Shown: piece by piece, positions 1-64,000 of the stretch
Layout: each line of letters begins with the position of its first letter
Position numbering within the stretch: the first letter of the stretch is position 1
Origin: Octopus vulgaris
Taxonomy: Eukaryota
Length of the DNA stretch: 64,000 bases
NCBI GenBank assembly: GCA_951406725.2
Contig: OX597826.1
Span: 10,974,001 to 11,038,000, forward strand
Direction: 5' to 3'
Notes under the pieces: generated by a model
Database searches by the model: none
What the model saw: the letters and a program-made list of their open reading frames with translations, nothing else
Told to the model about the DNA's origin: nothing
Program-made: the position numbers and the translations under genes

Positions 1-282
1 ATTTTAGAATGGCGGTTGTTCAGGTAGCCCTCACGCAAATTGCCGAAATGCAAGAAATTAAACAACAAATAGCTTACAAACTACAGAATTTTCTCAGGAA
101 AGCCAAGAGAAAAAGATGTTTTATGAAACACACAACCAGTATACGAAGTTTAAAAGTGTTTAGTTACAAAGAAATTATTTTAAAAATCTGCCAGTCAAAG
201 TGAAAAGATCCTAACTTCTTAAACATTTGATCACTCCAACCTCACACAAACACTGACCAGCTAAGCTGGTAGCAGAAATCTT

Positions 283-815
283 TTATCTGTTGCTTGTTTC
301 AGTCGTCAGACTGCGGTCATGTTTAATCGATTGAATCAACCCTATTAGGACGCCATGATAGATCGTTAGCTCCTACACGCATTTTTCTCTCCTTTTTTCT
401 CTCCTTTTTCTTCTCTCTTTTCTTTCTCTCCTTTTTTCTCTCACCTTGTTTTTTTCTGTGTATCTTTCTGTGGAAGAGCGTAGGCTCGAAACGTAAAAGA
501 CTTTTTCTATTTCTATTCCTGAGCGCTATACTAATACATTTGTTTGTTTGTACTCCACTTGCCTTCGTCTTTTGTTTATTTTCGTAAACTTTCCCGTTAC
601 ATTTTTTAAAGCCTAGTAATTATTCTATCCATTCTTTTGCCGAACAGCTCTATTACAGGTTGTCAAACAGACACACGACAAACTTTCAGTTTCCGTCTAC
701 CAAATCTACTCACAAGGCTTTGGTCGGCCCGAGGCTATAGTAGAAGGCACTTGCCCAAGATGCCACACAGTGGGACTGAACCCGGAACCATGTGGTTGGT
801 AAGCAACCTTCTTTA
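283..815 (-). mobile_element. SINE family A interrupted by a hammerhead-bearing element (~345-600)
   Basis: SINE halves at 283-345 and 601-815. Confidence 0.75.
463..500 (+). ncRNA. Degenerate minimal hammerhead motif in a short Penelope-type element
   Basis: UCUUU-CUGUGGA-A-GAGC guag GCUC-GAAACGU-A-AAAGA; relatives at ~26041-26075(+) and 42574-42608(-). Confidence 0.5.
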
Positions 816-849
816 GTCACAACTTTTACGACTTAAATACAAGACTTAC

Positions 850-949
850 CGATTCACTTTCCAAACTTCTACGGACTTTGCAGAATAAATATCCATAGAT
901 ACTTAGTTTGTAGTCATGAACAGCTCGTGGGAGTTCCTTAATGACACGC
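850..949 (-). CDS. Candidate isolated internal exon of an unidentified minus-strand gene (RVIKELPRAVHDYKLSIYGYLFCKVRRSLESES)
   Basis: Acceptor ttttttcattag, donor TCG|gtaagt, one open frame over 100 nt of unique sequence. No homology recognised. Confidence 0.3.
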
Positions 950-1971
950 CTAATGAAAAAATTACCTTCAATTTCTTTTTTAGTGTGGCCCACCTAACGA
1001 TGAACCTTGTCTCATGAGGCCCGCTTCTCGAAAAAGGTTACCCATGCATGTTATAGAGGATTATTTAATGACCTACTTTATCTCAGTGCTACTATAATCT
1101 TTGCTCATAAAAGAAACCATTGTATATTACTTTTCTTTACAAAGAAAGAAGATAGTCTCAATGCGGGCGTATTACTTGCTAGAAATAAGTCAAATCTCCG
1201 TCAGATCATACACTGATGTCTTTAAAAAGGAAGGGCGCCAAGGATAAAATAGCGCTAGATACATTGAATATGTAATGTTCAAAAACGGAATAATTATAAT
1301 AGAACTATTCGATTAAGGTTATTCTGGTTCTAAGCAACATTCACAATCAGTGGCCGGTAGGGTCTAGGATTTTTTGGGGGTCGGGTGATGTCCAAAAGTT
1401 TTGTAAAAGCACTGTATAAGGTGACAATCGCAATTCGTAACAAACGGACAGATTTTTATGTTTTCTAACTTTGTTGTAGCTAGCTGACCATATGCATATG
1501 AAACAGTAATGCTGTGAAACTGCTGGAAATAAAATAAATGCTATATTTGCAACGGTTCGGCTAGAAAGGGTTGTGCAGGGGCAACCTTGGGCAACACTCG
1601 TTCATCCGTCACTGACAATTCGTATTTTCATCAAATAAATTCTGTCTATCAAGCATTTATATTCTATTCAGTTTGGTTTGACTCTGAATACTTGCCTTAC
1701 GGTGCTAACCTTTCTTCTAGTTATATAAGTGTACTTTGGAGAATGTCAGCTGGAAAATTTATTGAGTGTGACCTTATATATCTAACAAACAAATATATGC
1801 AAATACCTAGAAAAGTGTCTATCGTTTTTGGTCGTTTTATATACGGATACCTGAATTTATATAATGTGTATGTATATCTATGTATATGTACATACTATGT
1901 GTGTGTGTGTGTGTGCGCGCGGGCGTCATGTCTATATATGTAGATAGGATCTATTCCATCTGATGGAACAG

Positions 1972-2008
<37 letters not shown>

Positions 2009-2340
2009 CGTGTGTGTGTGTGCGTGCGTATATCTATGTACCATACGTATCTTTATGTGCGTATATAAATAAGTACGCGTACGTACAATACACACGTATG
2101 TATATGCATGTACACATATAATCATTATTTATTTTCTCTTTTTAATTAGTGGCCTGAGTTGCCTCTCGAAACTGTTGAAGCATTTCTTGGGAGGCAATTT
2201 GGAACATATTGATTCGCCTTAAGGATCTTTTCTGTTGCTGCCACGGCTTTTTGTTTTTTTAAAACTTAATTCCAATTGGTTTTAAATTTGGCGTACTGAT
2301 GTAGTTTTGTATGCTTATTATGAAAATGAAATTCATTTTT

Positions 2341-2765
2341 AGGAGTGGTAAGTGTGGTAAGTAGCTTGCTAACCAACCACATGGTTCCGGGTTCAGTCCC
2401 ACTGCGTGGCATCTTGGGCAAGTGTCTTCTGCTATAGCCCCGGGCCGACCAAAGCCTTGTGAGTGGATTTGGTAAATGGAAACTGAAAGAAGCCCGTCGT
2501 ATATATGTATATATATATATATATATGTATGAGTCTGTATATGTTTGAGTGTCTGTGTTTGTCCCCCCAACATCGCTTGACAACCGGTGCTGGTGTGTTT
2601 ACGTCTGCGTAACTTAGCGATTCGGCAAAAGAGACCGATAGAATAAGTACTAGGCTTACAAAAAATAAGTCCTGGGGTTGATTTCCTCGACTAAAAAGGC
2701 GGTGCTCCAGCATGGCCACAATCAAATGACTGAAACAAGTAAAAGAGAGTAAAAGAAAAGAGAGC
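2341..2765 (+). mobile_element. tRNA-derived SINE family A (dominant SINE; CORE-like CCTTGGGCAAGT motif, internal (TA)n, GTAAAAGA tail)
   Basis: A/B-box-like TGGCTGTGTGGT / GGTTCAGTCCC; about 25 copies in the window. Confidence 0.9.
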
Positions 2766-2983
2766 TTTTAAACTTTGCAAATTTTGGGCAATTTTAGCCA
2801 ATCAAAATCCAGTGACATTGGTGCCTGTTTCTATAGTAACAAGCCAAGCTGTCGTCCCCTTAAAACTACGACCAAATAATTTCTGTATTTGTCTATTTTC
2901 TTTGACGCGTGCTTTTTTTTTCCCCCCTGAACTTTCGTTTTTGAATTTACGCTACAGAAAGTGTATTGTTTACATGAAGTAAC

Positions 2984-3372
2984 GTACTCTTTTACTTGTT
3001 TCAGTCATTTGACTATGGCCATGCTGGAACACCGCCTTTAGTTGAGCAAATCGACCACAGGACTTATTCTTTGTAAGCTTAGTACTTATTCTATCGGTCT
3101 CTTTTGCCGAACCGCTAAGTTACGGGGATGTAAACACACCAGCATCGGTTGTCAAGCGATGTTGGGGGGATAAACACAGAGACACAAACACATACACGCA
3201 TATATATATATATACATATATACAACGAGCTTCTTTCAGTTTCCGTCGACCAAATCCACTCACAAGGCTTTGGTTAACCTGAGACTATAGTAGAAGACAT
3301 TTACCCAAGACTGAACCCGGAACCATGTGGTTGCTAAGCAAACTACTTACCACACAGCCACTCCTGTGCCTA
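2984..3372 (-). mobile_element. SINE family A
   Basis: Reverse complement of 2341-2765. Confidence 0.9.
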
Positions 3373-3461
3373 CAGTTTTTTTTTTGTAATTTTTCACAAG
3401 AAAATTTTCCCAACCAATTTTTTTCTTTTTAAATTTACACGCCTTTTCGACCATTTCAGCC

Positions 3462-3582
3462 CCCCAACTTTAATCCTACACCTTAACTCCAAACCTACAC
3501 CCTAACCCTAAACCCTAACCTTAAACTCTAAGTCCAACTCTGAACCCAACCTTAAACCCCAACCCTAAATCTAAACCCTAAC
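3462..3582 (+). repeat. Degenerate (CCCTAA)n telomere-like tract
   Basis: ccctaaccctaaaccctaaccttaaactctaa..., embedded in an unclassified repeat. Confidence 0.6.
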
Positions 3583-4613
3583 ATAAAATTTGTTTTATAA
3601 TATTTCTTTTATTGTCCACAGGAGGCTAGACATAGAGGGGACAAACAAGGACAGACAAAGGGATTAAGTCGATTACATCGACCCCAGTGCGTAACTGGTA
3701 CTTATTTAATCGACCCCGAAAGAATGAAAGGCAAAGTTGACCTCGGTGGAATTTGAACTCAGATCGTAACAGCAGACGAAATTACACAAGAAAAGTTTTG
3801 GTGAGGAGGTTTTTATTTTAAAATTATTTACATGTCTCTTCGACTGTTTCACATTACTTTCTTCATTAAAACTTATTAAAACTTCAAAACTTCTTCCTAC
3901 TTTCGTCTTGTATTGCTTTATTATTTTACCATTTCCAGTCATTGAACTGCAATCATGATGGAGCATGGGCTCTTAAAATATTAGGGCAGTGGTCCCCAAA
4001 CTTTTTCCATAACAGACTGGTTCAATGTAAGACAATTTTTCCATGGATCTGGTGTCAAATTCTTAACACAATAAAGTGCATAATATATAATTTAATTAAT
4101 TACACATACCAAATGACCCACCACCAAATGATTTACAAGTGCAGTACTGGTTGACCCTTGGTTTAAAGGATTAAATCAACCCCCAGTACAACACTTATGT
4201 CAATCTGGTTCTCATCTATCACTCTATTTGTGAAACTACAAATTTATGAGTCCATGACACAATACCACACAAATATGAACTGAAGCATGCATAAGTGATG
4301 TTGGTCAGTTTGATGCTATACTAAAAGGAATATATGGTTGCAGCACAATCTACTGAACCCTGCTCACCAACACCACCACCACCACCACCACATCATCATC
4401 ATCAGAATCACTTTTACATCTATTTTTCCATTCATGCTCATGTTGGATGAGTCTTTTTTCAACACAATATCTTAGCATTTATGAAACTCTTTCATAATTT
4501 CCTTTGTGAAGTTCAATATCTGTTTCTTTATTGCCTGCAAGGGACTAAACATAGAGGGTACAAACAAGGACAGACAAACGGATTAAGTCGATTACATCGA
4601 CCCCAGAGTGTAA

Positions 4614-4666
<53 letters not shown>

Positions 4667-4667
4667 A

Positions 4668-4913
4668 CTGCAGAATAATCTTAATGGTAAAAATTTCAAT
4701 TCCTTGGATGACGTAAAAAAGATACCTTGATGAATTCTTTGCCATGAAACCACCTCAATTCTAGAAAGAGGGTATTTTCAAGTTAAAGGAAAGATGGAGA
4801 TGCATTGTGCAACAAAATGGTTCATATTTGGTTGATTAAAAATATAATGGCAATTATTTATTGACCTTTTGTCTTTCCTTTAAAAATCGGCACGAACTTT
4901 CCCGACAACCAAA
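4668..4913 (+). mobile_element. Mariner 3' end with right TIR
   Basis: LQNNLNGKNFNSLDDVK..LDEFFA.KP..F.KEGIFKLKERW..IVQQNGSY followed by AAATCGGCACGAACTTTCCCGACAACCAAATA. Confidence 0.85.
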
Positions 4914-6081
4914 TATATACAAGTGTGTATGTGTGTGTGTCTGTGTGTGTATAAAATTGTAATGACCTTGAGCAACATAAGACAAAAGCGATTGTCTTTA
5001 TCATTGTGGTTGTTACATTATGAAGTATTAAGTCTCTGTAGACTAGAACTAAACCAGTTTTGATTCCTGTTTGGGAACATTCCATTTATATCAATAATGT
5101 TACTTGGAAAGGCTTCCTATTTCTAATCTGCTAAGTCTGGTAAAAACGGGGGTTTTTTTAGTTTAGAAAAAACAAATGGTGTTGCTTTGCAATGGAAACT
5201 CATGTTTTCTTTGTATCCCAACCAAAAACAATAAACTTCCATAGAGTAAAGACGACTCTTGTTTACACAAGGTAATGTTGTTATTAGCTGTACCAAAGAA
5301 ACCCCTACACAGTCATTTTATCTGTTAGACATAGCAGTCAAAGTTTCTTCAAATCATTACATGCCACTTAAAAAAAAAAGAAAAAGAAAAAAAGATGACA
5401 GATACATTTGATAATGATGTCTGAATAATAAGATAGGAAGATCCTGCATAGAATGGTTTTGATAATGCAAAACGAAAGTCTTGCTCAAGAACCTCACACA
5501 GCCCGGCCTAGGAATCAAACTCACTACCTCATGATTGTGAGTTTGACACTCTAACCACTGAGCCACGCATATGCACTTAGTCTTGTTCTTAATAAACTTT
5601 GATGGTTTTGATCATGATTCCTTTTTACCTGATGGGTTTCTTGGCCGAGGAGAGCTTCACCCTTAGTGCAGTCAGAAACTATGTATGCTCCCTTAGTTAT
5701 ATTGCTTATATGAAGGAGTGCTGAAACGTTCCTGGTTTTAAGGGTATCATGAAAGCCCTGGCTGCAGGTCCAACTTTCTGTGTTCTTTTACAGGGTTTAG
5801 AAAAACTGAAGGACCACTGAAATAATTGTGTGAATCTGAGAGGGAAATATATTCAATAAAATCATAATTAACTGATCCTCCCTTGTTTATTAGTTGATAT
5901 CTGGGGACCAGATCTGGCTATAAATACCCTAGGATAATTAGAAAGACTGAGGAAACAGGCAGGGTTCTCAGTGACCTGAAACAGAACACATCCAATTAAG
6001 TTAAAATATTAATTGTTCGCTAAATATATCTTACTCTTTCATTCACAAGCCTAAAATTACTTTTGAGCAAGTATATATATG

Positions 6082-6121
<40 letters not shown>

Positions 6122-6125
<4 letters not shown>

Positions 6126-6282
6126 AGTGGGTGTGTGGTAAGTAGCTTGCTTACCAACCACATGGTTCTAGGTTCAGTCCCACTGCGTGATACCTTGGGC
6201 AAGTGTCTTCTACTATAGCCTCAGGCCGACCAAAGCCTTGTGAGTGAATTTGCTAGACAGAAACTGAAAGAAGCCCGTTGTA

Positions 6283-6314
<32 letters not shown>

Positions 6315-6410
6315 CATAAACAAAAGACGAAGGCATGGATATATATATATCATCGGATAGTTGATGCTTTACTGATTTAAGTATGTTTCTCCATTCTCTA
6401 ATTTTGTTAT

Positions 6411-6476
<66 letters not shown>

Positions 6477-6745
6477 GTATGTATATATATGTATGTATGT
6501 ATATATATGTATATATGTATGTGTGTATATGTTTGTGTGTCTGTGTTTGTCACCCCAACATCACTTGACAACCGATGCTGGTGTATTTTCGTCCCCCGTA
6601 ACTTAGAAGTTCGGCAAAAGAGACCGACAGAATAAGTACTAGGCTTACAAAGAATAAGTCCTGGGGTCGATTTGCTCGATCGACTAAAGGCAGTGCTCCA
6701 GTATGGCCAAAGTCGAACGACTGAAACCAGTAAAACAGTAAAAGA
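6122..6745 (+). mobile_element. SINE family A with expanded internal microsatellite
   Basis: Family consensus match. Confidence 0.9.
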
Positions 6746-7146
6746 ATATATATATATATATATATATATTGTCATCATCATTTTAGCATCCCCTTTTTCA
6801 TACTTGCATGGATTGGAAGGAGTCAGAGGTAGATTTTCTATGACTGAATGCTCTTCATGTTGCTAACTCTTACATGTTTCCCAGCAAAGTAATATTTTCC
6901 CATATTTTCATAGAAGGCTGGAAATGAACAACTTTGCTTTTATGATGATACCCAATTATAACCAATGTGTGATGTCAAGACGAGTACACACACACACACA
7001 TATATACTTATATGTTTATATGATGATTGGTGATTGTCTTATTCTGTCAAATGACAGCTGTCTCACATTCAGCCTGATCTGATTTACTTTCATCCTTGCA
7101 TGCCTGTGGATATGGTTTCCAGGCCAGCTGAGACATCTGTTTGTCA

Positions 7147-7519
7147 TCTCTCTATATATAAACGGCAAAATGTGTGTGTGTGTGTGTGTGCATGTCCTTT
7201 ATACAAATCCACAATTTTTCAGTTAGAGGGCTCGCACTTTCTATGGTCATTCAAAACCGTCCAAGGGTGGTCGTGCACATCTTTACATTTCCCCAGTCAC
7301 CCCGCAAAGCCATTAAAAAATCAATAGAAGTTAGTTTTTATGAATTTTCTATCCAAAGCCCAATCAAAATACCCGAAACTTGATATGCCAATTGAATGCC
7401 ATCAGGCTGTATGTGATCGGTTGGAGATTTGGACAGTACTCGCGTAGATGTGCGCACGCACGCAGCTGTATATGCATGCACTAGCACTATGACCCGGCAT
7501 TGCTGGGTCACAGTGCTAG
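7147..7519 (+). mobile_element. Non-autonomous Helitron, family H1
   Basis: 5' TC, 3' hairpin plus CTAG, inserted between A and T, no TSD; five copies in the window. Confidence 0.85.
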
Positions 7520-7718
7520 TTGAATTTAAATGACAAAAGCTTGTACTACACTTATGCCAGTCTCTCATAGTTCCTGTGACAAGCAATGCAAGACGACTGC
7601 CACTATTTCCATTTTAACTAAATATGATATTAAACTGCGTCTAGTGGGGGGTATGGAGTCAATGCTTAATTACCATTACTCTCAGGTCTATCCTGACTGA
7701 GAATGGTAATACCTGTGA

Positions 7719-7721
<3 letters not shown>

Positions 7722-7767
<46 letters not shown>

Positions 7768-7891
7768 TCTCTCAATCAATAAATCAAACAAATAGATTTC
7801 TCAGGAGTAGAGAAGACTCCCATTTTTTTTCACAATGGTGTAGGGAAGGCAGCTCTTTCTGGAGAAAGATATTCTGACAAAACTTGCAACC

Positions 7892-7940
<49 letters not shown>
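7722..7940. repeat. (CT)n and (GT)n microsatellites
   Basis: Direct inspection. Confidence 0.95.
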
Positions 7941-7944
<4 letters not shown>

Positions 7945-8234
7945 GGCTTCTTTTAGTTTCTGTCTAACAAATGCCCTCAGAAGGCTTTGGTCAGCTCTAG
8001 GGTACTTTAGAAGGTACTTGCCTGATATACTGGTTCATCACCCAGCCACTTTTGAACCTATATATATATAGTGGAGAAATTATATCAAATGTATAAGTTG
8101 ATGAAGAATAAAACACCGGCACAGCTTCGATTACCTGTTGTTATCCGTAGATTTATTGTAGGAACATCATAGCGGTGGTTGAGGTAACAGTATTAATAAA
8201 ATAGATGGATGGAATGAGTAAAAGATTTTATTTA

Positions 8235-8276
8235 GTATGACACATGTTTCGACCCACTCTGGGTCTCTTCGGATAC
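8235..8276 (-). ncRNA. Type I minimal hammerhead ribozyme motif (Penelope-type; CCGAAGA core variant)
   Basis: GUAU-CCGAAGA-GACCCA gag UGGGUC-GAAAC augu GU-C-AUAC; all three stems pair. Confidence 0.65.
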
Positions 8277-8710
8277 ATAAATAAATAAAAAAAATAAAAA
8301 GTTTCACCAGAGATTTTCTGACTTGGTTTTACATACCGCTATATGTCCATCAACTTTGGAGAATGAGAAAAAAAAAAAAACAGAGAAAAATTGAAATGTG
8401 AAAATTATACATTCCAGTTTAGAGAAAATGACAGAATGAGGCATTGCTGTTGTAATTGTTAAGAGAAAGAAAAGGAAGTCGGAGTTGAAAGGAAGATAAT
8501 AGACGAAAATATTTTTGTATTCGTGCTTAGATTCACATATAAATACGAGACTAGAAAAACAGCCAACAACAGATGAAGGGTTGTTCTTTATGCTGTTTGT
8601 TTTGTTTTCCATTTGTGTCTTTCGTTGTTCAAAAGAATAGTTCATGTTCCATGTACTCAGGTTTCGGATTTTTTTGTTGTACACGTTTGATGACGTCCTG
8701 TGCCCACCTA

Positions 8711-8711
<1 letters not shown>

Positions 8712-8754
<43 letters not shown>

Positions 8755-8793
8755 GATGTATGTACATATATGTATATATATATATATATTATT

Positions 8794-8835
<42 letters not shown>

Positions 8836-9434
8836 TTACATAGACAAGGTCACACACACACCTCCAAGTATATGGGTTTATACATATAACTAGTTACACG
8901 CGCATACGCACACATATGAACGAACACATACATATATATGTATAGGAACTCATATATATGAGTATGTATACATGTATACATGCGTATGTATACATAAATA
9001 TACGCACATAGCACAAATAAATATGTACATATATTCATATGTAAAGCAATATACAAACGTCTTAGCAAAGTTTGACACATACATACGTGTTAATACACTC
9101 ACGTATACACATAAGTAAATATATACATGCACATACATACATATACACATACACACACATATATGTATGCATATACACATATTAACACACGTCTGCAAAC
9201 ACATATACACAAATTCACATTAATATATACACACACCTATAAAAAATGCAAATGCATACCATTTAAAAATGTAGACTTATGTATATCTTGACACATGTAC
9301 ACATACACACACACATATGTATATATACACATATATACACATACATACATACACGTATACATATATGCATGTACATGCATACATATCATACATAGACACA
9401 CACACACACATATATATGTATGCATATACATACA

Positions 9435-9466
<32 letters not shown>
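8712..9466. repeat. Complex (TA)/(CA) low-complexity tract
   Basis: Direct inspection; source of the YI/HT-rich spurious ORFs. Confidence 0.95.
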
Positions 9467-9499
9467 CTTTATTTAAAGCAGCAGAAAATTCAACAAAAC

Positions 9500-9537
9500 C
9501 TGTTACTCTGAGTTTCACGTTCCCGTTCGTCGGACAG
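9500..9537 (-). ncRNA. Type I minimal hammerhead motif (CCGACGA core variant)
   Basis: CUGU-CCGACGA-ACG ggaa CGU-GAAACUC a GAGU-A-ACAG. Confidence 0.6.
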
Positions 9538-9755
9538 TTTTTGCTGTGAAACTCAGAGTAACAGGTTTTGTTGAATTTTCTGCTGCTTTAAATAAAGCAT
9601 ATTACTCTACCACTGGTATTTGAGTACTCTTTTTTCCACCTTGTTTCACATTTATGTGTTTACTCTGGTATATATATATATATATATGACCTCGTCTGTA
9701 TCACTAGCGATTTTTTTCCCCTGTCTTCCCTTCTCGGGATCTTTCCTTCTCCTAT

Positions 9756-9863
9756 GTTTCCGACGAAGAGCTCCACTCGAAACGTCAAACCCTCCGTCTT
9801 CCCTTCTTTGGATCTTTCCTTCTCCTATGTTTCTGACGAAGAGCTCCGCTGGAAATGTCAAAC
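9756..9863 (+). ncRNA. Tandem pair (73-nt unit) of minimal hammerhead motifs
   Basis: Consensus GUUU-C(C/U)GACGA-A-GAGC ucc GCUC-GAAACGU-C-AAAC; each copy carries two substitutions relative to the canonical motif. Confidence 0.6.
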
Positions 9864-9966
9864 CCTCCTTCTTCCCTTCTTTCCTGAGTGTCCAATAATA
9901 CTTTATTTGTTCCACGTCCTTCCGTTGTTGTTTTTTTTGTTTTTGTTTTCTTGTTTGGATTAACTT

Positions 9967-9998
<32 letters not shown>

Positions 9999-10024
9999 TA
10001 GATCTAGATTGCAAGATCATATGT

Positions 10025-10335
10025 CCAATACAAGTTATTTAAATATGGTTCCTTAAGTTCACGTGTATTAAGAGTTGTGGGTGCCGTGTATATATCAAGT
10101 GCTGTATGGTCTGGACTGTAGTATGTAAATGTGTGTTTAGCTGCGTATAGGCATCTGGCTAAATGTTCAGTGAATTTATTTATAATGCACTCCTTTGTCT
10201 ACATTATCAAGATTGACTCCTCGGAGCATTATTGGCATTTGCGGGATATAGTGTTGTAGGGAGTCACGTGTTTAAGTATGGATCATGTAAGGTCGCATTT
10301 TGTCTTTGCTTCCTTAAGCTGCCAGATAAAATAAT
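10025..10335 (-). mobile_element. Penelope-like element, C-terminal GIY-YIG endonuclease remnant
   Basis: Translates to FIWQLKE...*SILKHVTPYNTISRKCQ*CSEE..LI....IINKFTEHLARCLY..KH, matching the PLE endonuclease C-terminus. Confidence 0.75.
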
Positions 10336-10412
10336 AAGATAATTGACTTAATCCGTTTGTCCTTGTTTGTCCCCTCTGTGTGTAGCCCCTTGTGGGCAGT
10401 AAAGAGATAGGA

Positions 10413-11050
10413 AAATGGTCTTGCTTGTTATGTGGAAAAGGAGTAGGTAGGAATTCCGTATGGTGTACCCAGTGTAAACTGGATGCTTAGGAATTGAGGT
10501 ACAATCACAGGTAAGTTATCAGAAAAAGTAAACTTCACACATAACAAGTGTACTGGAGTAATAAGTACAAAGAGCACTTGTAAAATAGACTCTCTACAAT
10601 GGCCTGGTAGTTCTCTAATAGTTGATGGCTCCTGTTACCTAGGAGACCTAATTAGCAGTAAGTAGGTATTTTGAGAGCATCATAGCCAGAGTAAGAACTG
10701 ACTGGAAAAAGTTCTGGGAGCTGTTACCTCTGCTGGCAACAAGAGGCTTCTCCCTCTGAGCGAAGGGCAGATTCTACAGCAGTTATTTGTGATACAAATG
10801 AGATAAGCAAACTGAACATAAGAGTAATCTGGTGTAGAATGCAAGAGAGAAGACTACATTGGTAGTGGAGTGCAATGCATATTGAGGAGGTCAGCTGTGT
10901 AATGATGTACTGTGTACTTGATGTAATTGGAACTTGTTGAAGAGAGGTACTAATGAAGGTTTGGGATGACGTGGTGAAGACGGATCTGAAGCTGTTATAT
11001 TTCTTGAAGGAGGTGTGCTGTATCAGAAAAGACCTACTTTCTTGTCCAGG
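10413..11050 (+). mobile_element. RTE-clade LINE fragment (RT C-terminus)
   Basis: CGKGVGRNS.WCTQCK, CYLGDLISS and IARVRT.WKKF.ELLPLLATRGFSL..KGR motifs, degenerate. Confidence 0.8.
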
Positions 11051-11076
11051 CATTGCAAAACAGAGGTTGAAATTAT

Positions 11077-11905
11077 ATATTGGGTCATCCTGTAAATAAT
11101 GCTGTTTTTTGAAATGCATGAACTAAAAGTTAGAGGGGGTAGGGATAAACTACCTGCATCAACTTGTACTTATTCTTAGTGCAAGTTTTAAAGAGTGCTG
11201 CTCAATTTTAAGTTACTTTTTCAAAACTATAATAGAAGTGACAATGTAGCATATTCGGCATATTTTGCTTTATGAGTTCATTAAAGGCAACAATACAATG
11301 GAAAGTGTGAGGAATATTAATGCAGTTTATGGGAATCGGACAATAAGTATAAGCCAGTGTCAACGGTGGTTCCAGAAATTTCGAGCCGGAAACTACATCC
11401 TAGAAAACGAGCCTCGTCCTAGAAGATCTGTAGAGTTTGATGAGGATGTCCTGCAAACCCTGGTGGAACAAAATCCCATTGTAACTGTTGAGGAACTAGC
11501 AGAGAAGCCTGGATTTGGTCATTCAACCAATCATCGATACCTGTGTGCCATTGGAAAAATCAACAAATCGGGTCTATGGTTCCTCACAAACTTTCCAAGT
11601 TTACTTGTGCACAGAAAGTGAATGTGTGCTCTTCTTTGCTGTCACATCTCACAAATGAACCTTTTTTGGACTGAATAGTAACTGGTGATGAGAAATGGGT
11701 TCTCTATGAAAACGTCAAATGCCAAAGACAGTGGGTAGAGAAAGGAGAAACACTGGTACCCCAGGCTGAAGAAGACTTTCACATATGTAAGATGTTGTTA
11801 TCTGTTTGGTGGGATATGAAAGGTTTAGTCCACTTTGAACTTTTAAACTCAAACCCAACGATAGCAAAGGAAATCTTCTGCAAGTAGCTTGAGTGGCTTA
11901 AGTCA
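11077..11905 (+). mobile_element. Decayed mariner transposon, 3'-truncated
   Basis: TIR-like TA-TTGGGTCATCC start. Translation shows the HTH (QCQRWFQKFRAGN..LENEPR), IVTGDEKWV and LSVWWD motifs, with stops and frameshifts. Confidence 0.9.
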
Positions 11906-13752
11906 GGCTCTTTATCATTGATAGCAAGGTAAAGTTGTTTGTAGGCACTTTATTTGGTTGAAGAATGAGAGGACCATTTATAGGTTTCGGATACTAAAAC
12001 TTCTAAATTTATGGGCAAGCATTCATCACAAGTGTGGCATACTGTCAACTTTAAAGTATGACATACACATCTAAGTAGAAGTAATGGTGGAACTTCATTT
12101 TATTTCTGGAAAACACCATTGTTGACTCCTATCATTACTCTAGCATTGTCGGTTCCTATAGCCAGTAAATTTCTTTTCCACTAATTCAGTTTTTAAGGCA
12201 TCTACAATGCCATCTGCATCACGTGTTTCTAAAGATACCATACTGAGATATATATCACTTTTTTGTGAGTGTCACTATAATATGTGATAACAATTCCTAA
12301 CAACATGTTTATCGATATATCATTGGATTCATCTAATAACAGGCTAAATTTTCTGTTTCCTATATCAGAAATCAAATAACCATCAAAATATGGAGATAGA
12401 ATATTTCTCACAATATTTGCACATTTTGTACGATGCAACTTCACTTTGGATATAATATCCCTATCAGACATTTAATTCTTACATAACTCTATTAAGTGAT
12501 CACAGCGATTAAATGATGAGTGACAACAAATAGACATTGCCAAATTTACTTCAAGCATAGATGTCTTATCATTTTTGGTTTTAATAAAATTGGTAAGAGG
12601 AATCATTTGCTTTGGAGTTGATGCCTTATGCTTCTTTGCTTTACAGTGGTTTACTAAAAGAGAATATTTTGCCAACATATTACATCTACAATATCTGCAA
12701 TGTGCTTTAGATTGGTCACTAGGTACTTCACACAACCACTTAGTAAATGCTGGCATCTTAAGCCATTCCTTTCAGAATTTTTGCTGGTACAACTTTGTTT
12801 CTTCTTTGCTCATTATAATGTGGTGGGAAGTAAGAAAATAAATTGAATGATTAATAAAAATATAGAATAGAAAACACAACTTATCAGTTTGCTGCTAACA
12901 ATTCTTTCATTCGTCATTAACGGTTCTAATGTTTGCTGCTTACAAAGTCTTGAGGTGAAGAATACTGATTCAGTTTGCAGAGTGGCCAACTTATAAATGG
13001 AAAAGTGAAATCTGCAGAAATCCTAAAACTGTGTTCTGATATAAACCTGGGAACATCATATTTCGCTTCCAATCTTACAATTAATATCTATTGGTAAAAC
13101 CACAAATATAACTACAATACTTGAAGAAAAAAAAGTAAGTAGAACTATAAAGGGGAGACCCCCACCACTGCTTAGTTCTACACAAGATATATAATCCAAA
13201 ACAAGCATGGACAAACACAGGTCTATTTTAAAACAGTCAAACTGAAAGTAAATCAGTCAACCTGTCATGATAAAAAAACTCTTCGCTACAGAATAAAGCA
13301 TTGTTAGGACGAATTTCCATACTTTCATTCTTTGCAACATACTTACATTATTGTGTAGGGAGTTCAGGTGCTGACATGAGTTATCGGCTCCCCCACCCCC
13401 AGCACCACTCTTTATCCAAGCTGGTGGTGGTGGTGGGGCCTGGAAAAGTTCATAACTTAATAAACTTCATTTGAAGTTTCAAGAAAGTGAAAGAAAAATC
13501 CAACAATAGCCGAGAGAGTACTAAAATTTGGTTATAAGATACATCAACGAAAGCAGAAAAGGAGGAAAAAGAAGAAAAATAGGTAACTATTGTGGAAATG
13601 TCATGAACAGAGAAAAATGCTAAGTATAATTTTAAACCTGCTATTTTCCCCTGCTAAATGCTAGATTCAAAAATTTCCTGCTAAACGCTGAAAAAAACAA
13701 AACAAAACAAAAAGCTAGATCTAACATAAAATATGCTAAATTGGCAACGCTG
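11906..13752 (-). mobile_element. Decayed hAT-superfamily DNA transposon
   Basis: End CAGCGTTGCCAATTT at 13752. BED-like finger (AHCRYC...H..KKH), FSLLLDESNDIS, and IGTDNA.VM.G.NNGV-like segments. Confidence 0.85.
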
Positions 13753-14292
13753 GGTTTGAATATTAGACTCGTGATCACAAGATTGTGGTTTCTCACCTGT
13801 TCATGACTTTCAGGTGTTTTATCACCTGGTACTTTAAGAGAGTATTTTCCAAATTACTGAATACAGCCTGCCAGCATATACATAATGTATGTGTGGTTAA
13901 TGATGTTCGTTACACTAGCACTGCTTCTATTTCGTATTTGAATATATCTATATAAATGTATAAAAAAATTCTATAATTATACGCATAATTATAATTAGGG
14001 TTCAGCAAAAATTGTTCACCACATACCGAAATTTAGAAATAGCAGTTAAATACTATTCCACTACCATATGATATCTCCCAGACAAGTAATTTTTGCTGAA
14101 CTCTAATTATAATTATGCTTATAATTAGAGAATTTTTGTATAAGGTTACTGATAATGGTTCTTTTAACATACTGCACTACTTAGTAAAATTATTAATTAT
14201 TAATTGATTAATTAATTTTACCTTTTATTATTATTGATATTATATAAATGTATATATATATATATGTGTGTGTGTGTGTGGTGTGTGTGTAT

Positions 14293-14602
14293 ATCACCGT
14301 GACCACCGTGACCGACCAGGCTATCAGATGTTGTTACACATCGCTGGTCATAATACGCTTCGCATTGTTTTAGCCTTCAAATGACACCACCCCGCTGGCT
14401 AAGCGAGCAGGCCAACAGAAGAAAGAATGAGAGAAATTTGTGGCGAAAAGTACAGCAGTGATCGCCACCACCCCCTGCTGGAGCCTCGTGGAGCTTTTAG
14501 GTGTTTTCGCTCAATAAACACTCACAACGCCTGGTCTGGGAATCGAAACCGCGATCCAATGACCGCAAGTCTGCTGCCCTAACCACTGGGCCAGTGCGCC
14601 TC

Positions 14603-14603
<1 letters not shown>
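14293..14603 (-). mobile_element. SINE family D variant
   Basis: Same head as 24665-25058, different tail. Confidence 0.8.
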
Positions 14604-14645
<42 letters not shown>

Positions 14646-15181
14646 CAGGGACGTGCTGCCTGGGTAGGCAAGGTAGGCAGTGCCTACCCTGAATAAAATA
14701 GATTGATAGTAACATTTTCCTTTTATGGCAAAATATGTACCTGATTCAATAAAATTTTGAAGGTTACTCTGATTACTCTGCATAAAATGCAAAATGCTTT
14801 ATTTTTTTGTAGATTAGGTAGGCATAATTCACCCCTGCTTTTCAATCTCAGTATTTAAGCTACGCATAGTATTGCTGTAGTACACTCCTACAACAACGTT
14901 TTCTTTACATGCTATAAAGGCAGAAGTAATAGTTGTGCGCCTAGGTTTCACTTATTTTTTTTATGTGTTTTACAACATAAAGGTCACCAACTGCCCACCC
15001 TGAGTAATTACTGATGGTATGTTCCTCAAATATATACACTCGCACACACATATACACACACACATGATGGGTTTCTTTCAGTTTCTCCATAACCAAATCC
15101 ATTCACAAGGCTTTGGTTGGTGTTGATCCAGAGCTATAGTAGAAGACACTTGCTCAAGGTCCTGCAAACTGGGACTGAACC

Positions 15182-15539
15182 CAACGCCGGCTCATAGTGC
15201 TAGTGCATGCATATACAGCTGCGTGCGTGCACACATACACGCGAGTACTGTCCAAATCTCCGACCAATCACATACAGCTCAGCTAGCTGGCATTCAATTG
15301 GCGTATCAAGTTTCGGGCATTTTGATTGGGTTTTGGACAGAAAATTCACAAAAAAGTCATTTCTATTGATTTTTTAATGGCTTTGTAGAGTGGCTAGGGA
15401 AATGTAAAGATGTGCACGACCATCCTCTGATGGTTTTGAATGACCATAGAAAGTGTGAGCCTTCTAACTGAAAAATTGTGGATTTGTATAAAGGACACAC
15501 ACACACACACAGACATTTTGCCGTTTATATATATAGAGA
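15182..15539 (-). mobile_element. Non-autonomous Helitron H1, truncated in the 3' hairpin
   Basis: Reverse complement of 7147-7519. Confidence 0.8.
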
Positions 15540-17250
15540 TAAAAAAATTACTATGGCTGTTTATCCACTACCAAAATATATGCAGTTACAGAAATGAATA
15601 TTGGTAAATAAGAATATACCAAGGTTCAGGAAGCTGAGTTTGGGAAGATGGGACTAGACACTGTTAGTTACCCATCTCCATGGTTTGAAAATTGAGGAAA
15701 TGCTCACACCCCTGTGTACTTTCCACTAAATCCCCATTTATAATATAAGGATAAAGATCATTCCAAAGTTATACAGACTTACGGGGCCAGTTTCCTGGTT
15801 CCTGCGATACATATATTACCTTCTGGACAAGATGCTGGTTCAAAAGTGGCAGATAAATGGAAAAAATAAAATCAATAGAGATATTTTTTTTTTGCAAAGA
15901 AACTTAAAAGCTTGGCTTGTGGGAACCTGTAGGTCATGTGTCATGAATGTATTATTTTTCTCTCTGCTTTTATGAATTTCAATGATGGAAATAGGGGTAA
16001 TGGTGGGGGTGGAGGCGTGTAGCTTAGTGGTTAAAGTGTTGGACTCATGGTCGCAAGATTGTGGTTTCAATTCATGGACTGGGTAACAGATTGTGTCCTT
16101 CAGCAAAATACTTCATTTCACATTATTCTAGTCTGCTTATCTGGTTAAAATGCGACAGACTAGCGTCCGGTCCAGGGGTGATATATGCATCATGGAAACC
16201 AGGAAATTCACCCTGTAAGTCTGTTTGACTTTGGAATGATCTTTATCCTTATATCATAAATAGGGGTTTGGTGGGGAGTACACAGGGGTATGGCATTTCC
16301 CTAATTTTACCCCAATGGACGTCATTGATTGGTTGAAATTGCAGAAAGTGAAGAAAAAAATAACAAAAATATCTTACAAACTATAGAATTTTCTCAATAA
16401 AGCCAAGAAAAAAAGATGTTTTATAAACACATTCTACCAGTATATGAAGTTTAAAATTTTTTAGTTACAAAGAAATTATTTTAAAAACTGCCGTTCAAAC
16501 CGAAAAGATCCCAAATAAGAAAACGGAGAAACAAATTTAGTTTCTTCATCAACTTTCGGATATTATAATGTTGGATTATTTATTCATTTTACAAATGAGA
16601 ACATCAAAAGCATACAAATATATCCTATAATTCAATACATATAAGATATAAGGTAAGAATACAAATTATAAAAGTCATGATTTCATTAATTTATATTATG
16701 ACTTTTATAATTAGTGTTCTTATCTTATATCTTATATGTATTGAATTATAAGATATATATGTATAATATTGATGTTCTCATTTTGTTCAATGAATAAATA
16801 ATCCAACATTATAATATCCGTAAGTTGATGAACAAACCAAATTGGTTTCTCCATTTTCTTATTCTTATTATAATTTTATGATAAAAATATTTCTTTACCT
16901 TCACCCGTTTAATACAATAAATGAGTTAATTGCATTGCAATTAAAAACATTTATGTATTAAGAATCTGGGTACTTTACCAACAGTATATTGGATAAATGC
17001 TATCCCATAGTGGGTTACACCCATAACCCCTATCTTACTTGTTTACTATATATATATATTTATTCACATAATAGTGGGAAATATTACTTTGTTAGGAAAC
17101 AGGTGAGTGTTGGTGACAGGTAGAGCAGTTGGTTGTTAATTATAACATTAAATTTGATTCTGGATGTTGTTAAGAAAAATTTGTCGGAGCACTATTGTTC
17201 TCCCGTGTGCCACAGGTCACATTTGAGTTTTTTTCAAAGGGCAGTGTATG

Positions 17251-17553
17251 TGGAGGGCACATGGCGTAGTGGTTAGAGCAGCAGACTCGCGGTCAAGGGA
17301 TCGCGGGTTCGAATCTCAGACAGGGCGATGTGTGTGTTTATGAGCGAAACATCTGAGCTCCATGCGGATCCGGCAGAAGTTAATGGCAAACTTCTGCTGA
17401 CTCTTTCGCCACAACTCTCTCTCACTCTTTCCTCCTGCATCTTGCAGCTCACCTGCGACGGACCAGCGTCCCGTCCAGGTGGGGAACCTATATGCCAAGG
17501 AAACCGGGAAACCGGCCCTTATGAGCCAAGCATGGCTCGAGAAGGAACAAACA
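17251..17553 (+). mobile_element. SINE family D variant
   Basis: tRNA-like head; TSD CAAAGG(G/A)CAGTGT. Confidence 0.8.
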
Positions 17554-18103
17554 AAGGACAGTGTGGCAAGTGATCAGAGCTAAAGTACTTTTAATCCTGA
17601 TTAGAAACTCATATCTTTGGAATTTTTAGTTGTCTTAGATCTTATGTAAAGCACATTTGAGGTCAAGATTTGTCAGTAGCGCTGGGTTAGCCATTAAGCA
17701 AAATAATCATGTGCTTAGGGCATCAAAGGAAGTGGGGGGATGGAGGAGGGCACCCCAGAACTGGTAAAGAAATAACTTCAAACGTGCTAAAATGATATTG
17801 GAAGTGATTTATATGACCGGAAATACAATTACCAGATATCTTATGTAGGATTAATTTTGAGGATCTGACCAAAGACTTTGCAATTAAGAAAAAAAGGAGA
17901 AAACGCTTCAAATATAAATAAAGTGGAAGTATACAGAAATAAACATTATTTTCCATCTTTTTGTTAATTTTGTTTCATTTTGAAAAATTTAAATTTATTC
18001 TATGGTTTATTATTTATATTTTGAATTGCCTTATATGGGGGTACCAAAATCTTTTATGTGCTTATGGCCTCTATGGGCCTGATAATCAGCATAGAATTCT
18101 GAC

Positions 18104-18326
18104 ACAGAATCGTTAGCACGCCGGACGAAATGCTTAGCAGTATTTCGTCTGCCGTTACGTTCTGAGTTCAAATTCCGCCGAGGTCGACTTTGCCTTTCAT
18201 CCTTTCGGGGTCGATAAATTAAGTACCAGTTGCGCACTGGAGTCGATGTAATTGACTTGATCCGTTTTTCTGTCCTTGTTTGTCCCCTCTGTGTTTAGCC
18301 CCTTGTGGGTAGTAAAGAAAGAGGTA
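18104..18326 (+). mobile_element. SINE family B (GCCTTTCATCCTTTCGGGGTCGATAAATTAAGTACCAG core, resembles the Meta-SINE domain)
   Basis: Other copies at 3597-3785(-), 4520-4615(-), 10338-10412(+), 27952-28140(-), 60869-61040(+). Confidence 0.85.
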
Positions 18327-19940
18327 TTATGATGCACAGGTTAAGCATGATTGTCAGTCAGTGTAGTAATTAAAATTTGTTAGTATGCTAAAAAATGGGT
18401 GAAATGAAGTTTCATTTTGAACATATGGTCATAGATATCAGGGATGGAATATATACATAAATGCATTAATGGTCAGGTTATAGTAAATTTTATATTTTAT
18501 TTTTCAGGTGAGGTTTTTTTTGTATTGATTTTACATAATATTTACTAGAAGACAGAGGACGGCCAAGATAAAGAGAAAATAATGATTGTGACTGCAACAC
18601 CTTTGATCGTAGGTCTGCTCAATAATGCTGATCTATTTACTAAGCAATAACAGTCATATTTTATTCAAAGCAAAAAATCCATATTAGAAAGTCAATCGAA
18701 AGCGAAAATAAAAAAAAATTAGTGATCCGGTCATTTGCGTATCGATTGGGCTATGTCTGACATAATTTTTCTTATTTAAAAAAAAATTGGAGAGTTTCTT
18801 TTTCACAACTAAATTTATTTGATACGCGTAAATTATATTACGTTTCGACCGTTTAAATTATAACAAAGTTCAATGTGTCTTCCATTCGTTGACGATAATG
18901 ATGATCGAAGAGTATAGAGTACCGAATTATTGATGAAAGAAAGCTGTCTTCACTTTTGCCTACTTATCTTTCAGTTTCAAAAAATATGAATAATAGTAAT
19001 GATAATGATGGTGGTGGTTCTGGTAGAAGTAATGTAGTAATGCTCTGTTAAAAAAGAATAAATTACATGAACCAATTACTGTAAGAGTGGCTTTCATTCA
19101 TTGGCAATTTGTGAACCATAACTCACAAACCATTTCTAAGAAGTGCGGATCCAGTAGGAATGGACTTCTTTGGACTTATAAATGACAATTAGTAACCGGC
19201 AGTGTCAGCTGACAACTGCAAAGATTAATTGAAAGCTGATAGTTGAGATGAAAACCAAGAAAAACTGAAATCTAACGGAAAAACAATATGTGGAAAAACA
19301 AAAACTATTTTGTTTAATTATCACGGTACGCTATAGTTCAGGATCGCTTCTGCTTAGGCTCTGTCACTTCTTAATCGAATAAATATATGATCGAAGGTGC
19401 TCAGGCTAAGGTTGTCCCGTTTTTTTTTTGTATATCTAGAATTACTTGTTCAGTGTATACTTCCTTTTATGTTAAAGGAGTAAGGTGCGATTTGAGGGAC
19501 TCTGAGTGCAACCTTTAGCAAACCGCAAAGAAGCATCTCCGCTGATATTTTCTTCTTTTATTTTTTTATCTCCAGGCCAGAACAATCGAATAAACCAATA
19601 ATAAAATATATTTCAAACCCGATCATTAATCAATGCATGTGACTTCTTTTTTTGTTTTCTAAGATGACAGGGCAGTATATTTGCTGGAATCTGGCTGTTA
19701 TTTCTAGCAGGCAGAGCGACCGCGTTAAGACAGATAGTGTTTACACAATGTGACATCTCCTCAGACGGAGCCGACACTTTAGTTTCCATTTCCTTTTATA
19801 ACACAATAATAAATCAGTTCAGCTTTTGATGTAATTATCCCGTCGAGGCGAAGAACGATAAATAAAAGTTTAATGAAAGGTGCTACGAAACAGGTTGTAC
19901 ATAGCTAAGGTGCTCGTTTTGAAAAACAAAGGGGTTATGT

Positions 19941-20052
19941 GATTGGACAATTGCGATTATGCTACGCAGCATTTGATTGGTTGATTTTAACGTCTCTCAT
20001 TTATAATTGCATTATATCTTTTATGGTTAGTGTGTGTGTAAACTGCTATAAG
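19941..20052 (+). promoter_or_regulatory. Probable ELOVL4 core promoter: two reverse CCAAT boxes (ATTGG at 19942 and 19976) and TATAAG at 20047
   Basis: Motifs are visible ~160-270 nt upstream of an ATG in strong Kozak context. The surrounding region (~18.4-21 kb) is SINE-free and retains CpG. Confidence 0.5.
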
Positions 20053-20212
20053 TAGTGTAGGTGTATAGCGTAGTCCTATGTGTGTGTTTATGTGTATGTT
20101 TCTGTATGTGTAGGTGCTCCCACTGCGTAATCGCTGTTGCCGCACTTGTTTATGTCGCTGCTCTGATCAAGTCGGTATTTCACTTGGCCAGTCTTCTTTT
20201 ATTTTTTACACC

Positions 20213-20245
20213 ATGGCTAGCGGCTACTCGTGGGTTTACTTTGAG
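20213..20245 (+). CDS. ELOVL4: Probable first coding exon of ELOVL4-like elongase (MASGYSWVYFE)
   Basis: ACACCATGG Kozak context, 11 codons, phase-0 donor GAG|gtaaag. It splices in frame to GAT AAA ATG at 49453. Confidence 0.6.
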
Positions 20246-21157
20246 GTAAAGTGCTCTACCGTTATAACTGATTATTAATTTACAATTATTATTAATAATA
20301 ATGATAATACATTTATTCTTTTCTCTCATATTTCTTCTACACGTCTGACACTTTCTCATTTCCAGTTGTCAAATCTATTAAAAAAAGAAGAAAAAAGATA
20401 AATCAAATCATAAAATAGTATTGAGGAAAATACGCACATTTTAACATTCTCTTTCGTTTTTATTTTCGAAAGAAAATCTTATTAATTTTTCACACGGAAA
20501 GAAAATTGTTGAAATATACATTTTAAATTGCTTTTAAGAAAATCTCGAATTGTTGCAACTCTCTTAATTGCGACCTGCTTACTCATGTGTGGTGAAGTTT
20601 GGTTTCGCTTCTTCACGGTTGCTCGGTTCAATGGCTCTATTGTTAGTCCAATTACTTGTTGGTGATCGGGAGTATCATTGTCCATTTGTACATAAAAGAA
20701 AAAAATCTAATGTCTAGTGGTACGAAATCGTTATCCTGTTTTAAGGCTTTGTGTGTGTCTATGGAGTATCTCAATTCATCTTTTATCCCTCTTAACCCTT
20801 CATTTACTGCAAGAAACTGTTCTTGATGGCAGGTTTAAGTACCTTGCAAAACCCCCAAACCGGTTTTGCTGATACTCTTTGAGTAAGCGTGAGTATCACA
20901 GATACTCTGTTCTCTTCGTGATTACAGCTGAATATATTCAATATTATAATTTACCTTTCAAATAGCTTTTCATATTTCGAATAGCTGGAGTATGTTGAGA
21001 TTATATATATATATACTTTATTTAAAGCAGCAGAAAATTCAACAAAACCTGTTACTCTGAGTTCTGCTGCTTTAAATAAAGCATATTACTCTACCACTGG
21101 TATTTGAGTACTCTTTTTTCTACCTTGTTTCACATTTATGTGTTTACTCCGGTATAT

Positions 21158-21211
<54 letters not shown>

Positions 21212-24200
21212 GGTATTTTGCTTAATATTAAGTTTCGTATATGTTGCTAAGGCGTGAACATCAGTTTATCTTATCTCTTGTGCATTTCGAGGCCCCATGC
21301 CTTTACGTCTGAGGAACTATAGTTTCATTTCAGTTAGGGTTATGTGTGCTTCTGTTATTCAATCCCTACTTCCTGAATCCCTTTCTCTTTTTTTAGTTCG
21401 CAACTAGAGACATGACTAATTTTTCGGATCCTGGGTTTCAACGTCATTAATTTTTAAGTCAGAAATAAAGTAGATAGAGAGATCCCGAGGTATTATTTAA
21501 AACTTATTTTATTGTCCGCTAATATACCTTCTTTGGCATTTGAACAGGATTTAAAAGGAAAGAAGAGCCCTAATTCAGATGTTAGCTATCTATTAATCTA
21601 TTAAATAACTTTTTTTTATTTATATATAAACGTTGGGCTTTGTAGGTTTATTTGATGAAAACGAAATCAGAATGTGTAACTTTCATACACTATTGATTTA
21701 AACATTTTTTTCTACTTGGATTCCGAACCGGGTCACCAACTCATCATACCGGGACCTTATTTTACCTTCAGTATAGCAAATAATGAAAAAGAAAGCATGA
21801 AAAATTAGATGAATATATTCCTCTTAATGCTTCAATCGTTTTACTTTTTACATAGGTGAAATTATATCCTAATTTTTGCAAAGTAAAAGCCTATTTCATT
21901 AATTTTATTATTGCAAATACATATATTTTGATTTTAAAATATTACTATTTTTGTTATACGGTAATCTATTCCACATATTTAGAATTCTTTTGCATGTTTT
22001 AAGTCAGGAATTTCGTAATACTTTTTCTTTCACTCCAATTTTTTCCAGTTTTTAAAAGAACTATAGTTTTCTGTATAGAAATAGGAAATCGGAACAGATG
22101 AAAATATATGTGAAAATAAACAGTTCTGTTTTTCTTTTATCCCCTTCGTCATTTATGAATCACCCTTCAAGAGGTGTTGTAATTTCTCTTACAACTTCGG
22201 GAGGTCCTAAAATTGGAAACTGCCAAGTCTAATGTAATACATATTCAAACCAAATTTTATATTCTTTTAGGTTTTCCTGTTAAAGCTATTTATTTATTTT
22301 TTCAAGTTTTTATTTCACTGCTCGTCCACATTCTCTTGTAAACAGAATTATTCTTGGTATTCTTTCCTAGGGTCCGTCACACACTTAATTGACTTGGTGA
22401 GATGTTCTCATCTCCTTTAGTTACTATATCTTTAAGATAATTTCTAAAGGATCGCATTAGCTACTCGAATTTTTGTCATCCTAACTGTTTATATGGCTAC
22501 TACTATCATTGTTAGATGTTTTCAAACAGGCCATTAAAGAGTTGCCGGTTGAGCTGTTGAGATATTTGAATTAAAAGCAATAAGTGGTTAGTCTATTTGG
22601 TTCTGTCGTGCGTACATTTTACATGAAAATCACGAGTTTAGGATGAACTGTTAATATGTATAAGCAAAAATAAGAAAGGTGTAAATGGCTGATGCTTGGC
22701 AGTACCCACGCACAGCCATCATTATATGTGTGTAATTGATAAAAATTACTGATGTTGAGAGATTTTATTAGTCGAATGAATAATAATAATAAAATAATCA
22801 TTTTACTGCATGGCTCCCGCTTCTTCGTGCTGGATGGATGAATAACTACATATGTAATTTGTTGCATGACTAGAATATTTAAAAAAAAAGTAAAAGAAAA
22901 ATGTATTTGAGGCCTGCTGTGGTTCTTTGTTGTCTGATGCAACCAATACTCAAAATCTCCAAATAACATTTATTAAAAGAAACCAGAAAGGCTATACACA
23001 TCCATGAAAAATGATGTGTGTAGAAGGAAGTCATTCCTTGAATTGTAAATGCGGAACATTTAAGAAATCATGGTTAAAGGTGGGGAGCTCTTAAAACGTT
23101 CATTTTGTTCTAAAATTGGCAGCAGCCTACATTTTCATATAAATATAGGTCTTGCTGTTTTCCTGGTAAATGTTCCTTCGTGATATCCAATTTCCTTATT
23201 CTAATTATATTTCTCAGCAATACCTGCCTTCTCAATTATCACGAAACTGCTTCTTAATGCCTTTTTCTTTTTATCTTATTGACAACTTCAAGAAACACCA
23301 CCAGGGTCTCATTTCTTTAATCCAAGTATTTCTTAGCCTAACTTTCAAACCCGCTACCTATCTTGCAAATACTGTCCCATCAGGTAGCTTACAAGAAGTT
23401 CAAAACTTAGGTCTCTTCAGTACAGGTAATAAAAGTGCTTTAAATTAAAAAAAGAAAAACAACAAAAAACTCATTATAGCTCGTAGCTCACTTGAGATAC
23501 TTAAGTAGGGTTCAGGAGGGGTGGGCAATACTATACTTTTGTCTCCGTTTCTCTTCAATTCTGATACAACCAATACTTTACGATCTCCAAATCCCAACCA
23601 CTCAGCAAAGAAGCCTGTATTTAGTCAATCGTCTTGTTTGAAATAGCTGCCTAATTTCCTTCAGATATATCCTACTGCCCTAAAAAAAAGTTACTTTGAG
23701 TAAAGTAATCTTATATACTTCTAAAAAAACAGGATGGTTGCGACTGGAATGTCTTTGATCAAAAGCCACTCCAATCAGGGCTTACCTGGGGTTCATTCAT
23801 GGCTGCTGCAATGCAATTCTACTAAGGAAGAAAGCCGGCTACAACAGGTGGAACTAGTTACTTATGATTTACTAACTCAGAGCTATTTACTTACTATTGC
23901 AAAGCCACCATCTGAAAATCTTTTGGGGACTGCATGGCATGCAAGAAAGCTTGCATGCCATGCAGTTCACCCGGTCCTTTTCTAAGATGGTCCCAACCAA
24001 TTTTGCAAAATTTTTCTATTCATCATTCCTATTCCCAATCAAACTAGTTCAGTACTTGTGCCATCTGAAAGCTTAGTCACACAGGGTAAGTGCCTAGAGG
24101 CCTAATTCTGATCTATGTATGTTGTGGCTTACTGTCAGTAATAAATACATACTATAAGACCCAGTGCATTGATTTACTCGGGTGTCATTAAGACAGCCTT

Positions 24201-24664
24201 GAGAAGCAGTCCTGTAGATTAAGCCACTTGTTTGTGTCTTATTTTGCTTCTGGTTCCATACTGTGTGCACACAACACAATTTCTAAATTCTTTCTTATGG
24301 TTTCATTTAAATCAATTCTAATTTACGCTTTATTTGGTGCTACTTTAGCTGTGTTTCACAGCATAGAGAGTATCCACTCTCTATGCTGTGAAATGTCCTA
24401 ATCTCTGTTAGGGGTTAAACCTTAGGGTTAGGATTAGACTGCTTGCTAAAGTGTAAATGGTTTGATAGACTGCATGCTGTAGTGGCACTCTTTTTTTCTG
24501 TTCACACACTAGTGATCATTCACTTTTGAGAACTTCCACTTAAGCAGTATTTAACTCTCTCTTTCTAGCATGACTCTCTCAGGTATGGACATAGTTGTCC
24601 ACACCTAAGAGCTCCATCAATTTGGACCAGAAGATTTTTGCTTGACCATTCCATTGCAGTTTCT

Positions 24665-25058
24665 GCTGTTGCTGTTGAGCGAAGCAGTCTTCGTCCCAGA
24701 GCTTGCAAGATCACGCCTCTGTAGTGGGAGAAGTCCAAAACGTGGTCCTTTGCTTTTCACAAGACCCACAGAAAAGAAAGCAAGTCAACCCCCGACACTG
24801 AGAGCATCGACGGATAGCTGAATGTGCATCCAGGCTCAGCGGTTGCGTAGGAAGTTGGGGACAAGAAACAGGAAGAAAGAGTGAGAGAAAGTTGGAGAGA
24901 AAGAGTACAACAGGGGTCGCCACTATCCTCCTGCCGGAGTCTCGTGGTGCTTTAGGTGTTTTCGCTCAATAAACACACACAACGCCCAGTCTGGGAATCG
25001 AAACCACGATCCTCCGACCGCGAGTCCGCTGCCCTAACCACTGGGCCATTGCGCCTCC
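24665..25058 (-). mobile_element. tRNA-Arg-like SINE family D (possibly the octopus OR type)
   Basis: Head GGAGGCGCAATGGCCCAGTGGTTAGGGCAGCGGACTCGCGGTC (TCG anticodon position); TSD CCA(C/T)TGCAGTTTCT. Truncated copy at 39790-40088(-). Confidence 0.8.
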
Positions 25059-25660
25059 ACTGCAGTTTCTACTGGCAGGGTTCTCTCCAGCCCGTATTTA
25101 ATATTCAGTCATGTCTTCCACATTCTTTGTTTATATTTATGATCTAAATACCTTTACTTCAGAAAATAAAATCTTGCATTGGTGTTATGATATCACCCAT
25201 CACTAGTTAACTTTGAACACAACATGGACATTATATACATGCTCTTTAGATTCAGAGCGCAGGCATTTGCTGGGTACTTAAGCATTGCAACCATTTGGGT
25301 ATATCCTACTATGTACAGTCTTGAGTATCTCCTACTGTAGTCCCAAGCTGACCAAATCCTTGTGAGTGGAGTTCGTAGACAAACTAAAACAAAAAGCCCA
25401 TTGTGTGTGTGTGTCTGTTGTCTTGTCTTGATATCGTTTGATAGTTGAAAATGAATGTCACCCTCAGATATGCAGTGCAACTCATTTCCAATATTTTGCC
25501 AAAACACATCTAGCCATAGGGATATGTTACCTTGTTTGGAAGCAGGTGAGGGGTTGGTAATAGGAAGGGCATTTGGTTGTAGAAAATCTACCTTAATGAA
25601 AGCTCTGTCCAACCAATTTAATCACTGGAAAGTGCTCGTTAAAACACTGCTGATATATAT

Positions 25661-25995
25661 CATGGCTCAGTGGTTAGAGCGTCGAGCTTACAATCGTGAG
25701 GTTGTGAGTTCGAATCCCAGACTGGGCTGTGTGTTGTGTTCTTGAGCAAGACACTTTATTTCATGTTGCTCCTGTCCACTCAGCTGTAGAAATGAGTTGT
25801 GATGTCACAGGTGCCAAGCCATATCGGCCCCTTTGCCTTTCCCTTGGATAACACTGGTGGCGTGGAGAAGGGAGGCCGGTATGCATGGGCAACTGCTGGT
25901 CTTCCATAAACAACCTTGCCTGGACTTGTGCCTGGGAGGGGAACTTTTAAGGTACAATCCCATGGTCAATCAGTCATGACCGAAGGGGGTCTCAG
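25661..25995 (+). mobile_element. tRNA-derived SINE family C (GTGTTCTTGAGCAAGACAC...CACTCAGCTGTA core)
   Basis: A box TGGCTCAGTGG, B box GAGTTCGAATCC. Related copies at 5460-5570(-), 16011-16235, 37375-37690(-), 42162-42460, 55095-55400, 61294-61550. Confidence 0.8.
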
Positions 25996-26160
25996 CAGTA
26001 TATATATATACACACATTTTTTCTCTTGTTTTGTGTGTCCCTTTCTGTAGAGAGCGTAGGCTCAAACGTAAAAGACGTTTTCTATTCTGAGCGTTATACT
26101 AATGCATCTGTTTGTTTTGTACACCACCTGTCTTCGTCCTTTGGTTTTCGTAAACTCTCC

Positions 26161-26202
<42 letters not shown>

Positions 26203-27289
26203 CTTGGTAGTCTTCAGATTTGCCAGTTCTTGTCAAACCATCCAATCCATGCTGGCATGGAAGGAGGGTCTTCAGTAATGATGATGATTGTGGATATGCT
26301 TAAACATTGATATTTTGCTGATTACTGTGTGAGTGTTAATGTTGACAATTGTTGATATTAGGACCAGTTGCTTTGCACTTTCAAAGATCTGTGTGATATA
26401 AAAATCCTTTACTTGAAAAACAAGTGAGGGTTGACTAAAAGAAGATTGTCTAGCTGTAAAATCCTTCAGAATCTGGCTGTAAAATTGCTTAAGAATCAAT
26501 TCCTATGCTAGCTTGGAAACAAAAGAGGTATTAAGCACATAAATGACTGAAATAGATGTCTCTCACTGGAACTGCACTGCTTCCATCACTCGGTGACTGG
26601 AATCTGTGCGAGTAGAACGCTAAGATCATCATCTGAGTGTGATCATTGCAGAGCAGCTAACTGGCTTCCATGCCGGTGGCACGTAAAAAGCACCATTCGA
26701 GTGTGATCGTTATCAGCGCTGCCTAATTGGCTTTTGTGCCGGTGGCACGTGAAAAAACATTCGAGCGAGGTTGTTACCAGTGCCACTGGACTGTCTCGTG
26801 TGCAGGTGGCACGTAAAAAAAAACACCATTTAAGTGTGGCCATTGCTAGTAGCGCCATGGTATAACATGATCCAGCCCAAATGCTCTGCCTGTTTTATGT
26901 TGAAACTAAGCAGATCTGGTCTCTCACACCTACTCTACAATGTCATTCTAGAAGTAAAAATGTCCTTGAAATCTTGAAGCTGCAAGATAATACATGATTA
27001 GCTGAAAACAATGTGAATAAATAAGTATTACATTTGATATGATAAACTGAATGTTAAAAGGTTAAACAATGAAAATAGCATCCAGTGGTGACCTACTGAC
27101 CTTGTTTCATTCAGTTACAGGACACAGTTCCTTCTCATAAAGGAGACTGCTTGTGTTACACTCCCTCCATGCATGAACAACACACATCTAAGTCACAGAG
27201 TTTATTATAAATGTTAGCTGAGCCTGATAACCTAGGATGACTCCCTCCCCCGACTCCCACATGCATTACATTGCTACTGAAACTGCTTC

Positions 27290-27810
27290 TTAACCCTTTC
27301 GTTACCGTATTTATTTTGAGATGCTCTGTGTTTCTTTTAATTAATTTTAAATTAACAAATTATGGAGATGTACTTGCATAGCAAGTGACTTGATCTGAGA
27401 TCGTGTGCTGGAACGAAAACAATCGCAGCGTGGAAGTTGTTTATAAGCCATTTGAGAAACACACAAAAACCGTTCGATTCACTTCAACATTTAAATTTAA
27501 TTTGTCAAAATATTTTCATCGCTTTGAGACTGCAACCTCAAAGCGACGAAAATATTTTGACAAATTAAATTTAAATGTTGAAGTGAATCAAACAGCTTTT
27601 GTGTGTTTCTTAAATGGCTTATAAACACCTTCCACACTGTAAATTAACAAAGAATTTAGTAAAATAACTTAGTTATCATTAAGCTGGTGTAAGGAACATA
27701 AATTGTGACTAAGTCTTGGTGGATTATTTTAATTCAAAGCTTATGAAAACAAGACATTTATACCACAGAGCCAGAGGCAGTTTCAGTTGGGTTGGTATTG
27801 AAAGGGTTAA
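27290..27810. mobile_element. TTAA MITE interrupted by a 280-bp palindromic insertion
   Basis: Same TIRs as 44311; insert flanked by a TAAATTAACAAA duplication. Confidence 0.8.
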
Positions 27811-30099
27811 AGATTAACTTTCCCATTCATCTCATCCGGTCAGGAAGTACTTCGGTTCTGATCCCTTGCTGGCTTTGGTGAATCTAAAGTGTGATTTACT
27901 TGAGATGGCTTCTCACATATCTCTGCTTTACACACATTTTGAGAGATTTACCTATTTCTTTACTACCCGCAAGGGGCTAAACACAGAGAGGACAGACAAA
28001 CAGATTAAGTTGATTATATCGACCCCGAAAGGATGAAAGGCAAAGTCGACCTCGGTGGAATTTGAACTCAGAACCTAACGGCAGATGAAATACCGCTAAG
28101 CATTTCGCCCGGCGTGCTAACGTTTCTGCCAGCTCGCTGCCCTTTGGACAGATTTACCACGTGGTTAAAACTCATTTAATACAGGGATTTGCAGTTTCTT
28201 TTGATTTTCATTCCCCTTTCATATTTGCCTGACGCCCATGTATATTATATCCTATTTTACTTACAAAAATATTCCCATGTATCTTCCATTTCCATCGCTG
28301 GTAAAGCTTGACAGAAAAGCGCTTAACTGCTCAATCACTCACAAATACGTTAGATTTGAAAATAGAAGAGTTCCTAGGCCCAAAGAGAACACTGCAGTAG
28401 TTCATCTGTTTCTTCGATGACTGGCACCCGTGCCCGTGGGGCGCTAACAGCTCCATCCGAGTGGGTTCACTGCCAGAGCAGCGCTCTGGCTTCTGTGCCA
28501 GTGGCATGTAAAAAGCACCATTTGAGCATGATCTTTACCTGTATTGCCTTACTGGCACTTGTGCTGGTGGCATGGGAACAAAACATTCGAGTGAGGTCAT
28601 TGCCAGTGCCGCTGGACTGACTCCTGTGCAGGTGGCAAGTAAAAAACACTATTTGAGCGTGGCCATTGCCAGTACAGCCAGACTGGCCTTTGTGCCGGTG
28701 GCAAATAAAAGCACCTACTACACTCTCGGAGTGGTTGGCGTTAGGAAGGGCATTCAGCTTTAGAAACTACCAGATCAGTTTGGAGCCTGGTGCAGCCATC
28801 TGGTTCGCCAGTCCTCAGTCAAATCGTCCAACCCATGCTGGAAAGCGGACGTTAAACGATGATGATGATGATGATGATATAAGCACTGATTTATTGACAT
28901 GCTTACTCTACATTTCTCTTTTCCACTGCACCTACAGTACCATTTTAGTAAGAGCAGCAACAATAAAAGAATCTCTCAGCTCACCCAATCCACTTGTTAT
29001 TTTATATAGCAATTACTTAACAATGCCATCATTGGCTATCAGTTTTCAATAAACCAGCCCCTGGTTCACTATAATTGTTTTTGTTATGGCAGCAGTAATG
29101 AAACCATCTGTAAGCAGATAGACTTTGCTCAAAGAATGTTGGTTTTTCACCAATGTTTATGTCCTTCACTATTCAGTGAAAGACGTGCGTGCGCATGCAC
29201 ACACACACACACACACACATACACACACACGGTGTGTCTTGCACAGTTTCTGTTGATCAAATTCCACTTACAGATTATTGGTCGACTCAAAGCTATGTAA
29301 AATCCCTTAAATACAGCACAGTAGGCTTTAACCTGGAATCACACAGCCATACCTGTGACCGACCACGTCTCTTCTGTTGTTGTGCCTGCTGTCTCTCATC
29401 CCTCAGACTAACACTTCAAACTCCTTCAACTTTACAACTGAAGTTTCTGGAATCCTTTCCTGTTTAGAAGTTGAAGCTGAATACTGACTTCATTCTAACC
29501 AGTGTGGAAAGGCCAGAAAAAGTCTTTGCCATTGCTCTTCTTCCTCAGACAAAATAATAACATGCAGGGTACACTAGGTAATCAAGAACATAAAATGCAG
29601 GGAAAAATAATCCCACCACACATAAAAATAGCGTACTCCCAGAAAAACCACATATTTAACTAAATACGTCAAAGACAGTCCCTTCAAGGAAATCAACCCT
29701 CAATTTCAGTGGCAACCATGGAAACAACTGCATATCAAGGTCAGGTAGACTTTGTTCATCCTGGCAATCTCTAACCAGTCCTTGGCACCATTGGACACTC
29801 TGGCCAGTCCCCTAGATGCAACAGTGTAGGAAGTTTAATTTAAGGAGGTAGAGGCTTCTATACATAGTAGTGAAAATTCTTGGCCTTGTATTACTCCTTG
29901 TCATGAGGGTCATGGTAACTTGGAAAACAGAGATGGTAAACTAAAGAATGAATGAGATAGAAATCTCACATCAGAGCTGCACTTCTTACATAAGCAAACT
30001 CCTTGAAAATTGCATCCAATGGTGGTATGCTGACAGAGCTTCATTCTGCACAAAGGCACACTTGTTTCACATAAACACTACTTGTATTACAGGGAGTAG

Positions 30100-30500
30100 A
30101 ATTCATAGCTTCCCCCTTGGTCTAGCACTCCAGCACAATGTTCAATAGCTTAATGCAAGTGAAGACATTAATTTTGAGGGCCTGCAATAAGAAATAAGGT
30201 GGTATAACATGATCCTTGTTACAAGTCCCAGAATTATCAGAAATAACAGGAAAATAATGTGCATTACTGTTGACATCCTCTAAAGGTTTATGCAGAGCCA
30301 GTTGTCACCCTTTCTGTTAACCTTCTGGTCCTGGTTCAAGTTCTTTTCATTGGAGTTTCTCAGGGTGCTTAAGCTTCTGTTGGAGCATGCAGTTCTCACA
30401 GGTCTTGTTAGACACAAATAGTTCTCTCCTTAGGCAGGACTTATTTGTACATGAGCCCTTTGAGCATCAAATGTCTGATAGTGGCCTCTGCTGTTTTGAA
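30100..30500 (-). mobile_element. Decayed Tc1/mariner (maT/DD37D-like) transposase fragment
   Basis: Reading across frameshifts gives KNLNQDQKVNRK.D.WL and ILGLV.NKDHVIPPYF..QALKIN. Confidence 0.65.
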
Positions 30501-30502
30501 GT

Positions 30503-30546
<44 letters not shown>

Positions 30547-30552
<6 letters not shown>

Positions 30553-31020
30553 CGAAATCAAATTCGATGACTGGCATCCGTGCTAGTGGAAAGCTAAGAG
30601 CACCATCTGAGCGTAATCGTTGCCAGAGCAGCTAACTGACTTCTGTGCTGGTGGCACGTAAAAAGCACCATTTGAGCGTGATCATTACCAGCGCTGCCTT
30701 ACTGGCACTTGTGCTGGTGCATGTGAAAAAATATTCGAGCGAGGTTGTTGCCAGTGTCACTAGACTGGCTCCTGTGCAGGTGGCACGTAAAAAACACCAT
30801 TTGAGTGTGGCCATTGCCATTACCGCCAGACTGGCCCTCGTACCGGTGGCATGTAAGAGCACGTATTACACTCTCGGAGGGGTTGACATTAGGAAGAAAC
30901 TCCGCCAGATCAGATTGGAGCCTGGTGTAGCCATCTGGTTTGCCAGTCCTCAGTCAAATCGTCCAACCCATGCTAGCATGGAAAGCAGACGTTAAATGAT
31001 GATGATGATGATGATGATAT
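30547..31020 (+). mobile_element. Family E retroposon with an internal 5 x ~65 nt array and (GAT)n tail
   Basis: Copies at 26590-26858(+), 28416-28880(+), 34730-35212(-), 36040-36528(+), 58797-59282(-); tail-only copies at 51908-52025 and 54410-54640. Confidence 0.85.
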
Positions 31021-32002
31021 ATATATATATATTATACACTTTCCATAGGCATGGCTTTTGTATTTCAGTTTGTTCCATGACTACATGGCTTTTGGTTTAA
31101 TCCTGCTGAGTGGCACCATGAACAAGTATCTTCTATTCTAGCTTCATGTTCGGCAATACTTAATGAATGCTGTTTAATAAATAAAACTGTGCAGAGGCCC
31201 GTCGTGTGTGTGTGTGTGTGTGTTTCATTGATATAACACTAGTTGAATAATTGGTATTGTGTCGAAAGAAACTAAATTACTTGATAAAATATAAACCAAG
31301 ATAAGCACCAGACTGAATTAGGTACCGGGGTTGGTATAACCGACTAAAATACTTTGAAGTTAGTGCTCCAACATGGCCACAGTCAATGATTAAAACTAGG
31401 AAAAGAGTATCATCATCATCATGAGCATTCATGTTTTACAGGCTCTTGTACAGATCCTTATTACAGTGACATCCACTTACCCTTAATTGAGTATTATCTA
31501 GAGTATGCACATCCATAGTGCAACTTGCTTCCCCCACTCACCTCCATTTTGTTATCTTGTGTGCAGGTCTGTAACATAGCATGTCTACCCCATCCTCCAC
31601 AATCCTGTCTTATCTGGTTTGTGAAGACACACATCCTTAAATATAACCAAACATAACCCTAAGTCTTGATTTTCCTTTGCTCTGTTAATGTGTCTCAATC
31701 TTTCTCACGGTACTCCATCACATTATAAGTGCTCTCCTCCTGTGCCCTTTTATCAAGGACTAATCACTTTTAACTTTTACACTACGACCCATCCAACAGG
31801 TTACGCTTGTTTCTTTCCAGCCTTTGATAATACTCTTCGTTTAATACTCGTGGCTGTGCATTACAACCACATGATTTCCAGTTCAGTCCCACTGTGTGGC
31901 ATCTTTAGTAGCATGTGTGTTCTACATAACCTCCAGGCCAACTAAAGGCCTTATGAGTGGATTTGTTAGATGGTAACTAAAATAAACCTGTCCTATGTAT
32001 AG

Positions 32003-32158
32003 CACAAGTGTGGCTGTGTGGTAACAAGCTTGCTTCCCAACCACATAGTTCCAGGTTCAGTCCCATTATGTGGCACCCCAGACAAGTGTCTTCTACTATA
32101 GCCTCAGGCCAACCAAAGCCTTGTGAGTGGATTTGATAAATGGAAGCTGAAAGAAGTC

Positions 32159-32204
<46 letters not shown>

Positions 32205-32420
32205 GTGTGTGTTTTAGTGTCAGCGTTTGTCCCCCCTACTTGATAACTGGTGTTGGTGTGTTTACGTCCCTGTAACTTAGCAATTTGGCAAAAACCAATA
32301 GAATAAGTACCAGGCTTAAAGAAAAAGGTAAAAAATAAATGCTGGGGTTGATTCAACTAAAATTTCTTCAGGGCGGTGCCCCAGCATGGCCGCAGCCTAT
32401 GGACCGAAACAAGTAAAAGA
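32003..32420 (+). mobile_element. SINE family A
   Basis: Family consensus match. Confidence 0.85.
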
Positions 32421-32426
32421 TAATGT

Positions 32427-32643
32427 ATGCAAAGAGGTGCTGAAAAGTTTCTGAGTTTAGGTAAAAGAAAATACAGGAGGATCAGTTAATTATGATTCTA
32501 TCCAACCCCCTCTCAGATTCGCACACTTATTGCAGCGGTCCTTCAGTTTTTCTAAGCCCTGTAAAAGAACACGGAGGGTTGGGCCTCCAATAAGGCCTTC
32601 TGTGACACCCTTAAAACAAAGAACTTTTCAGCACCCCCTCGTG
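32427..32643. mobile_element. Mariner-derived MITE (partial inverted copy at ~5710-5885)
   Basis: Terminal inverted repeats GAGGTGCTGAAAAGTT / AACTTTTCAGCACCCCCTC. Confidence 0.7.
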
Positions 32644-33366
32644 TGTGTATCAGTGTGTGTCTCCTTGTCTTGACAACATGCATGTCACCATAATACAAGC
32701 ATCCTTTCTTTCCAATCTTCTGTTAAACAAGTGTGGACGTATGGCAACAAAGAAATGTTACCATGCTTGGAAATAGAAACTCTGTTGAGCCAACAAAAAA
32801 TCCCCAGTGTGGTTGTTTGGCTTGCTAGAAATAGCACCCAAATCTCCCTCTCCCACAAATCACACTTGATAATTTATTAAAAGAAAATAAAAATACTTTG
32901 GATATACAGTCTTAAAGAATAAGTGAGATAGTCATGTTTGGAACGTCTTTTAACTTAGACCTGCTTGGTTATTGTTGACCTGGGTCCAGTCAATAACAGC
33001 AGCTTAGTCTTGTGTGTTGAGCCAAAAGAGTTGTCATTGAGTTGCTTGATAATGCTGAGATGGTCACTACTGGGATGTCTTTGATCTTAGTCATACTTGA
33101 CCTGGAGCTAAACAACTATCTCGTGCATGTGTGTGTGTGTACAATAATTTGTTGCTAGTGATATATAAGTAAAAAAATAAATGAAAGATGTTCTGGCATG
33201 TCACCTGAGTTTAGTATTTACCTGGCTATTGTATTCATGTCAGCTTAACACACTTAAATGATGTTGCAAGTTCAGGATTAGTGGTTGCAGGGCCCCCTCC
33301 TGCTTAAAGGAGGATTAAAAAGTTTTTTGTTAATACTTTCTTTAGATAGTTGTGAGATGAACTTTA

Positions 33367-34089
33367 TAGGCACAGGAGTGGCTGTGTGGTAAGTAGATTG
33401 CTTGCCAACCACATGGTTCGAGGTTCAGTCTGTGGCACCTTGGACAAGTGTCTTCTATAGCCTTGGCCGACCAAAGCCTTGTGAGTGGATTTGGTAGATG
33501 GAAACTGAAAGAAGCTCATCGTATATATATATATGTATGTGTGTGTGTGTGTCTGTTTTTGTCCCCCAACATTGCTTGACAACTGATGCTGTTGTGTTTA
33601 CATTCCCGTAACTTAGCGGTTCGGCAAAAAGAGACCGATAGAATAAGTACTAGGCTTACAAAGAATAAGTCCTGGGGTCGATTTGCTCGATCGACTAAAG
33701 GTGGTGCTCCAGCATGGCCACAGTCAAATGACTGAAACAAGTAAAAGAGAGTAAAAAGAGACAAATAGATTGTTTAACTTTCTAGCACTCAGATTATCCT
33801 GTCACGTATAAAGCTTATATATTCTCATTGTTTTGAATTAATCATACATTATCTTGTAGCTTTGAGATTCTGATGATGCATTTACTCTTTTATTTGTTTC
33901 AGTCATTTGACTGCAGCCATGCTGGAGCACCGTCTTTGGTCGAGCAAATCGACCCCAGGACTTATTCTTTGTAAGCCCAGTACTTATTCTATCGGTCTCT
34001 TTTGCCAAACCGCTAAATGACGGGGACGTAAACACACCAGCATCGGTTGTCAAGCAATGCTAGGGGGACAAACACAGACACACAAACAT

Positions 34090-34131
<42 letters not shown>

Positions 34132-34287
34132 GGCTTCTTTCAGTTTCCGTCTACCAAATCCACTCAAGGCTTTGGTCGGCCTGAGGCAATAGTAGAAGAC
34201 ACTTGCACAAGGTGCCACGCAGTGGGACTGAACCCGGAACCATGTGGTTGGTAAACAAGCTACTTACCACACAGCCACTCCTGCACC
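33367..34287. mobile_element. Inverted pair of SINE A copies (33367-33760 +, 33881-34287 -)
   Basis: Family consensus match on both strands. Confidence 0.9.
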
Positions 34288-35296
34288 TAAACTATTTGTT
34301 TACTTTTAGAATGACATTGCAGGGTGGTTGTGAGAGGCCTGATCCAGTTAGTTTGAACATAAACAGGTAGAATATTTGGGTATGATATGGGTGGTTTGAA
34401 TGGTAAAAGGTTAACCAATTTCATTTAGAAAATTTGGTTAGACTTGAGAGCAATGATAGAAGATATTTGCCCATAGTGCCATGTGTTGAGGGTCTCAAGC
34501 CTAGAACTATGTAAAGAAAACTTGTGAACCAAATAGCCATACCCTTTGGTTTATAATGGATGTGCAATAAAATAGAAAATGTTGGCATATAAATAAATTA
34601 AAATAAAGCATCTGAAAAAAATCCACTTTCTCTGCTGATTGTGTTTCTAATCAAAAATTGTAATCTTTATTAATGATGAAGCTTGAAGCAAATTCAGTTA
34701 TAAATATGCATTCTGTATTGTTTCAGGTCATATCATCATCATTATCATCGTTTAACGTCCGCTTTCCATGCTAGCATGGGTTGGACGATTTGACTGAGGT
34801 CTGGCGAGCCAGATGGCTGCACCAGACTCCAGACTGATTTGGCAGAGTTTCTACAGCTGGATGCCCTTCCTAACGCCAACCACTCCGAGAGTGTAGTGGG
34901 TACTTTTACATGCCACCGGCACGAGGGCCAGTCAAATGGTACTGGCAATGGCCATGCTCAAGGAGCCAGTACAGTAGCACTGGCAACGACCTCGCTTGAA
35001 TGTTTTTTCATGTGCCACCAGCACAAGTGCCAGTAAGGTGTCGCAGGTAACAATCACGCTCGAATGGTGCTTTTTACATGCCACTGGGACAGAGGCCAGT
35101 TTGTTGCTCTGGCAACGATCTCACTTCGTATGGTATTCTTAGCACTCCACTAGCACGGATGCCAGTTATTGAATTTGATTTCGATTTCACTTGCCTCAAC
35201 AGGTCTTCGCAATATTTATTTTTATGTATTTGACTGAATCTCTGAAGGGTTTTGTGTATATATGTACATGCATACATACATATATACATATATATG

Positions 35297-35327
<31 letters not shown>

Positions 35328-35597
35328 GAATTACACGGATATGTTGTATGTGGAGTCATATTTGTAGGAAATAGAAATAAACAGTCTTTGACTGCTATTT
35401 CTGATTTTTCAGTATGTGGCTAAGTATACCGATAATGGTTATATTTACATACTGAAATCTATCTGAAAATAATTGTTGGTTTTCTAAAATTGATAATTAT
35501 TTACCCTTATATAATTAATAATGTATGTATATATATATATGTGTGTGTATGTATGTATATGTGTGTGTGTGTATGTATAAATGTGTGTGTGTGTATG

Positions 35598-35630
<33 letters not shown>

Positions 35631-35799
35631 GGCTGTGACAAACCTCTTCCCAATACCCCCACCTTCCCCACCTATACTCGCCATTGGCTATATTCCCTTC
35701 CATCTCCTTATCTCCATTGTTTGTCCCTCAACAGATCTCCCTAGTAACCGCTACCCACTCCTTAACTACACAACTATGTTTGAGCTTGTAAGTGTTTCT

Positions 35800-36680
35800 T
35801 ATCTTTTACCTTTTACTTGTTTCAGTCACTGGACTGCGGCCATGCTGGGGCACTGCCTTGATGAATTTAGTCTAGCAAATCGATCCCAGTATTTATTTTC
35901 CTTAATTCTGGTATTTAATCATGCTCTTTTGCTGAACTGCTAAGTTATAGGGACATCAATAAACCAACACCAGTTGTCAAGTAAGTGGTGGTGGGGGACA
36001 AACAGAGAAACAAAGACACATACACACACATATATACATGACTGAGACCTTTGGAGATATGCTGTGACTGAGAAGACCCGGCAAGTAAAGTGGGATCACA
36101 GCCATAGCCTATACCAGTGTCACATTACCCAGCCCATTTAAAAGTACCTTTGAATCATCGGGCGATGCAGTGTTTAAGAAGACTTAATGAGTCAAGTAAA
36201 ATCAAATCAAGATTGAAATCAAAATGGAAATTGTAGTTGTGGCTGATGCCAGTGTCGCCTGACTGGGTCCCCGTGCTGGTGGCACGTAAAAAGCACCATC
36301 TGAATGTGGCTGATGCCAGGTGCCCTCTCCCGACTCCTGTGCTGGTAGCACATAAAAAGTACCTGCTACACTCTTGGAGTGGTTGGCATTAGGAAAGGAA
36401 TCCAGCTGTAGAAACCTTGCCAGGTCAAATTGGAGTCTTGTGTAGCCTACAAGCTTGCCAGTCCTTAGTCAAACTGTCCAACCCATGCCAGCATGGAAAA
36501 CGGACGTTAAATGATGATGATGATAATGTTTCTTTTAGTTTCTGTTTATCAAATCCACTCACAAGGTTTTGGTCAGTCTGAGACTATGATAGAAGACAGT
36601 TGCCCAAAGTGCTACACAGTGGGTCTGAACCCAGGACCATGTGGTTAAGAAGCAAACCCTTTATCACACACCCTGGCCTG
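35800..36680 (-). mobile_element. SINE A with nested family-E retroposon (36040-36528, +)
   Basis: SINE halves flank the insert. Confidence 0.75.
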
Positions 36681-38852
36681 TACCTTGTCAGATATTTTTC
36701 TCATTCAATTCACACTAAGCATTACCCTTCTCTTGGGTCTTACTCAAAAACATTCTTCAACTGACATTGTTTTAAAAGATAATTCAATACTTTTACTGGA
36801 TTCTTGTTGATTTTTCATAGAGATTCAATTGTCATTTAATTCTTCATCTGTAACTGAAGATTCTTTGACTCCCAGATATTGAATATCTCATATTGGCACT
36901 GGTTAAATGGTGAGACTATGGTACAACAAAGTTTCAGATGAACTTTGACTGCAACATCTGAAAGTACTTCACCATTCTCATGTTGCTGTAGTACTTAGCA
37001 AAGGTTCAAATATCAAATTTTCTTGTTTGAGTTTCTCTTTGAAAGAAGGAAAAAAAAAAAAAAGATTCAAACAAAACAGGAAACACTACACTAGTGACTC
37101 CTAGGTGACCTAATTAATAATGAAGTAAGATGTTCTGGAAGCATAATTAATTAGAGTAAGAACCCTCATCATTATTTTGAGTCCATGTCCCATGCTGGTA
37201 TGGGTTGACTGTTTTGACAGGATCTGATGGGGGCCGAGGACTGGATTGTGCTCCAGTGACTGCTCTACTTCAGCATGGTATCTAATGCCAACCACTTCAA
37301 AGTGCACTGGATCCTTTCCTTTTTGTGTCACCAGCACTAATTGAGGTCGCCATGCAGCTTGTATAATTAAAGATCGACATTCTGTCAGTTATGACGATGA
37401 GGGTTCTGGCTGATCCAATCAGTGGACAGCCTGCTCATGAAATTACCATGCAAGTGGCTGAGTACTCCACAGACTCACGTACCCTTAACACAGTTCTGAA
37501 GGAGAATCAGCATGATACAGGAATGTGACAAGGTTGACTCTTTCAAATATAGGTACTGCTCCATCTTGCCAGCTGATTCAACTGGAACAGCATGAAATAA
37601 AGTGTTTTGCTCAAGGATACAATGTGTTGCCGGGAATTGAACTCACAACCTTACAATTGTGAGCCAAATACCCTAACCACTAAACCATGTGAATTTGTAA
37701 AACTATAAACTTCAAGTGGCAATGGGGAAGGGGAACTTCATACTAGGAGGATAAGGTAAAGTAAGTTACCCTCCCGAGTCATGCCAACTTATAAGGGCTG
37801 GTTTCCTTGGTAATATACATTCCCCACCTGGACAGGGTGCTGTTCCGTTGCAGGATTCCCCACTTTTGTCGGCTGAGTAAACTAGCAGGGGGTCACATAG
37901 GTTGTGGGCTCATTTGAAGGAGGGGAAGGGTCAGACTGGAGTTGCCGGAAGGCTCAGAGAATGGTGCATTGGAGAGGTAGGGTGGAGGGGTGGTAGGTGA
38001 GGGAAACAAGAGACAGGTGACGGCGGGGTGGGTGCGGGGAGAGAGAGCAGAAGTACGGTTGATGGTACGTGCTCTGGCAAGGGCGGTGTGGATAGTGGTG
38101 TCTTTCCCAGAACCATCCACATGTAACTCCTATGTTTTCTGCTCGCCTCTCTTCTTTCTATAACCATTTAGCATTTAAACCAGCCCATATCTCACACAAT
38201 TATTATTCTTGTTTTATGTTCAAACCTGCCACATCTAGCTTCTCCCCTATCCTATAATGTCATTCTAAAAATAAACAATTACATCAGAACCTTGAAGCTA
38301 CAAGGTAATGCATAATTAATTCTAAAGAACTTGAATAACTATGCATTACAGTTAGCAGAGTAATCTGAATAGAGTTAAGCTTCCTGCAATAACCAACTTC
38401 CATTGATGTCACACATGTCAAAGCAAAAAAAAAAAGTCATTAAATTCTTTATATACACATAAGGGTATATCAGTTTTTAGAATAAGTACACTGTACTCCT
38501 GTGTGTTGTGAGAAGGAACTAAACTGGTTCGTATCAAGAAGGGTGTCTGACTATAGATCACTGTCTCGAAAAAGTGCCATCTGACTTTTACCAGCATGGA
38601 AAAGTGGATAGAAAAATGCATGGTGATTACATATCTTTTACATCATTAAGATACCACACAAAAGATAAGTTTCCCCGTTCACAAAAATACTTCCTCTCTG
38701 GAAATATGATAACTCTGTCTTAATGCCGTATTGCATTGCTTGTCTTTATGTCGTGTATCGTTGACTAAATCAACTTGCAAGAAGAGCTAGCCCTCCACTC
38801 TATATGCTGTACATACCCATAGGAACAACTGACCTCAAGTTTATCAACAAAA

Positions 38853-39280
38853 TAGGCGCAGGAGCGGCTGTGTGGTAAGTAGCTTGCTAGCCAACCACAT
38901 GATTCCGAGTTCAGTCCCACTGCGTGGCATCTTGGGCAAGTGTCTTCTGCTATAGCCCCGGGCTGACCAATGCCTTGTGAGTGGATTTGGTAGATGGAAA
39001 CTGAAAGAAGCCTGTCGTATATATGCATATATATATATATATATATGTGTGTGTGTTTGTGTGTCTGTGTGTGTTTGTGTGTCTGTGTTTGTCTCCCTAG
39101 CATTGCTTGACAACCGATGCTGGTGTGTTTACGTCCCCGTCACTTAGTGGTCTGGCAAAAGAGACCGATAGAATAAGTACTGGGCTTACAAGGAATAAGT
39201 CCCGGGGTCGATTTGCTCGATTAAAGGTGGTGCTCCAGCATGGCCGCAGTCAAATGACTGAAACGAGTAAAAGAGTAAAA
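38853..39280 (+). mobile_element. SINE family A
   Basis: Family consensus match. Confidence 0.9.
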
Positions 39281-40264
39281 CACTTTTGTAAATAAATATA
39301 AGCAGTCTAAAGGTTAAGTAGACGGGATTAGGTTGTTATAGAGAAGAAAGAGTTAAATAACCTTTTGGTTCTGGGTGTGATACAGACCTGCAGACCTCTT
39401 GATTGGTTGTTAAGTTTTTTGTCAGACTAATCATTTACATTCACAATTTATCCAAACAAAGCTCAAATTCGCTTTATGCAGAGTACCCGTCCCACTAACA
39501 GCCACTGGGTATAGAAATAGTATTGTTTGTTTCCTTGATGTGCGTAAGTACTGGTGTTTTGATGGTGTCTCGACTGAGACCGTGCAGATTTCATGAGCTG
39601 TCTTAAGGTTGCATGTGAGGGCATCTTGTGCATGCAAGATTAGAGAGGAATGAAGTGTGTGTGTGTGATTAGAAGTAACAGGATTAGACCATTAAAGAAG
39701 AGAAGAGTGTAAGCAAAATACAAGGTGACAGAGCACATGAGTGTTAATACAATGTGGGTCAAAAAGACCACATGGATGCCATCTGCTGATGGTGCTGCTG
39801 CTGTTGCAGTTGAGCGAACGTCTTCGTCCCAGAGCTCGCAAGATGGGAGAAGTCCAAAACGTGGTCCTTTGCTATTCGTAAGACCCGCAGAAGAGAAAGC
39901 AGGTCAACCCCCGACACCGAGAGCATCAACGGATGGATGAATGCGCATCCAGGCTCAGTGGTTGCGTAGGAAGTCGGGGACAAGAAACAGGAAGAAAGAG
40001 TGAGAGAAAGTTGGGGTGAAAGAGTACAACAGGGGTCGCCACGAACACCTGCTGGAGCCTCGTGGCGCTTTAGGTGTTTTTGCTCAATATAGCCTCAAGC
40101 TGACCAAAATCATAAATCTGTGAATAGGTAAATGTTACTGTAATTGTTTAGCTCCAGGTGAGCTCTCAACTAGCAGACTTAGGATCAAAGGGTGTTCCAT
40201 CCATAACCATCCTTATCATTTTAGAAGTAGTTCTCACACATACTCCATCTAAGATTATTCTGTT

Positions 40265-40961
40265 ATTCTTTTACTTGTTTCAGTCATTTGACTGTGGCCA
40301 TTCTGGGGCCCCACCATGAATTTTATTTCAACAAATCGACCCGAAGACTTATTTTTAAGCCTAGTACTTATTCTATTGGACTATTTTGTAAAACTGCTAA
40401 GTTATGGGGATGTAAACACACCAACATTGGTTAAGTGGTGTTGGGGGACAAACACAGATGCAAGGATAGACAGAGATATATGTGTGTGTGTGTGTATGTG
40501 TGGTGTGTATATGTATGATGGGCTTCTTTCAGTTTTTGTGTATCAAATCCACTCTCAGGGCTTTGGTTGGCTCAAGGCTATAGTAGAAGGTGCCACGTAA
40601 TGGGATTGAACCCTGAACTATGTGGTTAAGAAGTAAGCTTTTTACCACAGCCATGCCTACGGAGAATAAATAATTAAAAATTCTGGGCTTATGAAATATG
40701 GCACTTATCCTAAGGAATGAAAGTAATTATTTGATTAACATACAAAACTAGTGAAAAACCCTATTCAGCACAGTTGTATTTCCTTATTGTGTGTTTATAT
40801 AGGCATAGGAGTGCTGTGTGGTAAGTAGCTTGCTTACCATCCACATGGTTCCGGGTTCATTCCCACTGCATGGCACCTTGGGCAAGTGTCTTCTACTATA
40901 GCCTCGGGCCGATCAAAGCCTTGTGAGAGGATTTGGTAGACGGAAACTGAAAGAAGCCCGT

Positions 40962-41004
<43 letters not shown>

Positions 41005-41230
41005 GTGTATATGTTTGTGTGTCTGTATTTGTCCCCTCAACATCTCTTGATAACCGATGCTGGTGTGTTTACATCACTGTAACTTAGCAGTTCAGCAAAA
41101 GAGACCGATAGAATAAGTACTATGCTTACAAAGAATAAGTCCTGGGGTCGATTTGCCCGACTAAAGGCAGTGCTCCAGCATGGCCACAGTCAAATGACTG
41201 AAACAAGTAAAACAGTAAAGAGTCAAGAGT
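40265..41230. mobile_element. Divergent pair of SINE A copies (40265-40660 -, 40800-41230 +)
   Basis: Family consensus match. Confidence 0.85.
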
Positions 41231-41782
41231 ATATATATAAATGAGGAGAGTGAGTGACTGTGCATAGCACAGGATGTATTTTATCTAAACTTGGACACTG
41301 TTCTGTTAGTAACTTAGTAACTATAAACATTGTATTGTTATCACATTCCAGTGTAAGGCTTGCTCAGAAATTAAACCCATTGCTTACTTTGTTTCCAAAG
41401 CCTAATTTTTGACTTCACTTTTTGCTTGTTTTGTGTTAACGTTTCACAAACATAAATCTCTGGAAGATTACAGTATTCAGTTATAAAGTAGGATATCTAT
41501 CTAAAATGTTTCACTGGAATTTGCTTGTATGAACAAGAATGTAATTTTGTTTTGTTTATTTTGTTCCTGATATATGTATTTATATTTAGTTACGACTAGT
41601 AGGTGCAGACATGGCTGTGTGGTTAAGAATCTTGCATTTGTGACCACCTGGTTTCGGATTAAGTATGTCTCACTGTGTGGTACCTTGGGCAAGTGTCTTT
41701 TACTATTGCCCCAGGCTGACCACTACCTTGTGTGTGAATTTGGTAGATGGAAACAGTGGAACCGTGTGTGTGTGTACGTGTA

Positions 41783-42133
41783 TCTCTATTTATATAAATG
41801 GCAAAATGTCTGTCTGTGAGTGTGTGTGTCCTTTATACAAATCCACAATTTTTCAGTTAGAGGGCTCGCACTTTCTATGGTCATTCAAAACTGTCCAAGG
41901 GTGGTCGTGCACATCTTTACATTTCCCCAGTCACCCCGCAAAGCCATTAAAATATCAATAGAAGTGACTTTTTTGTGAATTTTCTATCCAAAATCCAATC
42001 AAAATGCCCAAAACTTGATATGCCAATTGAATGCCAGCTAGCTGTATGTGATTGGTCAGAGATTTGGACAGTACTCAGCGTGTATGTGTGCACGCACACA
42101 GCTGTATATGGCAACGCCGGGTCATAGTGCTAG
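41783..42133 (+). mobile_element. Non-autonomous Helitron H1
   Basis: TC...CTAG, same body as 7147-7519. Confidence 0.85.
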
Positions 42134-42649
42134 TGTATAATATATATATATGTGTGTGTGTGAGGACACATGGCCTAGTTGTTGGGGTGTTGCATTCACG
42201 ATTATGAGATCACGGGTTCAGTTCTTAGACCAGGTGATGCGTTTTAGTCTTCAACAAAACACTTCATCTTATGGTGCTCTGTGATCGCTTCGACACCTGA
42301 TGCGTGGCACACTGTGCACCTGCTCAAGCAACATTGATTTGAAGGTGAGAGTTAGTGCTAATGTACAGCGTATATGTTTGATCATAATAAACAAATCAGT
42401 TGTGCTGGTGGTTTGGCAAAAAGCTGAACACTCTTATGTCATCTTCGATACAGAGGCCATAGTATATATATATATGTATATATATGCAAATTAAAGATAA
42501 AAACAAAAGTCAAAAGGATGTACACAGTAATTGCATTAGGATGACACTCAGTTTAAGATGGTAAAAAGAGGGGTTGTGATGTTTCAAGCATGGCTCTTCA
42601 TCAGAAAAAGGAAAGGCCTGGAGAGAAGGAAAAGAACAGTTTAAAAAAA

Positions 42650-43190
42650 TAGGTGCAGGAATGGTAAGAAGCTTGCTTTCCAACCACATGGTTCTGGGTT
42701 CAGTCCTATTGTGTGTTTGTGTCTTCTACTATAGCCTTGGGCCAACCAAAGCCTTGTGAATAGATTTGGTAGATGGAAACTGAAAGAAGCCTGTTGTATA
42801 TATATATGTATATATATCTACAGAGGTTGGGCAAAATAATGGAAGCACCTTAAAATTTCAAAGCAATTTATTTTGATATGGAGTAGGGCCGCCTTTTTCA
42901 GTAATTACAGCTTGAATTCTACAAGGTATGGGAAACTGAAAGAAGCCTGTTGTATATATGTATATGTATATATATGTGTGTATATGTTTGTGTGTCTGTG
43001 TCTGTCACTCCAACATCGCTTGACAACCGATGCTGGGGTGTTTACGTCACTGTAACTTAGCAGTTCGGCAAAAAAGACTGATAGAATAAGTACTAGGCTT
43101 ACAAAGAATAAGTTCTGGGGTCGATTTGCTCGACTAAAGGCGGTGCTCCAGCATGGCCACAGCCAAATGACTGAAATAAGTAAAAGAGTA
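42650..43190 (+). mobile_element. SINE A containing a Tc1-like TIR fragment (42819-42930)
   Basis: TA-CAGAGGTTGGGCAAAATAATGG inside the internal TA repeat. Confidence 0.75.
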
Positions 43191-43618
43191 AGTGTCTTTT
43201 CCTAAAATGTAGATCTTGTATTCCCAAAACGTCCGATGGTAATGAGAGCAGATCTGAGTAATTGGAAGCTTTTAGTCAGAACTCTACACATGAGTGATGC
43301 AGAGTATGGTTGTTTAAAGATTGGAATCGAGTGGAAGCTGTCAGTCGGAAACTTCTATGTGACTGAGCAATCCTATCTAGTTGTTCACCCCAGGCAAGAA
43401 AGAGCCCAGAGAAGGCAGCCTAAAATTCGCCGACACAGCTTTGTTCTTGGAGAGGAAACTGTACCTGTCACAATTTCTTTACAGTTCTTGAAATAAGATT
43501 AAACAAATCATACCATACAGGCTGGTCACATGGAATGCCTGGATATTGCTTGAGAAGCCAGAATCAGTATCAAGCAGTTCTCAGCCAGGGAGCTGTGGTT
43601 CTACAGTGTAGATATTAT

Positions 43619-43836
43619 AGGTGAGCTGGCAGAATCGTTAGCACGCCGGGCAAAGTGCTTAGCGGTATTTCGTCTGCCATTATGTTCTGAGTTCAAATTC
43701 CGCCGAGGTCGACTTTGCCTTTCATCCTGTCGGGGTCGATAAATTAAGTACCAGTTATGCACTGGGGTTGATGTAATCGACTTAATCCGTATGTCTGTCC
43801 TCTATGTTTAGCCCCTCGTGGGCAATAAAGAAATAA
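43619..43836 (+). mobile_element. SINE family B
   Basis: Full-length, flanked by an AGATATT(A/G)TAG duplication. Confidence 0.85.
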
Positions 43837-44310
43837 AGATATTGTAGCGCTCAGTAAGAGACCAGATTACTTCCCAACCATTTTGATAATAACTTATCTG
43901 AGATTACTCCTGAGTTTATGATTAAAACTCCATTTGAAATTGATTGAAATTAAGATCTTTCATAAAAATAAGTTTCAAACATTAGCTTCATAATGACACT
44001 GTGCTAAGTTGTTCATCATTTTCAAAACTAGTTGAATCAAAGACAGTTGTTCTTCAACAGAAATATAGTAACAAATAGGTTAAAGAGATTACGTAAGGCT
44101 CCTGCGAGGTGGCCATTAACTAATACAGCATCAGTTTTGCTGTGTGAAATAGTCTGCTGCTGAAATCGACCGAGACACCAGTTGGCATTAATGTTTAATG
44201 ACACTTCACATTCCCCTTGCAGAGAACTACTACATCATTTTACTAAGCTTCCTGGCACCAACTCTGCTGACTGATACATCTGGCAGTTAGAATGAAGACT
44301 GTGTCTGCTA

Positions 44311-44764
44311 TTAACCCTTTCGTTACTATATTTATTTTGAGATGCTCTGTGTTTCTTTCAATTATTTTAAATATAACAAAGAATTTAGTAAAATAACTTG
44401 GTTAACATTAAGCTAGTGTTAGGAACATAAATTGGGACTAAGACTTTGGTGGAAGATTTTAATTAAAAACTTATAAAAACAAGACATTTGTATACAGAGC
44501 AGAGGCGGTTTCAGCCAGGTTGGTAATGAAAGGGTTTAACCCTTTAGTGTTCGCATTATTCTGCCAAAATTAATCCTTTTTCATCCACATTGCCTTGAAC
44601 TAATCATGCATTATCTTGTAGCTTTGAGATTTTGATGAGGTAGCTGTTAATTTATAGGATGATATTGTAGGGTTGGTGTGAGAGACCAGATCTGGCCAGT
44701 TTGATCATAAAACAGGCAGAATACCTTTGGCCGGATATGGCCGGTTTAAATGCTAAAGGGTTAA
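44311..44764. mobile_element. Two abutting TTAA-flanked (piggyBac-like) MITEs
   Basis: TTAA-CCCTTTCGTTAC...GTAATGAAAGGG, then TTAA-CCCTTTAG...CTAAAGGG-TTAA. Confidence 0.75.
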
Positions 44765-45387
44765 ACACTAGATCAGGTGCTGACTAAAAGACACAAACAA
44801 TGGCTTTCTATCTTAGCAATGATGACCGCCACGTATCTGTTTTTTGCATAAATTTCAATTCTATTAAAATAACAGCAGTGATTGCAAATTGGTTGCTTTA
44901 ATAAATTCCAAGAAATCTAGATTGTTCTGCTTCCTTCATAGGATCAGTCTAATTTCAAGATATCCTAAATCTGCACTCTACCTTCACAGATGGTCCTTAT
45001 CAAAGGAATTTTGAATTAGAACCTCTTATCGTAATGCCCTCAACCACATTCATCAGTTAAATGTTTCAGCTGTTTTATTTTCTTTTGCTTTGCATGTGTA
45101 TTTTGCATATATAAGGCAAACTTTATCACCGATATTAAATTTACAATTTTCGTAGCTTCTTGCTTTCTTTCTTTTTTTTTTTTTACACTTATATTTAGAA
45201 AATCTTGAGATGATAACATAGACGATAAACTAAAAACATTTTATTTCTTAAAAGCAAAAATGTAGTTTATGGGATTTAGCATGGCAGCTGGTTTGAAAAA
45301 AAAAAAGGATTCCCTAAGGAGTTAGCATATTGAAATAGGGGGTATTTCATGAATTCAGTCTAGATAACTACTAAGGCACATGGTGTT

Positions 45388-45930
45388 TAATAATAATAAT
45401 GAAATTATTGTATACAGTGCTCAGGTGCACCACAACTTGTCAAAACGTACATATAAAGCATATGCAGTAATGAACAAATGTCTGGAAAGTGAACAATGTA
45501 TGAGTCAGATACATGCTTGCATGTGTATGGAGGGGAGAAAATCAGGTGTAGTATTGGCGAATCTCAGGAAGCATGGAAGTTTTGAAGGATGCAGTGCTCC
45601 AACAACTAACAACTGATGCCGGCAGTTTGTTCCATGCTTCAGCAACTCTTAGCGTGAAAAAATGTTTCTGAAAGTCATGGGAGCTGTGCTGTTTTCTGAC
45701 TTTCTAAACATGTCCACGGGTGTTAGACAGGTGTAGTTTGAAAAGGTGCTCAGAGTTATTGTTGGTAAGATGGTTAATAATTTTATGGGTGTCTGCCAAG
45801 TCAGCTACCAGACGTTGGAGTTTCAATGTATCCATGCAACCAAATATGGTTGCACGTCACTGAACAGTTTCCAGACAATATCCTGGGCAAGATAGGGGTT
45901 CCAGACCGGTGATGCAAATTCCAGGTAAGG
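45388..45930 (-). mobile_element. CR1-clade LINE 3' end
   Basis: PYLEFASPVWNPYL, NTRGH and FFTLRVAEAWNKLPASVV motifs; (ATT)n tail. Confidence 0.88.
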
Positions 45931-46286
45931 TTTCAGCTCTAAAGAATAAGAACAACCTAGTGGTAGTGCATGCATGTGTGTGTGTGTGCTTGTGAGGAAT
46001 TTCACTGACCTAGTCCTTTTCAATTTGGAATGAAATCTATAATACGAAAAAAAAAAGGTCCCTTAAAATAGTAATGTATTAGTTCTTTTGCATTCAGATT
46101 ACTCTGTTGAATGTAATGCTTATTTATTAACATTGTTTTAAATTTACTCTGCATTAGCTCATAGCTTCGAAGGTTTGATGATGTGATCATTTTTAGAATC
46201 ACATTATAGGATAGATGTCAGAGGCTGGATCTTGCTGGTTTGAACATTAAAATAGGGAGAATATTTGGACCAGACTCTGTCCAATT

Positions 46287-46514
46287 TAACCCTTTAGTGT
46301 TTAAACTGGCCATACCAGGCCAAAATTGTCTTCCTGTTTCATGCTCAAACCAGCCAGCTCTGACCTCTCACACCTACCCTACAAAGTCAGTCTAAAAATA
46401 AACAAGGACATCATCAAAATCTCAGAGTTACAAAATGCTGTACAATTAATTTAAAACAATGTGATTAAGCAGGCTTTACATTTGACAGAGTAATCTGAAT
46501 GCTAAAGGGTTAAA
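46287..46514. mobile_element. TTAA MITE (family of 44536; older copies at ~26870, 33775-34415, 38165, 55410)
   Basis: TTAACCCTTTAG...CTAAAGGGTTAA. Confidence 0.7.
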
Positions 46515-46852
46515 TACTAAAAGGTTAATGACACAAGAATAGGGTGTGCTTGCTACTAACAGTTTGGCAACAAGAGACTGAAAAAATAAATACCAGACGT
46601 AAAAGAAAAACAAAAAAAAAACGATAAGTAAGGATGATTTATTTGACAATAAGTCTTTCAGGGTGGCCCTCCACCATGACAACAATTCAATGATTGGAAC
46701 AAGTAAAAGATGAAAGATGATATTGTATATGGCTGTTGATTAAATAGTTGATTTCACTTTTTTTCTGTTTTGATGGGGATTTTTCCAATTTGAAAAGAAT
46801 CCCTGTCTAAATTGAGAAATTGTCAGCCAGGGAAGCTTTGTGAAAAAACATA

Positions 46853-47230
46853 TAGGTGCAGGTGTGGCTGTGTGATAAGAAGCTTGCTTCCTGACCACAT
46901 GGTTCTGGGTTCAGTTCCACTGTGTGGCACCTTGGGTAAGTGTCTTCTATTATAGCCTTGGGCTGACCAAAGTCCTGCGAGTGGATTTGGTAGACAGAAA
47001 CTGAAAAAAGCCCATCGTACAAATATATATATATATCTGTGTGTGTGTGTGTTTGTCCCCCACTATCGCTTGACAACCAATGTTGGTGTGTTTGTGTCCC
47101 TGTAACTTAGCAGTTTAACAGAATAAGTACTAGGCTTTAAAAAAAATGTCCTGGGCTTGATTTGTTCAACTAAAACCCTTCAAGGCAGTGCTCCACCATG
47201 GCCACAGTCAACTGACTGAAACAAAAGATG
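46853..47230 (+). mobile_element. SINE family A
   Basis: Family consensus match. Confidence 0.85.
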
Positions 47231-47641
47231 AGAGATATATATATGATAGTGAAATGGCCCTAAACACCACCTCACTCACTTCCATTCAGCGATGGTGTAA
47301 TATAAGCCACACTGAATAAGTTCTCTGAAATGTGCTTAAATGGCAGTCAAGCATTTTCATAGATATTGCATTTACATAAATGTGAAATAGCTACGAACAG
47401 TAACGTGTGTATTTGTAGCACTGGGTACATTCACTCTTACTCTAAGGTCAACCAATACTAGACAAAACAAAGATGAAAAGTAGAAAGAAAAACAAATAGT
47501 CCAGCACTAAACAGCTTTTATGTGTCAATAAGGAAGCCTTTACATGGCAGGTTGACTTTCTAGAAATAGTAGTTAAATATCTGAAATCAATCTAATGTTG
47601 AAAAAAAAAAAGGAAAATGGAGGGCATATTGAATAATGTCA

Positions 47642-48008
47642 TCTCTATATATATAAATGGCAAAATGTCTGTGTGTGTGTCTCCTTTATACAAATCCACA
47701 ATTTTTCAGTTAGAGGGCTCGCACTTTCTATGGTCATTCAAAACCGTCCAAGGGTAGTCGTGCACATCTTTACATTCCCCCAGTCACCCTGCAAAGCCAT
47801 TAAAAAAGACAATAGAAGTGACTTTTTTGTGAATTTTCTATCCAAAACCCAATCAAAATGCCCGAAACTTGATACGCCAATTGAATGCCAGCTAGCTGTA
47901 TGTGATTGGTCGGAGATTTGGACGGTACTCGCGTGTATGTGTACACGCATGCAGCTATATATGCATGCACTAGCACTATGACATGGTGTTGCTGGGTCAT
48001 AGTGCTAG
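47642..48008 (+). mobile_element. Non-autonomous Helitron H1
   Basis: TC...CTAG, A/T insertion site. Confidence 0.85.
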
Positions 48009-48279
48009 TCAGTAATAAAACAAGTGGTGATGGTCTTTGTGAGTAATTATTTAGTATAATTAATTAAAAAATAGAATAAACTGATTTACTGTGAGGAATA
48101 AAATAAGTTTGGACAGAAACTCTGGAGATGTGTTTATTTGGCACCATTCGAAATCATCTCTCTTTGAAGAAAGAGGTTTGCCTGAAATGCTAGACTTTTC
48201 TTCTTCCTCATAGTAAATAATTTCATTCTGTATTTGAACTGTTCATAGTCTGAGATAAACTACATTTGAAGAGACTGAA

Positions 48280-49345
48280 TATCTTTGATCTCAGGTCAGT
48301 TAGACCTGGGCTGAGCTGGGTTAAACATCTTTTGTGTATTTTTGATCTGGGCTGAGTTGGACTAAACATCCTTTAAATAATTTTGATTCCAGGTCAGTTT
48401 GACATGAAATAAAAAAGTATCTTTAATATATTTTTTATATATCTTTTATATATTTCAATCCTGGTCAGATTGTAATACCTTTGATATTTACCTGGGTTAA
48501 ACATCTTTTATACACTTTTTGCGGGTCAGCTTGACCTTAGGTCAAAATCATCTGAGGAATTACATCCGTGTTTCATGGTCTGCTACCACAGCAGCTCCTT
48601 TATAGGATCCAGTTAGCTCAACACATCATCAGGAGGAACCACGTCCGGTTTCGGCCCCTACTCCTCTACCGTTTTGACATGGCTGGGCCCCCCTTTCGGA
48701 GTTGTCTTCAGCTCTGGTGTTGGGTGCATGTCTTCTTTCTTCTGTTCCCTGGCCTCTTCGATGTATCGTCAGCGAGATCCTTTATATATTTCAATCCTGA
48801 TCAGATTGTAATACCTTTGATATTTACCTGGGTTAAACATCTTTTATACATTTTTTGCAGGTCAGCTTGACCTGAGCTCAAGATCATGTTTTATATTTGC
48901 TCTGGAATGAGTTAGGCTAAAGAACATCTTTTATATATTTTTGCTATCTGGTCAGTTTGACCTTTTGATTCCTGGTCAGATAAATATACTTTTTATATTT
49001 GATCTGGGATAAACATCTTTTATACACTTTTTGCAGGTCAGCTTGACCTGAGGTCAAAATCATCCTTTATATTTGATCTGGGGTAAACATCTTTCATACA
49101 CTTTTTGCAGGTCAGCTTGACCTGAGATCAAAATCATCTTTTATATATGATATGGAATGAGCTGGGCTAAACAACATCTTTATATAGCTGTGATCCTCGG
49201 TCAGCTTGACCCAGGATGAACTGGGACTAAGCAGTATCTTATGTATACTTAATCATAACTCAACTTGACCAGAATTGAGCTAGGATTAAAGTTCTGTATA
49301 ATTTTCACCCTAGGTCAGTTTGATGAGTACTGATTGGGGTATGAC
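48280..49345. repeat. Degenerate minisatellite array with repeated CAGGTCAGCTTGACCTG palindromes (ERE-like IR3)
   Basis: Repeated aggtcagcttgacctg...gatctgggctaaacatcttttata units, interrupted by a ~225 bp insert at 48552-48777. Confidence 0.85.
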
Positions 49346-49452
49346 TAACATCTGTTATATATCTGTTTATATTTAGTAATATTGACAGAAATGAAATGAA
49401 TTTGTTTACAATTTCTATTTTAGTAAAAGGTGTTTTTGTTTTATTTTTAAAG

Positions 49453-49525
49453 GATAAAATGGAAGTAGTAAAAGACAAGTTGATGGAAGTCCAAGAATTC
49501 TACAACTGGACACTTTCATTTTCTG
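49453..49525 (+). CDS. ELOVL4: ELOVL4-like exon (DK-MEVVKDKLMEVQEFYNWTLSFS-D), ATG at 49459
   Basis: Acceptor ttttatttttaaag and donor G|gtaagt. The EFYNWTL..D motif matches the ELOVL4 N-terminus, and the phase-1 junction joins DPRV of the next exon. Confidence 0.9.
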
Positions 49526-49696
49526 GTAAGTTACAAAAATGTAAAAGTTATTTCTGAAAAAAAAAATGCTTCTTGTTATTTGTAAATGTTTGAATTAATA
49601 CTATCTTCACCAGTTTTCTCATCTACATCTCACCTTTAATTTGCATGTGTGTGTTTACATCTATGTCTGTTTGTCTGTCTTCACACACACACACAC

Positions 49697-50620
49697 ATGC
49701 CCGTGCGGTTGAATCAAAAGCGTTTTCATATTTCAAGCTTTAATTAATAGTTCAAACAAATTACATGTGAAATTACATTCATCAAGGTGTGTCTCATCAT
49801 ATTCTATTGTCTGTTGCCATTGTTGTACCAGAAACTCAATTCCATGCTTATACCTATTTCTTTACTGCCCACAAGGGGCTACACACAGAGAGGACAAACA
49901 AGGACAGACAAACGGATTAGGTCGATTATATCAACCCCAGTGCATAACTGGCGCTTAATTTATTGACCCTGAAAGGATGAAAGGCAAAGTCGACTGCGGC
50001 AGAATTTGAACTCAGAACATAACAGCAGACAAAATACCTATTTCTTTACTACCCACAAGGGGCTAAACACAGAGAGGGCAAACAAGGACAGACAAACGGA
50101 TTAAGTCGATTATATCGACCCCAGTGCATAACTGGTGCTTAATTTGTCGACCCCGAAAGGATGAAAGGCAAAGTCGACCTTGGCAGAATTTGAATTCAGA
50201 ATGTAACAGCAGACGAAATACCGCGAAGCATTTCGCCCAGCGTGCTAACATTTCTGCCAGCTTGCCGCAGTTCCATGCTTATACCATTTATCTAGTTTAG
50301 AGGCAAAAGTTTCCTTGCACCTGTTTTTAACCTCATCCACATTATTGAACCCCTGTCTGGACAGGAAAATGAGCCAAGGCTTGGAAAAAGTGATAACCTG
50401 ATAGTGCAAATCTGAATTGTAGTCAGGGTGATGCAGCACTTGCAGCCCCTTAAGTTCCTGAAATTTGTAATTGGTCACATTAGCAGTGTGACCAAGTGTG
50501 CATCTCTGATTGACCAATGCTGGGTAGCTGGCTTTCAAAGCATCATACACTCACTGTAGTTGTTGAACATAAAATTTAGTATTCACAGCAGGAATACTAA
50601 CTCAAAGTGCAACACCCCAT
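49697..50620 (-). mobile_element. 3' part of a second mariner, interrupted by a SINE dimer
   Basis: HPDYNSDL...FNNVDEVKN..FASKLDKWYKHG. The sequence resumes on the other side of the TSD ttccatgcttatacc. Confidence 0.75.
49855..50270 (-). mobile_element. SINE family B tandem dimer
   Basis: A full copy plus a 5'-truncated copy inside one 15-bp TSD. Confidence 0.88.
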
Positions 50621-50739
50621 CGCGGCTTCGGTTGCATGTATTAATAAAAAATAACAACTAATTAATAATGTATTCACCCTTATTGTTCACTTGATTTCAT
50701 TTTGAAAAATTGATCCAATCAAGCGCTCAATTCTGCACG

Positions 50740-51806
50740 AACTCCATGCATAGCATTTGAAAGAGATCGAAAGAGGTGGAAATCCATTGGTGCCAAATCA
50801 GGAGAGTACGGCGGGTGTGGCAGCACTTCCCAACCATGCGTTTCAATGGCTTTGGTCATATTGGTGATATAAGGGTGGGTGTTGTCGTGCAGCAGAAGAA
50901 CTCTGTGCTGCCGATTAGGTCTTTTCTCTTGAATAATCGTGTTGAGTTGTTCCATCTGTTTAACATAGAGTTCCGCGTTGACCGATTGGTTCCGTTCAAG
51001 GAATTCGTAATGGATAATCCCTCCCCAGTCCCACCATACGCACAGCATCTTTTTATGCAGATGATCTTGTTTCACGCGATGTCGCTTGTAGTCTGGGGCT
51101 AAGCCACTCCTTACACTGCTTCATAGTGATGTACAGGCACCATTTTTCGTTGCCAGTAACGATTCGGTAAAGAAATCGTTGCTAGTGCTCATGAGTTGAG
51201 CGGTGATGAGCAAGCAAACCTACGGAGATTGTGGCTCCTTGATTTTTGTTGTTGTCACTTAAAGCATGCGGAACCCATGCTCCATACTTCTGAACCTTTC
51301 CCATCGAGTGAAGATGCTTCTCTATAGCAGTGTGGGAGCATTCCATTTTCTCTGCCAGTTCCTTTGTCGTTTGACGAGAATTTTCATGGAAAAGTTGGTT
51401 TAATTGCTCTTCATCGAACTCAACTGGACGGCCAGAACGAGGTGCGTCTTTGAGATCAAAATTTCCATTTTTTAACTTAGCATATCAATCACGAGCGGTT
51501 CTTTCAGCTATAGCACCCTCTCCATACACAGCACAAATGTCACGAGCAGCTTTTCCGGCCTTAGAGCCTTGATTAAAAGCAAAAAGGTGTTGAAAATGCT
51601 CGTTTTTCTTAACTTGACATTCCATTTTAATGATCTGAAAATAAACAAAAATTAACTAAAATTAACTAGAAAAAAAAAACAAAACAAAATAGATTCCAAA
51701 ATGATTCAAAAATAGAATTCTCGTAAAAAATAGATTCCAAAATTTAAAAACGCAATAAATTCCAAAATTTAAAAAAAAACGGCGGGAACTTAGTTGCTAA
51801 CCCAAT
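50740..51806 (-). mobile_element. Mariner transposase pseudogene with left TIR
   Basis: ATG at 51625; DAPRSGRP, WVPHAL, LCVWWD, HDN and HPPYSPDLAPMDFHLF motifs; TIR TATTGGGTTAGCAACTAAGTTCCCGCCG; in-frame stops. Confidence 0.93.
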
Positions 51807-52056
51807 ATATATCAATAAAGGCAGTGTACATTAATTAATTTGCTTTTCTTCATCTGGATGAAACGTGATCATGTCTGCTGTAATATGTATGGAAATTATT
51901 TAATATTTTGGCGTTAGGAAGGGCAGATTTGACTGGGCCTGACGAAGCCTTCCAGCTTCACAGACCCCAGTTGAACCGTCCAACCCATGCTAGCATGGAA
52001 AGCGGACGCTAAATGATGATGATTTTGTCTTGTTTTCAGCTTATACCATTTCTGTG

Positions 52057-52087
<31 letters not shown>

Positions 52088-52160
52088 ATATCTGTCTGTC
52101 TAGTTTATATTGTACTTTGATTTTTTATACATTTCTTTTTATTTCTTTCTGTGCTTTTAG

Positions 52161-52348
52161 ATCCAAGAGTTGCTGATTGGCCCTTAATGGATGGAGTCTC
52201 AAATACCCTTGCATTATCTGGACTCTATCTTTTGATTGTCTGGTGTGGTCCTATGTACATGCACAAACGAAAGCCATTTGTTTTAAAATGGCCCCTATTC
52301 ATCTATAACATTGTACTAATTGCATTGAACTTGCATATATGTATTGAG
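52161..52348 (+). CDS. ELOVL4: ELOVL4-like exon, 188 nt (DPRVADWPLMDGVSNTLALSGLYLLIVWCGPMYMHKRKPFVLKWPLFIYNIVLIALNLHICIE)
   Basis: Typical ELO-family DxRVxxWPLM...GP.YM..RKPF...YN motifs, acceptor ttttag and donor GAG|gtaaat. Same length as the corresponding vertebrate ELOVL4 exon. Confidence 0.96.
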
Positions 52349-52397
52349 GTAAATGTTAACGAATCATTATTTTTTAATTTGATTTTTCTGTTCTTGT

Positions 52398-52619
52398 TAC
52401 TCTCTTTACTCTTTTTACTCTTTTACTTGTTTCAGTCATTTGACTGCGGCCATGCTGGAGCACCGCCTTTAATCGAGCAACTCGACCCCGGGACTTATTC
52501 TTTTGCAAACCCAGTACTTATTCTATCGGTCTCTTTTGCCGAACCGCTAAGTAACGGGGACATAAACACACCAGCATAGGTTGTCAAGCAATGCTAGGGA
52601 GACAAACACAGACACACAA

Positions 52620-52668
<49 letters not shown>

Positions 52669-52833
52669 TACGACGGGCTTCTTTCAGTTTCCGTCTACCA
52701 AATCCACTCACAAGGCTTTGGTCGGCCCGAGGCTATAGCAGAAGACACTTGCCCAAGGTGCCATGCAGTGGGACTGAACCCGGAACCATGTGGTTGGTAA
52801 GCAAGCTACTTACCACACAGCCATTCCCGCGCC
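52398..52833 (-). mobile_element. SINE family A, 50 nt downstream of the ELOVL4 exon donor
   Basis: Family consensus match, little divergence. Confidence 0.9.
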
Positions 52834-53290
52834 TATTACTGTATTATTATATAGTATAACTTGCGCCTGTTACTGTATGATTACATAGTATAACTTGTAG
52901 TTACCTTGTGCATGAAAGCAAAAGCAGGGTAGTGTAATTACTCGTCTTTGTCTGTGTGTTTGCGAAATTACTGGAAAATGGCTGAATGGATTTTCACCAA
53001 ATTTGGCAAAAATGCTCATTGGGTGAATGGCTTGAAATGGTTAAAATTTGGATTGATTATCTTTAAACATACATAAAATACACACATAGATATGTAATTC
53101 TATGTGTGTGTGTGTGCATGTATATATGAGTGTATGTGTACAGTGATGAACTTGAGCGGTTTCATTTATTTACGAGATGATTTCTTAATTTTACCAGAGT
53201 ATAAATACCTGTAAAGGTGATACTTAAAAATAAAATTAAAAGATCAAAAATATCAATTTTACAAATTTCCTGATAAGCAAATGGTCATAT

Positions 53291-53770
53291 TTACTCTCTT
53301 TACTCTTTTACTTGTTTCAGTCATTTGACTGCGGCCATGCTGGAGCACTGCCTTTAGTCGTGCAAATCGACCCCAAGACTTATTCTTTGTAAGCCTAATA
53401 CTTATTCTATCAGTCTCTTTTGCTGAACTGCTAAGTTACGGGGATATAAACACACCAGTATTTGTTGTCAAGCGATGTTGGGGGAGACAAACACAGACAC
53501 ACAAACATATACACACACCTACATATATATATAACGGGAAGCTTTATGAAAATAGACAAAAGACGAAGGCAGGTGGAATACAAACAAACAATTGTATATA
53601 TATATATATACGACGGGCTTCTTTCAGTTTCCGTCTACCAAATCCACTCACAAGGCTTTGGTTGGCCTGAGGCTATCGTAGAAGACACTTACCTTAGGTG
53701 CCATGCAGTGGGAATGAACCCAGAACCATGTGGATGGTAAGCAAGCTACTTGCCACACAGCCACTCCTGT
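53291..53770 (-). mobile_element. SINE family A with a short Penelope-type insert in its TA repeat
   Basis: Family consensus match. Confidence 0.88.
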
Positions 53771-55794
53771 TTATATCCTGCAATGAACTATAGTATGTTT
53801 GATTCACCTGCCGTCATTGAAAACACTTCTCAAATTCTATGCAATATTTTCTATAAGTATTTCATTTTGTTCATTTTCTTTTTCATTATCATGATTATTA
53901 TTTGAATAATCATTTATTTAGTAATATGCAAATTTTACTCATATGCAAATTGTATGTTGAACTTTCCTAAACAACCTTTGATTTTCTTTGTCAACTTCCT
54001 ATTAAACTATCTTTTCATTTCTTTGACGATATGTCCTTTAACTTCAATCTTGTTTTGGGATAATTATTAATATTTATATTTTAACTTGGTCACATGCAAT
54101 GAAAACATTTAGCTGTAGGCAGGATATGCTTTGTTCCTCTGATGTCTTTTCTTTCCATTGTGCATGTTTTTTTGTGTGCTGTACGTCTATAGTTGTATGT
54201 TTTGAACATATCAAATATTAGGCATTAATTGTTCTCTGTTACATGTAGCATATTTTATATGATATCAAGTGCAGATATTAGCTGGTTCAATTCTTCTGTG
54301 TGGCACCTTGGATAAGTGGATTTTACTCTAATCCTGGGCCACCCAAAGCCTTGTGGGTGTATTGGAAACTGAAAAGAAAACCTCTTTGTGTGTTTGTGTG
54401 TATTTATAAGCACCCAAAAAGCACTGGTGGTGATGGTGTCATATAAAAATCACTGGTACTGGTGCCATGTACAAAACAAAAAGTACACTCTGTAAAGTGG
54501 TTGGCATTAGGAAGGGCATCCAGCTGTAAGAACCAAACTCAGACTATGGAACCTGGTGTAGATTTTGGTCCCGCCAGCTTCTGTCAAGTCGTTCAAATCA
54601 TGCCAGCATGGAAAACAGATGTTAAATGATGAGGATGATATATATATATAAGTTAAAAAACATAATATATATATATAAGCATAAACAAATGGAAAACAGA
54701 CATGGAAGGTTGCCAAGTCCTCGTCAAGTTATTGGACAAAGTTATTGCTCATCAATTTTGCAACTTTAATGCTAATACCAAGACAGACAGATATAATATT
54801 TAAGCATATAGATTATATGTTTAAATATTATATCTGTCTGTCTGTCTGTCTAATAACTGATGAGGATTTGGTGAACACATATATACATATATTCATTCAC
54901 ATATATTATGAATATGTGAATGAATACACAAATGAATACATGTGTATGTATGTTTGTATTTCTCTGCATGTGTGTGTGTGTGTGTACGTGTTTGTGTGTA
55001 TATGTATGTGTTTGTTTGTGCTTATATATATTATGTGTTTTTTTAACTTATATATATGTATGTATATACAGAGAGTATACTTTTCCTGTAGTGAAGGCGC
55101 ATGGCTCAGTGGTTAGAGTGTTGGACTCGCAATCATGAGGTAGTGAGTTCGATTCCTGGACTAGGCTGCATTGTGTTCTTGAATATGACACTATTTAACT
55201 TTACTCCAGTTCACTCAGCTGTAGAAATGAGTTGCAATGTCACAGGTGCCAAGCTGTATTGGTGTTTGCCTTTCCCTTGGACAACATTGGTGGCACGGAG
55301 AGGGGGAGACTGGTATGCATGGGTGACTGCTGGTCTTCCATAAACAACCTTACCTGGACGTGTGTCGCAGAGGGGAACTTTCATGACTGAATGGGGTTCT
55401 TTTATGAAGTGATCATGCATTATCTCATAACTTCAAGATTTCAATGATATGATTGTATAATTGTCGAGAGACATTATAGGGTAGGTGTGTCCTGTTAAAT
55501 CTACCCAGTTTGAACATAAAATAAGTGGAATATTTGGGCTAGATATTGCTGGTTTAAATTCTAAAGGCTTAAGATGTAATTACCTATTTCAAACTCACTT
55601 TACAGGATCTAGATATGGGTTATAGAGCAATACTTATATAACAATTCACGTATCAAATAAATTTAGGTGAGGTAGTAATACAAAACTGACAAAATATAAT
55701 TAAGACATTGAATGTAACTTCAGAATTTTAGAAGCTAAAAATAGAGGAATTGAGCAGAAATGTAGTTGAGTTAGGTAAGATTAAAGTGAAATGA

Positions 55795-56012
55795 ACTCTT
55801 TTACTTGTCTCAGTCATTTGACTGTGGCCATGCTGGAGCACTGCCTTTTTTTAGTCGAGCAAGTCGACCCCAGCACTTATTCTTTGTAAGCCGAGTACTT
55901 ATTCTATCAGTCTCTTTTGCCGAACCGCTAAGTTACGGGAACGTAAACACACCAGCCTCGGTTGTCAAGTGATGTTGGGTGGACAAACACAGACGCACAA
56001 ATATATACACAA

Positions 56013-56075
<63 letters not shown>

Positions 56076-56798
56076 ACACACACATATATACGACAGGCTT
56101 CTTTCAGTTTCCGTCTACCAAATCCACTCACAAGGCTTTGGTCGCCCCGAGGTTATAGTAAAAGACACTGGCCCAAGGTGCCACGCAGTGGGACTGAACC
56201 CGGAGCCATGTGGTTCATAAGGAAGCTTCTTACCACACAGCCACTCCTACGCCTATAAGTATAAGTAGAGTATGTAAAATGAGCAATTGGGAAACGCTAT
56301 TTAGTATATAATGTGACAGTTTTAGGTTCAGTAACCCTGAAGCATTCTTGCAATTCTGCACCATGGTTTTTCTGATAATTTTTCCACATATAGAGTGGCG
56401 CAGGAGTGGCTGTGTGGTAAGTAGCTTGTTTACCAACCACATGGTTCCGAGTTCAGTCCCACTGCATGGCACTTTGGGCAAGTGTCTTCTACTATAGCCT
56501 CGGGCCGACCAAAGCCTTGTGAGTGGATTTGGTAGACGGAAACTGAAAGAAGCCCGTTGTATATATGTATATATATATATATACGTGTGTGTGTTTGTGT
56601 GAGTGTGTTTGTCCCCCTAGCATTGCTTGACAACCGATGCTGGTGTGTTTATGTCCCCGTTACTTAGCGGTTTGGCAAAAGAGACCGATAGAATAAGTAC
56701 TGGGCTTACAAAAGAATAAGTCCCGGGGTTGAGTTGCTCGATTAAAGGCGGTGCTCCAGCATGGCCGCAGTCAAATGACTGAAACAAGTAAACGAGTA
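55795..56798. mobile_element. Divergent pair of SINE A copies (55795-56254 -, 56396-56798 +)
   Basis: Family consensus match. Confidence 0.9.
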
Positions 56799-57190
56799 TT
56801 GATAATAATTAGATGTTTATAAGTTTACAAAAGCTGACTCTGATAGGAGTTGCTCGCTTAAAAGCAGTTTTCAAATTGCTATTTGAGACTTTGTTATTCA
56901 CTGTCTGAAGAGACAGAGTTTAATTACAAACACACACATACATACAAATATTGCACCACCCTCATACGTATATACATATACCTATACATAAACATATATA
57001 TAGAGATGTATACATGCATACATATGTACACGTGTATACACACACACACACACCAAAACAGGACCATTACGCATACATGCACACAGAGAAACACGAACAT
57101 ATATATATACATATATTCATTCACATATATTATGAATATGTGAATGAATACACAAATGAATACATGGGTATGTATGTTTGTATTTCTCTG

Positions 57191-57226
<36 letters not shown>

Positions 57227-57323
57227 TGTTTGTGTGTATATGTATGTGTATGCATCCCTCTCCCTCTCTATAATGTATATATGTGTGTGTGTTTATGTGT
57301 ATATGTATGTGTCTCTCTCTCAG

Positions 57324-57359
<36 letters not shown>

Positions 57360-57360
<1 letters not shown>

Positions 57361-57774
57361 CTTTATATATAAAAGTCAAGTTGTGTGTCTGTCTCCTCCA
57401 ATTTAGATTCCTAACTACTCCCACATTTTGCGGTACAGTGTAACCAAAAGCGGGTATCTTATAGTCGTGATTCATATCGAGCCCTTCTGGGTATTAGCGC
57501 ACGTCTACGATGAGTCTACGATTTAAAAAAAAATTTACCATCATTTTTTTCCCATTTTAATGCATTTTTCCCCATTTTAATGTATTTTTTTGCTATTATA
57601 TAAGGGAAGTAACTCTCTAAAAATGTATTATTAAATCTCAGAACGTAAAAAGCTACAGTAACACCCCCCCTTGTGGTTAGCCATATTGAGATGGCTATTA
57701 TACTTTACATCTCTAAAAATGCTTATATAGTTATTTCCCTTACAAACCCGAGCAACGCCGGGCGATACTGCTAG
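57360..57774 (+). mobile_element. Non-autonomous Helitron, family H2
   Basis: TCTTTATATATAAAAG start, CCCGAGCAACGCCGGG hairpin, CTAG end, inserted in a TA repeat. Confidence 0.8.
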
Positions 57775-57971
57775 TATATATATATATATATATATATATG
57801 TTTATGTATGGGTATATGTACATGTATGTGTGTGTTAGTGTTAGTGTATGTTTGTAATTAAACACTGTCTCTTCAAACAGTGAATAACAAAGTCTCAAAT
57901 AGCAATTTGAAAACTGCTTAAAAGCGAGAAACTCCTATCAGAGTCACCCTTTTTAAGCTTATAAACATCTA

Positions 57972-58366
57972 TAGGCGCAGGAGTGGCTGTGTGGTAAGTA
58001 GCTTGCTTACCAACCACATGGTTCCGGGTTCATTCGCACTGCGGGACACCTTGGGCAAGTGGCTTCTACTATAACCTTGGGGTGACCAAAGCCTTGTGAG
58101 TAGATTTGGTAGACGGAAACTGAAAGAAGCCCATTGTATATATGTGTGTATATATATATGTGTGTGTGTATCTATGTGTATATGTTTGTGTGTCTGTGTT
58201 TGTACCCCCAACATCGCTTGACAACTGATGGTGGTGTGTTTACGTCCCTGTAACTTAGAGGTTTGGCAAAAGAAACCGACAATAAGTACTAGGCTTCTAA
58301 AGAATAAGTCCTGGGGTCGATTTGTTCAACTGGCTGCAGTCAAATAACTGAAATAAGTAAAAGAGT
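57972..58366 (+). mobile_element. SINE family A
   Basis: Family consensus match. Confidence 0.88.
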
Positions 58367-59804
58367 ATATATATATATATATATTTCTTTTAAATTTGTC
58401 TATGGGAAACATTGTGAATATGGAAATAAATCATCCTATTCTATTATGCTGGTTACAGTCTAATGATGCTGACTGGTGAACCAGTTTCTCAATTTTGCAT
58501 TGAGTTGTACCTAAAATAAAGTAGAATAAACATAATACCCTCATACTGGTACAATGGTATGAACATCCCTCTGTTGTACGTCCATTAATGTTATATTGGC
58601 TGAAGGAATGACTCCATGAAGATGATTAACCCGATGCCCGTGGATACTACGGACTGTACTGTAGTCATCCCAGGAATACAGACTGTGATATCAAGAGATG
58701 TGATTTGTGGAAATGCAGGTACTGATTCATGAAATGTCTATGAATTCCATCCAAGGCTTATTGTTCTGTATGTATATATATGTATATATATATATGTCAT
58801 CATCATCATCATAGTTTAACATCGGCTTTCCATGCTAGCATAGGTTGGATGATTTGACTGAGGACTAGTGAACCAGATGGCTGCACCAGGCTCCAATCTT
58901 GATCTGGCAGAGTTTCTACAGCTGGATGCCCTTTCTAACACCAACCACTCTGAGAGTGTAGTGGGTGCTTTTATGTGCCACTGGCACGAGGGCCAGTCAG
59001 GCGGTACTGGCAACAGCCACGCTCAAATGGTGTTTTTTTACGTGCCACCTGCTCAAGAGGCAGTCCAGCAGCCCTGGCAATGACCTTGTTCGAATGTTTT
59101 TTTACATGCCACCAGCATAAGTGCTAGTAAGGTGATACTGGTAATGATCACGCTCGAATGGTGCTTTTTACGTGCCACCGGCACAGAAGCCAGTTAGCTG
59201 CTCTGGCAATGATCCCACTCAGATGGTGCTCTTAGCGCTCCACTAGCACGGATACTAGTCATCAAATTTGATTTCGATTTCACACACACACACACATATA
59301 TATATATCATGTTGTAATCCTTCAACCAGGAGAAAAGCACTTGATCAGCCGAGAGAGTAAAGATAATGTTATTATAAAAAGCCCACAAATCTTGTTAAAT
59401 ACAGCTACCCAGGGTATACTAATCGAAATAGTAATATATTTCATCATTTATTACGTTGGGGAACAAGACTGTCTTGTTCTCAACTTAATAAATGGCAAAA
59501 TAAATTAGTTTTTCAACCAGGGCATCTTGGGTTGGGTAGCTGTATTTAACAAGATTTGTGGTTTTTTTTTTATTATAACTGTGTGAATATATATATATAT
59601 ATATTCACACGTTATAATAAAAAATAAGAATGAAAAGCTTTTTAATACCAACAATCAACTTATATATATATATATACATATATGTGTATATATACATATG
59701 TATATACATGTATCACATATATATATGTATATATACACATATATACAAATATGTACATATATATATATATATATATATACATACATATATACATACATAT
59801 ATAT

Positions 59805-60188
59805 ATACTCTTTTACTCTTTTACTTGTTTCAGTCATTTGACTGTAGCCATACTGGAGCACCGCCTTTAGTCGAGCTAATCGACCCCGGGACTTATTCTT
59901 TGTAAGCCCAGTACTTATTCTATCGGTCTCTTTTGCCGAACTGCTAAGTGATGGGAACATAAACACACCAGCATCGGTTGTCAAGCAATGCTAGAGGGAC
60001 AAACACAGACACACAAACACACACACATACATACATATATATACATACATACCAAATCCACTCACAAGGCATTGGTCGGCCCAGGGCTATAGTAGAAGAC
60101 ACTTGCCCAAGGTGCCACGCAGTGGGACTGAACCCGGAACCATGTGGTTGGTAAGCAAGCTACTTACCACACAACCACTCCTGCGCCT
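59805..60188 (-). mobile_element. SINE family A
   Basis: Family consensus match. Confidence 0.88.
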
Positions 60189-61968
60189 GTAAATATATGT
60201 GTAAATAAATGTTTATAAACAATTACAAGTTTTCCAAATTTAGGTACATTTTGAACAACAAATTTGCCTGTTTTTCCCTTTATGGAAACACATCTCCCTT
60301 TTCCTATACACACACACACACACACACACACATATATCATTAATTCTGTTGTCTGTTGATGTTGACATTCATGCAGTGTTCGGTTTTTATTGTAGCAGCT
60401 GATGTGTATTAGTGAGCATATGTGAACGAGTGGCCCCATTCATAGGCTGACAGTGGAATGAAATATTGTTAATCAGGTTCACTATCTTCGTGGTGTAGAC
60501 GTGGTTTTATGGCTAAGAAGTTTGCTTTGTAGCCATGTGGTTTTCGGTTCAGTCCCACGATGTGGAACTTAGAGCAAGTGTCTTTTACTATAACCTCAGA
60601 TTAATTAAAGCATTGTGAGTGATTTGGTAGCCGGGAACCACAAGAAGTCCATCATAAATGTTTGTTTGTTTCTGTCCCTTTGTCTTAAAACTATTTGAAA
60701 TTTGTAAATGATTGTCCCTGTCATACAATCAGTGTAATTCATTTTTCATTTCCAGTCACATGAAATGTCATGATGACAGGGAGTTTACTCTATTGTTCAG
60801 TCTCACTATGTGGAATAACATGACTGGCCATGGATATTTATTACCTTGCTTGGATACAGGTGAGGTAAGGTGGCGAGCTGGCAGAATCGTTAGCACGCTG
60901 GGCGAAATGCTTAGCGGTATTTCGTCTGCCGTTATGTTCTGAGTTCAAATTCCGCCGAGGTCGACTTTGCCTTTCATCCTTTCGGGGTCGATAAATTAAG
61001 TACCAGTTACGCACTGGGGTTGATATAATCGACTTAATCGACACACACACACACACAACACACTCTATCTGGTATTCAAATAACTGTAACTCTATAGTAA
61101 CTGTTACTCATAAAAAAGAAATAAAAGAAAATGTGTCGCTAATTAGAGTCAAGAGAATTTGTGCTAATTTGTGTTAATTAATTAATTGTCATTGAGAGAG
61201 TAAGTATCTGTTGTATCTAAAATGGATCACTGCTTCTCAAACTAAAGTACATTGCTTTATTTTACTACATTTACAGTACCGATAGTGTATTGTGAAGGCA
61301 TGCGGCCCAGAGGTTAGGCTGTTGTACTCACAGTCACTAGATCATGGGTTCAATTCTCTGACTGGGTGGCGTGTTGTGTTCTTGAGCAAAACACTTTATT
61401 TCACATTGCTCCAGTACCCTTTCGATCAGGGTGGAATGCTGCCCTGCTTGCCTAGCCATCAGGGTGGTGTCATTTGATGGCTAAAGCAATGCAGAAGTGC
61501 ATTGTGACCAGTGAAGTGTTACATCTGACAGCCTGGTTCGTCACGTGATCATGTATTTAGGTTAATGAAACTTGTTCTTTATCTAAATTATGCTTTTATC
61601 TATTTCTTCTCTCATTTCTACTATATTCAGAGTATTAATTTCAAATTTTGGCACAAAACCAGAAATTTTGGGATAGGGTTAAATCAATTAAATTGACCCC
61701 TAATACTCAACTGGTACTTATTTTATTGACCCTGAAAGGATGAAAAGCAAATTCAACCCCAGCAGCATTTGAGCTCGGAATGATACAGAGCATCTCAAAA
61801 TAAGTACAGTAACGAAAGGGTTAAATAGTCACTAAATATACCAGTGAAACTTTATGGAATATACCAGTTTTACATATGAAGTTTTACATTTGAAGTGTTA
61901 ACACAAAGTACGAAGAAATGCTGCTAAAAATTTTGTCTGGCACAGTAATGGTTCTGCTAGCATGTTGC

Positions 61969-62198
61969 TTTAACCCTTTCGTTACTGTATTTATTTTCAG
62001 ATGCTCTCTGTTTCATTCAAATAATTTTAAATATAACAAAGAATTTAGTAAAAGAGCTTAGTTATCATTAAGCAAGTGTTAGGAACATAAATGTCGACTA
62101 AGGTTTGGTGGAAGATTTTAATTCAAAACTTTTGAAAACAAGACATTTGTACTCGGAGCCAGAGCCGGTTTCAGCTGGGTTGGTAACGAAAGGGTTAA
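61969..62198. mobile_element. TTAA MITE (family of 44311)
   Basis: TTAACCCTTTCGTTAC...GTAACGAAAGGGTTAA. Confidence 0.8.
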
Positions 62199-62434
62199 CT
62201 ATATTTGGAATATTAAGGATAATGTTGATGTATATACAGGGTTTTAATGAGTTTTGTAAGGTGATATGGTAATTTAAAAAAGTGATGATTAGATATTCAG
62301 AAAATCCAGTTATCCAACAACCTTCAGGTTCCAGTCGTGCCAGATAGGAGGGAGTTTACTGTATTTACTTCTGGTTTTTAAGATTCTCAGTTAAAATTTT
62401 GATTAACCAAAAATTAACCCTATCTAAGCACCCT

Positions 62435-62800
62435 TTCTTTTATCTTTAGCTTGTTTCTCTCGTAAGACTGCAGCCATGCTGGGGCACTGTCTTGAAGAAT
62501 TTTCAGTTGAATGATTCGATCCCAGTGCTTATTTTTATTCCATTGATCTCTTTTGCCGAACGGCTAAGTTATGGGGATGTAAACACACCAACACTGGTCG
62601 TCAAGCAGTGGTTGGGGACAAACATGGATATAAAGACACACACACACACATACAGTTTCCATCTACCAAATTCATTCATAAAGCATTGGTAAGACTGGTG
62701 CTATTGTAGAAGACACTTGCTGAAGTTGCTGTGCAGTGGGATTGAACTGAAAACCACATGGTTGCAAAGTTAGCTTCTTAACCACACAGCTATGCCCGCA
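62435..62800 (-). mobile_element. SINE family A (older copy)
   Basis: Diverged consensus match. Confidence 0.75.
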
Positions 62801-63169
62801 TTTTGCTTGGCTGGTTTGACAGGATCTGATAACTTGGAGGACTGTATTGTGCAAGTGTGGGTGGGTGTCAGTGGTTCCCAATCTGGGGTTCCGCAGAGGT
62901 GTAGTACCTGCGGTTCCGCAGAGGTGTAGTACCTGGGGTCTGTGGGAAGACTCATTTAAATAAAAGAGGTCCTTGGTAGTGAAAAGGTTGAGCACTACAG
63001 GTGTGTATGAAGAGTGAGATAGATGGGTGGAAGTAATTATGATGAGGATTTTTGAAATACATAAAAATTATTGAGTATTAGTTATCTCCCTTTGTTTTTT
63101 TTATTTTTTTGTTAGTTCAAATCCTACAGGAGATGACTTTTGCGTTTTGTTCTGCTGAGGTCTTTCAAA

Positions 63170-63542
63170 TCTCTCTCTATATAAACGGCAAAATGTCTGT
63201 CTGTGTGTATGTCCTTTATACAAATCCACAATTTTTCAGCTAGAGGGCTCGCACTTTCTATGGTCATTCAAAACCGTCCAAGGGTGGTCATGCACATCTT
63301 TACATTTCCCCAGTCACCCAGCAAAGCCATTAAAAAATCAATAGAAGTGACATTTTTTTGTGAATTTTCTATCCAAAACCCAATCAAAATACCTGAAACT
63401 TGATACGCCAATTGAATGCCAGCAAGCTGTATGTGATTGGTCGGAGAATAGGACAGTACTCGCATGTATGTGCGCACGCACGCACGCAGCTGTATATGCA
63501 TGCACAAGCACTATGACCCGGCAACGCCGGGTCATAGGCTAG
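63170..63542 (+). mobile_element. Non-autonomous Helitron H1
   Basis: TC...CTAG, A/T insertion site. Confidence 0.85.
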
Positions 63543-63771
63543 TGTACAGTTTAAAAAATGGAGTAAATTGGTTGAGAGGAGTAGAGAAAAAAAGTCTAAT
63601 ATATTGAAGCCAAGCTCTTTGTCAGAGAGTGTGATGATGCTATTCTGATGGTACCACACGAAGTATCTTCCTTTGTCTATAAAACTCATAATTATGCCAA
63701 TATGTGTGAAGTCATAATTATTTTCTTTTGCGACACTCCATGACTGATTGATCCTTTTATTCTTTTGACAG

Positions 63772-63852
63772 CTACTGATCGGATCCTACCGTGCTGGCTA
63801 CAACTACCTTTGTCAGCCTGTTTCATACAGCCTTGATCCAAACGAGATGAGA
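63772..63852 (+). CDS. ELOVL4: ELOVL4-like exon, 81 nt (LLIGSYRAGYNYLCQPVSYSLDPNEMR); gene continues beyond the window
   Basis: Acceptor tcttttgacag, donor AGA|gtaagt, phase 0/0. The GSY.AGY.Y.CQ.V.YS motif resembles ELOVL4. Confidence 0.95.
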
Positions 63853-64000
63853 GTAAGTATGACTTTTATGTTTTCTCATAAAATGTTTTTTAAAAATTTA
63901 TGAGTTTTAAATTTATGATCTTTGAATTGATATTTTATATAGAGGCGCAGGTGGGGCTGTGTGGTAAGAAGCTTGCTTCTCAACCACATGATTCTAGGTT

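What the first reader, a model, noticed from the sequence alone, without database searches (positions are those of the whole stretch)
48280..49345. Dense cluster of perfect estrogen-response-element palindromes just upstream of the ATG-bearing ELOVL4 exon
Seen: six perfect GGTCAnnnTGACC cores at 48524, 48860, 48950, 49036, 49110 and 49199. Three of them are full AGGTCA-GCT-TGACCT. Near-perfect sites lie at 48293 and 48391, a more degenerate one at 49312, and extra AGGTCA half-sites at 48539 and 49051. The array ends ~110 nt before the acceptor at 49453, and I noticed no comparable sites elsewhere in the window. Established: IR3 AGGTCA is the binding site of estrogen receptors (NR3A); the Octopus vulgaris ER binds EREs and activates transcription without ligand; vertebrate ELOVL2 is ER-regulated. 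Inference: a tandem-repeat-built, copy-number-tunable nuclear-receptor enhancer or alternative promoter for a PUFA elongase, possibly acting in ovary lipid provisioning.
Basis: partly seen in the sequence, partly recalled or inferred. Interest (0 to 1): 0.85.

Follow-up and report, generated by a model that had tools for sequence, protein, structure and literature searches.

The report
ERE-cored minisatellite in octopus ELOVL4 intron
An octopus fatty-acid elongase gene carries, deep in its first intron, an old tandem repeat whose core matches the oestrogen-receptor binding site; the six perfect sites are copies of that one core and come and go between related animals, so the cluster is likely incidental, though it would be the first natural target of the mollusc oestrogen-receptor-like protein if it proved active.

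Summary
The six perfect GGTCAnnnTGACC sites are real and unique in the window. They are cores of one degenerate ~60-bp palindromic minisatellite (48278-49346) at the 3' end of the 29.2-kb first intron of Octopus ELOVL4; an RNA contig splices exon 1 (ATG 20213) straight to 49453, so no alternative promoter is seen. Contigs of three DNA runs show the array at one locus, present in two other organisms but rearranged. Site 48524 came from a 111-bp duplication flanking a high-copy repeat insertion absent in organisms C and E. 49036/49110 are one 74-bp duplication, single in E. Site 48950 is missing in E and symmetrically changed to a non-ERE palindrome in C. The array diverges as fast as its flanks (E: 10/179 vs 19/325). 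Among eight old units the core is better kept than the rest (0.79 vs 0.55), but this is ascertained, and two spacer bases are kept as well. Best reading: an unselected, self-perfecting palindromic repeat that likely can bind the octopus ER-like receptor (0.55); a selected enhancer remains open (0.3).

The parts
48278..49346 (.). Degenerate minisatellite, ancestral unit about 57-60 bp: T-rich block, palindromic core with 3-nt loop, GC-richer tail; many units internally deleted
   Evidence: single-locus depth in three DNA runs
48294..48306 (.). ERE-like core, 1 mismatch
48392..48404 (.). ERE-like core, 1 mismatch, inside a longer imperfect palindrome (13 of 16 arm positions pair)
48441..48551 (+). 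First copy of a 111-bp direct duplication flanking the insertion; single copy in organisms C and E
   Evidence: 94% identity; joint 48416->48777 in X5 and X9
48524..48536 (.). Perfect ERE core, young copy of 48860 made by the 111-bp duplication
48552..48776 (.). 225-bp fragment of a high-copy interspersed repeat (52% GC), natural end near 48554, cut at 48776; class not determined
   Evidence: GC; summed depth 1.5e5-8.6e5 against about 20-170 around it, unlike loose ends before 48554/48555, shared loose end after 48776
48777..48887 (+). Second copy of the 111-bp duplication
48860..48872 (.). Perfect ERE core (full 15-bp form); listed change in E falls in the spacer
48950..48962 (.). Perfect ERE core; right half absent in E, both halves changed symmetrically in C
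48992..49155 (+). 74-bp tandem duplication (2.2 copies, 93%) carrying perfect cores 49036 and 49110; one copy in E
   Evidence: joint 48955->49066
49199..49211 (.). Perfect ERE core inside an 11-bp-arm palindrome (10 of 11 pair); base 49198 is A in C and E, C in the window
49258..49325 (.). Two degenerate cores (49258, 49313; 2 mismatches each)
20213..20245 (+). Coding part of ELOVL4 exon 1 (in-frame ATG, 11 codons), donor GT at 20246
   Evidence: RNA loose end before 49451 located at 20215; tblastn with P0001/P0002
49453..49525 (+). ELOVL4 exon 2, second in-frame ATG at 49459
52161..52349 (+). ELOVL4 exon 3
   Evidence: Pfam ELO PF01151 E 3e-10; 90% to O. bimaculoides ELOVL4 isoform X1; RNA loose end after 49525

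Best explanation
The six sites are copies of the palindromic core of one old, single-locus minisatellite at the far end of ELOVL4 intron 1, and their match to the oestrogen response element is likely incidental rather than selected. Shown: the unit, its single locus, and gains and losses of sites by a repeat-insertion-linked 111-bp duplication, a 74-bp duplication, a 24-bp indel and a symmetric double change. Inferred: the ancestral unit was a hairpin-forming inverted repeat with a 3-nt loop; slippage and unequal exchange multiply it, and template switching copies one arm onto the other, which keeps cores palindromic with or without the ERE letters. Inferred from established biochemistry: the octopus ER-like receptor would bind these sites in vitro, but nothing here shows that this matters for ELOVL4, whose promoter lies about 29 kb upstream.
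For: Array substitutions match or exceed the flanks: E 10/179 vs 19/325 (p 1.0); C 9/251 vs 6/405 (p 0.11), and 10/249 vs 3/325 among listed changes in one contig (p 0.02, faster in the array). Listed changes are not depleted in cores: 2 of 23 against 1.6 expected. C's contig has 48951G>A with 48961C>T, which keeps the palindrome and destroys the ERE, within a cluster of four changes in 14 bp. Arms run past the ERE hexamer at 48392 and 49199 and for 16 of 17 positions in an extra unit of E (table 5c, read by eye). Spacer positions 1 and 3 are kept as well as the core (0.75, 1.0) while the two outer right-hand C columns are not (about 0.5 and 0.3). A rough look-elsewhere sum gives about 24 ERE-cored tandem units per 2.5 Gb by chance (genome size assumed). 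Quasi-palindrome correction is documented in yeast (PMC5677150, abstract).
Against: Among eight old units (pairwise identity mostly 0.45-0.79) core columns average 0.79 against 0.55 elsewhere (p 0.004), and the 13 columns of the site are the best-kept window; three unit lineages keep a perfect core independently. The array persists in three organisms next to a gene reported as gonad-expressed. No listed change in E hits a core, and 49198 in C and E gives a better half-site than the window. Only 40 of 102 difference rows were shown, so the between-organism test is weak. Arm symmetry beyond the hexamer is absent at 48524, 48950 and 49036 in ungapped register.
Confidence: 0.55

Rival explanations
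1. A selected intronic enhancer: tandem duplication built a homotypic cluster for the constitutively active mollusc ER-like receptor (NR3D), which likely boosts ELOVL4 from 29 kb away in tissues where the receptor is expressed; redundancy lets single sites turn over.
For: Core best-kept part of old units (0.79 vs 0.55; 9 mismatches in 80 core positions, p 3e-4 against a 0.72 per-branch identity); single locus; Marisa ER-like protein binds GGTCAnnnTGACC without ligand; mollusc ERs described as constitutive; human ELOVL2 has an ER-bound ERE; a 156-nt RNA contig at 49172-49327 (depth 3.8) could be enhancer RNA but equally pre-mRNA or DNA.
Against: After removing the three perfect units that caused the array to be noticed, 9 mismatches in 50 positions, p 0.08; core-less units were left out of that alignment; no conservation gain between organisms; one site destroyed in C; outer right-hand CC poorly kept; site gains trace to mechanical events.
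Confidence: 0.3
2. An RNA-level element: T-rich tract plus YAG|GTnAG at six unit cores could act as recursive or decoy splice sites near the end of a 29-kb intron, or the hairpins could shape splicing or editing of the nearby acceptor.
For: Six of the 17 YAGGTnAG words in the window lie in the array, each after 8-9 pyrimidines in 12 nt; left half and first spacer G are best kept; the array folds with z -2.65 (2 of 100 shuffles as stable).
Against: The invariant C at donor position +3 is against the usual purine (recalled); the RNA contig joins exon 1 directly to 49453 and no joint inside the array is listed for X15 (4 joints and 452 loose ends not shown); folding is expected of any palindromic repeat; no Rfam match at E<=1.
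Confidence: 0.08
3. The array is the subterminal repeat block of a dispersed DNA transposon or MITE family, with GTCA-nnn-TGAC as transposase sites (motif recalled from piggyBac-like elements).
For: Long palindromic units and both inverted and everted half-site arrangements.
Against: No second locus at 80% likeness in three DNA runs; in X9 the bins 49076-49355 hold one contig only; no other copy in the window. An extinct, highly diverged origin is not excluded.
Confidence: 0.04
4. An alternative promoter or 5' exon for a 309-aa ELOVL4 form starting at the ATG at 49459.
For: O. vulgaris cDNA is given as 309 aa, 13 residues shorter than the 322-aa P0001, which is the distance between the two ATGs (arithmetic only).
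Against: The one RNA run shows exon 1 spliced to 49453; bins 49300-49411 have depth 0-1.9 against about 240 on the exon. One run, tissue unknown.
Confidence: 0.03

Closest known systems
Consensus oestrogen response element (IR3, GGTCAnnnTGACC) of NR3A receptors and mollusc ER-like (NR3D) proteins
   Same: Six exact cores, three with the full 15-bp form; a gastropod ER-like protein binds this consensus in EMSA (PMC3778743, passages).
   Different: No binding or activity shown for these sites; all are copies of one repeat core with spacer GCT or GTT; several arms extend beyond the receptor footprint; Marisa ERR did not bind the ERE in that paper, which weakens the ERR option.
VNTR/minisatellite regulatory elements carrying transcription-factor sites (e.g. 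MNS16A with GATA1 sites, PMC5438627; expression-linked VNTRs, PMC8024321; search listing and abstract starts only)
   Same: Tandem unit carrying a factor motif, with copy number differing between genomes.
   Different: Here units are old and degenerate, variation is seen between organisms and not yet within a population, and there is no expression association.
ER-bound ERE upstream of human ELOVL2 (PMC5082882, passages); LXR/SREBP control of fish elovl4 (PMC5442133, passages)
   Same: Nuclear-receptor control of a PUFA elongase. The unit also holds loose DR4-like pairs on the minus strand at 48302, 49207, 49266.
   Different: Different paralogue or receptor, single promoter-proximal sites, ligand-dependent; the octopus sites are 29 kb into intron 1.
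Quasi-palindrome correction by template switching (PMC5677150, abstract)
   Same: Clustered, symmetric changes that keep an inverted repeat perfect, as at 48948-48961 in organism C.
   Different: Shown in yeast; here one contig, one event, mechanism inferred.
Non-LTR retroelement insertions with very long target-site duplications (rotifer R9, seen only as a reference title in PMC7943196; RTE clade, recalled)
   Same: A one-end-truncated high-copy fragment between two copies of 111 bp that are single in relatives.
   Different: The element's class was not identified; a repair-linked duplication fits as well.

Membership tests
Oestrogen response element | GGTCAnnnTGACC inverted repeat with 3-nt spacer | tested here: met
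   6 perfect cores, 3 full 15-mers
Oestrogen response element | Bound by the cognate receptor in vitro and in chromatin | not testable with these tools
   Only general binding of a gastropod ER-like protein to the consensus is documented in what I read
Oestrogen response element | Half-sites constrained, spacer free | tested here: inconclusive
   Among units core 0.79, spacer 0.75/0.32/1.0, rest 0.55; between organisms 2 core and 2 spacer changes among 23 listed, 1.6 and 0.5 expected
Enhancer of ELOVL4 | Conserved above flanking intron | tested here: not met
   E 10/179 vs 19/325; C 9/251 vs 6/405; two comparison organisms, one contig each
Enhancer of ELOVL4 | Open chromatin, reporter activity, effect on the gene | not testable with these tools
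   No such data reachable
Alternative promoter | Transcripts starting in or spliced from the array | tested here: inconclusive
   One RNA-like run, contigs only: exon 1 joined to 49453; weak 156-nt intronic contig
Single-locus minisatellite | Head-to-tail related units of 10-100 bp | tested here: met
   21 segments of 23-60 bp with a ~58-bp consensus; TRF periods 41 and 74
Single-locus minisatellite | One locus; unit number varies between genomes | tested here: met
   Single-contig depth over the array; unit gains and losses in C and E
Dispersed transposon subterminal array / MITE | Many genomic copies with shared ends | tested here: not met
   No excess depth over ERE-bearing bins at 80% likeness in X3, X5, X9; met only for the 225-bp insert
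Recursive splice site | AG|GT with pyrimidine tract and junction reads from the upstream exon | tested here: inconclusive
   Motif shape present with C at +3; no such joint listed in one RNA contig set

The most novel reading that the evidence does not exclude
The array is a natural multi-ERE enhancer assembled from a self-perfecting palindromic minisatellite, the first identified genomic target of the ligand-independent mollusc ER-like receptor, with ELOVL4 output set by site number, and a retroelement insertion recently added a site through its 111-bp target duplication.
Probability: 0.25. Interest if true: 0.8.

Novelty: new member of a known kind. Interest (0 to 1): 0.37.

Why it matters
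Mollusc ER-like receptors are constitutive activators that bind the vertebrate ERE, but a 2013 paper states that the presence and position of EREs in mollusc genomes, and so the meaning of that binding, were unknown (PMC3778743). A 1-kb stretch with three to six perfect sites in a gonad- and eye-expressed very-long-chain PUFA elongase is a ready test substrate, with natural variants (sites present in A, absent or broken in C and E). If inactive, it is a useful caution: palindromic minisatellites multiply and polish motif matches, so shuffle statistics on such clusters mislead.

Tried and rejected
No whole genome is held, so the genome-wide ERE-cluster scan could not be run. No earlier scan notes bear on this: 6 look-ups answered, all empty. 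Rfam at E<=1 over 47900-49700: 0 matches. Exact 25-nt array pattern in metagenome contigs: 0, uninformative for an animal intron. No RNA holder on record among 24 runs listed: not used as evidence; X15 is RNA by guess only, though its contig joins exons. Bins without RNA cover are not taken as silence. Summed contig depth is not a copy number; I used it only to tell many-locus from one-locus sequence. The insert has stops in all six frames and no hammerhead fold by my pattern; class left open. Paper search for minisatellite + oestrogen response element + tandem repeat + enhancer: 0 papers; searches on octopus ER and octopus elovl4 listed no title on ERE targets or this intron; the library lacks most subscription journals, so this is no proof of absence. 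Keay et al. 2006 on the Octopus ER was not read, only seen cited. Rejected: treating the 0-of-100 shuffle result as evidence of function; dispersed-repeat origin of the array; reading exon 2 as the first exon. The first exon-joining script had boundaries off by one and was redone.

Full report
Observation. The six perfect GGTCAnnnTGACC cores lie at 48524, 48860, 48950, 49036, 49110 and 49199 and nowhere else in the window; dinucleotide shuffles give 0.06 on average and never six in 100. The two kilobases holding the array have the highest density of one-mismatch half-sites in the window, 26 and 20 against a mean of 7.8. The count is not six independent events: all sites are cores of related repeat units.

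Gene context. Exon 52161-52349 is Pfam ELO and 90% identical to O. bimaculoides ELOVL4 isoform X1, 79% to an Argonauta ELOVL4-like protein (5 hits among 103 candidates), so the window is an Octopus ELOVL4 locus. In the one RNA-like run laid (X15), a contig leaves 49453 to the left into sequence found at 20215-20245 and leaves 49525 to the right into 52161. The spliced frame starts at an ATG at 20213 and matches the first 35 residues of both named proteins. Intron 1 is 20246-49452 (29,207 bp) and the array sits in its last 1.2 kb. Two inverted CCAAT boxes at 19942 and 19976 mark a likely proximal promoter. The published O. vulgaris protein has 309 aa (PMC5367039, passages), 13 fewer than P0001, which is the distance to the ATG at 49459; both starts may be used (arithmetic only). 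The same paper mentions unpublished data placing Elovl4 mRNA in gonads and eye.

Anatomy. Cutting at the recurring T-rich block gives 21 segments of 23-60 bp (one, the 3' tail, beyond 49346); their consensus is about 58 bp: T-rich block, a short linker, the palindromic core with a 3-nt loop, and a GC-richer tail. Many segments are internal deletions that lack the core. Core-bearing units are old: pairwise identity 0.45-0.79, except 0.91 for the recent pair. Young events overlay this: a 111-bp direct repeat at 48441-48551 / 48777-48887 (94%) around a 225-bp, 52% GC insert, and a 74-bp tandem pair at 48992-49155 (93%). The palindrome extends past the receptor hexamer at 48392 and 49199 but not, in ungapped register, at 48524, 48950 or 49036. 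Half-sites also stand as everted pairs with 1-nt spacing and as loose DR4-like pairs.

Other genomes. No assembly is held. Of 24 runs listed I laid 4 as contigs at 80% likeness over 48012-49670: X3 (organism A, another sample), X5 (C), X9 (E), X15 (RNA by guess, A). (1) The insert draws summed depths of 1.5e5-8.6e5 in all three DNA runs, with unlike loose ends before 48554/48555 (agreement about 0.4 over 32-44 contigs per row) and a shared continuation after 48776: a truncated piece of a many-locus repeat. (2) ERE-bearing bins outside it stay at flank level (X3 30-96, X5 18-139, X9 0-117; exactly one contig, 56.1, over 49076-49355 in X9): the array is single-locus at this sensitivity. The tool warns that depth is no copy number and that some records are filtered. 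(3) C and E both jump 48416->48777 with 23 letters matching 48418-48440, so they lack the insert and one 111-bp copy; site 48524 is a by-product of that event in lineage A. X3's contigs break at the duplication, consistent with, but not proving, the same state as the window. (4) E jumps 48955->49066 with 12 letters matching 48980-48991, so it lacks 24 bp with the right half of site 48950 and one 74-bp unit; it has an extra unit after 48346 whose arms pair at 16 of 17 positions around a one-mismatch core (table 5c, read by eye). (5) C's contig carries 48948, 48951, 48955 and 48961 changes, turning site 48950 into GATCA-nnn-TGATC: still a palindrome, no longer an ERE. At most three of the six sites have perfect counterparts in E and at most four in C; I cannot confirm they are intact because 62 of 102 difference rows were not shown.

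Tests of constraint. Between organisms the array is not slower than its flanks: E 10/179 in an array piece, 19/325 in a mostly flanking piece, 37/605 in a mixed piece; C 9/251, 6/405, 15/574. Among listed changes in C's 3' contig, 10 fall in 249 array bases and 3 in 325 others, which include the exon (p 0.02). Of 23 listed array positions 2 are in cores (1.6 expected) and 2 in spacers (0.5 expected); power is low. Among units the result favours constraint: with one representative per recent family (8 core-bearing units; core-less segments left out), core columns average 0.79 pairwise identity against 0.55 for 43 other columns (p 0.004; 0.77 vs 0.53 with other representatives), and the site is the best 13-column window. 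But the array was noticed for its perfect cores; without the three perfect units the excess is marginal (9 of 50 mismatches, p 0.08). The profile is also not the one expected of an ER dimer site: left half 0.90, right half 0.69, spacer 0.75/0.32/1.0, outer right CC about 0.5 and 0.3. A rough sum (0.94 chance sites per Mb, 1% of the window as amplified unit, 2.5 Gb assumed; the O. vulgaris assembly is 2.8 Gb, PMC13282606, passages) gives about 24 ERE-cored arrays per genome by chance.

How it most likely works. Shown: a single-locus minisatellite whose site number changes through duplication, deletion and a repeat insertion. Inferred: the ancestral unit was a hairpin-forming inverted repeat; template switching, documented as quasi-palindrome correction in yeast (PMC5677150, abstract), would keep the inner arms matched and also explains C's symmetric change. 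From established biochemistry: a gastropod ER-like protein binds this consensus without ligand while its ERR apparently did not (PMC3778743, passages), mollusc ERs are constitutive (PMC2529310, PMC3886901, passages) and are now often called NR3D (PMC12965858, passages), so the array would probably behave like a multi-ERE cassette in a reporter. Whether it does so at the locus is untested. I put 0.55 on incidental, 0.30 on selected enhancer, 0.08 on a splicing or RNA role, 0.04 on a dispersed transposon block, 0.03 on an alternative promoter.

Comparison and novelty. It works like a VNTR carrying factor sites (listing and abstract starts) and matches the ERE by sequence, but fails the conservation test for an enhancer on the little data at hand. 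Human ELOVL2 and fish elovl4 show nuclear-receptor control of elongases by analogy only. My searches listed no paper on this intron or on endogenous octopus EREs; supplements were not read and subscription journals are mostly missing. Verdict: real, well-defined, new member of a known kind; interpretation open and cheaply testable; interest 0.37.

Noticed in passing
window 48441-48887: A 225-bp truncated high-copy repeat sits between two copies of 111 bp that are single in organisms C and E: an unusually long target-site-like duplication. Element class unknown.
   Followed up: partly
window 20213-20245 and 49459: Two in-frame ATGs 13 codons apart in different exons; the 11 exon-1 residues are identical in P0001 and P0002 and nearly so in P0005, so the N-terminal extension is conserved and may be missing from the 309-aa cloned form.
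   Followed up: partly
window 19942-20055: Two inverted CCAAT boxes 34 bp apart upstream of exon 1, as in NF-Y/SREBP-type lipid gene promoters (recalled).
   Followed up: no
window 9723-9882; also 9533-9504 (-) and 8272-8239 (-): 73-bp tandem unit (2.2 copies) with hammerhead-like core words by my own loose pattern, as in Penelope-type repeats (recalled); Rfam gave no hammerhead at E<=10.
   Followed up: partly
window 50719-51500 (-): Broken mariner-type transposase in intron 2 (Pfam PF01359 E 3e-17); another mariner-like stretch at 11250-11621.
   Followed up: no
window 49850-50222: 184-bp tandem duplication (91%) of a SINE-like piece.
   Followed up: no
window 49172-49327: Low-depth (3.8) intronic contig with no differences in the RNA-like run X15, covering site 49199; pre-mRNA, DNA or enhancer RNA cannot be told apart.
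   Followed up: no
window 48956-48963: Minus-strand AAAGGTCA, the monomeric NR4A-type site (name recalled), overlaps the right half of site 48950.
   Followed up: no
window 63781-63858: ELOVL4 exon 4 begins here (tblastn); intron 3 is about 11.4 kb.
   Followed up: no
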